From an uncultured Candidatus Poseidoniales archaeon (GTDB lineage Archaea; Thermoplasmatota; Poseidoniia; Poseidoniales; Thalassarchaeaceae): 57,226 nucleotides of DNA. The stretch covers positions 1-57,226 of the forward strand of contig CAZXZO010000010.1 in the NCBI GenBank assembly GCA_964645485.1. Reading direction: 5' to 3'. Shown in pieces: positions 1 through 57,226 of the stretch. Under the pieces are notes generated by a model, which worked only from the letters and a program-made list of their open reading frames with translations, was not told where the DNA came from and did not search any database. Position 1 is the stretch's first letter. Each line of letters begins with the position of its first letter. The translations under genes were made by a program, and so were the position numbers.

Positions 1-305
1 ATGATTGAAGCGTTTGTGGTATTTGCAAAAACCTGAACTCCTGGGTCTATCGTTAGCCTTACCCCCTGTTGTACAGAAACAGGACTGTTGAGGTAGTAGG
101 GCGAGTTTGCAGAAGTCCACGTAGTATTGAATGAGATTACTGTTCCCACATTTGTACTCATGCGCGGAGATTCTAATTCTAATTCAGGAGAAATATCACC
201 CGAATATTCTTCTTCAAAATTAATCATCTCAGACCATGAAATTGTAATCATTGAGAAACAAACTAGGATTAGTAATAATTTGCTCACTTTCTTATTTGTT
301 GACAT
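1..305 (-). CDS. 5' part of a secreted/surface protein with a beta-helix-type N-terminal motif (runs off the left edge)
   Basis: Not in the ORF track. Manual translation from ATG 305 is open to the edge: MSTNKKVSKLLLILVCFSMITISWSE...TTWTSANSPYYLNSPVSVQQGVRLTIDPGVQV. This is a signal peptide plus the WTxxNSPY...V..G.LTI.PGV motif typical of parallel beta-helix surface proteins. Confidence 0.7.
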   Translation of the reverse strand, partial: MSTNKKVSKLLLILVCFSMITISWSEMINFEEEYSGDISPELELESPRMSTNVGTVISFNTTWTSANSPYYLNSPVSVQQGVRLTIDPGVQVFANTTNASI

Positions 306-502
306 TGGATTCACCCTTTTTTTCAAATGACTATGAAACCATTAAGGTCGCAGTTCTATCAAACCAGACAGTGTATCTCATATCAAATATTCCCCGGTCA
401 ATAATTGAAACAATGTTGATTGGTTTTTTCTGAGTTCAATTTTGTTTTTTGGTAAATCTTGGAATAGTGGGGTTTTCATGCACTCCCTGTGTCGGCCCGA
501 CT

Positions 503-2734
503 GTGAACCGAGCACGCCCTTGCGCATACCTTCTGGTCTTGGTGATGGTTTTACCCCTGATTGGGACAATACAACCTGCTGAAAATCCCCTCAAAGAATC
601 AACTTACTCGGCTCAGATTCTTACTACCGGCCAAACCTTGGAAATACCTGAGCAAATAGCGATGCCAACATTTGGTGTGTCGCAGTGGTGGGAATACACA
701 ACTCTTGACTTAAATCGTAATGGAATTCATGATTCTCTTGAAACCGCGATTGGACCAGTAAATGTGGGTCTCTCGTATGACCATACACCCACGTCAATTG
801 ATGAAGAAAGAGTTGAAGCACTTGGGCATTCTGTAAATCTACTTTTACACTCTGTTGACGCTTTACTTATTGGCACTGTAAACGCTTCTGATGTTTGGGC
901 ATTAGCCCAACTTGAAGGCGTAGTGATGGTAGAGAGGTACGGCGTTCTTACATTCTATGGTGATATTCAAACACCTGCGGTGAAAGCGCGCAATTCGTCA
1001 TATTATCCCGTGGGTGCATGGGATTTGGGAGTTAGTGGTGATGGAGTAAATATCGCCTTGACTGATACGGGTGTTGACAGTGAACACCCCGGTTTAGAGG
1101 GCAAGCACATTGCTGGCTACGATGCAGTATGTTTCATGCATACTGACCCAACATGTGCTCCTACTGCAAGAGAAACCGATGGCTCGTTCGACCCTGATGA
1201 TGGGAATCAACATGGTACAGCATGTATGGGGATGGCTGCAGCAACTGGTTTGGAGGCAGATGGTACTCAGTCAGAATATTATGGCAGTGCACCTGATGCG
1301 ACACTGGTTGATGTGCGCATCGGAACCGATGCAGGAGCAGGACCATTTGAGAATTATATCTTGGAGCAAGAATTCTATGAATCTGCCATGAATGGTGTAC
1401 AATGGATTATTGATAATCGCGATACCGCATGGCAAGGTGTTGATGAGAAGTACTACGGGATAGACATTATTTCCTTATCTTGGGGAATAACCAGTCATGA
1501 AGGTGGCGGCTCAGATGGCGAAGATATGCATAGCCGCATTCTCAACGAAGCGGTTGATGCTGGAGTTACTCCCAGCGTCGCGGCTGGTAATGATGGGCCA
1601 AATAATGACGGCCTTTCTGGAATGGGGTCTTCAAGTCTTTCAATCACAGTAGGGGCAACTGATGACATCAACACAATCAACCGAGAGGATGACATCGTTG
1701 CAGGGTATTCAAGTCGTGGACCACGAAGAGATAATGGGGATAGTAACCCGTACAACGAACTAAAGCCAGAAATTAGTGCGCCTGGAACAAACATCATTCA
1801 AGCAGAAGGATGTGTAACTTCTGGAGGTTGCACGAATTTCCTAGGAATTGGTGATGCTAGTGATAACACATACACCGGCCGTGGTTCAGGGACATCATAT
1901 GCGACTCCATCGGTTACCGGTATCATCGCTTTGGTTATGGAGGCAAATCCTGACCTCGACCCCTTACAAATCAAAGAAGTTCTCAAGCAGACTGCAGAAC
2001 GCAGAGGTCCAGCATCAGTACCTGATGTTGACCCATACTGGAATCGAGATTTTGGATACGGTATGGTTGACGCTTACGAAGCAGTCAAATTGGCTCAACA
2101 TTTGAACCAGACCGAGCAATCTGCTAACATCGACCCATATTTGCAAAATCACCTTCTTGATTACAATGTGACAGGGTCAACTGGGACCATAGTTGGTCAT
2201 TCATGGGGTCAGCAAGGCGTTGTGGAACGTGTAGAATTTCGCATTGGTGAAGGTGAATGGAGTGAAGCAACTTACGAAATTGCAGAAAATCTATCAGCTG
2301 GTGAATCGTTTAACTGGACTGTGGTTTTGAATTTAGATGGCCTAAGTAATGGCAATCAAACCGTTGAAATCCGTTCAGTATCAGGAGAGATGACATCTCT
2401 TCCAGTTCTAGTCACAGTAGAGGGAACAGGTCTTGGAATGGAGGCAGCAAGTGGAAGCGTTGTTGTGTACGCACTTGGGTTGGCAATACTTGTGATGTTA
2501 CTAGCCGCAGTTATCGGGTGGAGAATGCATAGTGTAAGTAGTGAATTGTCAAAGGATTCAGAAAATCTCAACCAATCTGTAATGGATGCTGAACTCGTAG
2601 TTAGCAGAGATAATTCTCCAACCGACAATTTTGAGTCACTCACAGTCGCTGAGTTGAAGGATTTGTTACAACAAAAAGGTCTCCCAAAGAGTGGTAACAA
2701 ACAGAATTTGGTTGACCGGCTTCGAGATAACTGA
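503..2734 (+). CDS. Subtilisin-like S8 serine peptidase, membrane-anchored, with a C-terminal SAP domain
   Basis: Catalytic triad motifs LTDTGVD, HGTACMG and GTSYATP. Probable GTG start at 503 gives a signal peptide (the ORF track starts at 449). TM helix VVVYALGLAILVMLLAAVIGW, then SAP-like LTVAELKDLLQQKGLPKSGNKQNLVDRL. Confidence 0.92.
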   Translation: MNRARPCAYLLVLVMVLPLIGTIQPAENPLKESTYSAQILTTGQTLEIPEQIAMPTFGVSQWWEYTTLDLNRNGIHDSLETAIGPVNVGLSYDHTPTSIDEERVEALGHSVNLLLHSVDALLIGTVNASDVWALAQLEGVVMVERYGVLTFYGDIQTPAVKARNSSYYPVGAWDLGVSGDGVNIALTDTGVDSEHPGLEGKHIAGYDAVCFMHTDPTCAPTARETDGSFDPDDGNQHGTACMGMAAATGLEADGTQSEYYGSAPDATLVDVRIGTDAGAGPFENYILEQEFYESAMNGVQWIIDNRDTAWQGVDEKYYGIDIISLSWGITSHEGGGSDGEDMHSRILNEAVDAGVTPSVAAGNDGPNNDGLSGMGSSSLSITVGATDDINTINREDDIVAGYSSRGPRRDNGDSNPYNELKPEISAPGTNIIQAEGCVTSGGCTNFLGIGDASDNTYTGRGSGTSYATPSVTGIIALVMEANPDLDPLQIKEVLKQTAERRGPASVPDVDPYWNRDFGYGMVDAYEAVKLAQHLNQTEQSANIDPYLQNHLLDYNVTGSTGTIVGHSWGQQGVVERVEFRIGEGEWSEATYEIAENLSAGESFNWTVVLNLDGLSNGNQTVEIRSVSGEMTSLPVLVTVEGTGLGMEAASGSVVVYALGLAILVMLLAAVIGWRMHSVSSELSKDSENLNQSVMDAELVVSRDNSPTDNFESLTVAELKDLLQQKGLPKSGNKQNLVDRLRDN

Positions 2735-2801
2735 TTTTTGGGTCTCTCAGTTTTGAGATTCATAACATGGTATTGATAATCTCGGCACCGGTCGGTCGGC
2801 T

Positions 2802-3977
2802 ATGGCCGAGTTTAGCGAGCGAGCAAAAGCCATCCAGCCAACTGGAGTTCGCAAGATGTTTGACTTGGCTGGCAAGGACTCTATCCACCTAGGTCTAGGG
2901 GAGCCAGATTTCCAACCGCCAGATATCGCTATAGAGGCATTTTACCAAGCCATGAAAGATGGTCACAACAAGTATACTACTACTGCAGGACTAGCAGAAC
3001 TCAGAGCAGAAATAGCAAGTTTGTGGACTCACTTAGAGCCAGGACTTACCGAGGATGATGTTTGTGTTACCATGTCGGGCACCAATGCATTACTCTCTCT
3101 ATCGCTTTGTTTCTTGAATCAAGGAGATAAAATTCTCCTGCCGGACCCCTCTTTCCCACTGTACGGACCACACGCAACTATCACGGGTGCAGAACCACTG
3201 TTTTACCCATGCACATTTGAAAATGAGTTTGTACCGACAATCGATTCTCTTGAAGCACTAATTGATGAGAACACGAAGGCTATTATCTACAACTTTCCTA
3301 GCAATCCAACTGGAGCAACAATCACAATTGAACAGCGTGATGAATTACTAGAATTTGCTAGGCGTCATGACTTGTGGCTGATTACCGACGAAGTTTATGA
3401 CAGGATAATCTATGATCAGCCCCATGTCTCCTTTTTGGGTGGAGGATATGACAAAGTTGTGATGATTCAATCGTTTTCTAAGACCTTTGCAATGACTGGA
3501 TGGCGGATTGGATACATTCTTTCTAGCAATCAAGAAATAATGAACCAAGCCAAAAAAATGCAGTATTATGTTACTGCTTGTTCAACCGATGCAATGCAGT
3601 ATGGGGTATTAGCCGCGCTTGAAAAGGCAGCCCATTACCCAACTGAAATGCGAGATGCATTTTGGCAACGGCGTGACTTGATTTGCCAACGATTGAATGC
3701 AATGGAAGGAGTTTCCTGCCATATTCCCGAGGGTGCATTCTATGTTTTTCCTAAATTTGATTTTCCAGGGTGGACCAGTGTTGATGTTGCTCTAGAGATT
3801 CTCAAAGAAGGGGTTGTTTGCTCTCCTGGCTCGGCGTTCGGGGTTGCTGGTGAAGGGCACCTCCGATTTGCCTATACAATTGGGGTTGAGAAAATTGAAG
3901 CAGCAATGGATATTGTTGAATCAGTGTTGGCTCGAATCAAAGATTCACCGCCACCAAAAGATGAAACCGAATTTTAG
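2802..3977 (+). CDS. PLP-dependent aminotransferase class I/II (aspartate aminotransferase-like)
   Basis: LGLGEPDF, YNFPSNPTG, DEVYD and PLP-lysine motif SFSKTFAMTGWRIGY. Confidence 0.95.
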   Translation: MAEFSERAKAIQPTGVRKMFDLAGKDSIHLGLGEPDFQPPDIAIEAFYQAMKDGHNKYTTTAGLAELRAEIASLWTHLEPGLTEDDVCVTMSGTNALLSLSLCFLNQGDKILLPDPSFPLYGPHATITGAEPLFYPCTFENEFVPTIDSLEALIDENTKAIIYNFPSNPTGATITIEQRDELLEFARRHDLWLITDEVYDRIIYDQPHVSFLGGGYDKVVMIQSFSKTFAMTGWRIGYILSSNQEIMNQAKKMQYYVTACSTDAMQYGVLAALEKAAHYPTEMRDAFWQRRDLICQRLNAMEGVSCHIPEGAFYVFPKFDFPGWTSVDVALEILKEGVVCSPGSAFGVAGEGHLRFAYTIGVEKIEAAMDIVESVLARIKDSPPPKDETEF

Positions 3978-3985
3978 GTGATTTT

Positions 3986-4567
3986 TTGATTTCAAGTATT
4001 ATTCAAATCTTTTCAGGACTAATTTTTGCATTATTTTTACCACGTCTACCTTTGATGATTTTACCTAGATTAAATGTGATGGATGGCCAATTAGCACCTT
4101 TTCCAATGCCACAACCAATTGACAAACATTTGATTTCTCAGATGTTGATAATGAGTACTTTATGGAAACTCTCTTTCCTATTTGCTCTTATCCCATTGGC
4201 AATTGGATTCCTTATCCTGACATCGTTCGCTTCGCCAATTGCATTTGGATTATTCATTGGTGCTGGATGGGCGATATTAGCTAGACTGATTCCAACACAC
4301 GGTTTTTCTTTTCCAAACACCCCTTACTCGACAGAGTTAATCCATGAGTTGAATGAAATTCGAATTAATGAACCAACCTGTTGCAGTTCACCAGAGATTT
4401 CTTGGGAGACAATTTCAGTTAGGTGTCAAAATTGTAGTGCATCGCATTTGGACAGAGCACGACCAGATTTGGGCAGACTAAGAAACGATGGATTTCTTGG
4501 TAGATTGAGGTTGCTTTTCTTGGATGGACATCCAATCATCAACAATCCTCAAGATGATTCAGAATGA
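3986..4567 (+). CDS. Hypothetical membrane protein with a Cys cluster (CC...RCQNC)
   Basis: 193-aa ORF 8 bp after the aminotransferase, with GAGGTGA-like SD (taggtga), three hydrophobic segments and host-like codon use. Confidence 0.65.
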   Translation: MISSIIQIFSGLIFALFLPRLPLMILPRLNVMDGQLAPFPMPQPIDKHLISQMLIMSTLWKLSFLFALIPLAIGFLILTSFASPIAFGLFIGAGWAILARLIPTHGFSFPNTPYSTELIHELNEIRINEPTCCSSPEISWETISVRCQNCSASHLDRARPDLGRLRNDGFLGRLRLLFLDGHPIINNPQDDSE

Positions 4568-4582
4568 AAAAATGTAGAGATG

Positions 4583-5761
4583 TTAATCATCATCGTTTGA
4601 AAATGACTCAATTGTGTCTCTCGCTTTAGCAAGAGCGGACAGCATCTCACCTTTGTTGCCCTTGACAAGATTTGGTTCATCATTTTCATGTGTATTGTCG
4701 AGTTCACCGTTCTCATCATTCTGTTGCGAATCGTCGTCCTCCACACCATCTTCGGAATCAATTTCTGAACCATCTGTGAGAAGAAGTTGGTCCGAATCCT
4801 CCAAATCTTCCCATTGTGACTCGATATTTACTAGCCAATCAGGTAGGTCATGTCGGCCACCACCTAGAACAGCCATGGTTGTAAAAGTGGCTAGAGGGAG
4901 AACTGCTAGAGCAACTAGCATATCAAGAAAGGAAGTTTCAGGAACTTCGACACTGACTGGAAGAAATGCCTCAATAATGCTTTTTTCAAGGGCTATTTGT
5001 TGCCACTGAGAGACATCTGGTTGAATTAGGTCGAAGGCAAACCCAACGATTATCCTACCAACCAGCCACAGAATTAACACAGGAAACATCCAGTTTATTT
5101 TTGTCACTGTAACTAGAAATCTCCTAGCAGTTGATGCTGCACCCACAAATCTTTGGGCAAACTTAGGAAAACTTCTCAGTATTAATGCTAAAGACACAAG
5201 ATATCCAACCATTGATAATTCAAGAAGTCGATTAGGAACTAACCACTCTGAAGGAATGAATTTTAACATCAAAAGTGGACTGATAGCAAGTAAAATCTGA
5301 AGCGGCGCAGCCAGCATTTGCAAACCGCCGTGAACCTCTAATAAAGTGCGATCACCTTCTATCATTTCCCGGTTCACAATCTTCATCATTTTTCCAGATG
5401 GGGAACTTAACAGATGAGTTCTCGCCCGGTCAACCATTGCCGCGTCCTTCACTAATCGGCTTGCGCCTAGAACTGGCATCCAACCACCCTTGTCAGCGAC
5501 TGAAATAGGCATCCAACCTCCTACAACTAAAGCAAGAACAAGTGAAAGTATTCCATATCCTAGTGAACCACTAAGAATCCACGGAATGAGGTCGACTCGG
5601 AGAAGAGCCCTTTCACCAAGAATTCCGCCGAAATCAATGAAATACGTCGCTGAAAATGCGATGGCAGGTGCGAGTAAAACTTGACCACACACAATAATGG
5701 TGAGCCAAAACCTCTCGAGGAGCGTGCTCCTTTTCTCTGCCACGCTCCCACCCACTCTCAC
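4583..5761 (-). CDS. Hypothetical multi-pass membrane protein with an acidic C-terminal tail
   Basis: 392-aa ORF with about 6 hydrophobic helices. Start uncertain (GTG 5761 or 5743). Confidence 0.7.
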   Translation of the reverse strand: MRVGGSVAEKRSTLLERFWLTIIVCGQVLLAPAIAFSATYFIDFGGILGERALLRVDLIPWILSGSLGYGILSLVLALVVGGWMPISVADKGGWMPVLGASRLVKDAAMVDRARTHLLSSPSGKMMKIVNREMIEGDRTLLEVHGGLQMLAAPLQILLAISPLLMLKFIPSEWLVPNRLLELSMVGYLVSLALILRSFPKFAQRFVGAASTARRFLVTVTKINWMFPVLILWLVGRIIVGFAFDLIQPDVSQWQQIALEKSIIEAFLPVSVEVPETSFLDMLVALAVLPLATFTTMAVLGGGRHDLPDWLVNIESQWEDLEDSDQLLLTDGSEIDSEDGVEDDDSQQNDENGELDNTHENDEPNLVKGNKGEMLSALAKARDTIESFSNDDD

Positions 5762-5910
5762 TTTGAGCCATATTCTCTTCGCTACAACAGTGCCGAAAAG
5801 GCTGATATTTCAACAACCAGTTTTACGCCAAATAGGTGGGGAAATGCCACATCTGTCCTAGACAGATGCCAATCAACCTTTTTATCTCGATTCGGTTGGG
5901 ACCACTGTTG

Positions 5911-8900
5911 ATGCGAATGAGCCGGCTGAAATCCGTTACCCTTACTCTGTTGTTAGTTGCTACATTAATCGCGCCGATTTCAGCAAATGTAGGCGCCTCA
6001 GGCCCAAAATCAATGGTTGATTTTACAATTGAAGATATTTCCATAGGGAATACTTCGGTAGTCGCGTTTCAATGGGAGCAACCAGACGGCACTCAGATGG
6101 ATTATTTCTTGAAAGAATCTGTTTTACCTATCCAAGTGACCTTCAAACAGGCTGGTTCTTCACTACAGACAACATCAGCAACAGGTTACATCGAAGTTTG
6201 GCACCCTGTTGGTGTTAAAGTCGCAGAATGGAATTATTCTCTATCTCTTTCTGGTGGACAATCAGTTATTCACGAAGTTGTTTGGACTGCCGAAGCGGCT
6301 CACAGTCAACTCGATGATAATGGAACTTTGAGTGGTGGATACATAATCAAAGGTGTAGTTGATGCTGGAATAGCAGAAGGTGATACCTCAAACGATGTTA
6401 CAGAAGAACATGTCCCAATCGCTATTTTCTTTGATGATATGGATAGAGGCATGTGCGGAGATAATGATGGTGATAGTTCAATGGACTGTCCCGGTGCAAC
6501 TTACAATTCACCTACATTTGCGTCAGTAGGTCTTGACACTAATGGCCAAACAGATGGGCATGGTCCATGGCAGATGGACAATTCTTCGGGTTTTGTTGGC
6601 ACAAAACACTGGCGACATTCGGTTCCCGGTCAAGACTATGTCAGTAATGGTAATGACCACATTATTTGGGGTTGGTTCATTCCCGGAGGGGCGACTTGTG
6701 AGGACCCTGGTCATGGACTAGGTTGGGGTGTAACCGCAAACGAACTAAATGGGTTGTACGCTGCTCCATTCTGCAAAGTTTCACTTACAGGTGGCAATTA
6801 CATTTCAATGCAACTGGCCACTCAAGCATGGGGAAGTTTAGGCCTCGGCAATGACGAAGTTTCCATAGAAGCAACTTCTGCAGGTGCAGTCATTGCCACC
6901 AAGAATTTGTCAGAGTCTGGAATTAGTGGTGCTACAGATGATTGGACCCCTGTAATTTGGGATGTGGGTGCGAACACAAGCACTCAGGTTTTCAGTTTGA
7001 GTTACCATTTCCAGAGTGATAATTCAGGTGCTTCGCCAGGTTTCCATATTGATCAATTTGCATTATTTGGAATTGAGAAAGTTCAAGAATACACAATAAC
7101 AGTAGAATGTGATAATCCAGAAACTGGATATCTTGTAATTCCTGCAGACCCAATGCCGCCTTCTCTTTACTGTACTTTGACTAACAACGGCTACCGAGAA
7201 AAGGCATTGCAAATCCTTTCTTTAATAGATAATGAAACATGGATGAATCAGTATTCACCAATTCGAATTGACTCAAACAATATCAATGACCATGATTACA
7301 GTGTACCATTAAATCCAATAGGATTCAATGAAACTACCGAGTTCTGGGTGAATCTAACAATCCCGCCAGGGTCAAATGTAGAACAACTTGAGTGGAATGT
7401 TTCACTGTTAGATTACTATACAGGTGAAGCAAAAGAGATTATTTCCATACCTCTTTCAGTAGACGCGTCGTATTCTGTTGATGTTACACATTATAGCCCA
7501 AGTGAAGTGCCAAACATTGCCCCTGATGAGTCAGGACTTGTCAAATTTAGACTTTCTAACACTGGGAATCAAATGGCGTATTGGAATCTAAATGCTTTCT
7601 TCAATCGTAGCGAGTGGGGTAGTTCACATTACAGATTCTTAGATGCAGATGTAAATGGAACCGAAATCACCTTCATGCAGTTGGCGAAGGGTGAAGACCG
7701 AGATTTCTGGGCAGAATTCACAACTCCTTCAATGCTTTCACCAGGCCTTACAGAAGTGACAATTCTAGCCGCAGGACAATCTCCTGCAACTGCTCAACAG
7801 ACAAAGAAAATTAGCATTAACACTCCTCAAATCAACGATTTAACCATGGTTGCCTCTGAATTACAGATTACAGCGGAAGCAGATGGAAGAACAAGGATTG
7901 TTGAGATTGAATTGACAAATAATGGTAACGCGCCAGAACGATTTGACTTGACATTAACTGCCGATTGGCGACTTGATGCCACACTAAGCCAACCAATAAC
8001 TGAAGAAATTGGAGCCAATGGAGACAGTTCAACAATCCTCCTTGTCATGCCCATGCCCTACGGAATTAGGCCAGATACATATTTCCTAACTGCTCGGGCT
8101 TCATCTCAGGATAATCCACAATTCTTCAAATTAGTACAGGTTGAATTAACCGTTGAGCCAACATATCTTATCGATGTCGAAGATGTTGATATGAGTGGGC
8201 AGACATTCCAAGGCGGTGCTGATGTAAAGACGATTTCATTTGAAGTCACAAATAACGGTAATGATTATGATGAATTTACAATTGATATTGATGCTCCTGC
8301 TGGAATGAACGCAGAAGTAATTCAGAGTGACCAATATAATCCCGATAATCCACCTTCTGTGGCCCAAGGTGCATCGGTGAATATTACCGTTGAATATTCA
8401 TTTGACATTGGAACAAATGGCCTTCTCGAGATGGTTGTTACAGCCCATTCAATTCAATCAGGAGGGTCTGCTGGTGGGGCAGGTTCTGCAACTTTCCAAG
8501 TTGGTAGCCAAGGGTGGATTGATTTAACTGCTGGTTCGATAGTTTCCCTTGATTCTGAGGGCTGGGTACTAGCCAACTTGACGATTCACAACCGGCATCC
8601 AACAAACTCACAATTCATTCGCCTTGATGTAGACCCAGGCAATGCCAGACAATTCTCTTCAGTGCGTGTACAAAGCGAAGATTCATCTTTCGTTCTTGAC
8701 CCTGATGCGAAGAGATCTGCGGCAATCAAATTTTCACTAACAGAAACTCAATTCTTGAACTTACCAGAGGATGAAATATTGTTTAATATCACAGTCATTG
8801 CAACTGGTGACGATGATGTTTCTGAAACCATCGTCCAAGTCAGGGTGATTAGAGAATCTTCAACCGGGGTGAATGCAGAAGCAGAAGGCGGAATTGGGAT

Positions 8901-9348
8901 TGTTAATATCATTGCATTTATTCTTGGAGGAATTGTAGTAATTGCTTTGATTGTAGTTCTGATTAAGGTCGTATTATCAACAAACCGTGAAGAAGATGAG
9001 ATTCTTTCTCTAGAGGGATATCAACGCCAATTAGAGGAAACATACGGCAGCATGCCTGCTGCTCCTGACGTCCCCGTTGGTGGAGGCGGAGCGCCATCAC
9101 TACCAGTTACCGACGAAGTCGCAAATTCTGCCTATGGAGGCGCAGCCGATATCTTTGAGCAACAAATGACAGTTACTCCCGCTGGTAGTCCACCTGCCGG
9201 CAGCCCACCTGCACCAGCGCCTGCAAGCGTCGAATCGGTACCCGCAGGTGCACCTCCTTTACCACCGGGTGGATTACCTGATGGTTGGGACATGACTCAA
9301 TGGGCACATTATGGTGAACAGTACCTAGAACAGAAAGGGCTCAAGTGA
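5911..9348 (+). CDS. Large secreted, C-terminally membrane-anchored protein with tandem Ig/CARDB-like repeats
   Basis: About 1145 aa. Signal peptide; repeated (L/F)xxxNxGN motifs (LTNNG, LSNTGN, LTNNGN, VTNNGN); TM IVNIIAFILGGIVVIALIVVLIKVVL; Pro-rich tail ending GGLPDGWDMTQWAHYGEQYL. Start chosen ahead of the signal peptide (the ORF track gives 5836). Confidence 0.8.
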   Translation: MRMSRLKSVTLTLLLVATLIAPISANVGASGPKSMVDFTIEDISIGNTSVVAFQWEQPDGTQMDYFLKESVLPIQVTFKQAGSSLQTTSATGYIEVWHPVGVKVAEWNYSLSLSGGQSVIHEVVWTAEAAHSQLDDNGTLSGGYIIKGVVDAGIAEGDTSNDVTEEHVPIAIFFDDMDRGMCGDNDGDSSMDCPGATYNSPTFASVGLDTNGQTDGHGPWQMDNSSGFVGTKHWRHSVPGQDYVSNGNDHIIWGWFIPGGATCEDPGHGLGWGVTANELNGLYAAPFCKVSLTGGNYISMQLATQAWGSLGLGNDEVSIEATSAGAVIATKNLSESGISGATDDWTPVIWDVGANTSTQVFSLSYHFQSDNSGASPGFHIDQFALFGIEKVQEYTITVECDNPETGYLVIPADPMPPSLYCTLTNNGYREKALQILSLIDNETWMNQYSPIRIDSNNINDHDYSVPLNPIGFNETTEFWVNLTIPPGSNVEQLEWNVSLLDYYTGEAKEIISIPLSVDASYSVDVTHYSPSEVPNIAPDESGLVKFRLSNTGNQMAYWNLNAFFNRSEWGSSHYRFLDADVNGTEITFMQLAKGEDRDFWAEFTTPSMLSPGLTEVTILAAGQSPATAQQTKKISINTPQINDLTMVASELQITAEADGRTRIVEIELTNNGNAPERFDLTLTADWRLDATLSQPITEEIGANGDSSTILLVMPMPYGIRPDTYFLTARASSQDNPQFFKLVQVELTVEPTYLIDVEDVDMSGQTFQGGADVKTISFEVTNNGNDYDEFTIDIDAPAGMNAEVIQSDQYNPDNPPSVAQGASVNITVEYSFDIGTNGLLEMVVTAHSIQSGGSAGGAGSATFQVGSQGWIDLTAGSIVSLDSEGWVLANLTIHNRHPTNSQFIRLDVDPGNARQFSSVRVQSEDSSFVLDPDAKRSAAIKFSLTETQFLNLPEDEILFNITVIATGDDDVSETIVQVRVIRESSTGVNAEAEGGIGIVNIIAFILGGIVVIALIVVLIKVVLSTNREEDEILSLEGYQRQLEETYGSMPAAPDVPVGGGGAPSLPVTDEVANSAYGGAADIFEQQMTVTPAGSPPAGSPPAPAPASVESVPAGAPPLPPGGLPDGWDMTQWAHYGEQYLEQKGLK

Positions 9349-9514
9349 ATTCCCGGTTCAAATTGAAACGCCAATAGAAGTGAAATTGACGATTTTGGCC
9401 GTAATGGCTGATTCCACTAGGTTTCGTTAACCATCAAGTGAGCGGTTGCCCTTAAGAGGGAGGCGCGGGTCGCAAGCCCGCCCCATAGGGGCGAATATAC
9501 CGGAAGTGGTTGAA

Positions 9515-11125
9515 GTGTACAATGGACAAGCACCAATTTTCATTCTCAAAGACGGAACTGACAGAGTTAGAGGCAAAAGCGCTCAAAGCAACAATATCGC
9601 TGCTGCAAAGGCGGTTGCGGATGCAGTTCGTTCTACTCTTGGACCAAAAGGTATGGATAAGATGTTAGTCGATAGTATGGGGGATGTTGTAATCACCAAT
9701 GATGGTGCTACAATTCTAAAGGAGATGGATATAGAACATCCGGCAGCTAAGATGATTATTGAAGTTGCAAAAACTCAGGAGCAACATTGCTACGATGGTA
9801 CAACTAGTGCGGTAGTAATCGCAGGTGAGTTACTCAAACGAAGTGAGGACCTAATTGACCAGAATGTTCACCCTACGGTGATATGCCACGGTTTTAGATT
9901 GGCGGCAGAACGAGCAGTTGAACTTCTTGAGAGTCACTCTATTTCCGTTGAGGAAGAAGACACTCTAGCAGAGGTTGCGAAGACTGCTCTTACCGGGAAG
10001 AGTGCAGAAGCAGTGAAGTCATTCTTGGCTGATATTTGTGTAAAAGCCGTGAAATCTGTTGGTAGAGAAGATGATGGAGAGAGAGCGGTATCATTAGACG
10101 ATATCAAAGTAGAAAAGCGCCAAGGCGGTTCAATCAAAGCGAGCACCTTAGTTGATGGAATTATCTTGGACAAAGAGCGAGTTCACCCTGGAATGCCAAG
10201 AGCGGTATCCGATGCAAAAATTGCTTTAGTGAACAGCGCAATTGAAGTGAAGAAAACCGAAGTTGATGCAAAAATTCAGATTACAGACCCTAGTATGTTA
10301 GCAAAATTCTTGGAAGAGGAAGAGAACTATCTGAAAGGATTGGTCGAAAAGTTGCAAAACTCTGGAGCAAATGTGCTAGTTTGCCAAAAGGGAATTGATG
10401 ACATCGCACAACACTATCTCGCTAAGGCTGGGTTGTTTGCTGTCCGCAGAGCCAAAAAGAGTGACATGGAAGCACTATCAAAGGCAACTGGCGGACGTAT
10501 TGTTACCAATATTGATGACCTTGCTGAAGGAGATCTTGGAAGTTCAGCCAAAGTAGAGGAGCGCAAAATTGGCGACTCAGATATGGTATTCATCACAGGC
10601 TGCCCAGAAGCAAAGAGTGTGTCTGTTTTACTCCGAGGTGGAACAGAGCATGTTGTTGACGAAGTACGTCGAGCATTTGACGATGCAATCGGTGTAATTA
10701 GTGTGGCTTGGGAAGATGGTTCCGTGCTCACTGGCGGTGGCAGTGTTCTTGCAGCATTGAGTCGTGATTTGCGGATATATGCCGAAGGAATTGGCGGTCG
10801 CGAACAGATGGCAATTGAGGCATTTGCTGGTGCTCTTGAGGTAATTCCTCGTACACTTGCAGAAAACGCTGGTCTTGACCCGGTAAACACAATCATCGAG
10901 TTACGCAAGGCCCACGCTGAAGGAAAATCAACATTCGGCGTTAATGTATTCGAAGGGGGAGTCATGGATATGCAAGTTGCCCAAGTTGTTGAACCAACAA
11001 GGGTTGTTGAGCAAGCAATTCAAAGTGCTACAGAAACTGCAGTAATGATTCTAAGAATTGATGATGTCATATCATCCAAAGCCGTCTCAGGTGGCGGAAT
11101 GGATGGCATGGATTTTGACATGTGA
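9515..11125 (+). CDS. thsA: Thermosome subunit (group II chaperonin)
   Basis: [28 protein letters not shown] and a GGM-type tail. Probable GTG start at 9515 ([12 protein letters not shown]). Confidence 0.98.
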
Positions 11126-11272
11126 AGCAGGTACAATCCGCCATCACAGATTGATTGCCGCTTACTCATTTGAGTAGAATTAGGCAGAATGTCAGATGCA
11201 GTCTGCGCGGTATATTCAATAATCGACCTACGGTCGAGCAAATCACACAGCCTAGGCTGTGAAGGTGTCAAC

Positions 11273-13219
11273 ATGTCTGAAGTCGTAGTTTGGATTGCTG
11301 ATGGCTGCATCACCTGTGATGCTTGTGAGGAAGAGTATCCAGAAGTTTTCAAGGTAACAGATGATACTTGTTACATCACAGCAGATTCTAGAACTGATGG
11401 TGGATTTGACACCAATGAAGGAACTAAATCTTCACTGAAATCTGGTTTGGATTTAGAGGCAATCCAGGATGCTGCAAGCGGATGCCCGGTTGACGTAATC
11501 ATGGTTGAAGTGGGCAGCAGTGGAGATTCCGCCTCCGAAGCCACAGCAGAGGAACCAACAGCGGAGGCGGCAGAACCAGTCGAAGCAGCCCCGGCTGCAG
11601 TTGAAGCATCAATGGATGGCGACCGGTCTTTACTCGTATTATCTGGTTCACAATCAGGTAACTCAGAAGCAATAGCAGCGAAGGCTGGCAAATTAGCCGA
11701 TATTTATTCATTAGAAGCAACTGTCAAAGGAATGGATGAAGTCCAAATCGGTGATTTAGCAGCATATCAGCGAATACTCGTCATTTGCAGTACTTGGGGT
11801 GAAGGCGAAATGCCAGATAATGCCGAAGATCTGTGGAATGCGGCGAATGCAGATGGTGCACCGTCACTCTCTGGAAGCCACTTTTCTGTCTGCTCTTTAG
11901 GTGATACATCGTACGAATTCTTCTGTCAATCAGGAATTGATTGGGATGGATGGTTCGAAAAGGTAGGTTCCAACAGAATCACTCCGAGAGTTGATTGTGA
12001 TGTTGATTATGATGCGATGGCAGATGCTTGGTTATCAGATGCATTGGCACACATGGGTGCAGTTGATGGGGAAGGCAACTTCAACGAAGAGATGGTAGCA
12101 TCTCTCAAAGAAAAGGCAGCAGGCGGTTCTAAGAAAGCAGCAGCCGGCTCAGCATTTGACATTCCTGATTTGGTAGGACAAGAAATCCAAGTTAACGCTA
12201 GAGTCTACAGGTACGACCCAGAATCCGGCCAATCTGGCCATGATGTTTGGCGCTGCGCAGTACCAGGAAGCGTTAGCGTACTGGAGTTACTCCGTTTGCT
12301 CAAAGCGACTGAAGATGGTAGTCTAACTTTCCGTGATGGCAATGCAGATGACCCAACTACTGCAATTTCAGCAAATGGCAGGAATATTTTGCCAGGTAGA
12401 GTAGCAATCTCAGAAATTGTCAGAGATAAAGATGGCGAATCGTCACTTCGAATCGACCCGCTCTCTGGATTTGATGTAATACGTGACTTAGCCGTTGACC
12501 ACTCGGATTATCATATTCATCTAGCTAATGCAAAGCCTTGGATGCACGCGTCCACCCGTGAGGGAACCAAGGTTTCTCAAGGGATAATTGGCACAATGGA
12601 TGCTTTTGCGGCAGAAACAATTCATCATGCATCAGATTTCCCAAGTTGCCAGTTACTTCACGCTTCAAGTGACACAGTTCCTCACAACCGTTCATACGTT
12701 GGGCCAGCAGTTATCGCTCGTCTTTGGGCTCGCTTCAATGACCCACGAACATCACAAAAAGGAAAAGATGGGTATTTAGCAACAATTCAATCTGAAAATG
12801 GAATCAAGGCTGAGGCTGATTTGAGTTCAGTCTACAAATCAGGAAGGGCTTGGAATGGGGCTGGGGCAAGTTTGTTAGAAGCAAAAAGGAAAACCCTGCA
12901 AGATGATGGTTTTACAGGCCGACATGGCAAGCACGTTTGGTGGTTCTCTGAAACAGTGAAACTCTCGGGTAGACTTAACGAGACCGTTTTGGCAGGTGCT
13001 ACACTCGGTCCATTTGGTATGGCGAAAAACGCTATCTCCGGTGTGCTCCCTAGGATGTTGTTAGGATTCACTAGAACAGGTGGTCCTATGATTAGAGATT
13101 TACAGGCCTTGGCTGCTCCACCCGCTAGCGTTGGAAAGATGCCTAAAATGATTAATTCTTCAGTAGATGACCATCATGAGGTGGTTGCTATCTTCAATAA
13201 ATTCGACAGGAGGTTCTGA
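11273..13219 (+). CDS. Fusion protein: monocluster ferredoxin + flavodoxin + Cys-depleted SdhB/FrdB-like domain
   Basis: CITCDAC...CP ferredoxin. Flavodoxin loops SGSQSGNSE, STWGEGEMPDNA and SLGDTSYEFFC. SdhB scaffold motifs RVYRYDP, SVLELLRLLK, LTFR, IRDLAVD, KPW, YVGPA and DPR. ATG 11273 follows the SD gaaggtg. Confidence 0.85.
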   Translation: MSEVVVWIADGCITCDACEEEYPEVFKVTDDTCYITADSRTDGGFDTNEGTKSSLKSGLDLEAIQDAASGCPVDVIMVEVGSSGDSASEATAEEPTAEAAEPVEAAPAAVEASMDGDRSLLVLSGSQSGNSEAIAAKAGKLADIYSLEATVKGMDEVQIGDLAAYQRILVICSTWGEGEMPDNAEDLWNAANADGAPSLSGSHFSVCSLGDTSYEFFCQSGIDWDGWFEKVGSNRITPRVDCDVDYDAMADAWLSDALAHMGAVDGEGNFNEEMVASLKEKAAGGSKKAAAGSAFDIPDLVGQEIQVNARVYRYDPESGQSGHDVWRCAVPGSVSVLELLRLLKATEDGSLTFRDGNADDPTTAISANGRNILPGRVAISEIVRDKDGESSLRIDPLSGFDVIRDLAVDHSDYHIHLANAKPWMHASTREGTKVSQGIIGTMDAFAAETIHHASDFPSCQLLHASSDTVPHNRSYVGPAVIARLWARFNDPRTSQKGKDGYLATIQSENGIKAEADLSSVYKSGRAWNGAGASLLEAKRKTLQDDGFTGRHGKHVWWFSETVKLSGRLNETVLAGATLGPFGMAKNAISGVLPRMLLGFTRTGGPMIRDLQALAAPPASVGKMPKMINSSVDDHHEVVAIFNKFDRRF

Positions 13220-13220
13220 A

Positions 13221-14084
13221 ATGGCAAAAAATAGATATGCATATTTCCCCGGATGTGTGACTCTTAATTCTGCTAGAGAAGTACAAGATGCAATGCTTGC
13301 ATTGGCGCGTGCTTTAGATATTGAGTTAGTTCCTTTGAATGGTGCTTCATGCTGTGGTGCGGGAGTTATCAAGCAAGCAAATTGGGAACTACAAATTGCC
13401 CTAAATGCAAGAACATTTGCACAGGCTGAATCCCAAGGTTTGGATGTACTTACTCCTTGTGCTAGTTGCCAAGGCAACATGTCTGAGGATTTCACCAAGT
13501 TGTCCACAGATGCGGATTTGCGCGAGCGTGTGAATGAACAATTGGAATCAATTTGTGGGCTTCGCTTTGAGGGCACAATGAAGATGCGCCACCTGCTTCA
13601 TGTGCTGGTTGAAGATATTGGCTTAGATGTTGTTTCAGCTGCGGTGAAAAACCCGATTGATTTCCCAGTGGCAGGTTACTATGGGTCAGTAATGCAACAA
13701 GATGGTGCTTGTGGGGATGACGATATTTATGACCCACATTATTTCGAAGATTTGATTGAAGCCTTGGGCGGCCAAGCAGTAAATTATGATAGTAAAGCAA
13801 AAAGTGTGGGATTCCCATCTTTATTGTCTGAGGAATCTAGTGCAATGAAAATGACTGCATCAGTACTTTCGGATGCAAAAAGTGAGGGTGCTCGAATAAT
13901 GGCATCCGCTTGCCCACTTTCTCACATTAATCTTGATTCCTACCAAGTAAAGGCTGGACGAGTGTCTGGTAGTGATGTTGACATGCCAGCAATTCATTTG
14001 CCTGAGTTAATTGCCTTTGCTCTTGGAGCATACAACGACCGGTATGCTCAGTTGCGAACAAGAGTTCTCGTTATGGGTAATTGA
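13221..14084 (+). CDS. CCG-domain protein (HdrB / SdhE family)
   Basis: YFPGC...CCGAG...TPCASC in the first CCG domain; second domain YYGS...SVG...ACPLS. Starts 1 bp after the fusion gene's stop codon. Confidence 0.9.
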   Translation: MAKNRYAYFPGCVTLNSAREVQDAMLALARALDIELVPLNGASCCGAGVIKQANWELQIALNARTFAQAESQGLDVLTPCASCQGNMSEDFTKLSTDADLRERVNEQLESICGLRFEGTMKMRHLLHVLVEDIGLDVVSAAVKNPIDFPVAGYYGSVMQQDGACGDDDIYDPHYFEDLIEALGGQAVNYDSKAKSVGFPSLLSEESSAMKMTASVLSDAKSEGARIMASACPLSHINLDSYQVKAGRVSGSDVDMPAIHLPELIAFALGAYNDRYAQLRTRVLVMGN

Positions 14085-14099
14085 GAGAAGTTGATTTCT

Positions 14100-16877
14100 C
14101 TAATCTCGCAACACTTCTAGGATTGATTTAGCACTTGCTGGCCCAATTCCAGAGACTTGACAAAGTTCTGCTTCATCTGCTTTAGTCAGAGCCTCTATAG
14201 ATTTGAAATGGTCTAAAAGGCGTTTTGCAGTTGTTGGCCCAATATTTGGCAGAGATTCGAGAAGGTGAAGTTTATTCGTCTGTTTTTGTTGTTCATCACG
14301 AGTGTCTAATGCACCCACTTTTGAAGCATCTAAAATGACTCTTTGTTCGGTTTGAAGGCCTGTATCAATCACAATTTCTGCTGCATCAATTGATGTTTTT
14401 TCATCCAATCTAGACCCACCAGGGCCTTGATTTTCAAACCAAAGATTTGTCGTGTTTTCTTCATCACCAATTTTCATTCTCTCTCTTGCTTCTTTCGTCA
14501 AGGCGCCTAACAATGCTTGTTCACGGCGTGCGGCTATGATTAGAAATCGCGCAGTTTCTTCACCATCTTGAGTTGTTACAACTGGTAGGCCGAGGTCAAT
14601 CGTCAAGGTTGCTAAGGCACCCATCAATGCATTATTGTGAACTGCTCTCTGTGTGAAGAGTCCTCCACCTTCAATCAATAATAATGGCCGAGGGGCTGCT
14701 CCAATCAATCGGTGTGCTTGTTCAAGCAACCTGCCATCCAAGAGGGAATCAACAAAATCTCTCACACGCTTTCTCTCAACAAGTACTCTGTCTCCTATTT
14801 GGAAATCACCAATGGCTAATGTTTTGACATCAACATCAACTCCTTGTAGTCTCAGAGTTGCAGCAATTGTGGTGTTCAGTTCACGGTGGTCGACTACAAT
14901 CCGACAGGGGATATCAAATTCGTGGGCTAAGGGGTCAACAGCTTCTGTGGTTAATGCTTGAACTATATCTTCTGCTGCTCTCACTGCTAGTTTAGCAATA
15001 TTTTCGTCAATATCCAATTCTCGCTCATCAAGATCAGACTCGCCTTGGTCATTTTTCATGGCATTTGTCGGAGCAGATGATGGAAATGAGTCAAGTCCGG
15101 TTTGCCCCCTTGGGCGTAGCCTTGAAGGCTCATTTTTGTATTTATTATCTTTATTTTGTTGTATTTTATCATCATCTGTTTCTGGAATTTCACCTTCTAC
15201 GGTTGTACTAACACGGGATGTCTTCTCACCTAATGTAGGTGCTAAGCGCTGCATTTCTGAGACCATAAATGCATGGGCGGAGCCAATTATCTCGTTTTGT
15301 CTGACTTTGAATGACCTCAATAATTCAACTGGATTGTCATCAACTGGGCGCCCCATATTTCTTCGAACCCTATCAATTGCGTGTTTCATCTTTTTTTCAC
15401 GAAAAAGGGCAGAGGCCCTGGCGCCTTCATCTCTAGTGTTCCTTGCGATTAAGACGTGAACAGTGCCTGAACGATGCCTTCCTGTTCTTCCGCGCCTCTG
15501 GATTGTACGGATTTCACTCCCAACTGGTTCATAAAAAACCACAAGATCTGCTCTTGGCACATCCAATCCCTCTTCTCCTACTGATGTCGCAACTAGAACG
15601 TTACATTCCCCTTCTCTGAATCTTTGTAAGCCCTCAAGTTGGGCTTTTTGTGTCATTCCAGCACTCCCATCTCGGCTTGCCTGTCCAACAAATCGTTCTG
15701 GTATCGCCAGTCTAGATTCATCTAACCGTTTCACGATTTCATTGACAGTGTCACGGAAGTGAGCAAAGACGATGACGCGGCTTTCAGGGTGAGCGTTTAA
15801 CTGGTCTAATACCAAATTTACAGTTGTTCCAACCTTTTCATGTAACTCGGGACTTACCTTCAGATTTTCAAACAATTCTGTTATTCGGCCGTCATTGAAG
15901 AATGCAGCCGCGCCCTTATCACCACCTTCACCCGAATTTTTTACTCGGCTTAGATATTCTCTTGATGCGGCAACGCCTTGGCTGAGAAGATAACCGATTA
16001 GATTCAGAAGTCTTTGCCCCTGAGCACATTGCCTCGCGGCATTGTATGCCAACCCCTCTCCTCTGACAATTGCTCCTTGAATTCGGCCACGTGTTTCATT
16101 CAATTGGCTGCTTGTTGGTCTTCCAGAGTGTACATGGTATCCCAATCTTCTAAGTTGGTCAACAAGATGGTCTAGCCACATTTGCAGTGGTGCTGCCATC
16201 AATTTCAACCCATCATCAACATCAACAAATACCTCCTTTACTTGTAATCCTGCAGCATATGGTGCTAACAGTGCGTTTTCAGCAGAGCGAGAGTGAATGC
16301 GGGTCAAGCCTAGTCGGGTACAAACTTCCTCAACTTGTTCACGAGTCGAGCCAGGACTAGCAGTTGCACCTAGAATTAACGGCTTTTCAGCAAATTGTAG
16401 ATACAAATCCCCTACTTCTGCAGATGAGTGTTTCCCAGTTGAATGATGCGCTTCATCCGCTACTAAGATGGTTACATCTGCAAGGTCAATTGAACCTCGG
16501 TTTACATCATTTCGAATGACGTGAGGAGTTGCGACAATAATTTCCGCGGCTGCCCAACGTTTCTGGCGTTTACGCCAATCTATAGAGCCAGTCATAGAGG
16601 TTATGGAATCATCTGTTTCCTGATTTGTTATTACTCTTTTTAAATCTCCCAAATGCTGATTTACCAAGGCATTTGTTGGAGCGATAATCAATGCTCTTCC
16701 TCCTTCTGTATGGAGTCTTTCAGCAATTACCATCCATTCAATTGGAGTTTTCCCAAGAGCCGTAGGTAATACCAACAATGTCGGTGCACCTAAACAATCT
16801 GCTACCGCTTCAATTTGATATCCCCTCGCTTCTACTGACTCTGCAGTCAGGCGAGGATGCTCAATAAAAGCGGCCAT
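14100..16877 (-). CDS. hef: Hef (FANCM-like) SF2 helicase-ERCC4/XPF nuclease
   Basis: LPTALGKT (motif I), DEAHH, GATASP, QRRGRTGR, nuclease GDF...ERKRVRDF and a C-terminal HhH pair (IGPTTA, IGPASA). Confidence 0.95.
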   Translation of the reverse strand: MAAFIEHPRLTAESVEARGYQIEAVADCLGAPTLLVLPTALGKTPIEWMVIAERLHTEGGRALIIAPTNALVNQHLGDLKRVITNQETDDSITSMTGSIDWRKRQKRWAAAEIIVATPHVIRNDVNRGSIDLADVTILVADEAHHSTGKHSSAEVGDLYLQFAEKPLILGATASPGSTREQVEEVCTRLGLTRIHSRSAENALLAPYAAGLQVKEVFVDVDDGLKLMAAPLQMWLDHLVDQLRRLGYHVHSGRPTSSQLNETRGRIQGAIVRGEGLAYNAARQCAQGQRLLNLIGYLLSQGVAASREYLSRVKNSGEGGDKGAAAFFNDGRITELFENLKVSPELHEKVGTTVNLVLDQLNAHPESRVIVFAHFRDTVNEIVKRLDESRLAIPERFVGQASRDGSAGMTQKAQLEGLQRFREGECNVLVATSVGEEGLDVPRADLVVFYEPVGSEIRTIQRRGRTGRHRSGTVHVLIARNTRDEGARASALFREKKMKHAIDRVRRNMGRPVDDNPVELLRSFKVRQNEIIGSAHAFMVSEMQRLAPTLGEKTSRVSTTVEGEIPETDDDKIQQNKDNKYKNEPSRLRPRGQTGLDSFPSSAPTNAMKNDQGESDLDERELDIDENIAKLAVRAAEDIVQALTTEAVDPLAHEFDIPCRIVVDHRELNTTIAATLRLQGVDVDVKTLAIGDFQIGDRVLVERKRVRDFVDSLLDGRLLEQAHRLIGAAPRPLLLIEGGGLFTQRAVHNNALMGALATLTIDLGLPVVTTQDGEETARFLIIAARREQALLGALTKEARERMKIGDEENTTNLWFENQGPGGSRLDEKTSIDAAEIVIDTGLQTEQRVILDASKVGALDTRDEQQKQTNKLHLLESLPNIGPTTAKRLLDHFKSIEALTKADEAELCQVSGIGPASAKSILEVLRD

Positions 16878-17176
16878 GAACATCAATCCCACAGGTCACG
16901 GTTCTAAATGATTCTCACGTTTTATAAGAATTGAGTCTATGAAATCATATGAAAAATGGTGTCTAATTCATTCACAAATTTGATATCATTAATGGATGAC
17001 CAAATAGCACTAAAACCATTGCATGAGGTCTTATTCTCCTCATTCCCCGATAGGTGGGGTTCATATATGGTAGGTCGGTCGGCGAGACGCTCACATAGTG
17101 AGGTACCAGACACAGAGGGCTATGCAACAAGCAACCCACAACTCGGAAAATCAGTTCAGAAATCCGAATCGTGTCA

Positions 17177-17258
17177 CGGTGGCTCCTTTGCTTTGAGAGC
17201 CGGCATTGTGCCGCTTCGGCGGGTTACTTTGTCGCAATATACCACCGAAAAGAGGAGG
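17177..17258 (+). promoter_or_regulatory. Structured 5' leader and Shine-Dalgarno of the ribosomal superoperon
   Basis: CGGTGG 17177-82 is complementary to CCACCG 17242-47 and encloses a CCGC-TTCG-GCGG hairpin (17211-22). GGAGG at 17254-58 lies upstream of the rpl3 ATG. Confidence 0.45.
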
Positions 17259-17266
17259 AAACCCAA

Positions 17267-18295
17267 ATGGGAGACAGACACAAACCCAAGCGAGGAAGCA
17301 TGGCTTTTGGCCCGCGTAAGCGAGCCCGTCGACAGACCGGTCGAGTCAAATCTTGGCCTAGTAACAGTAACGGGGAAGTCAAAATTCAAGGGTTCGCTGG
17401 TTACAAAGCAGGAATGAGTCACGTTTTGATTCGTGATGAAAATCCTGGAAGCCCAAGTGCAGGACAAGAAATCAGGAAGGCAGTTACAATCGTTGAAACT
17501 CCACCATTACAGATTCTAGGTATCCGTGCATACCACCAAACATACTACGGCAAGCAAACTGCTGGAGAGGCGTGGGCTTCTGGCGAAGAAATCGCAGAAG
17601 CACAACCTAACCTCGTTCGCAGAGTACCGGCTCGTAACACTCACGATACTGGAGAGCACATCACTGCTCTGAAGGAAATGGCAGAAAAAGGCAAACTATG
17701 CGAAGTTCGCTTAATTGTCTCAACTCAGCCTTCTAAGGTTAAGTCAATTCCAACTAAGACTCCAAACATCATGGAACTTGGTCTAAACGGTAGTGATATC
17801 ACTAGCCGTATTGCATGGGCCGAAGAAAGACTCGGTCAAACACTGAAAGTTTCAGATGTATTCTCAAATGGTAATGATCTCGATGTTATTGCAGTCACCA
17901 AAGGAAAAGGTTGGCAAGGTTCAATCAAGCGCTGGGGAATTAAACTCCTAAGCCACAAGAACAGCAAGCGTCGCCGTCAAGGTGGAAATATGGGTGACTT
18001 CGGAACAGGATATGTTCGAAAGACAATCCGTCAAGCAGGTCAAACTGGTTACCACCAGCGTACAGAGTACAACAAGAAAGTAATTCGCATATCTTCTCCT
18101 GATGAAGATGAGGTCACCCCAGATGGTGGTTTCCTAAGATATGGTGAAGTTACCAACGATTACATCATTGTTCAAGGCAGTCTTCCAGGCCCATCAAAGC
18201 GCCTTCTAAGATTCCGTGAATCAGTTCGTCCACGTAAGACACAGGATCCTGTAGACATTACCTACGTCAGTACATCAAGCAAGCAGGGGGTCTGA
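17267..18295 (+). CDS. rpl3: 50S ribosomal protein L3 (uL3)
   Basis: HKPKRGSMAFGPRKRA, GYKAGMSH, VTKGKGWQG; first gene of the canonical archaeal cluster. Confidence 0.98.
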   Translation: MGDRHKPKRGSMAFGPRKRARRQTGRVKSWPSNSNGEVKIQGFAGYKAGMSHVLIRDENPGSPSAGQEIRKAVTIVETPPLQILGIRAYHQTYYGKQTAGEAWASGEEIAEAQPNLVRRVPARNTHDTGEHITALKEMAEKGKLCEVRLIVSTQPSKVKSIPTKTPNIMELGLNGSDITSRIAWAEERLGQTLKVSDVFSNGNDLDVIAVTKGKGWQGSIKRWGIKLLSHKNSKRRRQGGNMGDFGTGYVRKTIRQAGQTGYHQRTEYNKKVIRISSPDEDEVTPDGGFLRYGEVTNDYIIVQGSLPGPSKRLLRFRESVRPRKTQDPVDITYVSTSSKQGV

Positions 18296-18297
18296 AG

Positions 18298-19176
18298 ATG
18301 AAGGTTAAGATGATGAATCTGGTCAACACGGTAGACCAAGAAGAGTTTGAAGCAGGTCTACTCTCAGAACATTATTCTGTTGCTGCAAAGGAAGGAAAAG
18401 CAATTGAATTGCCGGACTGCTTCTCAGCCGATATCAGAGTTCAAGTTGTGCGCGATGCAGTTCAGTCAGCTCGTGCTAACCGCCGCCAGCCATATGGGCA
18501 CAATCGCCACGAAGGTCGTCGAAACCCGCAAGCGGGTATGAAACACAGCGTTGAATGGTGGGGTAAGGGAAGAGGTGTTTCCCGTATTATGAGAAAGACT
18601 GGTCAAAGTACTGGTGCAGAAAACCCTCACACACGTGGTGGTCGTAGAGCACATGGTCCAAAGGTCGAGAAAGACTGGACAATGAAAGTTAACTCAAAAG
18701 TTCGCAAGCAAGCTCGTAATTCTGCGATTGCAGCCACCGCCAATGGAGAAACAGTGGCTAACCGTGGTCACCGCTTTACAGAAGATGTAAAATTCCCTGT
18801 AATCATTGACGGATATTCCGAAGAACGTGATGGCAAGAAAGAGAAGTACGATGTTGAAAGCATCCCACTAACCTATTCCACACGCAAGTTCATTGCAATG
18901 ATGGAAGGCCTAGGTCTTGGAGCAGATTTGAACCGTGCAAAGAATGGACGAAACATTCGTGCTGGTAAGGGTAAGATGCGTGGCCGTCGTCGCCGAACAC
19001 CAAAGTCAATTTTACTTGTAGTCGGACAACGAGATGGGCTAGCAAAGGCTGCTAGCAATGTTTCTGGTGTTGATGTTGTGGCTGCTAAGGACCTCTCAGC
19101 AGAGGACTTGGCACCTGGTGGAGACATGGGTCGCCTCACCGTTTGGACTAAGTCAGCTATTGAGGCACTGGAGTGA
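18298..19176 (+). CDS. rpl4: 50S ribosomal protein L4 (uL4)
   Basis: NRRQPYG, WWGKGRGVSR, GGRRAHGP, LAPGGDMGRLTVWT. Confidence 0.97.
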   Translation: MKVKMMNLVNTVDQEEFEAGLLSEHYSVAAKEGKAIELPDCFSADIRVQVVRDAVQSARANRRQPYGHNRHEGRRNPQAGMKHSVEWWGKGRGVSRIMRKTGQSTGAENPHTRGGRRAHGPKVEKDWTMKVNSKVRKQARNSAIAATANGETVANRGHRFTEDVKFPVIIDGYSEERDGKKEKYDVESIPLTYSTRKFIAMMEGLGLGADLNRAKNGRNIRAGKGKMRGRRRRTPKSILLVVGQRDGLAKAASNVSGVDVVAAKDLSAEDLAPGGDMGRLTVWTKSAIEALE

Positions 19177-19181
19177 TTGAA

Positions 19182-19469
19182 ATGGATCCATACAAAGTTA
19201 TCGTAATGCCTTGGATTACTGAGAAAACTCTTGAGGCTCGTCGAGTAGCAGATGTTGAAGAAGGATACTTTGAGAACAACAATCGTCTCGAATTTATTGT
19301 TCACGCTGATGCAACTAAGGCTGATATCAAGGAGGCTGTTGAGCGCCTGTTTGAAGTCAAGGTAGCAAAGGTAAACACGCGTATTTCCAAGATTGGCAAG
19401 CATGCCAGCGTCAAGATGGCGCCAGGATATGATGCGGATGTAGCAGCACAGAAGTTGAGTGCTTTCTGA
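19182..19469 (+). CDS. rpl23: 50S ribosomal protein L23 (uL23)
   Basis: PWITEK, ATKADIKEAVERLFEVKVAKVNT; operon position. Confidence 0.95.
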   Translation: MDPYKVIVMPWITEKTLEARRVADVEEGYFENNNRLEFIVHADATKADIKEAVERLFEVKVAKVNTRISKIGKHASVKMAPGYDADVAAQKLSAF

Positions 19470-19485
19470 TTAAGGTGGTGAAGAA

Positions 19486-20205
19486 ATGGGAAAACGTATA
19501 CGTGCACAACGCAGAGGTTCAAGCCCGAAAAACAGGGTTTCTAGTCATCGCTTCCCGGGTGCTTCACGCATTCCGCGTGGAGTTGAGGAAGTGGCTACAG
19601 TGATGGAGTTAGTTCACAGCCCAGTTCACACAGCCCCTCTAGTAAGAGTCCGTTTTGAAGATGGAAGTGAAACTCACTTGGTTGCAACTGAAGGGATTGC
19701 AGTCGGCCAAGAAATCGCAATGGGTGGCAATGTCTCACTAAAGCCAGGAAATATCACAGAACTTGGTCAAATTCCAGAAGGAACACCAATCAACAATGTG
19801 GAACTACGTCCCGGTGATGGAGGCCGAATTGCCCGCAGTGGCGGAAATTCAGCAATTCTAGAGACCCGAATGGGTGACAGAGTCAGAATTCGAATGCCTT
19901 CAGGTACTCTGAAGGATTTGCCAGCAAAATGCCGAGCAGCTATTGGTATCCTTGCTGGACATGGCCGCTCAGAAAAGCCTCTGATGAAGGCTGGAGCGGC
20001 CCATTACAAGGCAAAGGCTCGTGGTAAACTCTACCCAACAGTTAGTGGTGTGGCAATGAATCCAGTTGACCACCCGCACGGTGGTGGTAACCATCAGGCA
20101 GTTCACGGACCAAATTCAATTGCGCGCACAGCACCACCCGGACAGAAGGTTGGACACATTGCGCCAAGTCGCACTGGAAAGATGCGAGGGAAAAAGAAGG
20201 AGTGA
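19486..20205 (+). CDS. rpl2: 50S ribosomal protein L2 (uL2)
   Basis: MGKRIRAQRRG, GVAMNPVDHPHGGG. Confidence 0.98.
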   Translation: MGKRIRAQRRGSSPKNRVSSHRFPGASRIPRGVEEVATVMELVHSPVHTAPLVRVRFEDGSETHLVATEGIAVGQEIAMGGNVSLKPGNITELGQIPEGTPINNVELRPGDGGRIARSGGNSAILETRMGDRVRIRMPSGTLKDLPAKCRAAIGILAGHGRSEKPLMKAGAAHYKAKARGKLYPTVSGVAMNPVDHPHGGGNHQAVHGPNSIARTAPPGQKVGHIAPSRTGKMRGKKKE

Positions 20206-20211
20206 TGATTC

Positions 20212-20712
20212 ATGGCACGAAGAAAGAGCAAGGGATTCCGCAAGCCAAAGGCGGTCCGCCGTGCAGCAAGGAAGAGAAAGATGGGTGTGGCGGAACGCCG
20301 AAAGCGAGAGTTCACCTATCGTGGTTACACAATTCCAGAGTTGCAGCAAATGCCACTCTACCCGCCTGAGGATGGGTCGGACCAAGTTAGTATCATTGAG
20401 TTGGTACCTTCACGTGTTCGCCGTTCTCTTGACCGTGGTCTTCCACGTGAATGTGAACATTTCTTGGATAGAATTACAGAAGCAGAAGCAGGTCAGGTAG
20501 TTCGTACACATCGTAGAGATATGCCAGTTCTACCAGTTATGGTTGGTAAGTCAATTGGTATCTACAATGGCAGAGATTTCGTTAATCTCGAAGTTCAGCC
20601 TGAGATGCTTGGTCATTATCTAGGCGAGTTTGCATTAACTCGCCGTAAGCCTGTACACACAGGCCCTGGTGTTGGTGCTACCCGGTCAAGTAAGCACGTG
20701 GCATTGAAGTGA
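20212..20712 (+). CDS. rps19: 30S ribosomal protein S19 (uS19)
   Basis: EFTYRG, RTHRRDM, GHYLGEFALTR; basic N-terminal extension. Confidence 0.96.
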   Translation: MARRKSKGFRKPKAVRRAARKRKMGVAERRKREFTYRGYTIPELQQMPLYPPEDGSDQVSIIELVPSRVRRSLDRGLPRECEHFLDRITEAEAGQVVRTHRRDMPVLPVMVGKSIGIYNGRDFVNLEVQPEMLGHYLGEFALTRRKPVHTGPGVGATRSSKHVALK

Positions 20713-20713
20713 G

Positions 20714-21253
20714 GTGAAAAGGATGAGCAGAGATAGAAGTAAACCACAATCTGGCTACACCCAGTTTTTGACAGGTAATCGCCTAGCAACAGCACGTGTG
20801 ACTGATGTAGATGTACATCACAAGCACTGTGTCCAAATCGCTCGAAAACTGAAGGGTATGTATGCCGGTTCAGCAATTGAGTTCTTAGAAGATGTAATCG
20901 CTAAGAAAAAGGCAGTTCCCTATGTTGTCCGTTCCCGCAAAGGCCGCGGTGGTAACACTATGGCTGGGCACCGAAAAGGAAAGATGGGTCCAGGACGATA
21001 CCCAAGAAATGCTTCTCAAGTTTACATTAAATTAATTCAAAGTGCTATGGACAATGCTCGTCAACATCACGAAGATATTGAGGCAGAAGAGATGCTAATC
21101 ACTCATCTAGCAGCACACCGTGGACAGATTGCTCGACACCAGCGCCCACGTGCGCGTGGACGCGCAACAGCATCTAATCATTACAAGGTAAATCTTGAAT
21201 TGTTCCTTGAATACTTTGGCGACGAAGATGCAGATGATGATGGAGATTTCTGA
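20714..21253 (+). CDS. rpl22: 50S ribosomal protein L22 (uL22)
   Basis: GRYPRNAS, RPRARGRA; operon position. Start is GTG 20714 or ATG 20723. Confidence 0.95.
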   Translation: MKRMSRDRSKPQSGYTQFLTGNRLATARVTDVDVHHKHCVQIARKLKGMYAGSAIEFLEDVIAKKKAVPYVVRSRKGRGGNTMAGHRKGKMGPGRYPRNASQVYIKLIQSAMDNARQHHEDIEAEEMLITHLAAHRGQIARHQRPRARGRATASNHYKVNLELFLEYFGDEDADDDGDF

Positions 21254-21266
21254 GGTGACATAAATA

Positions 21267-22166
21267 ATGGCAAAAGTAAATCAAATTCGTCATTTCGTTG
21301 ATCGTAATGTAGAGCGGCAGTTAGTGCGTGAATATCTCCTAAAGGAGACAGAGCGCGCTGGCTTTGGTGGATTACACTTTGAGCGCGCTTTTGATAATAC
21401 ATCAATTTGCACAAAGGTAACTTTGCAGGCAGAAAGAGTTGGTATGGTTATCGGCCGCCGTGGAAAAGTCATCAATGAACTACAACGCCGTATCCGCACA
21501 GACTTCAATTTAGAAAATCCAAAATTACAGGTTGAAGAAATTGAGAATCCAGCACTAAACGCTCAAGTTATGGCAAGCAAGTTGGCTAGTGCTCTAGAGC
21601 GAGGTTGGTACTTCCGCCGAGCAGGTCACAGCAGTGTTCTCAATGTTATTGAGGCTGGTGCAAAAGGTTGCTTAATCATCATTGCAGGTAAATTAACAGG
21701 TTCACGACACCGTACTGAGAAGTTCCTCAAGGGGCACATCAAGTATTGTGGAGAGACCGCACTTACACACATGGATGTTGGTCAAGCTACTGCAGTTGTA
21801 AAACTTGGAACAATTGGTTGCACTGTTGCAATCATGAAGCCGGGCACAAAATTACCGCATGAAGTGGACATCATCAGCAGAATTGATGCTGGTCTAGGGC
21901 CGTACATCGCTCCTACAATGGCAGGAACAGAAGGCACTGAAGATATCATCGAAGAATCACTTACCGAAGAAGAAGCAGCCGAAGAATTGGCATCTCTTGA
22001 AAAATTGCAAGAAGAACAAGAAGCAGTTAGTGAAGATTCGTCAGATGACGATGCTGGTGAAGAATCAGAATCAGAAGCCGAATCAGAACCAGAAGCGGAG
22101 GAAGAACCTGCAGAAGCAGAGTCAAGCGATGCTGAATCATCTGAAGAAGAGGAGGCGGTTGAATGA
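21267..22166 (+). CDS. rps3: 30S ribosomal protein S3 (uS3) with a long acidic tail
   Basis: RAGFGG, GMVIGRRGK (KH domain), LERGWYFRRAG. Confidence 0.97.
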   Translation: MAKVNQIRHFVDRNVERQLVREYLLKETERAGFGGLHFERAFDNTSICTKVTLQAERVGMVIGRRGKVINELQRRIRTDFNLENPKLQVEEIENPALNAQVMASKLASALERGWYFRRAGHSSVLNVIEAGAKGCLIIIAGKLTGSRHRTEKFLKGHIKYCGETALTHMDVGQATAVVKLGTIGCTVAIMKPGTKLPHEVDIISRIDAGLGPYIAPTMAGTEGTEDIIEESLTEEEAAEELASLEKLQEEQEAVSEDSSDDDAGEESESEAESEPEAEEEPAEAESSDAESSEEEEAVE

Positions 22167-22366
22167 CCCATCTATCTGCTCGTGAAATTGACAATATGTC
22201 TCTTGAGGCGCGCAAGAAGCGCCTAAATGAACTGCAGGAGGAAATGCTTCTCCTGCGCTCTGAACAAGCACTTGGTGGTTCAGCAAGTAATCCTGGCGCA
22301 TACAAACAAGTGAAGAGAAGCATCGCTCGTCTAAAAACAAAGATGCTAGAAACAAGACAGGAGTAG
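22163..22366 (+). CDS. rpl29: 50S ribosomal protein L29 (uL29)
   Basis: LNELQEEMLLLR...NPG...KRSIARLKT; operon position. Confidence 0.93.
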   Translation: MTHLSAREIDNMSLEARKKRLNELQEEMLLLRSEQALGGSASNPGAYKQVKRSIARLKTKMLETRQE

Positions 22367-22373
22367 GAAATTA

Positions 22374-22673
22374 ATGGCAAGTATATGCAATCTATGCGGC
22401 CTCCCTGAAGAATTATGTATCTGTCAAGAAATAGCAAAGGAGCAACAAAAAGCAATAATTTCAACTGTTAGAAGGAGGTATGGTAAGATGGTCACAATAG
22501 TAGAAGGAATCGAAGATACTGCTATTGATATCAATAAACTTGCCAAGACTCTGAAGTCCTCATGTGCTAGTGGTGGCACAGTGAAAGGGAGAGTCATCGA
22601 ACTTCAAGGGGACCACAAGAAAAGGGTCGCAAAAGTACTAACTCAAAATGGATATCAAGTGGAGGTGCGATGA
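22374..22673 (+). CDS. sui1: Translation initiation factor SUI1 (aIF1)
   Basis: CNLCGLPEELCIC, RRYGKMVTIVEG, SCASGGTVK, IELQGDH. Confidence 0.95.
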   Translation: MASICNLCGLPEELCICQEIAKEQQKAIISTVRRRYGKMVTIVEGIEDTAIDINKLAKTLKSSCASGGTVKGRVIELQGDHKKRVAKVLTQNGYQVEVR

Positions 22674-22928
22674 ATGGAACACTGGCATTCATCATGGTTA
22701 GCGCGCACTCTTGAGGTAGTATCATCCACTGATCCTAGTTTAGTAGGTCGCTCAGGTATTGTGGTTAGTGAATCTCTGAATACAGTTACAGTTGAAGAGC
22801 ATGATGGAATGTCCATCTTTGCCAAAAATACAATCGATTTTACAATTGACAACAGTGAACCTGTTGTTGGGTCTATGGTCTGTCAAAGGCCAGAAGACAG
22901 AATTCAAAGAAAATACAGGAGGAACTGA
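22674..22928 (+). CDS. rnp1: RNase P protein subunit Rpp29/POP4
   Basis: LEVVSSTDPSLVGRSGIVVSESLNTV...RPEDRI; canonical position between sui1 and rps17. Confidence 0.85.
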   Translation: MEHWHSSWLARTLEVVSSTDPSLVGRSGIVVSESLNTVTVEEHDGMSIFAKNTIDFTIDNSEPVVGSMVCQRPEDRIQRKYRRN

Positions 22929-22929
22929 A

Positions 22930-23262
22930 ATGCGAGACATCGGTATTGACGTGATAGAGCCAAAGGGCGAATGGGATGGCGATGCAAATTGCCCATTCTA
23001 TGGAAGTTTGAGGGTTCGTGGCCAGATTATTGAAGGGACTGTGTCAAGAGTTGGCATGTTGCAAACTATAGTGGTAGAGCGACAACACACTCGGCACATG
23101 AAGAAATTCGAAAGAATAGAGAAGAGAACCCGCCGTTATTCAGCTCACTTACCAAGTTGCATTGGGGATGTCAATGTTGGAGATGCTGTACGAATAATGG
23201 AGTGTCGACCAATTTCCAAGACAGTGACTTTCTGTGTTATTGAGAGAGGTGATTCAGAATGA
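22930..23262 (+). CDS. rps17: 30S ribosomal protein S17 (uS17)
   Basis: NCPFYGSLRVRG, AHLPSC, ECRPISKT. Confidence 0.96.
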   Translation: MRDIGIDVIEPKGEWDGDANCPFYGSLRVRGQIIEGTVSRVGMLQTIVVERQHTRHMKKFERIEKRTRRYSAHLPSCIGDVNVGDAVRIMECRPISKTVTFCVIERGDSE

Positions 23263-23660
23263 AGGGAATTTCAAGTCGCGTGACACGCGGTTTACCAACC
23301 GAGTCAAAAATGAACTGCATTGATAACAGCGGAGCAAAGATTGTTCAGTTGATTTCAGTGTTAAATCTCGGTGGGGTTGCTAGGAGATACCCATCTGCTG
23401 GAGTTGGTGACATGATTAACGTCACAGTCCGAAGAGGAACTCCAGAACGTCGCCGCCAAGTATTCCGAGCAGTCGTTGTCCGTCAGAAGCGGGCATACTC
23501 TCGTTCAGATGGCACACGTGTTCAATTCGAAGATAACGCCTGTGTGCTTGTATCCAACGAGCGTGGAGAATTGATTGGAACTGATATCAAGGGACCTGTT
23601 TCCCGTGAATCAGCAGAAAGATGGCCGAGGATCGCAGCAACTGCGAAACAGATTGTTTGA
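23259..23660 (+). CDS. rpl14: 50S ribosomal protein L14 (uL14)
   Basis: CIDNSGAK, AGVGDMI, FEDNACVL, IKGPVSRE. Confidence 0.98.
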   Translation: MKGISSRVTRGLPTESKMNCIDNSGAKIVQLISVLNLGGVARRYPSAGVGDMINVTVRRGTPERRRQVFRAVVVRQKRAYSRSDGTRVQFEDNACVLVSNERGELIGTDIKGPVSRESAERWPRIAATAKQIV

Positions 23661-23666
23661 GGTGAT

Positions 23667-24092
23667 ATGATGAGTAGTACGAAACCAAACAAGCAGCGAA
23701 AGAACGCAGCAAACGCGCCAATTCACACTCGGCGCAAGCGCATACGCGCCCGTTGCCTAGACCCAGCATTCCCTAATGTCCGTAACGTCACTATTCGAGT
23801 TGGTGACATTGTCTCTGTGCACAGAGGCGATTGGGGTAACCCAGGTCACGACAAGGATGAGGGTGGCAAGCGTCTAGGTGGTGCTCGCGGAAAAGAAGGA
23901 ATCCAAGCCAACGTGATTGGTGTCGATGTAAAGACTGGCCGTATTTTTGTTGAAGGCGTGAGCCATTCAACTGCTGAAAGTAAGGCTGAGGGTATTCCAC
24001 TACATGCATCTAATGTCGTTGTCACTAAAATTGATGATGGCGATGTTGTACGCTTGAAGAAATTAGAAGAGCGAAACGGAGGCGATGAATAA
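23667..24092 (+). CDS. rpl24: 50S ribosomal protein L24 (uL24)
   Basis: STKPNKQRK, IRVGDIV, PLHASNV. Confidence 0.95.
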   Translation: MMSSTKPNKQRKNAANAPIHTRRKRIRARCLDPAFPNVRNVTIRVGDIVSVHRGDWGNPGHDKDEGGKRLGGARGKEGIQANVIGVDVKTGRIFVEGVSHSTAESKAEGIPLHASNVVVTKIDDGDVVRLKKLEERNGGDE

Positions 24093-24784
24093 TGAGTGCA
24101 AATCACAAGAAGCGATTGGCAATGCCTCGAAGTTGGGCTGGAGCAAGAAAAACAACTGTTTGGATTTCAAAGCCAGACCCTTGTGGTCACCCAATTGACC
24201 TTTGTATGTCATTGACAGTTGTTGTCCGTGACGAACTTGGCCTTGCCCAGACCAAGCGTGAAGTCAAGCGAATGCTTGCAACTCGCAAAGTAATGGTTGA
24301 CGGCAAAGTTCCAAAGAGTGCTGACCGTGGTGTTGGACTAATGGATGTCCTTACAATTGGTGATCAAAACTACCGTTGTATGCTTGACCAAAATGGGAAA
24401 CTACGATACCCTCAAATTTCAGCAGAGGATGCAAAATCCAAGGTTTGCAGAGTGAATGGAAAGAACACAGTTCGTGGAGGAATTACCCAATATAACCTAC
24501 ACGATGGAAGAAACATTCAGTCCGATGAAGCAAATCTCTACAAGACCGGTGACAGCCTAGTAATTTCATTACCGGACCAGGAAATAATCTCACATGTACC
24601 ATTCGCTGATGGTACTAACGCCTACTTAGTTGGTGGCAGCCACGTAGGAACAGTCACTGCAATTGAGAGTTTAGCTGTCAAGCGCTCAAGCATGGAAAAC
24701 GAAGTATCATTCTCAGATTTCGGAACCGTTGAGAGAAATGTCTTCGTAATTGGTGACACAAATTTACCGGAGGTGGGTGAATGA
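24092..24784 (+). CDS. rps4e: 30S ribosomal protein S4e (eS4)
   Basis: HKKRLAMPRSW, QYNLHDGRN, VGGSHVG. Confidence 0.96.
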   Translation: MSANHKKRLAMPRSWAGARKTTVWISKPDPCGHPIDLCMSLTVVVRDELGLAQTKREVKRMLATRKVMVDGKVPKSADRGVGLMDVLTIGDQNYRCMLDQNGKLRYPQISAEDAKSKVCRVNGKNTVRGGITQYNLHDGRNIQSDEANLYKTGDSLVISLPDQEIISHVPFADGTNAYLVGGSHVGTVTAIESLAVKRSSMENEVSFSDFGTVERNVFVIGDTNLPEVGE

Positions 24785-25305
24785 GCAGCGCAAACCCAAT
24801 GTTAGAACCTCGAATTACTAAGGTAACTTGCCATATTGGTGTGGGTGAAGGCGGTTCAAGATTACAACTTGCAGAGCAAGTTCTGTCTTTGATTACTGAT
24901 GGAAATCCAGTTCGAACAATTGGAAAGACAACAAACCGTGAATTGAAAATTCGTGAAGGTGCTCCAATTGGATGTAAGGTTACACTACGCAATCCTGAGA
25001 AGATTAAGAAATTCCTTGAGGATGCTTTCTGGGTTCGTGAAAAGACTCTACCTGCTTACAATATAGATATGCAAGGAAATCTTTCCTTTGGAATCGCAGA
25101 TTACACAGATTTCCCTGAAATGAAATATGATCCAGATATTGGAATCTTTGGTATGGACATTAATGTCGTACTTGAGAGGCCAGGCCACAGGATTAGCCGG
25201 CGCCGACGTTTGAAGGCAAAGGTCCCAATCTGTCACCGTGTTACACGTGCAGAAGGACAGGCTTGGTTCAAGGAACAGTTCGGACTAACACTACTGGAGG
25301 AGTGA
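24781..25305 (+). CDS. rpl5: 50S ribosomal protein L5 (uL5)
   Basis: [34 protein letters not shown]. Confidence 0.97.
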
Positions 25306-25307
25306 AG

Positions 25308-25460
25308 ATGGGAAAAGATGCAGGAATTCGAATTGGTCGTGAGTCCGGATGCCGCAGGTGTGGCAGGAAAAGAGGAATGATTCGTAGACATGGTCTCAGA
25401 CTATGTCGTCAATGCTTCCGGGATATCGCTCCGGAAATAGGATTCAAAAAGTACAGTTGA
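25308..25460 (+). CDS. rps14: 30S ribosomal protein S14 type Z (uS14)
   Basis: CRRCG...LCRQCFR zinc finger, GFKKYS. Confidence 0.96.
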
Positions 25461-25474
25461 GGAGGGATGAAGAT

Positions 25475-25864
25475 ATGCAATTTGACCCATTAAATGACGC
25501 GTTTGTAAGCATTTTCAATGCTGAGCAAGCCGGACACTACGAAGTTACAGTAAAGCCAGCCAGTAATCTGCTCGGAAGCCTTCTTGGCATTATGTCTGAG
25601 CGTGGTTACATTGGCGAGTATGAAAAGATAGAGAATGGTCGCGGAGGCGGTTACAGGATTGAGTTAGTTGGTGCAATCAACAACTGTGGTGTAATCAAGC
25701 CACGCCATGCTGTGAAGTGGGCAGAATTCGATAAGTGGGAGTCAAGATACCTTCCTGCTCAAGATTTCGGCCTTCTCCTGATGACTACAAATCAAGGTGT
25801 AATGCACCATTATGATGCAAAGGAGGGTTCAATCGGAGGCCGCTTGTTGGCCTACGTGTTCTGA
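25475..25864 (+). CDS. rps8: 30S ribosomal protein S8 (uS8)
   Basis: DPLNDAF, GYIGEYE, INNCGVIKPR, YLPAQDFG, GGRLLAYV. Confidence 0.97.
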   Translation: MQFDPLNDAFVSIFNAEQAGHYEVTVKPASNLLGSLLGIMSERGYIGEYEKIENGRGGGYRIELVGAINNCGVIKPRHAVKWAEFDKWESRYLPAQDFGLLLMTTNQGVMHHYDAKEGSIGGRLLAYVF

Positions 25865-25874
25865 GGTGATTACT

Positions 25875-26429
25875 ATGGTGAAATTAGATCAAATCCTTCA
25901 TCAAATACCTCTCAAAGAAGGGGTTTCAGCAACAATTGAAGATTCAACTCTGACTTTGACAGGCCCAAATGGGTCAGTTTCTCGAGAGTACACCCACACC
26001 AAAGTGAATGTTTCTCTAGATGGTGATAATGTAGTGGTTCAATGCGAATTACCACGGCGCAAAGAAAAGGCGATATGTGGTACCTGGAAGGCTCACATCA
26101 ACAACATGATGACTGGTGTTACAGACGGTTTTGAGTATCGACTCAAGGCAGTTTACTCTCACTTTCCAATGACTATGTCCGTAAATGGTTCATCATTTGA
26201 AATCAAGAATTTATTTGGTGAAAAAGTTCCTAGGGTTTCTGACCTAAAGTGGACACCCACAGAAGTTCAAGTCAAGGTTGAGAACAAAAGTGATGTTATT
26301 GTTTCAGGCGTTGACCGAGAAAAGGTTGGCCAAACTGCTGCAATAATTGAGCGGTCGTGTAAGATACGCCACCGTGACCGCAGAATTTTCCAAGATGGAG
26401 TATACATTGTCTCGAAGGGGGCAAACTGA
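25875..26429 (+). CDS. rpl6: 50S ribosomal protein L6 (uL6)
   Basis: YSHFPM, NLFGEK, VGQTAA, DRRIFQDGVY. Confidence 0.97.
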   Translation: MVKLDQILHQIPLKEGVSATIEDSTLTLTGPNGSVSREYTHTKVNVSLDGDNVVVQCELPRRKEKAICGTWKAHINNMMTGVTDGFEYRLKAVYSHFPMTMSVNGSSFEIKNLFGEKVPRVSDLKWTPTEVQVKVENKSDVIVSGVDREKVGQTAAIIERSCKIRHRDRRIFQDGVYIVSKGAN

Positions 26430-26442
26430 GGAGGTGTGATGA

Positions 26443-27114
26443 ATGTCTGAATATAGTGATATGACAGTTGCAGAACTGAAAGAGTTGCTAAAGGAAGCTG
26501 GATTGCCTGTTTCAGGTAAGAAGGCGGACTTGATTGCTCGATTAGAAGAAGGTGCAGATGATTCTACCGAAGAGGTTGAAGAAATTGCAACTGAATCTGT
26601 TGACGAAGTCTCGGAAGATGTTGATGACGATGTCGATGATGACGATGACGACGACTTCGATGACTTTGATGAGGAGTGGGACGATGAAGAGATGATTCAC
26701 GTTGCACGACAAAAGCCAGAATTGGATGATGCAACAAGAGAAGCGTTAGCAACTCGTAGTGCACAAAGTAAGAAACAACCAGCATTCCGCCGTCAAGAGT
26801 GGTATCGATACAAGCGATTGTCTAGAACTGGATGGCGAAAGCCGAAAGGTATGGACAGTAAGCAACGAAAAAACAAGAAATGGCGTACTCCAATGGCTAG
26901 AGTAGGTTTTGGAAAGGTTGCAGAAGTACGCGGTCTTCACCCATCTGGATTTAGCGAAATCATGGTCCACCGACCTGATGACCTTGACCAAATCGACCCT
27001 AAAGTTGAAGCAGCAAGAATTGGCAAGCGAGTAGGTAACCGAAAGCGTGCAGCAATTCACGAAAAGGCAGATGAATTAGGAATTCGAGTCTTGAACCGAA
27101 GGAGGAATATCTGA
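26443..27114 (+). CDS. rpl32e: 50S ribosomal protein L32e with an N-terminal SAP domain and acidic linker
   Basis: Core FRRQEWYRYKRL...WRKPKG...GLHPSG. N-terminus MTVAELKELLKEAGLPVSGKKADLIARL. Confidence 0.95.
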   Translation: MSEYSDMTVAELKELLKEAGLPVSGKKADLIARLEEGADDSTEEVEEIATESVDEVSEDVDDDVDDDDDDDFDDFDEEWDDEEMIHVARQKPELDDATREALATRSAQSKKQPAFRRQEWYRYKRLSRTGWRKPKGMDSKQRKNKKWRTPMARVGFGKVAEVRGLHPSGFSEIMVHRPDDLDQIDPKVEAARIGKRVGNRKRAAIHEKADELGIRVLNRRRNI

Positions 27115-27590
27115 TGCAGTTGAGTAACCAGAAGAGATTAGCAGCGGAGATCCTTTCGGGACAACTAGGCCAAGAAGTTGGTTTAAACCGAGTTTGGATT
27201 AACGATAACTACCTAGAACAGGTTAGTAGTGCTGTCCAAAAAGAAGACATTCGTGAATTGATTGAAATGGGCTACATCAAGGCAAAGCCAGTCCAAGGCA
27301 CTAGCCGTGTACGCGCTAACAAAGCCGCTGCTCAAAGGGCAAAAGGACGACGCAAGGGTCAAGGTAAGAGAAGTGGTACCTCAAACGCACGTTTCCCAAG
27401 GAAGCAACGCTGGATGCGAACTATTCGTTCACAGCGCCGAGTTCTCAAAGAGATGCGAGAAGATGGAACAATAGAAGCGAGTCAATACCGCTACTACTAT
27501 CGTAAGGCAAAGGGTAACTCCTACCGAAGTATTGCTCACATGAAGACTAACATGAAACTCGATGGCGTCAAAGTAAGAGGTGATGAATAA
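27114..27590 (+). CDS. rpl19e: 50S ribosomal protein L19e (eL19)
   Basis: QKRLAAEIL, GRRKGQGKRSG, WMRTIRSQR, YYRKAKG. Confidence 0.97.
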   Translation: MQLSNQKRLAAEILSGQLGQEVGLNRVWINDNYLEQVSSAVQKEDIRELIEMGYIKAKPVQGTSRVRANKAAAQRAKGRRKGQGKRSGTSNARFPRKQRWMRTIRSQRRVLKEMREDGTIEASQYRYYYRKAKGNSYRSIAHMKTNMKLDGVKVRGDE

Positions 27591-28099
27591 TGGCACACGG
27601 AAAGAATCAGAGACGCAAATACGCTCGCCGTGAACACGGATTGACAGATTACCGTCGTCGACTCAAATTACTACGAGGAGGCCAGCCAAGAGCTGTGGTT
27701 CGAATAACCAATACTCAAGTGATTTGCCAATTAGTTGCTTACGAGCCTAATGGTGACAAAGTAATTGCTGCAACAACCGGTGCATCAATTGTCTCAGATT
27801 TCAAGTGGCCAAAGGATGCATCTCGAAAATCAGTTCCTGCATGTTACATTGCTGGAATGGCATTAGCCAAGCAAGCAACCGCTGCCGGTCATGGGGTCGC
27901 GGTTCTTGATATCGGACTAAGTGCATCAACCAAAGGCAACAGAGTGTTCGCCGCTCTCAAAGGAATGGTAGATGGTGGACTTGAAATTCCACATGGCGAA
28001 GAAATTTTACCAGATGATGACAGAATAGCAGGTAATCACATTTCTGACAAACTTGCAAAATCTGTAGAAGCCAGCAAGAAAGCAATCGAGGGGGCCTGA
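27590..28099 (+). CDS. rpl18: 50S ribosomal protein L18 (uL18)
   Basis: RREHGLTDYRRRLKLL, RVFAALKG. Confidence 0.96.
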   Translation: MAHGKNQRRKYARREHGLTDYRRRLKLLRGGQPRAVVRITNTQVICQLVAYEPNGDKVIAATTGASIVSDFKWPKDASRKSVPACYIAGMALAKQATAAGHGVAVLDIGLSASTKGNRVFAALKGMVDGGLEIPHGEEILPDDDRIAGNHISDKLAKSVEASKKAIEGA

Positions 28100-28103
28100 A
28101 TAG

Positions 28104-28880
28104 ATGGAAGAACAACAACCAGCACCTGACACCGCCGAAGTAGCACCTGGTCTAGCACTTGCATACACTCCTGAACCAGAAGTTGAGCAAGGCCGTCATC
28201 GCCGCCGCAAGGGTGGTTATGATGCAATGGCTAATCTCCGCTCATGGACTCCAAAAACTCGTTTGGGCCGAATGGTCAGAAACGGTGAGGTTACAACTTT
28301 TGAGCAAGCAATGAACAGTCGCCTGCCAATTCGTGAGGTTGAAATTGTTGATGCATTACTTCCAGGTTTGGAAGATGAAGTCATCAACGTCAACATGATT
28401 CAGCGAATGACTGACAGTGGGCGAAGAGTTCGATTCAATGTCATGGCTGCAGTTGGTAACAACAACGGCTATGTTGGTCTTGGAATGGTCAAAGGTAAGG
28501 AAGTTGCAGCAACTATTCGCAAAGCGATTAATAATGCTAAACTCAACATCATCCAAGTAATGCGTGGTAACGGTTCTTGGGAATCTGGTGGTGGTGCAGG
28601 TTCTAGTGTTCCATTCAAGATTACAGGCCGAGCAGGATCAACAAGAGTGACTCTAATCCCAGCACCTGCGGGTAAGGGTCTAGTCATCGGTTCAAAGGGA
28701 AAGGTCGTTCTTCGCTTAGCGGGAGTTACCGATATCTACTCACGAACCCACGGACAAACTCGAACAACAATCAATTTCGCTCGTGCAACGTACAATGCAC
28801 TACAAAACCTCAACAAATCCAAGGTTAGTGCTGACCAAAAGAAGAAATTATTCATGTCAACAGGTAGGGTGAACGAATGA
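28104..28880 (+). CDS. rps5: 30S ribosomal protein S5 (uS5)
   Basis: [31 protein letters not shown]. Confidence 0.97.
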
Positions 28881-29347
28881 CTTGGTTAGTAATTAGAGTT
28901 CGTTCCAACATTGGTATTGAGCGTTCAATCAAGAAAACAATGACTCACCTAAATTTGACGCGAGTGAATCATGCTGTTCTCATCCCTGAGAATGATGTTT
29001 ATGCTGGCATGCTTCAGAAGGCTAAGGATTACGTCACTTGGGGACAAGTAGATGAAACAACAATCGCTAATCTCATCTCAGAAAGAGGACGATTGATGGG
29101 TGATAAGCCCATCACTGATGCTGTAGTAAAATCAGAGACTGATTTCAAGAATATCAAAGAATTTGCAGCATCGATAGTTGCTGGCGAGTCATCAACAAAA
29201 ACAATCGCTGACATGAAGCCAGTGTTCAGACTTCACCCACCTAGAGGAGCAAAAGGATGGGGTGGAATCAAGCGTCACTTCACAGTTGGTGGGGCATTAG
29301 GATATCGCGGTGAGGCAATAGTTGACCTTGCTGGGAGAATGATTTGA
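28877..29347 (+). CDS. rpl30: 50S ribosomal protein L30 (uL30)
   Basis: [23 protein letters not shown]. Confidence 0.96.
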
Positions 29348-29360
29348 GGAGTTGAGAATT

Positions 29361-29783
29361 ATGCCATCACGAACAAATAAATTCCGAGGACGAAGTCGTT
29401 ACCATGGTCGAGGCAAGAAAGCCGGACGTGGAGCAGGTAAGAGAGGCGGGCGTGGAAACGCAGGTCTCAACAAACATCGTGTAATGACTCGAATTAAGTA
29501 TATGCCAAATCACTGGGGAATGCAAGGATTCAACCGCGACCCTTCTTTGTGCACAGTCCATGTAACAGTAAATGTTAGCCAACTTTCAGATATGGCTGAT
29601 GATGATGGAAATGTAAACTTAGGTGATTATCAAATTGACAAGTTGTTAGGAAGTGGCCAAGTTAACCAAGCAATCTCAGTAACTGTAGAGCATGCAAGTG
29701 CGAAAGCGATTGAGAAGATAGAGGCAGCTGGTGGTTCAGTCACCCTTTCTGGCGATGATGACGACGAGTGGGAAGACGAGTGA
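29361..29783 (+). CDS. rpl15: 50S ribosomal protein L15 (uL15)
   Basis: RGRSRYHGRG, GGRGNAG, KLLGSG, AIEKIEAAGG. Confidence 0.96.
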   Translation: MPSRTNKFRGRSRYHGRGKKAGRGAGKRGGRGNAGLNKHRVMTRIKYMPNHWGMQGFNRDPSLCTVHVTVNVSQLSDMADDDGNVNLGDYQIDKLLGSGQVNQAISVTVEHASAKAIEKIEAAGGSVTLSGDDDDEWEDE

Positions 29784-29838
29784 AAGCCGTCTAATAAGAA
29801 GAAACTCTGAAATGATGAAATGGAAGGCGTGAGAAAAT

Positions 29839-31758
29839 ATGGCAGTACGTAAGCCCTCAGCATTCGGCATAACTGCCGTATCAGTCATTTACTTCGGTGC
29901 TCTTTTTTGGTGGAAGAAGGATGACCTTCTTGGCGCTGATAGAGATGCAATGGTTTACGCTGCGCAAATGATTGTTGTAGCAGTGGCATACGTTGCTTGG
30001 GTCTTGTGGGCTATTCAAAAAGACCTTCCTGATAGCATTAAACAAATCAAATTCATAGGTTCAACTGCTAAGTTCCTGATGTGGCTTGCTATGATGGCGG
30101 GCTTTTTCTTCTGGGCACTACAAGATGACTCTCAAGTTGGATTCCTATTCGTTGGAATTGGTATACTTGGATTAGGCGCGGCATTAGCATTAGCCTGTCT
30201 AGTTTACACGGGAGAAGAAAGTAGTCGGCTTTACGCACTCAAGCGATTTGTCGATGTTTACCCATCAATTACCAAGCCGGATGGTCACGTCCGCTTCAAC
30301 CAAAAATTGATGACGACAACAATCGCGCTCATTCTCTATTTCATGATGACTAATGTCATGATTTGGGGATTAGCTGATTCCACTATGGATATCTTCTCTT
30401 CCTTCCGAGCAATTATGGCTGGTGCATCTGGTTCAATCATGCACTTGGGTATTGGTCCAATCGTTACTGCATCAATTGTCATGCAGTTGTTCGCGGGTGC
30501 AAAAATCATCAATCTTGACTTACAAGATTCCGAGGACAAGCAACTGTACCAAGGAGTTCAGAAGATTCTCGTTCTATTGATGATCCCTATCGAATCTATC
30601 CCACAAGTTTACGGGTTCCTTGACCCTCACGAGAACATCGTTGCGATGTTTGGTTTGGGTTGGTCAAATGCACTAATTGTGTCACAACTATTCATTGGTT
30701 CCTACCTTGTATTCTTGATGGATGAACTGGTCAGTAAGTGGGGTATTGGGTCTGGTATTTCGCTATTCATTGCTGCTGGTGTGGCACAATCAACTTTCGT
30801 TGGTACTCTTTCACCACTGCCGGTTTCACCAGGGGCTTACAGCATTCAGAATCCGCCCTCTGGGGTCTTGCCAATGATATTCTATACCCTCAGAACTGCA
30901 ACTAATTCAGAGTTAGTTTCGCAGAATGGATTTGAGTTGATATTGCTTAATCACGCGAATCCGCTGATAGCGTTATTCTCGTCGATTATTGTATTCTTGG
31001 TTGTGGCTTATGCCGAATCGAGTAAATTGGAATTGCCACTGACACACGGAAAAGTCAGAGGGCATCGCGGAAAGTACCCGATTCGTTTGGTATATGCGAG
31101 TAACATTCCGGTTATTTTGATGGCTGCATTGCTTGCAAACCTCAATATGTTCACTCTACTGTTCTGGAGCCACCCTGTGCTCTCTACGGTGCCACTGTTA
31201 GGTGCTAATGGGGCGTGGAGCATTGCACCGTGGCTGGGTTCATATGAAGTCGGTTCAACAGTTGCTTCTGATGGATTTGCTTGGTATGCCTCTATGGTAA
31301 GCGGTGTGCAGTCCTGGCTGTTACCGCTGCTAGATCAACGAGGTGATGGCTTTGGTCACGAACTGTGGCAAATTATGCTACACGTATTCACCTACGTATT
31401 TGTGATGACACTCGGGTCCATGGTGTTCGCGAAATTTTGGATTGAAACTACTAACATGTCAGCCAAAGATGTGGCTAAACAAATTGAAAGGACGGGTATG
31501 CAAATTCCCGGATTCCGGAAAAATCCGGTGGTTTTGGAGCGCATTTTGGAGCGATATATCCCTCCTGTTACACTGTTTTCGGGGGCTTTCGTCGGGTTGT
31601 TGGCAGCAGGAGCTGACTTGCTAGGCACGGTCGGAAATGCATCAGGAACAGGTTTGCTCTTGACCGTAGGTATCATTCTCAGAACTTATGAACAAATCCA
31701 GAAGGAACAAGCGATGGAAATGCACCCGTTCATGAGAGAATTCTTCGGCGCCGAATGA
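29839..31758 (+). CDS. secY: Protein translocase SecY/Sec61alpha with an N-terminal multi-TM extension
   Basis: GSIMHLGIGPIVTASI, SKWGIGSGISLFI, YASNIPVIL, QIPGFR, GTGLLLTVGI. The SecY core begins only around residue 133. Confidence 0.97.
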   Translation: MAVRKPSAFGITAVSVIYFGALFWWKKDDLLGADRDAMVYAAQMIVVAVAYVAWVLWAIQKDLPDSIKQIKFIGSTAKFLMWLAMMAGFFFWALQDDSQVGFLFVGIGILGLGAALALACLVYTGEESSRLYALKRFVDVYPSITKPDGHVRFNQKLMTTTIALILYFMMTNVMIWGLADSTMDIFSSFRAIMAGASGSIMHLGIGPIVTASIVMQLFAGAKIINLDLQDSEDKQLYQGVQKILVLLMIPIESIPQVYGFLDPHENIVAMFGLGWSNALIVSQLFIGSYLVFLMDELVSKWGIGSGISLFIAAGVAQSTFVGTLSPLPVSPGAYSIQNPPSGVLPMIFYTLRTATNSELVSQNGFELILLNHANPLIALFSSIIVFLVVAYAESSKLELPLTHGKVRGHRGKYPIRLVYASNIPVILMAALLANLNMFTLLFWSHPVLSTVPLLGANGAWSIAPWLGSYEVGSTVASDGFAWYASMVSGVQSWLLPLLDQRGDGFGHELWQIMLHVFTYVFVMTLGSMVFAKFWIETTNMSAKDVAKQIERTGMQIPGFRKNPVVLERILERYIPPVTLFSGAFVGLLAAGADLLGTVGNASGTGLLLTVGIILRTYEQIQKEQAMEMHPFMREFFGAE

Positions 31759-32563
31759 GGCCCTAGTCATCAATGAAGGCGGCTGTTCTCTTTTTTGGAA
31801 CGGCGAAGCGTGCGGATTTATTTCTAATTATATCGAGCACGCACGGTCTGCCAAATGACAGGCCGAACCGTGCCAATTCTATCGTCGCTGATATCTCGCA
31901 ACTTCATTCGGTACCTCAGAAATAAAGTGATTTTTGATACACAAAATCGCTTCCGCCGACTATTTGAAAACGGATTGATATGAATGGGTTTTGCTAATCA
32001 TGAACCCTGTTTTCATCATTATTCCAGGGGCGAAAATATCACTAGGAACCAGGTTAATTTAGTGATTTTATTTGGTCAGATTTCCGGCAAATTTAGTGGT
32101 TATAATTAGGCAAAATTATTGCTGTATTTAGTGTGATATTTCTCTTCGATTTTAACCACGAAAAACTAAATTTCTGGCTTCATCTTCCATATACTTATTT
32201 TCACCTCATATCAGATAAAAAACGTGGTACTGCATTACATTGACGTCTTGTCTCAAAACTGGTCCGATGAGTCATGTTGATATAGGGACGGCAGGTCGGC
32301 GGGATGCTACAACAATGCACGGCGTTGGTGTCTGAGTTCAGGAATGGGCAATGAAGAACACCATCTCGCATACGCTGTAGCCGAGGTAATGCAACCGCGA
32401 GCTTGGCTTGTGGTGAAGAGGTGATACATGTAATGACACACAATGATGTGTGCAAAGGAACAAATAAGGTGCAAAATAACCTTGTCAAAACCAATAAGTA
32501 ACAGTTAGCGAACCAAGTCTCCTAGGGATTGAAAAGATTGAAAGTCGGTTTCGGCCGACATGA

Positions 32564-34090
<1,527 letters not shown>

Positions 34091-34308
34091 CAATTGGAAA
34101 AGCTGACGCAGAAGGGCTGCATAACAAAGCATTCGGATGTGCATTGCAACATGGTGTTACCATAGGCTACGAACCCGCCTAAAACAATTCACTTTCACCG
34201 ATCGATAATGGTTTAGCCATAGAAAAGTGAAGAATTATATTCCAGATAAAATTCATTTCTTTTGAAGATTTCATCAACTTAATATATTAAATGTAAAGTA
34301 GAAAAAAT

Positions 34309-36675
34309 ATGAACAAGATGTTTCACCCAATTATTTTAACAATAATTCTCATTATCACTAATTTGGATGTGAATATGTTTCTTGAACCTAATGAATTGGA
34401 GATTCGCCAGCAATTCAATTACAACAATGATTGGAATTTAGGAAATATCTCTGAAACTGATGAGGTTTCCCAACTCACTCCATCTACTCTATATTATAAT
34501 GGATATGATTCTTCTTGGTTAGAATCATTGAGAACTAATGCACAATCTGGAAAAGTTGTAATTATCGTGAATGATAATTGGACATTAGCATTATCTTCCA
34601 CCCAAGTTCACCCGATTAGTGGCATATGGAATTCTGATGGTAATTTAGAAAGTGACACATTTTCTAACATTGAATTATACTCATTCGTATCTGTGAATCT
34701 TCCAATGGTGAATGGGAATCCTGCAAAAGCAACGTTGTTATGTGTTATTGAAAATACTATTTTATGTAAATTTACAGTTCATCAATTATGGGATGTTGAA
34801 TCTAATTTATACCGTCACGACATAATCATCTCTGAAGGAATAGAAGAAATTAACTCTACTTTTATATTTCAAGAGTTTTGGCTAGATCAGGTGCCTATCC
34901 CTGTAATTAATTGGGATTTGATCCAAAGTGAAGAAGTAAACTGTTTCGAGACCGTCTCTGCTAGTGAGGTTACGTGGGTTGAAGCAGACGGAAATAATGA
35001 ATGGGCAACTGATTGGAGATCAATAATGTGGACTGATGATGATGCATTGTCTCTAATTGATTTTGATACAATGGTGTTAACTGATGAAAATATGCCAGAA
35101 TTTGAACCATCTTGTATTTCAGAATACCCTGATATTCTTGATAATGTCTTTGAAGGTACTTCAATTTATATGCCACTTCTACGTGTATTAATTAAGATAT
35201 CACCTGAAATAAGTTTTAGATATACAAACGGGGATGCTTGGGGGACAATTACTGATCTTTACTACCTTGCCGACTGGTTCTATTACAAAGGAATTGAAGT
35301 AGAATTTGCAGTTCACCTAACATCATTATCATTTTCCGCTACAGACTATCTAGGTAGAGAGAGAACAGCAACATGCAAAAGTCAGCCTTCTTTTCTATAT
35401 AAAGAAATTTTACCAACTCTAGATGATTGGGCTGGGAATTCAAACAGGTATCCTTCAAATGGTCATCGAAAACATAATCAATTCTACGATTCTTTCATCT
35501 ACTTAATTGAACAAGATGAGTACGATCGACCTAATAGTCATGCCTCGGGGTGTATTGGCCAAGCTTATGCTGGTGAACATAAATCAAGTTCGTCTGTACA
35601 ATGGACAGTTTGGTATGAAGAGCAGAATGATCAGATTTCCCCTAATATAATTGGTCCAATCAGTGATTCAAAATCTAATTGGCAGAGGTCATACAACTTT
35701 GCTCATGAAATTCTACATTCACTAGTTCAAAGACAAGGTTTCCTGAGCGGGAGAGATCCTCTACACGATGATGCTCATTATCAATCCGATCCGTGTTCGC
35801 AACATACAGTTGGAGATTCGCGAAATGCATGCTGGGCTTCTCCATTAAATAATGAGAGATATGGTTTCACGACTACAACAAATATTATCGCACTTTCAAA
35901 TGCAATCGCTTGGCTTCCTTATGTTAGGATTAAAAACTTTGGAGTTGGCCAAATTGAAAACACAGTCCACGGATTCAAAATAACTGAGAATCATATTGAT
36001 ATAAGCCTGTCAACGATCACTATTGGAAGCCTTAATTTTGGCGTCGAACATCGAGTCGGACATCCGCTTTGGAGGTACTATTATAGAATCCAAGAAATAA
36101 CTTTGAACTCCTGTACCGGTATTATTCACGAATTATTTGTTGGGGTCCGTGCCTCGGATGTAGTAGGTGGCCAATCATCAAGCTGGACACACGAAGATTT
36201 ATGGCTTGGATATCAGCGTGATGGAGCTAAGGAGTATATTGGAAATGTTGAACAATTTCCTTATGGCTGTCAGGATCATTCAGAACAAATTGATTGGAGA
36301 TTTGACAGTGGGTATATGATGACTGGTTGTGGCGAGGTTTCGCTTGTTCCAGATAATTCAAAGTACTGTGCCGATAAATATGATAGCAATGGAAATCTAA
36401 TCGGATTAAAAACTCCATTGAGAGGATTCCCTGAAATTAACTCATATTTCATGAAGGATTTTGATGGAACTCCCATCTCCGGTAATGGTTATGGCATACA
36501 GGAAGTAATTGTATGGCCTGCTTACAGAATTCAAGATAATGGCCCAATTTATGGTTACTACGAGTGGAGTTCAATTACTTGGCAACAAGTAGAAAGATCG
36601 AGTGGTTATAACCCGTTGGTGTCTCAGCCATTAGTTGGTCAATTTGGGCCAGGTGGAAACACTATTGGAGACTAA
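34309..36675 (+). CDS. Secreted orphan protein, possible zincin metallopeptidase
   Basis: 788-aa ORF, hydrophobic N-terminus, NFAHEILHSL (HExxH at 35704-35718), visibly AT-rich codons. Confidence 0.7.
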   Translation: MNKMFHPIILTIILIITNLDVNMFLEPNELEIRQQFNYNNDWNLGNISETDEVSQLTPSTLYYNGYDSSWLESLRTNAQSGKVVIIVNDNWTLALSSTQVHPISGIWNSDGNLESDTFSNIELYSFVSVNLPMVNGNPAKATLLCVIENTILCKFTVHQLWDVESNLYRHDIIISEGIEEINSTFIFQEFWLDQVPIPVINWDLIQSEEVNCFETVSASEVTWVEADGNNEWATDWRSIMWTDDDALSLIDFDTMVLTDENMPEFEPSCISEYPDILDNVFEGTSIYMPLLRVLIKISPEISFRYTNGDAWGTITDLYYLADWFYYKGIEVEFAVHLTSLSFSATDYLGRERTATCKSQPSFLYKEILPTLDDWAGNSNRYPSNGHRKHNQFYDSFIYLIEQDEYDRPNSHASGCIGQAYAGEHKSSSSVQWTVWYEEQNDQISPNIIGPISDSKSNWQRSYNFAHEILHSLVQRQGFLSGRDPLHDDAHYQSDPCSQHTVGDSRNACWASPLNNERYGFTTTTNIIALSNAIAWLPYVRIKNFGVGQIENTVHGFKITENHIDISLSTITIGSLNFGVEHRVGHPLWRYYYRIQEITLNSCTGIIHELFVGVRASDVVGGQSSSWTHEDLWLGYQRDGAKEYIGNVEQFPYGCQDHSEQIDWRFDSGYMMTGCGEVSLVPDNSKYCADKYDSNGNLIGLKTPLRGFPEINSYFMKDFDGTPISGNGYGIQEVIVWPAYRIQDNGPIYGYYEWSSITWQQVERSSGYNPLVSQPLVGQFGPGGNTIGD

Positions 36676-36721
36676 CTTAATGGATTTAAAAAAGATACTA
36701 TATAATAGGTGAATCAATAAA

Positions 36722-37303
36722 ATGTCCAAGAAATTGTATTCCGCTATTGTCGCAACAATTATCTTAATTCCAAGCATGTATTTTTTGATGTATTCACATC
36801 ATGTTGATATACAAATTAAAATTCAAACCAAATCAGAAATCGGAAGCGATTGGGAAATTTGGTACGGTTTACCTAACTACACATTTTCTGATGATGACAT
36901 TCACCCGCTAATAAAAAAATTAGCCAACGATAACCCTCGGTACTTATCAATTCAACAAAGCGAAGGTCAAAATTATTTGATCATCTCAGCAAAAGAATCT
37001 ATGAACGAAACTTGGATTATACAAGGTAAGCGGAGCATAATAGGCCGAGCTGTTGAAACTAATGAATTTAATTGGAGTTCAGATGATATTCGATTGTTAG
37101 ATGGGTATGATTATCATACACGTTCATGGAATGAGCCTAGTTTCATTGTTTCAAACGAAACTGACATCCTCATAGATGTTGAAATTAAATTAATTGCAAT
37201 TGACCCTCGCTTTCATTGCAAACGAATGGTAAGTGGGACTTATGCTGAGTTCAATTCAGAGACTTCTTCTGTTCATTATTACGCGGAGGGTGGTTGCGGA
37301 TAA
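36722..37303 (+). CDS. Hypothetical protein with an N-terminal TM/signal anchor
   Basis: 193-aa ORF, SAIVATIILIPSMYFLMY, AT-rich, same strand as the upstream orphan. Confidence 0.6.
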   Translation: MSKKLYSAIVATIILIPSMYFLMYSHHVDIQIKIQTKSEIGSDWEIWYGLPNYTFSDDDIHPLIKKLANDNPRYLSIQQSEGQNYLIISAKESMNETWIIQGKRSIIGRAVETNEFNWSSDDIRLLDGYDYHTRSWNEPSFIVSNETDILIDVEIKLIAIDPRFHCKRMVSGTYAEFNSETSSVHYYAEGGCG

Positions 37304-37347
37304 TTAGAACATTCAAAAATACCATTACAACGATATTATGGCTAGTG

Positions 37348-37708
37348 AAGCAAACCTTAAGGCAACCGGATGTTCTTGATATGAGTCGCTTGGAAAGAAA
37401 CTCCTCACCACTTGCTGCCAAGTCGGTATTCCAGACCAGCTTCATGTTGTTGACGCTGATGACTTGAACCTCAGTCACGTCACCTGCTCCGACCCACATA
37501 GACTCAACGCCGTTGTGGGCGGAGAGTGTAGGTGCGAATTCTGAGTGGATTCAAGTCACTATGTTCAATACACCACTCGGGAGATGCGAGGTCTGTAGAA
37601 CTTGGTAGATGTCAGTGGGGGGGAGTTTTTTTTCATGGAGGGCGCGGCAAAAACCGAGTTACCCATGCCGAGCAGGGGGGCGACTAGCCTAGTGAATACG
37701 TGTATGGT
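37348..37708 (-). pseudogene. Decayed C-terminal fragment of an aldehyde dehydrogenase (ALDH16-like, two-domain type)
   Basis: Reconstruction across 2 frameshifts and 2 stops: LVAPLLGMGNSVFAAPS / PTDIYQVLQTSHLPSGVLNIVT*IHSEFAPTLSAHNGVESMW...NNMKLVW...GEEFLSK / THIKNIRLP*G. This matches the ALDH C-terminal pattern (AMGN..V..PSE...TD.YQV..TS..P.GV.NIVTG...KNIW.PYG). Confidence 0.8.
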
Positions 37709-37901
37709 CCGCCCGTCAAACCATCTTAGTTAGGGGTGGGTGAGGCTACCTTTTATTGGGGTATTCGAGCCTGCCTTTGACAAGGAGGGTTAAGTCGTAA
37801 CAAGGTACCTGTAGGGGAACCTGCAGGTGGATCACCTCCTAAGAACCTCGAAAACGCGGAGGGCAGGGTGCTTCGGCACCCTGTCTTCCCAACTTTTTTT
37901 T
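37709..37901 (+). repeat. Right copy of the 193-bp direct repeat: orphan 16S 3' fragment (132 nt) + terminator
   Basis: CCGCCCGTCAAACC...GGATCACCTCCT...hairpin-T tract, identical to 33898-34090. Confidence 0.97.
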
Positions 37902-37903
37902 TT

Positions 37904-38047
37904 AATTATTCAAGCCGCATTGAGCGTAGCATCTATCTTGCTGAACAAAAAAACCACAATTTCAACATTTTTTTTAATTATTCAAGCCGCATTGAGCGTA
38001 GCATCTATCTTGCTGAACAAAAAAACCACAATTTCAACATTTTTTTT
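37904..38047. repeat. Tandem repeat, 2 x 72 bp
   Basis: AATTATTCAAGCCGCATTGAGCGTAGC...TTCAACATTTTTTTT starts at 37904 and 37976; units are bounded by T-tracts. Confidence 0.95.
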
Positions 38048-38170
38048 TCAAATCTGCAATCACAATCAGCGCAGCAAGTCTCTTGGTGGCTAGAAAAACC
38101 ACTTTTTTTTCGCTAATTTTCAACTCCAGCGTAGACACTTCCCCCAATCAGAGGACGACAGGTGTCACTC

Positions 38171-38590
38171 TCAAAGGAAGGCCAATTTGGTGAGCCATAA
38201 CCAGATGATTCCTGTTGTGATATTGCTTGAAATCCATAATTTTGACCTGCGCATAATCTTGTTAGGCCCAAGGATTTGGTGCGCGTGTGCTATTCTAAAC
38301 ACCACGTATAGTGAAGCGAGTCCGACTAATATCTCATCAACAAGATTGAGCGACATAGCAGCAAGGCAACCAGCAAAGAAGATTAACGGAGTTTGAAACA
38401 GATTGTCAACCAAGTCATCGGCTTGTTTCATCTTGCGTGGGGGCTCTCCCACTTGTTTGGTCTTGAAGTAAAGTGGATTCAATCCCTCTTCTCGAACTGC
38501 CCACTCTCGCCTCAACCTCATCACAATAATTGCGTAACCCGTTAGAGCGACTTGTGCGAGCATTGGTAGAAGAAGGTAATGTGTTTCCAT
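38171..38590 (-). CDS. MAPEG family membrane protein
   Basis: LLPMLAQVALT...DNLFQTPLIFF...YVVFRIAHA, the bacterial MAPEG pattern with 3-4 TM helices. Confidence 0.8.
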   Translation of the reverse strand: METHYLLLPMLAQVALTGYAIIVMRLRREWAVREEGLNPLYFKTKQVGEPPRKMKQADDLVDNLFQTPLIFFAGCLAAMSLNLVDEILVGLASLYVVFRIAHAHQILGPNKIMRRSKLWISSNITTGIIWLWLTKLAFL

Positions 38591-38689
38591 AAATATTCCA
38601 TTATGGCTGACGGTTATTTATTACTCCTAATTTGGTTGCAATCAGATTTATTCAAGTTTATCAAGCCTTTACAACGAATCAAGTTAATT

Positions 38690-38968
38690 TTTTTTTAGAT
38701 AATCTTTGTTGATTACTAAGTTGTTTGGTTTGAGTTATTTTTCTCATCAATTCCCTAGTGGACATCTATTCTTTGAATCATTTTTTTAGATAATCTTTGT
38801 TGATTCCGAAGATGTTTGGTTTGAGTTATTTTTCTCATCAATTCCCTAGTGGACATCTATTCTTTGAATCATTTTTTTAGATACTCTTTGTTGATTCCGA
38901 AGATGTTTGGTTAGAGTTATTTTTCTCATCAATTCCCTTGTGAACATCTATCATTTGAATCAATTTTT
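38690..38968. repeat. Tandem repeat, about 3 x 91 bp, non-coding
   Basis: AGAT(A)ATCTTTGTTGATT...TTCTCATCAATTCCC...GAATCA T-tract; units start at 38697, 38788 and 38879 with few substitutions. Confidence 0.95.
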
Positions 38969-39200
38969 ATAAAAAACCAAGTGATTCTGAAATTATTTTT
39001 TTGAGTAAATTTCCTGGAATCTGAGGCTAACCAATATCCATCTAATTTTGATTTGAAAATCGCTCTCATCTGGGCCAAAACCAAAGTGTTTTCATCAGCA
39101 ACATTTTTTCTTTTTTTCTTTTAATTTAGTAAAGCCTTAATTTTTTTGTCAATAAATGCCGTCAATACATTAATACCCCTTATTGTATCATCAAAGTTTC

Positions 39201-41075
39201 ATGGACGGAAGTAAGTTTCGAACGGCTTGTATTGTGACCGCATTGTTGACGCTGAGTATGATTTCAGCAATTCCAACAGCAGCGGCAGAAGGAAATGATT
39301 CAATATCTTGGGGTGTTGAATATGAATGGGAAAATCTGAATGCTGACATTGAGGCGATGACTGGATTGCCATATAATGACATTATTCAAGACATAGAAGA
39401 TTCAGCAGATTATGGTGGGTTTAACCTCACTATTTTGAATATTTACAGTGGTAGCACATCATTTTATGTTGAGCAGTGGGACGATTCTACCGAACAACAA
39501 ATCACAGATAACAGTGGAGATACTCACACTGTGTCAACCAGAGTTACAGAAATCACGCTACGTCATGGAATGTTGTATGATGCAGGATTTATGGTGGATT
39601 GGGATGATACTACTGTAATGGGTGCACCTTCAATGGATGTTGTACTTTCTGCCGATTATGAAACAATTGTTGTGATGGACTTAGTGTACACAGAATATGT
39701 GACTTCGGACATGATGTTGGTAGGTTCCGACCTCGATGGTTCTGCAAATTGGGGAATTGGAGCAGGAATGGGACTCTATACTGATATTTCGGGTAATGGT
39801 GACTCATTTGAGATGGACCTTAATGCTGGAATTGATTTGGGATGGGCTGCTGATTCCATTAGCAGTGAATGGCGTCTTGAACACCCTAGTAATGTTCTCA
39901 ACATGATGAATAATGGTAATGATTTTGACTGGGAATGTGAAGCAACTTGTGGTAAAATCACTGGTTCTTATGCAACTACACAATCATATGACCTTTCTCT
40001 CACTGGTCTACCAATGGATGAATTTGGATTTGAAGCAGATGCTTTAGATTTACAGATTTCAGATGCAATACCAGATGCAGGTACTTTTGATTCAGATGAC
40101 GATGACTGGATGATGGAAGATGGATTGAGTTTTGAAATGGGATATTCATTCGGTGACCAGCAAACAATAACAATTGATGACGGAGGTACTACCACTACTG
40201 CGACAGAAGTTATGATTGATCCGTATCCACCAGGGATGAGCCTAATGCTTGGCTATTCCTTAGGAAATGCAGTTAGGGGAAGTGGTGACCAAACCACTGC
40301 TGCTGAAGCAATGATGGAGGCGTTTGAAGGTTGGACTGAAGATGCTGAGGAAACTGTTGTGTTTGACACATTCACTTGTGATGATGGTGAAGAAATCCCT
40401 CGAGATTATGTAAATGATGGCGAAGATGATTGCGCTGACGGCTCTGATGAAGGTGTAGATGAAGAGGACTTAGTATCAGAATTGGAGGAATTAGCAATGA
40501 ATATTTATGGTGCTTTTGAAGAGTCTGACTTCGCCAAGAATTTGGAATCAGTTGGAGAGCGACTAGAGTTTGAGATGGAAAAATATGAAGATGTTGAATT
40601 TGAGTTCCCATATGTTGATGGCGATTATGCCGCTTTGTGGAGCAATGAACATTCACGATTTGTTGGGTTCCAACTTCTTGGAGAAACCGAGAGTGGTAAT
40701 GTGTACTCAGTTCTAGGACCTGAGACATCAGCCTACAACAATAATCCACCAGTTGACATTCATCTAGAATATTTGGTTGGTGCTGCTGCTGATGAAGCAG
40801 AGGATGCTGCTGAAACCGCTGACACAATCGAGGAATTGGCTCCAGTTGCTGCTCATGATGTTTCGGCAATCGTAGCCGCTCTAGGTGTACACGCGCCTGA
40901 GAGTATGATAGTTGAGCCGCCTGCTGATGAAGCAGAGGATGTTGCTGAAACCAGTGTGGAAGAATCAGAATCTGATGGTATGTTTGGATTACCAGGTCCT
41001 GGTTTCATCTCTGTAGTATTCGTAGTGATTGGAGCGGCAATGGTGGCAAGAATCATGCCGCGCCGTCAAGAATGA
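39201..41075 (+). CDS. Acidic cell-surface protein with an LDL-receptor class A-like motif and a PGF-type sorting tail
   Basis: Signal peptide; FTCDDGEEIPRDYVNDGEDDCADGSDE; C-terminus GLPGPGF + TM + basic PRRQE. Confidence 0.8.
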   Translation: MDGSKFRTACIVTALLTLSMISAIPTAAAEGNDSISWGVEYEWENLNADIEAMTGLPYNDIIQDIEDSADYGGFNLTILNIYSGSTSFYVEQWDDSTEQQITDNSGDTHTVSTRVTEITLRHGMLYDAGFMVDWDDTTVMGAPSMDVVLSADYETIVVMDLVYTEYVTSDMMLVGSDLDGSANWGIGAGMGLYTDISGNGDSFEMDLNAGIDLGWAADSISSEWRLEHPSNVLNMMNNGNDFDWECEATCGKITGSYATTQSYDLSLTGLPMDEFGFEADALDLQISDAIPDAGTFDSDDDDWMMEDGLSFEMGYSFGDQQTITIDDGGTTTTATEVMIDPYPPGMSLMLGYSLGNAVRGSGDQTTAAEAMMEAFEGWTEDAEETVVFDTFTCDDGEEIPRDYVNDGEDDCADGSDEGVDEEDLVSELEELAMNIYGAFEESDFAKNLESVGERLEFEMEKYEDVEFEFPYVDGDYAALWSNEHSRFVGFQLLGETESGNVYSVLGPETSAYNNNPPVDIHLEYLVGAAADEAEDAAETADTIEELAPVAAHDVSAIVAALGVHAPESMIVEPPADEAEDVAETSVEESESDGMFGLPGPGFISVVFVVIGAAMVARIMPRRQE

Positions 41076-41094
41076 ATTACCACGAGTGGAATCA

Positions 41095-41931
41095 ATGCGG
41101 AGTGAACATGTGCGCCAAGGCGTAGTAGCGGCAGCAGTAGCGCTGCTTGGGATGATCTTGGTTCAAGGGGTATGGTACGAAGTATCAGCCCGTGGTACCT
41201 ATGTAGAGGGCCTTAGCCGTGAACCAACTATTTGGGCAAATTATACCCTTGATTCACAACAAGAAAATATTGGCATTGAAATAACCAATGCTACACCGCT
41301 TATTTTTTATTTAAGCAGCCGGGAAAACATTGTTGTTGAAGAAAATAAGACTACTGAACCTAAAGTAGATGATACTAATAATTTAGATGATACTAGAAAT
41401 TTAGTTGAAAAAGCAGTTATTCTCACAGTCGCTTTTTTTGCCCTCGGAGCCTTTAGAAGATGGTTTTCGTGGCTGGGCTATGGTATGTGGGGATTTACCG
41501 CATTCCTGCTCATAGTAATGGTTCCAATGAGTCTGTTCGGGGGTTATTCTGATGATTCTGGGCCAGAGGCTAGAGGGGCACTAGAAACTGGAGATGAGGC
41601 AGAGGAGGGGCAATTCGCGCATTCAACATTTGACTCTACATTATCGCTTCATTCCACTGGGATAATTTTTGGTTTTGATTCCTCAGGATATGACCTTGGT
41701 TTGGTTAATGAATCACAAAGAGATGCTGTGAAGGAAAATCCGCCAAGTGAAGGGGATGATGGGGCTGAATCCTTCATTCGTTTTGCGGGCACGGTTGCAA
41801 TAAGTGTGGGTGATGGAATAATTACTTGGTTGGTTGCCCCCTCGATCCCATTACTTTTCCACTTCTTAGGATCTAAAAAAGAAGATTATGATGAAGCAAT
41901 CAAACTGTCCGAGATGGATGAGTCTGAGTAA
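41095..41931 (+). CDS. Hypothetical membrane protein
   Basis: About 280 aa with 4 hydrophobic segments. Probable ATG at 41095 avoids overlap with the upstream gene. Confidence 0.65.
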   Translation: MRSEHVRQGVVAAAVALLGMILVQGVWYEVSARGTYVEGLSREPTIWANYTLDSQQENIGIEITNATPLIFYLSSRENIVVEENKTTEPKVDDTNNLDDTRNLVEKAVILTVAFFALGAFRRWFSWLGYGMWGFTAFLLIVMVPMSLFGGYSDDSGPEARGALETGDEAEEGQFAHSTFDSTLSLHSTGIIFGFDSSGYDLGLVNESQRDAVKENPPSEGDDGAESFIRFAGTVAISVGDGIITWLVAPSIPLLFHFLGSKKEDYDEAIKLSEMDESE

Positions 41932-42028
41932 ATTTTCAAAACGAACTCTTTTTCAGACATCATTATAACAAAATAAATGATTATCTTCATTAGGACACTT
42001 TTTCATCTCATGTCGTATCGACGTAACT

Positions 42029-43405
42029 ATGACTCTTACAGACTCGGCTCTAGAGTACTGGGAAATTATAGACGCGATGGATTGGTGGATTCGATTAATA
42101 ATCGGTCTTTCTTGCTCAATTATTGCCGGTGCTGCAGTGCAAATGATTGCCAAAGGCCCTGTTGTCAAGTTGATATCAAAAAGCGACAATAAATACGATG
42201 ATACGATTTTTGACCTTGCAACCCCACTCATCAACGTAGGCGTTGTTTTGGGTGGCTTGTGGATCACTATTATGTGGGTATTTGAAAGTGATTCCTCAAA
42301 TAGTATGATGTTTGCTAAATTGATAGTAATAATTCTTGTCTACATGTTTGCTCGTTTTGCAGTTCAAATAGTTGAATTGTTCGTGCCAGTCTTAATCGAA
42401 AACCTGAATAAAAGGGCAGATATGGACCTTGGAGGGGTTGAATCATTAATTTTCTCTGGGATGAAAATTGCAATATGGGTTGGGGCAGCAATGGTTATTT
42501 TCGCCCAATTAAACATTGACATCACCGGTATACTTGCTTCAGCAACTATCATTTCTCTTGTTGTTGGAATGGCTCTGAAGGAGACTGCATCAAATTTAGT
42601 ATCGGGAATGATGATGGTCATGGACAAGCCATTTGAGGTTGGTGATAAAGTAACTGTGATGGGTGTGACAGGCAAGGTAGTTGATGTGGGAATAATGTCT
42701 ACAAAAATAAAAACTGGTCAAGAGCACCAGGTGGTTATTCCAAACAAGAGTATTAGCGGCAAAGAAGTGATCAATTTCGCCAAGGGCGGGCCCGAAGATT
42801 CTCCAAAAAGAGTAAATTTGCGGCTAGATATTGGAGTTGGGTACGATGAAGAACCAGCACACATCAAACAGATGTTACTTGATGTAGTTCGCGAATGTGA
42901 TTACATAATTGACGAGCCCGCGCCAACTGCACTTTTCCGTGATATGTTAGATTCAGCCTTGTTGTTCAGATTGAATTGCTGGGTGAGAGATTACTCAGAT
43001 GAATGGGTTGCTCGAGATTGGATTCTTACAAGAGTCCTTGAGAGGTGTATTGACGAAGATATTGATATTCCGTATCCACATATGCAGTTGAAGTATGACC
43101 CAGCATCAGTAGTTGAGGAGAAAGCCGCAAAGAATGCTGCAGAGGAAGAGAAGAAATCTGCTGAAAAGGAGAGAATCAAGGCTGAGGCACGGGTCAAAGA
43201 AGAGGCAGAGTCTACTGCTAGGATGAATGCACGTATGGAAATTCGCGCCCGAATTGAGGAATTGAATGCGGCCCTTGAGGAAGAAGATTCCGAAAGTTCA
43301 GAAGAATCTGAAGAGGACGTCAGTCAGAATCGTATTGATATTCTAGCCGAATTAGAAGAATTAGAAAGTAAACTTGAGGAAGCAAGCGGCGATGATGATG
43401 ATTGA
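42029..43405 (+). CDS. mscS: Small-conductance mechanosensitive channel with a charged C-terminal coil
   Basis: VGMALKETASNLVSG, KPFEVGDKV, GKVVDVGIMSTKI, IPNK, DIDIPYP. Confidence 0.93.
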   Translation: MTLTDSALEYWEIIDAMDWWIRLIIGLSCSIIAGAAVQMIAKGPVVKLISKSDNKYDDTIFDLATPLINVGVVLGGLWITIMWVFESDSSNSMMFAKLIVIILVYMFARFAVQIVELFVPVLIENLNKRADMDLGGVESLIFSGMKIAIWVGAAMVIFAQLNIDITGILASATIISLVVGMALKETASNLVSGMMMVMDKPFEVGDKVTVMGVTGKVVDVGIMSTKIKTGQEHQVVIPNKSISGKEVINFAKGGPEDSPKRVNLRLDIGVGYDEEPAHIKQMLLDVVRECDYIIDEPAPTALFRDMLDSALLFRLNCWVRDYSDEWVARDWILTRVLERCIDEDIDIPYPHMQLKYDPASVVEEKAAKNAAEEEKKSAEKERIKAEARVKEEAESTARMNARMEIRARIEELNAALEEEDSESSEESEEDVSQNRIDILAELEELESKLEEASGDDDD

Positions 43406-43418
43406 AATTATCCAATGA

Positions 43419-44306
43419 TTATTCAATCCAATGAGCCAGTTTGTCAACCAGCCTCTCACGGAAAGTGAGAAGTTGTAGTTTGGGACCATCAATTGTCACA
43501 GTTACTGTTGACCCTCGGGTGAAGTGCCATTCATCCCATCCGTCTGGGACACAAAATCCCCTATGCATATCCGAATTAATTACTGTGGGTTGATTTGTCC
43601 AGGCAAAGTAGGAACCATCTTCTCTTCTTTCATCACGAGGTAAATCTCGAGCACAGAATAAGTAATGGTCGTGAATCATTTCAGGGTCAAACTTCATTCC
43701 CTCTATCACACAAATATGACGGAACCATGCGCCCTGACCAACAAATGTAGAGAATAACAGGCCTGAAGAGCGTTGCATCAAATCCACTTTATCGTGGTTT
43801 TCGTCAGCATCCCGTTTGAGTCGATAGCGACTTGGTTGATACTGGTGAGTATTGGCGATTAGGAGGTCGTTAAGAGCGGGGTCACAAGTGATACGATTAC
43901 CGCTGGTAGTGACAATTTCTGCGGATAATCTCGGTAGTAAATTGACTATGGCATCACCATCCAATGCAGTGCGTAAATCACTAGCAAAAGTTGTTGAATC
44001 ACTACCCATGAAGAATCCAAATGAACCATTGGGGTCATCATCCATTGGATGGCTGTTAACTCCCAATATTTGGGTGTCAGCATCAACATTATGAGCAATT
44101 GAGGTCAAAGTTCCGTCTCCGCCTACAACAATAACTAGGTCGCGGCCAACGAAATCAGATCTCTTCACTGCTTCTCTTGGCACTAGTTCGTAAGATGTGC
44201 CACGTTCTTCATTCAAACCGTCCAAATCGCTTTTCAGTGATGCGATTGACAGGTCGTGGACCTCTTCAAAATTCTTTTTGTAAACAACTAGAATGTCGGC
44301 GCCCAT
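43419..44306 (-). CDS. nadK: ATP-NAD kinase family protein
   Basis: VVGGDGT, ILGVN, ALND, SSGLLFSTFVGQGAW. Confidence 0.8.
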   Translation of the reverse strand: MGADILVVYKKNFEEVHDLSIASLKSDLDGLNEERGTSYELVPREAVKRSDFVGRDLVIVVGGDGTLTSIAHNVDADTQILGVNSHPMDDDPNGSFGFFMGSDSTTFASDLRTALDGDAIVNLLPRLSAEIVTTSGNRITCDPALNDLLIANTHQYQPSRYRLKRDADENHDKVDLMQRSSGLLFSTFVGQGAWFRHICVIEGMKFDPEMIHDHYLFCARDLPRDERREDGSYFAWTNQPTVINSDMHRGFCVPDGWDEWHFTRGSTVTVTIDGPKLQLLTFRERLVDKLAHWIE

Positions 44307-44407
44307 ACCTTACACCCCCTTCGTGCTTCGCTTGGCCGGTGGCTCTCTTGTCTTTAGAGGCGTTGTAGGCTAAAGTATGAAAAAGGTGGACTTTCCCGTT
44401 TAAATTC

Positions 44408-45727
44408 ATGAAGAGAGTGTTAATGCTAATTGTCGCAGCCAATCTTCTTTTTGCTGGGTGCATTTTTGATTCTCAGCGAATAGATGATGGTGGAATCGTA
44501 ATTGATGGCGGAGGAAGCGATGCTTCTGCAATGTCTGGTGAACAGGTATCAGCGTATCTTAGCGATGAAACGAACATGAATATTACCGCAATAGCAGAAG
44601 CAGAAGATAAAATTACCATCGAACTGTATTCAAAGGATTTGGAAGAAGGCGAATTGTTGGAAATGACATTTACAATAGGTAAGGATGATATTTCTCAATT
44701 ATCAAATACGGGCCTAGCAATTCAATCAGGAATGATGGCTCTTGAATACAGAGTGATTCAAGGTGCTTCAACAGATGTCAACATTATGGTAGGAAATCAG
44801 TGGTTTCATGCACGTGATATGGTGCCAGAATACATCGACCCATTTGTTGAGTTAGCAACTGAGGAAAATGATGAGGCTGATGATGAAGATGGAAGTGATG
44901 ATGGCCTAGGTGATTTAACCCCTGATTTTGGTGTATTAGATATGGACTTATCAGACATGACTTGGACTGTAACAGTGGATGTTCCATCTACTCAACAGGT
45001 AGCAACATCCTCTAATGATACTCACAGTTTTATGGTTGAATTCCTTGAATTTCCCCCACGCTTGCATCAATTAGAGGTGAATTCTCACGACGGCAATCAA
45101 GCGATGAAATTGTCAATTGATTGGGGAGATGATGCGGCATTAACTGTGCAGGATACCTATCCAAAGACATCAGTGGATATCCAATTAGATGAAGAAACTG
45201 AAAGAGGCGAAATTGAGGGAGAGTTCACCTGTGAAAATGGTAACACTATCCCTTGGAGTTGGGTCAATGACAATTGGGATGATTGTGGTGATAATAGTGA
45301 TGAAGGAGTTGAGGAATCAGAAATTCCAGATTCCGTTTTCGAATTTTCAGGTGAAGTCAACAGTGACCATGAGCATGAAGTCCTAGTAGGTGACATTGAA
45401 TTGAGGATTGGCTCAGAAGATAGTGAAACAGAAGAGTTCAATTATTCACTTTCAATGAATTTGGACACTGGACCAGTAAACTTGACCGATGAAGATGGTT
45501 CTTGGTGGGCCATAGAGTGGCAAGATTCTGACGCAGATGGTTTTGTTTCTGCGGGCGATGAGTACTCAGTTCGGACTAACAGTACAAGCGCCTCAGACCT
45601 TGAGGTTCGGTTCTATGACAATTGGTCAGAAAGTTACGAGGGGGGGCCATTACCTGGGTTTGAAGTACTCCTATTACTGGGTGCTTTGGTGCTCGCTTCG
45701 CTGCGAAGAAATGCCTTAGTTATTTGA
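44408..45727 (+). CDS. Acidic surface protein with a lipobox, an LDL-A-like motif and PGF-CTERM
   Basis: LLFAGC lipobox; FTCENGNTIPWSWVNDNWDDCGDNSDE; LPGFEVLLLLGALVLASLRR. Confidence 0.8.
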   Translation: MKRVLMLIVAANLLFAGCIFDSQRIDDGGIVIDGGGSDASAMSGEQVSAYLSDETNMNITAIAEAEDKITIELYSKDLEEGELLEMTFTIGKDDISQLSNTGLAIQSGMMALEYRVIQGASTDVNIMVGNQWFHARDMVPEYIDPFVELATEENDEADDEDGSDDGLGDLTPDFGVLDMDLSDMTWTVTVDVPSTQQVATSSNDTHSFMVEFLEFPPRLHQLEVNSHDGNQAMKLSIDWGDDAALTVQDTYPKTSVDIQLDEETERGEIEGEFTCENGNTIPWSWVNDNWDDCGDNSDEGVEESEIPDSVFEFSGEVNSDHEHEVLVGDIELRIGSEDSETEEFNYSLSMNLDTGPVNLTDEDGSWWAIEWQDSDADGFVSAGDEYSVRTNSTSASDLEVRFYDNWSESYEGGPLPGFEVLLLLGALVLASLRRNALVI

Positions 45728-46528
45728 GCCGGTTAATCCATTTGTTATTGCAGACAATGTAAGAACTGTTACTGATGCAACAACTAGCCATGAAAAAATA
45801 ATGAACATTGCTGGTGTGTCTTGTATTGCAGGCAACAATAAGACAATCGATGTAGCCACACCTACTCCGGTAGTTGCTTGTAATCTAAATGAAAGAGGTA
45901 ATTTTTCAAATGAGCCAACTCTTGAAAGTTGAGATATCACAACATATCCCCAAATCATTGCTCCTATTATCCAAATAAATGGTTCAAGGGGGTAATTTTG
46001 AATGAATAGGTCGTTTTTAACTGAATAACTGGATAATAAACTCAAACTGAAAGCCCATATTACTGCAAATCCAATAAGGCTGTATGTTTGTCTTAAGGTC
46101 GCAACGAATCCAATGTTTTCAGGTGGAATGTTATTTTCAAGTGGTTGTTCCAAATCTGAAACAAGGTTATCTGTGAAATGACTCATTTCATCTATTAGTG
46201 ACTCTTGTTCTTTTTGTTTAATTTCTAGAGTCGCTATGCGGTGCCGCATTAATTCTACATCGTCATGATTGAGATTCTCAATTTCTTCATCTTCAGCTAA
46301 TAATAAATCAACTTCTTTAGCCATCTTATCTAACATCTTCTTTTTACGCCGCTCGGCCATGGAATCTTTTGCTTGAGTTGCTGCTTGTTTCGAAGCATCA
46401 GACAACTGTTTTGTAGCACCTGCAATTGAGGAACCCATTTCTTTAGTCAGTATCATTCCACGTTCTGTTAGATTAGCCCATTTTTCTTTCAGAGAAATTT
46501 GCTCTCCAGTGTCCAATCCCTCTGACAT
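45716..46528 (-). CDS. Hypothetical protein: N-terminal coiled coil plus 4 TM helices
   Basis: 270-aa ORF with a charged helical N-half and a hydrophobic C-half. Confidence 0.7.
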   Translation of the reverse strand: MSEGLDTGEQISLKEKWANLTERGMILTKEMGSSIAGATKQLSDASKQAATQAKDSMAERRKKKMLDKMAKEVDLLLAEDEEIENLNHDDVELMRHRIATLEIKQKEQESLIDEMSHFTDNLVSDLEQPLENNIPPENIGFVATLRQTYSLIGFAVIWAFSLSLLSSYSVKNDLFIQNYPLEPFIWIIGAMIWGYVVISQLSRVGSFEKLPLSFRLQATTGVGVATSIVLLLPAIQDTPAMFIIFSWLVVASVTVLTLSAITNGLTGSNN

Positions 46529-46617
46529 AGCCTTACGCAGTTTTCCAAATAGTATGAAGGTGATGGCGAATTGTTACGCCGTTTTTGGGCCAATCAATTG
46601 TTGCCAAAAGCAAATTT

Positions 46618-46923
46618 TCACTTTTTTAAGAACAATTCCTTTGCTTCAGTGCAGTGTTTTATCCAGGTTTCACTATTCTTCGCAAGGATTAGCACTTGTT
46701 TTTCCATGATTGCCCCATTTGTTAAGACGTGAGGCTCACCTTCCCCACTCTTGACCAACTCTTGCACCCTCTCTTTTGGCATTGTGAGAACAAGGTCACC
46801 CTTCGAAAACATAGCAAACATCTTCTTCCCGACTTTCATGCCTTGGGCCCCTTTTCCTTTATTCACAATCACATCTGGGACATTCTCAAAGTGCTCCTTA
46901 ACTTCTGCATAAACATCTGTCAT
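46618..46923 (-). CDS. Small TfoX-N/MmcQ-like protein
   Basis: GMKVGKKMFAMF...LVLTMPKERVQELVKSGEGEP resembles the bacterial G.KV.GK.FAM...L.VKLP.ERV.ELV..G.G family. Confidence 0.5.
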   Translation of the reverse strand: MTDVYAEVKEHFENVPDVIVNKGKGAQGMKVGKKMFAMFSKGDLVLTMPKERVQELVKSGEGEPHVLTNGAIMEKQVLILAKNSETWIKHCTEAKELFLKK

Positions 46924-47176
46924 GCCACTCGCAGTTTTGTTAATTGTATGAACGTAATGGCAATTTGTACAGAATTTGTTTTGGAAATTTACTCGGTATC
47001 ATCGCTTCATGTCTTAGATGAAATGCGACAACAATTCACAATCGTTCTTCCTAGTTTTTTGATTGACGAGTTTTTCTGATGAGAATTGGCCTAAGTGAAC
47101 GTAGTATTCATCTGTAATCCATTATCAAATTGATAAAATAAAAATTTTTAAATAACATGGTCGCGATTAACTTTTC

Positions 47177-48142
47177 ATGAAGATACAGTTTTTTTTTGCT
47201 ATTGTGATTTTGATTAGCAGTATTCCAATGCTTTCATCTGCGGAGGGTTCGGATGTTGTATCTACGCGGACTTTTCAAGGTACGATATTCAACGAATTTG
47301 GGCCCGTAGCTTTTGCAGAAATAGAGGTTGAAAATGTTGACAGGCAAACAGTTACTCAAGTCACGTCAGATGCTTTTGGTGCTTATTCTGAAGAAATCAG
47401 TTCCGCTGACAATGACATGATCATTATTAGAGGAACTTGGATAAATGAAACCGGTAAAAGATTTTCTTCGACGGATTGTAGATTGACCCCCCCAGGTTCC
47501 CAACAATATGTTAATCTGCTTCTTACCTCTAATCCGATGGAATATGCAACTGTTGAATGGCGAAATCAAGGGGGCGGTCCCTTAGATTATACTGTACATG
47601 CTTATGTTGAAGACGGACTTGCCAAATCACAACCTTCAGAACAAATCCTTCGAATATCAGACGTAAATGAAGATGCAATCATTAGATTACACTGGGATGG
47701 ATATGATGAACAGGCTATAGAGTGTCAAAGGAAATTAGTTCTTGAATATTCAGTGAGATTGGCCGTTCAAAAGGTACCAGAGCAGTGGGTCATTTATGAC
47801 GTATTTGACAATATTTCATACCCTGACCCGGATTATCCACTAATAAATTCAACCTTTTGTTCTGACCCACCGCCTCCGCCTACTCCACCTAAGAAGGTGA
47901 AGAAGGATCCCGATATTGATGTTAGAATTCCTGCTCCAGGGGAGTACATCATTGAACAGTATCATATCATTGCAGAAGTCAGTTTGACTATGCATTACAT
48001 GAAAATGATGGTTGATGGGAACTGGAATATTACTGGGTGGGAAACAATCGAATCAGAGATTTTTTATGCCAAGGACCCTGATTGCGGAAGTGAGACATGT
48101 AGTAATTTGCTGACGATAATTTGGGGGGATCCACCCATCTGA
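47177..48142 (+). CDS. Secreted orphan protein (Ig/transthyretin-like N-terminal domain, Pro-rich linker)
   Basis: 321 aa; signal peptide; G...GPVAFAEIEV...VTSDAFGAY pattern; PPPPPTPPKK. Confidence 0.65.
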   Translation: MKIQFFFAIVILISSIPMLSSAEGSDVVSTRTFQGTIFNEFGPVAFAEIEVENVDRQTVTQVTSDAFGAYSEEISSADNDMIIIRGTWINETGKRFSSTDCRLTPPGSQQYVNLLLTSNPMEYATVEWRNQGGGPLDYTVHAYVEDGLAKSQPSEQILRISDVNEDAIIRLHWDGYDEQAIECQRKLVLEYSVRLAVQKVPEQWVIYDVFDNISYPDPDYPLINSTFCSDPPPPPTPPKKVKKDPDIDVRIPAPGEYIIEQYHIIAEVSLTMHYMKMMVDGNWNITGWETIESEIFYAKDPDCGSETCSNLLTIIWGDPPI

Positions 48143-48159
48143 TTGTGTAGGTTTTTTTT

Positions 48160-49533
48160 ATGCAAAATCAACTTCCACAAGCACTATTGTTGAGTTCAAT
48201 TTTGTTGATATCAGGATGCCTCGGAATAGTTGAAAGTGATGGGGCAGGAGACCATTCTTTTGTGATTCAAGAAGAATATATTTTCATTAATAGTGATGGG
48301 AACAATTCTGTAAAATTCCTTGAATCCTCAAACTCAGAACAAATTGTGCTAGCGGGAGAACTGTGCATTGATGTTGATAAGGAATGTGAAGTGAATGTGT
48401 CAGATATTGAAACATTCTCATCTAATTTTCACGAGAATTGGTTCGTGGCAGGGGCCGAATCTAAACAGATGAAGATATCTTGGTTCAATCATCTAAGTAG
48501 TGATAGTTTAATGAAATTAACAGGCATTGCGACTTCTCAAGAAGAAATTCTACTATCTGGTTGGTTTTATTCAAATTTATATCTAGATTCAAATATTATT
48601 GCTACAGGAAATTATCTGAAACAGAGTTTTATCCTTCATTTTTCAATAGATGGAAACATTGAATATATTGATACGGAATTTCCTCAAAATTTTGAAATCC
48701 AAGGCATTCATTTTGGAAATGATGACTTATTGAAGATGTTCGGACGTTGGCATTCTATTGGCGGTACAAATAATTCATCAACCCCACAAAGTTATGCTTC
48801 ATTGTATAGGATGTCTAGTGTCGGCAATTGGACTGAATTATTTTCCATTGAGTCGGATGAGAGGCCTAGATTTAGTACCTTTTCTTACAATAAAGAATAT
48901 AGTTGGTATACAATTTTCCCGTGCCAAAATTTTGGACCTTGTTCTACATCTTTAGATGGGGTGGGACTGGATATTCCGAAGTATGGGGAAACTGTCATTC
49001 ATATTTTATTGAAAGATGAACTATTGGTTAATTTATCACTCGTCACAAGTAGTTATAGTCAAGGCACATTCTTCCATTTGTTTAATGACAATCAAAATGG
49101 AACTGGGACATTATTTGGTTGGATTGGCCCAAGTTCAATAGTAGGTGGAATGGAATTGCCATTTTCAACTCAAGCGATATCTCATGATGAATTTGCAACT
49201 TTTTCAAATCCAACCGTTATTGCAGATCATTTGATTTCAGATGTTATAATCATAGATGGTGTAATGTACTATTCATCTCAAATCACAACCAATGGAATTC
49301 CTGTTGCTAATCAGTTTGTTGCAACTGTTGATGATTCAAAAATTAGTGTCTTGGAAATTAATGGTGTAGATACTGTAGTAATTAATGCAATTTTTTATGA
49401 AAATGATGCCTTATTTGTTTCAGCTAGTATCTGTCATCAACTGTCCCAACGATGTGAATTGAAGAAACCGTTGATGCAACAACCCATGCCATTACTCGGC
49501 AATTCAGCGATTATTTTCAAGTACTCTCGTTGA
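48160..49533 (+). CDS. Orphan lipoprotein-like secreted protein, beta-rich
   Basis: 457 aa; LLISGC lipobox; AT-rich codons. Confidence 0.65.
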   Translation: MQNQLPQALLLSSILLISGCLGIVESDGAGDHSFVIQEEYIFINSDGNNSVKFLESSNSEQIVLAGELCIDVDKECEVNVSDIETFSSNFHENWFVAGAESKQMKISWFNHLSSDSLMKLTGIATSQEEILLSGWFYSNLYLDSNIIATGNYLKQSFILHFSIDGNIEYIDTEFPQNFEIQGIHFGNDDLLKMFGRWHSIGGTNNSSTPQSYASLYRMSSVGNWTELFSIESDERPRFSTFSYNKEYSWYTIFPCQNFGPCSTSLDGVGLDIPKYGETVIHILLKDELLVNLSLVTSSYSQGTFFHLFNDNQNGTGTLFGWIGPSSIVGGMELPFSTQAISHDEFATFSNPTVIADHLISDVIIIDGVMYYSSQITTNGIPVANQFVATVDDSKISVLEINGVDTVVINAIFYENDALFVSASICHQLSQRCELKKPLMQQPMPLLGNSAIIFKYSR

Positions 49534-49615
49534 TTTTTCATGGGAATCGCTGATACATTGAAGATGTATGGCTTAAACACATCAATTGTTGAGAATTGAC
49601 TTTGGAGGATGAGAT

Positions 49616-50353
49616 GTGACTTATCAGCGGACTGGATTAGATGCGGCGGCTAATGCATTGCAAGAAATGGCTAATGGGGGCGAAGTTGTCAACCTAATTT
49701 TGGCTCGCCGCGATTCAGATTCAGAAGATTTGGAGGCTCTATGTGACCAGGCTTCATCACTTGGGATTGAGGTGATCGAAGTATCGGATAATGACATTTC
49801 AAGAATGGCAGTAGGTGTCGTTGTTGGGACAGATATTCCTGAGGCTCTTGCACTGGTGGGGCGCAACCCGAACGGGTCACTTGAGGAAGTGCTTGAGCGT
49901 GGCGGATTAGTCTGGTTATTGCATGGAATAACTTACACAGGTAACGCAGGTTTTTCAATTAGGACTGCTGAAATCAGCGGCGCAGACGCAGTGATTATTG
50001 ACGCTGATTTCGTTCATGATGAAAGGCGGAACGCCGAGCGCCAATCGGTGCGCGCACACCGATTTATTCCAACAATTTGGGAAAAATCTGAAACCGCTAT
50101 CAAGCAGGCAAAGGATGCCGGTTTCAGAGTTCTAGCAATCGAAGATGTTGGCGATGTTGAGCCATGGGATTGCGACTTAACCGGCAATGTCCTTTGTATT
50201 GTAGGCAGTGAAAGGCATGGTATTCCTGACTGGATTTTGGCAGAATCTGATGCAGTCGTCCGACTTCCAATGATTGGCTTTGTGCCGTCATATAATCTTC
50301 AAGTTGCGGTTTCAGTAGTTGCATTAGAAGCACTCCGGCAACGCCGAGTCTGA
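49616..50353 (+). CDS. SpoU/TrmH (SPOUT) RNA methyltransferase
   Basis: GNAGFSIRTAEISG, IVGSERHGI, LPMIGFVPSYNLQVA. Confidence 0.9.
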   Translation: MTYQRTGLDAAANALQEMANGGEVVNLILARRDSDSEDLEALCDQASSLGIEVIEVSDNDISRMAVGVVVGTDIPEALALVGRNPNGSLEEVLERGGLVWLLHGITYTGNAGFSIRTAEISGADAVIIDADFVHDERRNAERQSVRAHRFIPTIWEKSETAIKQAKDAGFRVLAIEDVGDVEPWDCDLTGNVLCIVGSERHGIPDWILAESDAVVRLPMIGFVPSYNLQVAVSVVALEALRQRRV

Positions 50354-50409
50354 CTTCTACGCAGATAACAACACACAGTGCTATGAGGATGTCCTTATTG
50401 GCAACTCAC

Positions 50410-50835
50410 ATGAGCGAGTCACCGCTATCGGAAAAACCAGAAGAATCCGGAGTCTGCAAGTCTTTGGGCATCACCTATGGCAAGTTTGGAGCCGGAAAGG
50501 CAGAGATTCATTGTACGGTTGGGTCTAAACACACAAACAAGGGGGGTGTGGCTCACGGGGCGCTTTTCACTACCATTCTTGACACGGCTCTAGGTGGGGC
50601 ACTGGTCTCCACTTTACGCAAGGAGGAATGGTGCGCGACGGCACAACTCTCGGTGTCGTTTCTCGAGGCAGGGCAAGTCGGGACTAACCTCACAGGCAAG
50701 GGTAGGGTCATTCGTCGGGGGAAGGGCATAGCACATTTAGCTGGCGAAGTGGTTGATGAAGCCGGCGTTGTTTATGCAACTGCGACTGGGACTTGGGCGA
50801 TTTTTGCTGATAAGCCGGCGAAATTTTCAGAATAA
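50410..50835 (+). CDS. PaaI family thioesterase
   Basis: HTNKGGVAHGALFTTILDTALG hotdog-fold motif. Confidence 0.92.
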   Translation: MSESPLSEKPEESGVCKSLGITYGKFGAGKAEIHCTVGSKHTNKGGVAHGALFTTILDTALGGALVSTLRKEEWCATAQLSVSFLEAGQVGTNLTGKGRVIRRGKGIAHLAGEVVDEAGVVYATATGTWAIFADKPAKFSE

Positions 50836-50907
50836 TATTCTATTTGTCAGGATTAATTTTGCTTTTTTTTAGAAAGTCTGAATAAGTATGGAATTCTACA
50901 TTGAGGC

Positions 50908-51213
50908 ATGGCAGCGGCAGAACGTGGCTCGTTCATGTGGGGTATTGTATCAATAACCCAAATTTTCTTGGCAATCAAATTGATGGATGATTTAGATGCC
51001 TGGTTAACTACTTTGATTGGCGCCTCTGGTGCTGCTTGTGTCATGATTGCAATTGTTGTGTTCAGAGAAGAGCAACGAAATTTACTACTAACCCCTATGA
51101 AGAAATTACAGAAAGAGGTACATCAAGAACAAATGGCCAAACAAGGAAAGGGTACTTGGATTGGAATCGCTATATGGGTCGTAGCAATGATTTTTGGTGC
51201 CATCACTCTGTGA
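50908..51213 (+). CDS. Small 3-TM hypothetical protein
   Basis: 101-aa ORF in a same-strand run, with hydrophobic segments. Confidence 0.65.
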   Translation: MAAAERGSFMWGIVSITQIFLAIKLMDDLDAWLTTLIGASGAACVMIAIVVFREEQRNLLLTPMKKLQKEVHQEQMAKQGKGTWIGIAIWVVAMIFGAITL

Positions 51214-51222
51214 GTTGAATAT

Positions 51223-51432
51223 ATGTTCGACGATGGTTCTGATGAATTGTTAGGAGGCCTTTGGCCTTTCATGAAACGGGTACTAATTTTGTTCATGCCT
51301 GTTTGGATTTTCTTGATTTGTTGGAGTATGGACATAAATTTGTTTATTTCAGCAATTATTGCAGGGGCATCATTGTCAATTATTCAGGTTTTTGAGAAAA
51401 TGAAGTTGAAACGACATTTAGAATCAAAATAA
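51223..51432 (+). CDS. Small 2-TM hypothetical protein
   Basis: 69-aa ORF, 9 bp after the previous gene. Confidence 0.55.
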   Translation: MFDDGSDELLGGLWPFMKRVLILFMPVWIFLICWSMDINLFISAIIAGASLSIIQVFEKMKLKRHLESK

Positions 51433-51472
51433 GTCGGAGAAAGTGTCATTAAGTGAGGCACTGAGGGTGTGA

Positions 51473-52105
51473 ATGGGTGGTCTCATCGGTATTGTTGATT
51501 GGGTGATGGAAATTGTTGGTGTATCTACACCATCGACTCTTGAATTGATTTTTTTGATGAGTGCATTTCTAGGGACTGCGTTTTTCCTAGTTCTGATGGT
51601 TTTGATGTTGCTGGGTGATATCGTAGGCGGCGTGTTTGATTCCGTTCTAGATACAGATTTCAGTATGGATTCTGACCTTTCCTTTGAATTATTCAGTATC
51701 CAAGGTTTAGCGGCAGCGATTATGATGTTTGGATACGTTGGTATGTTTACAATCAAAGCCACAGATACCGAAGTCTATGCAGTCATTGCAGGTGGCTTGG
51801 CCGCTATGATTTCCATGTATGGTGTTGGTTTGATGCTCAAAGGGATTTCAGATCTTCAAGTAGATGGGACGATGAAGTATGAAGATGCAATCGGCCAACG
51901 CGGTGAAGTTTATTCGCGAATTAAACCTGATGAAACAGGACAAGTATCTGTCGCTGTAGATGGGACATTGCGCACACTAAAGGGGCGCAGCAAAGACAAA
52001 ACCCAATTATTAGATAGTGGCGATTTTATCCGAGTAGTAGATGTAATAGGTTCAACATTGATTGTTGAATCATTAGATATTAATGAAGTAACAGAAGAGG
52101 AGTAG
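51473..52105 (+). CDS. NfeD-like (YuaF/YqiJ-type) membrane protein with a C-terminal OB fold
   Basis: TM helices, then IGQRGEVYSRI...GQVSVAVDG; directly upstream of flotillin. Confidence 0.85.
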   Translation: MGGLIGIVDWVMEIVGVSTPSTLELIFLMSAFLGTAFFLVLMVLMLLGDIVGGVFDSVLDTDFSMDSDLSFELFSIQGLAAAIMMFGYVGMFTIKATDTEVYAVIAGGLAAMISMYGVGLMLKGISDLQVDGTMKYEDAIGQRGEVYSRIKPDETGQVSVAVDGTLRTLKGRSKDKTQLLDSGDFIRVVDVIGSTLIVESLDINEVTEEE

Positions 52106-52113
52106 TGGAAAAT

Positions 52114-53523
52114 ATGACAGATCATACAGGTGCAGGCGCTTGGGGCGTAATGATAATATTTGGAATTTTAATTTTGATGGCATTCATGTTCATCATGTTG
52201 GTGACACGATACAAGCGTTGTGCATCTGACGAAATCCTCGTTGTGTTTGGTCGCGTGAAGGGATCAAGGGCCTCTAGATGTATTCATGGGGGTGCTACAT
52301 TTGTTGTACCGCTGTTTCAGGATTACAAGAAACTCAGTCTAGTTCCGATGACTATTCAGATTAATTTGACCAACGCACTATCACTACAGAATATTCGTAT
52401 TCACGTTCCTTCAACCTTTACTGTTGGTATTAGTACAGACCCGGTCCTCATGAACAACGCTGCAGAGCGCTTGCTTCACTTGAACAAGGCACAAATCGAA
52501 GAAATGGCTTCTGAGATTATTTTTGGTCAACTTCGATTGACGGTTGCATCACTCACTATTGAGCAGATTAACCAAGACCGCGACAACTTCCTTGAGTCCA
52601 TCCGCACAAACGTTGGCCATGAATTGCACAAGTTGGGTTTGGAACTAATTAACGTGAACATCACCGATATTACTGATGACTCAGAGTACATTGACAGCAT
52701 TGGTATGAAGGCTGCAGCTACTGCAGTAAACGCTGCAAAGGCAGATGTTGCCATCGCAGACCGTGATGGTGCAATTGGTTCCGCAGAAGCAAACCGTGCT
52801 CGTGACATCCAGGTTGCTGAGAACGCTGCAGAAGCCGAGAAGGGAATGAAGGCTGCTAGAGCAGACCAGCGTATTTTCGTTCAAGGCCAAGAAGCACTGG
52901 CTATTGAGGGTGAGAACACCTCAAAGGCTAACATTGCAGAATACAATGCTGGTTTAGCAGAGAAAGAAGCAGAAGCAATGCGTCGTGCAGAAGTTGCTCG
53001 AAGAACTGCTGAAATGGAAGTTCAGAAAGCGCAGTATAATCTTGAGCAAGAGCGTCTGAAAGCAGAAGAAATCGTTCGTGAAGAGATTGCTAAGACCCAG
53101 ATTGAAATCGCTGCAGAGGCTGAGGCAGAGCGCCAACGCCGTATTGCACGGGGTGAAGCAGATGCAATTCTTGCTAGATATACCGCAGAAGCAGAAGGTG
53201 TGCAGAAGGTTTTGGAAGCAAAAGCAACTGGTTACAAGAGTTTAGTCGCTGGCGCAGGTGGAGACCCGAAGGCTGCAGCAACACTACTCATGGTTGAGAA
53301 GATTGAGTCCATGGTTGATGCACAGGTCGAAGCAATCAAGAATCTAAAGATTGACAACATCACAGTTTGGGATTCAGGCGGCGATGGAGATGGGAGTTCA
53401 ACATCTAACTTCATCAGCAGTCTTGTGAAGAGCCTACCACCTATCCACGATGTGGCTGCCAATGCAGGAGTTGATCTTCCTGAGTATCTAGGTACTGTTT
53501 CAGAGAAAGAAGATTCTGAATAA
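52114..53523 (+). CDS. Flotillin / SPFH domain protein
   Basis: RYKRCASDEILVVFG, GGATFVVP, LTIEQINQDR, INVNITDI, and AEAEAE coil repeats. Confidence 0.95.
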   Translation: MTDHTGAGAWGVMIIFGILILMAFMFIMLVTRYKRCASDEILVVFGRVKGSRASRCIHGGATFVVPLFQDYKKLSLVPMTIQINLTNALSLQNIRIHVPSTFTVGISTDPVLMNNAAERLLHLNKAQIEEMASEIIFGQLRLTVASLTIEQINQDRDNFLESIRTNVGHELHKLGLELINVNITDITDDSEYIDSIGMKAAATAVNAAKADVAIADRDGAIGSAEANRARDIQVAENAAEAEKGMKAARADQRIFVQGQEALAIEGENTSKANIAEYNAGLAEKEAEAMRRAEVARRTAEMEVQKAQYNLEQERLKAEEIVREEIAKTQIEIAAEAEAERQRRIARGEADAILARYTAEAEGVQKVLEAKATGYKSLVAGAGGDPKAAATLLMVEKIESMVDAQVEAIKNLKIDNITVWDSGGDGDGSSTSNFISSLVKSLPPIHDVAANAGVDLPEYLGTVSEKEDSE

Positions 53524-53750
53524 TTTTCAGATGATGAAGATGCCCAGGTAATCGAACTGGACTAAGCGAATAAAATCAGTTAGGAACCCGGTCGCTGGAA
53601 GTTTGATGCAAAGAGCGAGCATTACTAACAGCAATTATCAGTTTAGATGCTCGTGCCACCGGTGTAAATCATTGATTTGCTAACATTTCCTGTGTTAGTG
53701 CTGGCACTCATTCACCAAACGATTGAAGTTGGGTTGGCATTCGCCCCACC

Positions 53751-55199
53751 ATGCGTGCACGTGTGTTTGCGATGTTAGTCATCCTCACGATGATTGCGCC
53801 AACTCTTTCTGGCTGTTTTGGAAAAGATGAACCTCTCGAGGAGAAAGAAGAATCTGTTTTTGATTTTGACCAACCAATTGCAAACAATACATTCTATCAT
53901 TTTGCAAACTGGACTAATGCTTTGGACATGTCTGCAGACCAACTAAACTTGTCAACCAACATGACTCCATTTTGGTCTCTAGGGACCTATTACGGGACTG
54001 GTTTTGACACCTTTGAGCCAACTATTGGAATTACTTCATCTGGTACAATTGTATTCACTAATCACAACGGTTTAGGGATGGGCACACACATTATTCGTAG
54101 TCAAGACCAAGGCCAAAATTGGGAAGATGTCGGGCCATTTTTGACAGGCGCTACAGGTCAAGTTGCGAACTCTAACGACCCGTATGTGTACGTTGACCCG
54201 TGGACTGACCGCATCATGAAATTCGATATGCATGCTTTAGCAGTGATGTTTGTTGAATGGTCTGATAATGAAGGAGAAAGTTGGAGTTTACCTTTCCCCG
54301 CTACTGGAGTTTACACACCTCAAGACCACCAATCAATTGCTTCAGTTCCTCCCGGTCCTGATTTTTCGGGGCCACTTTTGCATGAAACAATCTACGTTTT
54401 CTGCATTAATACAGGTGCACAAGGTCCAATTGGGGCTTTTTGTGATACTTCACTAGACGGTGGGATGACTTGGGAAGGCCAAGTGCCTGGTTGGCCAAAT
54501 GGTGTGACACAATGCGCTGGCTTGCACGGCCATTTGGTTGGTGCGGATGATGGCGCTATCTACCGTGGAAATCCATCTTGTGATGGACCTGCTGCTTACC
54601 GCTCTACTGACGGTGGCCGCACTTGGAGTGAACATACCATTGACACACAACATCAATCACGTGGGCATGAAATAGCGCTTGGGACTGATGAAGCAAGCAA
54701 TGTTCACGCACTATGGGTGGCGACAGATGATTTGCCTTACTATTCATTTTCATCTGACAGGGGTGAGACTTGGAGCACTCCTTTGATGGTCGCACCACCG
54801 GGTGTGAACTATACTGGATTTCCAACAATTGCAGGTGGTGCAGATGGGCGAGTTGTGTTTGGCTACATAGGTGAGTCAAATCACTCAGAATGGTCTGGTT
54901 ATATGGGAATAATTACAGATGCTTATTCTGAGAACCCTCTAATTACAACAGTTGCAGTAAATGAGAAATGGGATTATCTCGATGAAACCGAGGATTGCGG
55001 TTCAGTTCGTTGTGGTGGATTTGGGGATTTCATTGATGTTGTAATTGATTCAGAGGGCAGGCCTTGGATTGCATTGGCTCATAATATCTACAACGACGAA
55101 GCAATAATTGGAACTTTAACAGCAGGCCCCGCTCTCCGCGGGCCATTACAACCTTTGACTGAATTGCCATTAGGTGGGCCTGAAACTCTCAAGATGTAG
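53751..55199 (+). CDS. BNR/Asp-box repeat (sialidase-fold) lipoprotein
   Basis: LSGC lipobox. Five Asp-boxes: SQDQGQNW, SDNEGESW, SLDGGMTW, STDGGRTW, SSDRGETW. Confidence 0.88.
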   Translation: MRARVFAMLVILTMIAPTLSGCFGKDEPLEEKEESVFDFDQPIANNTFYHFANWTNALDMSADQLNLSTNMTPFWSLGTYYGTGFDTFEPTIGITSSGTIVFTNHNGLGMGTHIIRSQDQGQNWEDVGPFLTGATGQVANSNDPYVYVDPWTDRIMKFDMHALAVMFVEWSDNEGESWSLPFPATGVYTPQDHQSIASVPPGPDFSGPLLHETIYVFCINTGAQGPIGAFCDTSLDGGMTWEGQVPGWPNGVTQCAGLHGHLVGADDGAIYRGNPSCDGPAAYRSTDGGRTWSEHTIDTQHQSRGHEIALGTDEASNVHALWVATDDLPYYSFSSDRGETWSTPLMVAPPGVNYTGFPTIAGGADGRVVFGYIGESNHSEWSGYMGIITDAYSENPLITTVAVNEKWDYLDETEDCGSVRCGGFGDFIDVVIDSEGRPWIALAHNIYNDEAIIGTLTAGPALRGPLQPLTELPLGGPETLKM

Positions 55200-55378
55200 T
55201 CAGGATGGACTACATTGTGTCTGTCTTGATTACAAAATTTACCACCAGTATCCGACTTAACTTTATTTTTTTATTCAATTTGATTATATGCTCTACTTAA
55301 TGCCGATAGTTCAGGTGGTATGAACCGTCCATTGGGTCCACGAAAAGAACATTGGTTCATTACGGAAAAGAATTGAAG

Positions 55379-56206
55379 ATGGAACTTGAAATAATAATTG
55401 CAATTTTGCTAATTTTGATGACTGCATTCCTTTTTGCTCCACTTGGATTGGGCGGAGGCGTACTATATGTGCCAATTTTCCTATTTTTGCTTGAGTGGGA
55501 TATTCACCTCGCTCTGGTTTCTTCACTAATACTCGTATGGATGGTGTCTCTGGGCAGTAGAACTGCTCATTCAGGTGGCGGATATACTGTGGCTAGTGTT
55601 GGTAAAAAGGGAACGAATGCGGCTTTGGTTGGTGCGGTTTTTGGTACAATTGTTGCGGCATTTTTCATCAATCTGCTCGGCGATATGTCAATTAAAATCG
55701 GCGCGACTTTTCTTTTAATTTGGGTTTTATATTCTACAATAAAGAAATTGACAGCAGAGTTGAATGGCAATGGGAATGGCGAATTTGAACCTCCTGAGGT
55801 TGAAGGTAAAATCTTGAACTTCTACCGGGCTGGTTGTTTTGGTGGAGGTGCGGCTTCTGGATTACTAGGGATTGGAGGTGGGGCAATCTTTGTCACTCTA
55901 CACCGTTCAGCGCTTAAGTATAAGCAACATCAAGCAGCAGGGACATCTTACATCATTGAGACATGGATGGTACCAATCGCCATTATATCTCATTTAGTAA
56001 TTGATGGCTCAGGCACTGCTTTGATCGAGACACTTGGATATTATCTAATCTTGATTTGTCTTTCAGTTGCTGGAACAGCATGGGTAGGCGCCAAAGTTGC
56101 AATCAAGATGCTTCCCCAAAGGGTGTTAACATACCCGTTTATTCTAGCAGTATCAGTCAGTCTAGTCAGGTACCTAAGAGATATCAAAGATATGATTCTA
56201 TTATAA
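55379..56206 (+). CDS. TauE/SafE (sulfite exporter) family permease
   Basis: Duplicated motifs APLGLGGGVLYVP and SGLLGIGGGAIFV, plus AAGTS. Confidence 0.9.
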   Translation: MELEIIIAILLILMTAFLFAPLGLGGGVLYVPIFLFLLEWDIHLALVSSLILVWMVSLGSRTAHSGGGYTVASVGKKGTNAALVGAVFGTIVAAFFINLLGDMSIKIGATFLLIWVLYSTIKKLTAELNGNGNGEFEPPEVEGKILNFYRAGCFGGGAASGLLGIGGGAIFVTLHRSALKYKQHQAAGTSYIIETWMVPIAIISHLVIDGSGTALIETLGYYLILICLSVAGTAWVGAKVAIKMLPQRVLTYPFILAVSVSLVRYLRDIKDMILL

Positions 56207-56308
56207 CAAAGTCAAAGGATCCATTCCTTTCTATAGGGATTTACCCCTCAAATATTATGCCAATCAATATCTCATTTGTTGTTCAAAAATTCAACTTTCA
56301 AAGTTTCC

Positions 56309-56599
56309 TCAATCGGCTTTGACCTGTTTTACTAATGAATCTAAATCGACATCTACGTCTTCTAATCCCCAATCTAAAGCGCTCCAACCACGCTCATGAA
56401 GATAGTACAGAGCCATCTTGGTCAAGACCTCAATGCTTGCAATTCCAAATCCAACAGTCCAACTACCGGTTATGATTCTTGCAATAATAATGGTATCCGT
56501 TGTGGCGATAAATCTCCATGTCAGCGTCTTCACTAGGCTCCGCTTTTTACCTGCGTGCCCTGTCCCTTCGATGTGCTCGGTGATTACGGGTTCTGTCAT
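56309..56599 (-). CDS. DUF2061 family small membrane protein
   Basis: RSLVKTLTWR...TDT...IEVLTKMALYYLHERGW. Confidence 0.88.
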   Translation of the reverse strand: MTEPVITEHIEGTGHAGKKRSLVKTLTWRFIATTDTIIIARIITGSWTVGFGIASIEVLTKMALYYLHERGWSALDWGLEDVDVDLDSLVKQVKAD

Positions 56600-56667
56600 G
56601 TTATCAAAATTCTATGCAGGTCCCTTGTTGTTAACTCCTCCTATAGACGAGGAAAAAGGAAAGATGG

Positions 56668-57180
56668 TCAAATTGACTCTATGAGAACTGCAATCCCTTG
56701 TCCACCACCGATACAGGCAGTTGCAATGCCGTAACGACCACCTCTTCGCTTTAGTTCAAGAGCAAGCGTGAGGACGAGGCGAGTTCCAGTAGCCGCAAGT
56801 GGATGGCCAAGTCCAACAGCCCCACCATTGACATTGACTTTGTTCACATCTATTCCGAGATCTTTCATACAGGCAACAGCTTGACCAGCAAAGGCCTCGT
56901 TTATTTCCCACAAATCAATATCATCAACAGTCATGCCTGCTTTTTCTAGGGCTTTGAGACTACTAGGGACTGGGCCATATGCCATGATTGCTGGCTCTAA
57001 ACCAACAATTCCCCATGATACGATGCGTGCGAGAGGTTGGTCTCCATCAGATTTAGCACGGCTGGCTGACTTGATGACTACAGCAGCCGCCCCGTCAACA
57101 ACACCGGATGCATTCCCAGCAGTAACGAGTGAATTTGGACCGAAGTGTGTTCTTAGTCCTGATAGTGTTTCAACATTGGT
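56668..57180 (-). CDS. Thiolase (acetyl-CoA acyltransferase), C-terminal half; frame interrupted upstream of 57180
   Basis: TNVETLSGL...VTAGNASGVVDGAAA...EINEAFA...NGGAVGLGHP...ACIGGGQG. In-frame TAA TGA lies immediately 5' of codon 57180. Confidence 0.85.
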   Translation of the reverse strand, partial: TNVETLSGLRTHFGPNSLVTAGNASGVVDGAAAVVIKSASRAKSDGDQPLARIVSWGIVGLEPAIMAYGPVPSSLKALEKAGMTVDDIDLWEINEAFAGQAVACMKDLGIDVNKVNVNGGAVGLGHPLAATGTRLVLTLALELKRRGGRYGIATACIGGGQGIAVLIESI

Positions 57181-57226
57181 TCATTACTGAAGAATGATTT
57201 TGGGAATTGAATATTAATCCTGAACC

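What the first reader, a model, noticed from the sequence alone, without database searches (positions are those of the whole stretch)
11273..14084. Candidate new electron-transfer module: ferredoxin-flavodoxin fused to an Fe-S-less SdhB scaffold, paired with a CCG protein
Seen: one polypeptide carries (1) a CxxCxxC...CP ferredoxin, (2) a CysJ/diflavin-reductase-type flavodoxin with intact FMN loops and (3) a full SdhB/FrdB-like body in which the cluster ligands are gone. The [2Fe-2S] motif FRxSCRxxxCGSC...LAC reads FRDGNADDPTT...ILPG. The first CxxCxxCxxxCP reads FPSCQLLHASSD (one Cys left). The second reads AEADLSSVYKSG (no Cys). Flanking structural motifs (YRYDP, IRDLAVD, KPW, GPA, DPR, GRH..., GRLNE, GKMP) are retained, the frame is intact, and the HdrB/SdhE gene starts 1 bp downstream. 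No SdhA flavoprotein is nearby. Established: type-E succinate dehydrogenases use an SdhB + CCG-protein pair, and flavodoxin replaces Fe-S ferredoxin under iron limitation in marine microbes. Inference: a repurposed SdhB/SdhE paralogue in which SdhB is only a docking scaffold, and tethered ferredoxin/FMN domains deliver electrons to the CCG site. It may be an iron-sparing or disulfide/quinone-reducing system. I do not recognise this architecture from characterised enzymes.
Basis: partly seen in the sequence, partly recalled or inferred. Interest (0 to 1): 0.85.

Follow-up and report, generated by a model that had tools for sequence, protein, structure and literature searches.

The report
Iron-sulfur-stripped succinate dehydrogenase remnant with tethered carriers
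All sampled Marine Group II ocean archaea keep a strongly conserved, uncharacterised gene pair that descends from succinate dehydrogenase, has lost its iron-sulfur wiring and carries fused ferredoxin and flavodoxin domains instead; two unlinked genes may be missing partners.

Summary
Window 11273-13219 encodes a [4Fe-4S]-type ferredoxin, a CysJ-type FMN flavodoxin and a full SdhB-fold domain with none of its cluster cysteines. The next gene (13221-14084) is translationally coupled and encodes an HdrB/SdhE-like protein. Its N-terminal CCG site is intact (5 of 5 Cys); its C-terminal site is eroded (1 of 5).

This is not decay. The Cys loss is fixed across the family, dN/dS is about 0.05, and strong matches occur in 154 of 155 sampled Poseidoniales genomes.

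The closest Fe-S-bearing relatives are long SdhB proteins in sdhA-sdhB-CCG (type-E-like) operons. A complete canonical sdhCAB lies elsewhere in this genome.

- The CCG site it treats as the electron target is gone in 30 of 44 orthologous loci.
- The carriers are swapped freely: Fd, Fd-Fd, Fd-Fld, Fld, Fld-Fld.

Two unlinked candidate partners emerged:
- A degenerate orphan SdhA-like flavoprotein, predicted to dock on the cluster-less SdhB.
- An FMN-less CysJ-type FAD/NADPH reductase, which in some genomes is fused to the same kind of flavodoxin.

The function is untested. This scan had already found the gene pair in at least 10 other genomes. I did not find it in the papers searched.

The parts
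11273..13219 (+). Fusion gene: ferredoxin, flavodoxin and cluster-less SdhB (648 aa from ATG 11273; stop TGA 13217-13219)
   Evidence: The start is inferred from orthologue N-termini and an AGGTG 6 nt upstream.
11300..11503 (+). Single-cluster ferredoxin domain (Fer4_13) with CxxCxxC...CP, four Cys
   Evidence: Pfam 30.8 bits, cut-off 24.5. Genome scan places it at 11300-11503. The Cys are conserved in all Fd-bearing orthologues. dN/dS is 0.014.
11504..11635 (+). Acidic Ala/Pro/Glu-rich flexible linker between ferredoxin and flavodoxin
   Evidence: Variable in length and sequence in alignment A1. dN/dS is 0.25, against about 0.05 for the domains. pLDDT is below 50.
11636..12061 (+). CysJ/diflavin-reductase-type FMN flavodoxin domain
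   Evidence: Flavodoxin_1 E 2.6e-25; TIGR01931 cysJ E 2e-38. The loops GSQSGN, CSTWGEG and LGD..YE are invariant. It is the only confident part of the full-length model. It is the only Flavodoxin_1 match in this genome.
12161..13216 (+). Cluster-less SdhB-fold domain (long, type-E-like form with C-terminal extension)
   Evidence: End-to-end alignment with 314-323 aa SdhB proteins; all cluster Cys replaced. AF2 pLDDT 84, pTM 0.76. Foldseek: 32 SdhB/FrdB chains, target TM 0.82-0.86 for the best. dN/dS is 0.049.
13208..13223 (+). Translational coupling signal: AGGAGG inside the end of the first gene, TGA, one base, then the ATG of the second gene
   Evidence: Read directly from the sequence. Orthologues have overlapping or abutting stop and start.
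13221..14084 (+). HdrB/SdhE-like CCG protein (287 aa)
   Evidence: TIGR03288 HdrB E 7e-45 and NF042965 MFR SdhE E 6e-44, both below cut-off. PDB HdrB chains E 1e-33 to 1e-36. It is 39% identical to the CCG protein of sdhA-sdhB-CCG operons. dN/dS is 0.023.
13236..13481 (+). N-terminal CCG domain with all five Cys (FPGC, SCCG, PCASC): a candidate site for one non-cubane [4Fe-4S] cluster
   Evidence: Pfam CCG 58.4 bits. Aligned to HdrB cluster ligands. The five Cys are kept in genera g1, g2, g3, g8, g18 and g19 only.
13674..13931 (+). Degenerate C-terminal CCG domain (YYGS, SVGF, ACPLS: 1 of 5 Cys left)
   Evidence: Alignment to HdrB. The same state is seen in every orthologue examined.

Best explanation
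This is a working, strongly conserved redox module that Poseidoniales (Marine Group II) derived from a type-E-like succinate dehydrogenase (sdhA-sdhB-sdhE).

**Anatomy.**
- The SdhB descendant has lost all three Fe-S clusters and now serves as a scaffold.
- On a flexible acidic linker it carries interchangeable low-potential carriers. In this genome they are one four-Cys ferredoxin and one FMN flavodoxin.
- It is co-translated with an SdhE/HdrB descendant. In this genus that protein still has one complete CCG cluster site.

**Proposed extra subunits.**
- An unlinked, degenerate SdhA descendant (G000 contig C8:56070-57569, minus strand) docks on the scaffold where SdhA docks on SdhB.
- An FMN-less CysJ-type FAD/NADPH protein (contig C3:90653-91984, minus strand) exchanges electrons with the tethered flavodoxin.

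**Proposed path in this genome.** NADPH <-> FAD (CysJ-like) <-> FMN (flavodoxin) <-> [4Fe-4S] (ferredoxin) <-> a terminal site. That site would be the CCG cluster of the partner and/or the flavin of the SdhA descendant. The acceptor would be a quinone or a disulfide.

**Shown:** domain anatomy, Cys loss, fold, descent, purifying selection, universality and carrier swapping.

**Inferred:** cofactor occupancy, the two extra subunits, the direction of electron flow and the terminal acceptor.
For: **Anatomy and fold:**

**Descent.** The nearest Fe-S-bearing relatives (P0149, P0172) sit in sdhA-sdhB-CCG operons. All three Poseidoniales proteins score best against those operons' products. SdhA' gives 150/143 bits there, against 111 to the genome's own SdhA and 90 to NadB. 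The cluster-less SdhB hits only the long SdhB proteins. The CCG protein is 39% identical.

**Selection and spread.** dN/dS is 0.014-0.049 in the domains and 0.25 in the linker. Strong matches occur in 65/66 and 89/89 genomes of the two Poseidoniales families, and in 0/43 of the sister family. Synteny and coupling are conserved.

**Carriers are interchangeable.** Fd-Fld, Fld-Fld, Fld, Fd and Fd-Fd all sit on the same scaffold at the same locus.

**SdhA'.**
- Orthologues occur in nearly all genomes of the same two families; only weak paralogue hits occur in the sister family.
- It lacks the covalent-FAD His and the residues equivalent to R286, H354 and R399.
- Predicted complex with the cluster-less SdhB plus FAD: score 0.91, best of 3 controls 0.00. 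That mark was reached by 58 of 80 solved complexes and 2 of 110 mismatched pairs. The runs agree in at least 88% of contacts, and the partner's pLDDT is at least 90.
- The tightest contacts join the invariant KPW of the scaffold to the SdhA'-specific invariant EEQC.K motif.

**CysJ-like module.**
- It has FAD_binding_1 and NAD_binding_1 domains and no FMN domain.
- The fusion protein holds the only Flavodoxin_1 domain found in this genome.
- In G133, G178, G123, G155 and G058 the same reductase carries an N-terminal flavodoxin of the same type.
- No CysI or P450 was found in this 82%-complete genome.
Against: - No experiment exists, and cofactor binding is inferred from motifs only.
- SdhA-SdhB complexes are solved many times over. 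The pass may therefore reflect likeness to known structures rather than binding of this copy. No paralogue control (canonical SdhA) could be run.
- Predicted interface residues are not more conserved than the rest of either protein (p 0.56 and 0.26).
- Distance-matrix covariation did not discriminate partners from non-partners.
- The shared distribution of SdhA' and the scaffold amounts to one evolutionary contrast.
- With no [2Fe-2S] cluster, the flavin of a docked SdhA' has no obvious wire to the carriers.
- The CysJ-like module also occurs in the sister family, which lacks the scaffold (38/43), so it is not dedicated to this module.
- Fd-only and Fd-Fd variants have no flavodoxin at all.
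- The CCG cluster site is lost in most lineages, so the terminal site cannot be the same everywhere.
Confidence: 0.45

Rival explanations
1. This is a two-protein system in which the cluster-less SdhB only docks the CCG protein. The tethered ferredoxin and FMN feed electrons to the single CCG [4Fe-4S] site, which reduces a disulfide or a quinone. No SdhA-like subunit is involved.
For: - In this genus the N-terminal CCG site has 5 of 5 Cys in register with HdrB ligands.
- The two genes are translationally coupled.
- The CCG protein evolves markedly more slowly in genomes that keep the five Cys, even across families (Kimura distance 0.37-0.47 against 0.64-0.87). This suggests the site is functional where it is kept.
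- SdhE of Sulfolobus binds a [4Fe-4S] cluster through its CCG domains (PMC2754724).
Against: - Thirty of 44 orthologous loci have only 1-2 of those 5 Cys, yet keep both proteins conserved. Seventy-five of 121 database relatives show the same state.
- HdrB chemistry uses two CCG clusters, and the second site is eroded in all members.
- This model leaves the conserved orphan SdhA' and the FMN-less CysJ module without a role.
Confidence: 0.25
2. The SDH-derived parts (SdhA', cluster-less SdhB, CCG protein) are a non-catalytic platform. It merely holds or localises a ferredoxin/flavodoxin hub, for example at the membrane. That hub links the ferredoxin pool reduced by 2-oxoacid:ferredoxin oxidoreductases with NADP(H) through the CysJ-like module. 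In effect it would be a scaffolded ferredoxin:NADP+ oxidoreductase.
For: - All catalytic or cofactor residues of SDH are gone from the three descendants.
- Carrier motifs stay invariant.
- The genome encodes two OFOR alpha subunits and several small ferredoxin-like frames.
- The CysJ-like FAD/NADPH module is present without the usual acceptors.
- Type-E SdhE is regarded as a monotopic membrane anchor (abstract of PMC2754724).
Against: - dN/dS of 0.02-0.05 across about 640 scaffold residues, with many invariant polar residues, is more constraint than a passive platform usually needs.
- The five-Cys CCG site is retained in several genera of both families.
- No membrane association was tested.
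Confidence: 0.2
3. The pair is a decaying paralogue or an accessory part of the organism's real succinate dehydrogenase.
For: Public annotations call these proteins succinate dehydrogenase subunits, heterodisulfide reductase subunit B, or flavodoxin domain protein.
Against: - Frames are intact in all 41 loci translated.
- dN/dS is about 0.05.
- The pair is present in 154 of 155 Poseidoniales genomes sampled.
- A complete canonical sdhC-sdhA-sdhB, with every Cys in SdhB, lies on contig C3.
Confidence: 0.03

Closest known systems
Type-E (non-classical) succinate:quinone oxidoreductase SdhABE(F) of Sulfolobus/Acidianus, and the sdhABE methylmenaquinol:fumarate reductase of Campylobacter/Wolinella
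   Same: - Long-form SdhB with a C-terminal extension, immediately followed by a CCG-domain SdhE gene.
- The SdhB-like domain aligns with these SdhB proteins end to end.
- The CCG protein is 39% identical to the CCG protein of sdhA-sdhB-CCG operons.
- SdhA' is closer to their SdhA than to the genome's own SdhA.
   Different: - No cluster-ligand Cys remains in the SdhB-like domain (type-E SdhB has 12).
- The second CCG site is eroded.
- The SdhA descendant is unlinked and lacks the dicarboxylate and covalent-FAD residues.
- Ferredoxin and flavodoxin are fused at the N-terminus.
HdrB of heterodisulfide reductase (PDB 5odc, 8rvv), with HdrC as its ferredoxin-like partner
   Same: Full-length homology (E 1e-33 to 1e-36). 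The first CCG motif is in register with the five ligands of a non-cubane [4Fe-4S] cluster.
   Different: HdrB needs two such clusters to cleave the heterodisulfide. Here the second site keeps 1 of 5 Cys. In most orthologues the first is gone as well.
Diflavin reductases (CysJ, cytochrome P450 reductase)
   Same: The flavodoxin domain is of the CysJ FMN type (TIGR01931 E 2e-38). A CysJ-type FAD/NADPH module with RLYSIASS and a terminal ...RYLRDVY is encoded in the genome.
   Different: - The two halves lie on different polypeptides and contigs in this genome. They are fused in some relatives.
- No CysI or P450 acceptor was found.
- The FMN domain is fused to an SDH remnant instead.
Thiol:fumarate reductase TfrAB of methanogens (SdhA-like TfrA; TfrB = SdhB-like plus CCG domains)
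   Same: It combines an SdhA-like flavoprotein, an SdhB-like module and CCG domains without a membrane cytochrome. There are weak NCBIfam matches to TfrA and TfrB.
   Different: TfrB keeps its Fe-S and CCG cysteines, and TfrA keeps its fumarate site. Here both are lost.

Membership tests
SdhB/FrdB iron-sulfur subunit (PF13085 + dicluster domain; TIGR00384) | Two-domain SdhB fold (2Fe-2S ferredoxin-like N-domain plus helical C-domain) | tested here: met
   AF2 pLDDT 84. Foldseek finds 32 SdhB/FrdB chains at E<=1e-7, with target TM 0.82-0.86 for the best. Caveat: 20 of the 73 alignment rows were true SdhB proteins.
SdhB/FrdB iron-sulfur subunit (PF13085 + dicluster domain; TIGR00384) | Four Cys ligating [2Fe-2S] | tested here: not met
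   The motif reads FRDGNADDPTT...ILPG. No Cys occurs at any ligand column in any family member.
SdhB/FrdB iron-sulfur subunit (PF13085 + dicluster domain; TIGR00384) | CxxCxxCxxxCP and a second Cys motif ligating [4Fe-4S] and [3Fe-4S]/[4Fe-4S] | tested here: not met
   One non-conserved Cys remains in the first motif and none in the second. No Fer4 dicluster Pfam hit.
SdhB/FrdB iron-sulfur subunit (PF13085 + dicluster domain; TIGR00384) | Score above the curated family cut-off | tested here: inconclusive
   Pfam Fer2_3: 33.1 bits against cut-off 27 (met). TIGR00384: 54.9 against 88. PRK05950: 60.2 against 228 (not met).
Type-E SQR / MFR module (long SdhB + SdhE) | Long SdhB with a C-terminal extension, followed directly by a CCG-protein gene | tested here: met
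   Alignment through GR.NE and GK.P to the C-terminus. The gene order is the same as in L079 and L080.
Type-E SQR / MFR module (long SdhB + SdhE) | Catalytic SdhA with dicarboxylate-binding His/Arg residues, encoded in the operon | tested here: not met
   No SdhA is in the operon. The unlinked SdhA' lacks the equivalents of R286, H354, R399 and the flavinylation His.
HdrB/SdhE CCG-domain proteins (PF02754 x2) | Two CXnCCGXmCXXC motifs | tested here: not met
   The first motif is complete. The second keeps 1 of 5 Cys. Only one Pfam CCG hit.
Flavodoxin_1 / CysJ FMN domain | FMN phosphate loop and the two isoalloxazine-flanking loops | tested here: met
   GSQSGN, CSTWGEG..PDNA and LGD.SYE.FC are invariant or nearly so in 21 sequences. 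Pfam 89.7 bits. FMN occupancy itself is not testable here.
Diflavin reductase (CysJ/CPR) | FMN, FAD and NADPH domains in one polypeptide | tested here: not met
   The fusion protein has no FAD_binding_1 or NAD_binding_1 domain. Those domains are on a separate 444-aa protein on contig C3.
Single-cluster ferredoxin (Fer4_13) | CxxCxxC...CP with four Cys | tested here: met
   CITCDAC ... GCP is conserved in all Fd-bearing orthologues.

The most novel reading that the evidence does not exclude
Poseidoniales run a respiratory-type oxidoreductase built on the skeleton of complex II, in which the Fe-S wire has been replaced by tethered, exchangeable carriers. The components would be SdhA' (FAD), a cluster-less SdhB carrying Fd/Fld, an SdhE' anchor or acceptor site, and an in-trans CysJ-type NADPH module. 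Some lineages (Fld or Fld-Fld with a Cys-poor CCG protein) would then have a version with no Fe-S cluster at all: an iron-sparing NAD(P)H- or ferredoxin-to-quinone/disulfide entry point in one of the most abundant archaeal groups of the iron-poor surface ocean.
Probability: 0.22. Interest if true: 0.88.

Novelty: new variant of a known kind. Interest (0 to 1): 0.72.

Why it matters
**Why it would matter.**
- Marine Group II archaea are among the most abundant archaea in the surface ocean and remain uncultured.
- A near-universal, strongly constrained module of unknown function is therefore a real gap in their metabolic maps. Databases label its parts cysJ, sdhB, sdhC or hdrB, so automated reconstructions may misread it.
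- It is also a natural series in which an Fe-S electron-transfer assembly loses its clusters step by step while staying under selection. The series runs from Fd or Fd-Fd with a five-Cys CCG site, through Fd-Fld, to Fld-Fld with no cluster ligands at all.
- That series makes two questions testable. Can flavins on tethers replace an Fe-S wire? Is iron economy the driver?

Two candidate missing subunits (SdhA' and the FMN-less CysJ-type reductase) turn a pair of unknown function into a concrete four-protein reconstitution experiment.

Tried and rejected
- **Full-length structure.** AF2 on the full-length fusion with 21 sequences gave pLDDT 52.6, with only the flavodoxin confident. I did not use that model. 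A deeper domain alignment worked.
- **Interface conservation.** I tested whether the predicted SdhA'-scaffold interface is more conserved than the rest of each protein. It is not (p 0.56 and 0.26).
- **Distance covariation.** I ran partial Mantel tests on distance matrices of the scaffold, CCG protein, SdhA' and CysJ-like protein across 38 genomes. All partial correlations were positive (0.26-0.77), including the would-be control. The test does not discriminate and gives no support either way.
- **RNA runs.** No RNA holder was listed.
- **G048 fused frame.** A 997-aa single frame in G048 joins the fusion and the CCG protein. It comes from a deletion that removes the conserved GKMP...HHEVV tail. 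I treated it as a likely MAG artefact, not as Rosetta-stone evidence.
- **SdhA' neighbourhood.** It is conserved but uninformative: RFC-like AAA, SdhA', FG-GAP protein, HIT, acyltransferase, DUF2299. An unknown 500-aa protein lies upstream of SdhA' in some lineages. It has no Pfam hit and no match in this genome.
- **Strict covariation idea.** I first thought a ferredoxin always goes with an intact CCG site. That was rejected: 19 Fd-Fld loci have a Cys-poor CCG protein. The weaker rule holds: all Fld-only and Fld-Fld loci have Cys-poor partners, and the two Fd-only or Fd-Fd loci examined have five-Cys partners.
- **C34 flavoprotein.** It was considered as a partner and rejected. It is NadB, scoring above the TIGR00551 cut-off.
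- **Literature.** Five full-text searches and one paper check found no description of the architecture.


Full report
**1. What is in the window**

The ORF at 11189-13219 (+) is most likely translated from ATG 11273. All orthologues start MSEVV.VWI, and an AGGTG lies 6 nt upstream.

Pfam finds three domains:
- Fer4_13 at residues 38-105, numbered from 11189.
- Flavodoxin_1 at 150-274 (E 2.6e-25).
- Fer2_3, the SdhB N-domain, at 337-441 (33.1 bits, cut-off 27).

NCBIfam gives the FMN part of CysJ (E 2e-38). It also gives several SdhB/FrdB families over residues 333-540, all far below their curated cut-offs.

The next gene, 13221-14084, encodes an HdrB/SdhE-like CCG protein. It scores E 7e-45 against TIGR03288 and 6e-44 against the MFR SdhE model, both below cut-off.

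The junction reads AGGAGG (13208-13213), TGA (13217-13219), one base, then ATG. That is a Shine-Dalgarno sequence inside the upstream gene, which indicates translational coupling.

The upstream neighbour (9446-11125) is a thermosome subunit, consistent with an archaeon (Cpn60_TCP1 in the syntenic loci).

**2. The cysteine losses are real, in register and fixed**

The closest relatives that keep their cysteines are 314-323 aa SdhB proteins (P0149, P0152, P0162, P0172). The SdhB-like domain aligns with them from its first strand to its C-terminus.
- The [2Fe-2S] ligand positions read FRDG..DDP.T and LPG.
- The first CxxCxxCxxxCP reads S.QLLHASSD. The window's single Cys there has a family conservation of only 0.24.
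- The second motif reads AE.DLSS..K.G.

Across 29 diverse family members, no ligand column holds a conserved Cys. The only nearly invariant Cys lies in a W.C motif outside the cluster sites.

With a 73-row alignment, the domain models at pLDDT 84 and pTM 0.76. Foldseek returns 32 SdhB/FrdB chains at E <= 1e-7. One caveat: 20 of the alignment rows were true SdhB proteins.

A Nei-Gojobori comparison with the closest orthologue (G188, dS about 0.8) gives these dN/dS values:

| Region | dN/dS |
|---|---|
| Ferredoxin | 0.014 |
| Flavodoxin | 0.041 |
| SdhB-like domain | 0.049 |
| CCG protein | 0.023 |
| Acidic linker | 0.25 |

This copy is not decaying.

**3. The CCG protein**

I aligned it to solved HdrB (8rvv, 5odc; E 1e-33 to 1e-36).
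- The first half keeps all five cluster ligands: FPGC, SCCG, PCASC.
- The second half reads YYGS, SVGF, ACPLS, so 1 of 5 remains.

HdrB uses two non-cubane [4Fe-4S] clusters. Sulfolobus SdhE binds a [4Fe-4S] cluster and a zinc site through its two CCG domains (PMC2754724). HdrB-type chemistry is therefore not expected here.

**4. Distribution and descent**

The large protein collection holds more than 1,400 relatives at 90% clustering. The representative library holds about 15 clusters at 50%. The names that sources give are Marine Group II labels (Thalassarchaeaceae, 'Euryarchaeota archaeon').

In a sample of 201 genomes of the class, the SdhB-like domain gives strong matches as follows:
- 65/66 and 89/89 genomes of the two Poseidoniales families.
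- 0/43 genomes of the sister family.
- Only weak matches (E about 1e-15) in a fourth family.

The locus is always the same: a roughly 1,100-aa protein, the thermosome, the fusion, the CCG protein, a Hef-like helicase on the other strand, and the ribosomal protein operon.

The cysteine-complete relatives P0149 and P0172 sit in sdhA-sdhB-CCG operons. That is the type-E / MFR gene order.

This genome also holds a complete canonical sdhC-sdhA-sdhB on contig C3, with every Cys in SdhB. The pair is therefore a paralogue, not the organism's SDH.

**5. The carriers are cassettes, and Fe-S content falls along a series**

The same scaffold, at the same locus, carries five carrier arrangements:
- Fd-Fld, as in this window. 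This is the only arrangement seen in the 17 Poseidoniaceae (f2) loci translated, and it is common among the f1 loci.
- Fld-Fld, in six genera of this genome's family. Both forms occur inside genera g5 and g9.
- Fld alone (P0131).
- Fd alone (P0132).
- Fd-Fd (P0134).

I translated 41 loci from 20 genera and three divergent variants. The first CCG site of the partner reads:

| First CCG site | Where found |
|---|---|
| CCCCC (5 of 5 Cys) | g1 (this genus), g2, g3, g8, g18, g19; also the Fd-only and Fd-Fd variants |
| NSCCT (2 of 5) | g4-g7, g9-g13 |
| NSDCS or similar (1 of 5) | g14-g17, g20; the Fld-only variant also keeps 1 of 5 |

- Every Fld-only or Fld-Fld locus goes with a Cys-poor partner.
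- Fd-Fld loci go with either state: 12 with five Cys, 19 Cys-poor.
- In all, 30 of the 44 loci have a Cys-poor first site.

The family therefore spans versions with an inferred 2-3 clusters down to versions with no cluster ligands. The window belongs to a cluster-retaining branch: one ferredoxin cluster plus one CCG site.

The CCG protein is much less diverged among five-Cys genomes, even across families. Its Kimura distance to the window's protein is 0.37-0.47 there, against 0.64-0.87 elsewhere outside the window's genus. This suggests the site is functional where it is kept.

**6.

The repurposed-paralogue and scaffold ideas stand. Delivery of electrons to the CCG site is plausible in this genus. 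It cannot be the conserved core of the system, because most orthologues have lost that site and remain constrained.

**7. A candidate third subunit**

Contig C8:56070-57569 (minus strand) encodes a 499-aa SdhA/FrdA/NadB-fold protein far below every NCBIfam cut-off.

Compared with the genome's own SdhA:
- The flavinylation His is absent.
- RGEGG reads LDDGA.
- HY.MGG reads ST.IGG.
- HGANRLG reads HGADMAV.
- The capping domain is shortened.

It is therefore not a succinate/fumarate enzyme.

It scores higher against the SdhA of the sdhA-sdhB-CCG operons (150 and 143 bits) than against its own SdhA (111) or NadB (90).

Strong orthologues occur in nearly all genomes of the same two families. The sister family gives only paralogue-level hits of about 1e-22.

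I ran a complex prediction of the SdhB-like domain plus FAD plus this protein:
- Score 0.91, with the best of 3 controls at 0.00.
- That mark was reached by 58 of 80 solved complexes and 2 of 110 mismatched pairs.
- The runs agree in at least 88% of contacts, and the partner's pLDDT is at least 90.

The tightest contacts join the invariant P126/W127 of the scaffold to the SdhA'-specific invariant EEQC.K motif and to W96/G97. The former [2Fe-2S] loop (residues 56-66) touches the loop that would carry the flavinylation His.

Caveats:
- SdhA-SdhB complexes are solved many times, so the pass may reflect likeness to known structures.
- No paralogue control could be run.
- Interface residues are not more conserved than average.
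- A covariation test was uninformative.

I put this link at about 55%.

**8. A candidate electron donor or acceptor for the flavodoxin**

Contig C3:90653-91984 (minus strand) encodes a 444-aa CysJ-type FAD/NADPH module. It has FAD_binding_1, NAD_binding_1, RLYSIASS and a terminal RYLRDVY, and it has no FMN domain.

- The fusion protein holds the only Flavodoxin_1 domain found in this 82%-complete genome.
- No CysI or P450 was found.
- In five other Poseidoniales genomes, the same reductase carries an N-terminal flavodoxin closely resembling those of the fusions. This is a fused/split pattern linking the two.
- Against exclusivity: the module also occurs in the sister family, which lacks the scaffold (38/43). 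In addition, Fd-only variants have no flavodoxin.

I put this link at about 50%.

**9. Most likely mechanism**

Shown: the anatomy, descent, constraint and carrier exchange.

Inferred: NADPH <-> FAD (CysJ-like) <-> FMN <-> [4Fe-4S] of the tethered ferredoxin <-> a terminal site on the SDH-derived body. In this genus that site would be the CCG cluster, and possibly the flavin of SdhA'. The acceptor would be a quinone or a disulfide.

The direction is open. The genome has two OFOR alpha subunits, so ferredoxin-to-NADP+ flow is equally conceivable.

**10. Novelty**

- Five full-text searches and one paper check found no description.
- Earlier reports of this scan had already found and confirmed the gene pair in at least 10 other Marine Group II genomes.
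- First readers had separately noted the orphan SdhA-like and the FMN-less CysJ-like genes.

It is a new, uncharacterised variant derived from known families, and its function is untested.

Noticed in passing
G000 contig C8:56070-57569 (minus strand; locus L006:1075-2574), outside the window: An orphan 499-aa SdhA-fold flavoprotein without the flavinylation His or the dicarboxylate-binding Arg/His residues. It is conserved across Poseidoniales and predicted to dock on the cluster-less SdhB.
   Followed up: partly
G000 contig C3:90653-91984 (minus strand; L065:961-2295), outside the window: A stand-alone CysJ-type FAD/NADPH module with no FMN domain, lying beside a biotin carboxylase and an MBL-fold hydrolase. 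In some relatives (L074-L078) the same protein has an N-terminal flavodoxin.
   Followed up: partly
L035 (G048:C27:8492-12069): A single 997-aa frame joins Fld-Fld-SdhB-like to the CCG protein. It arises from a deletion that removes the conserved GKMP...HHEVV tail. This may be a MAG or assembly artefact, or a real fused variant.
   Followed up: partly
window 5836-9348 (+): A 1,170-aa ORF upstream of the thermosome. Its counterparts (1,071-1,162 aa) occupy the same place in every syntenic Marine Group II locus and carry no recorded Pfam family.
   Followed up: no
L061:3386-4939 and L062:3415-4920: A 500-aa protein with no Pfam hit lies directly upstream of the SdhA-like gene in some Poseidoniales. 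It was not found in this genome.
   Followed up: partly
G000 contigs C4:8185-9707 and C9:8775-9629, outside the window: Two further large proteins (968-aa and 685-aa frames) combine Fer4 dicluster and double CCG domains. They look like GlcF/GlpC/LutA-type Fe-S subunits. This genome therefore still makes cysteine-complete CCG proteins.
   Followed up: no
window 14100-16892 (-): A 930-aa ORF convergent on the CCG gene. Its syntenic counterparts have DEAD/ResIII, Helicase_C, ERCC4 and HhH domains (Hef-like helicase-nuclease).
   Followed up: no
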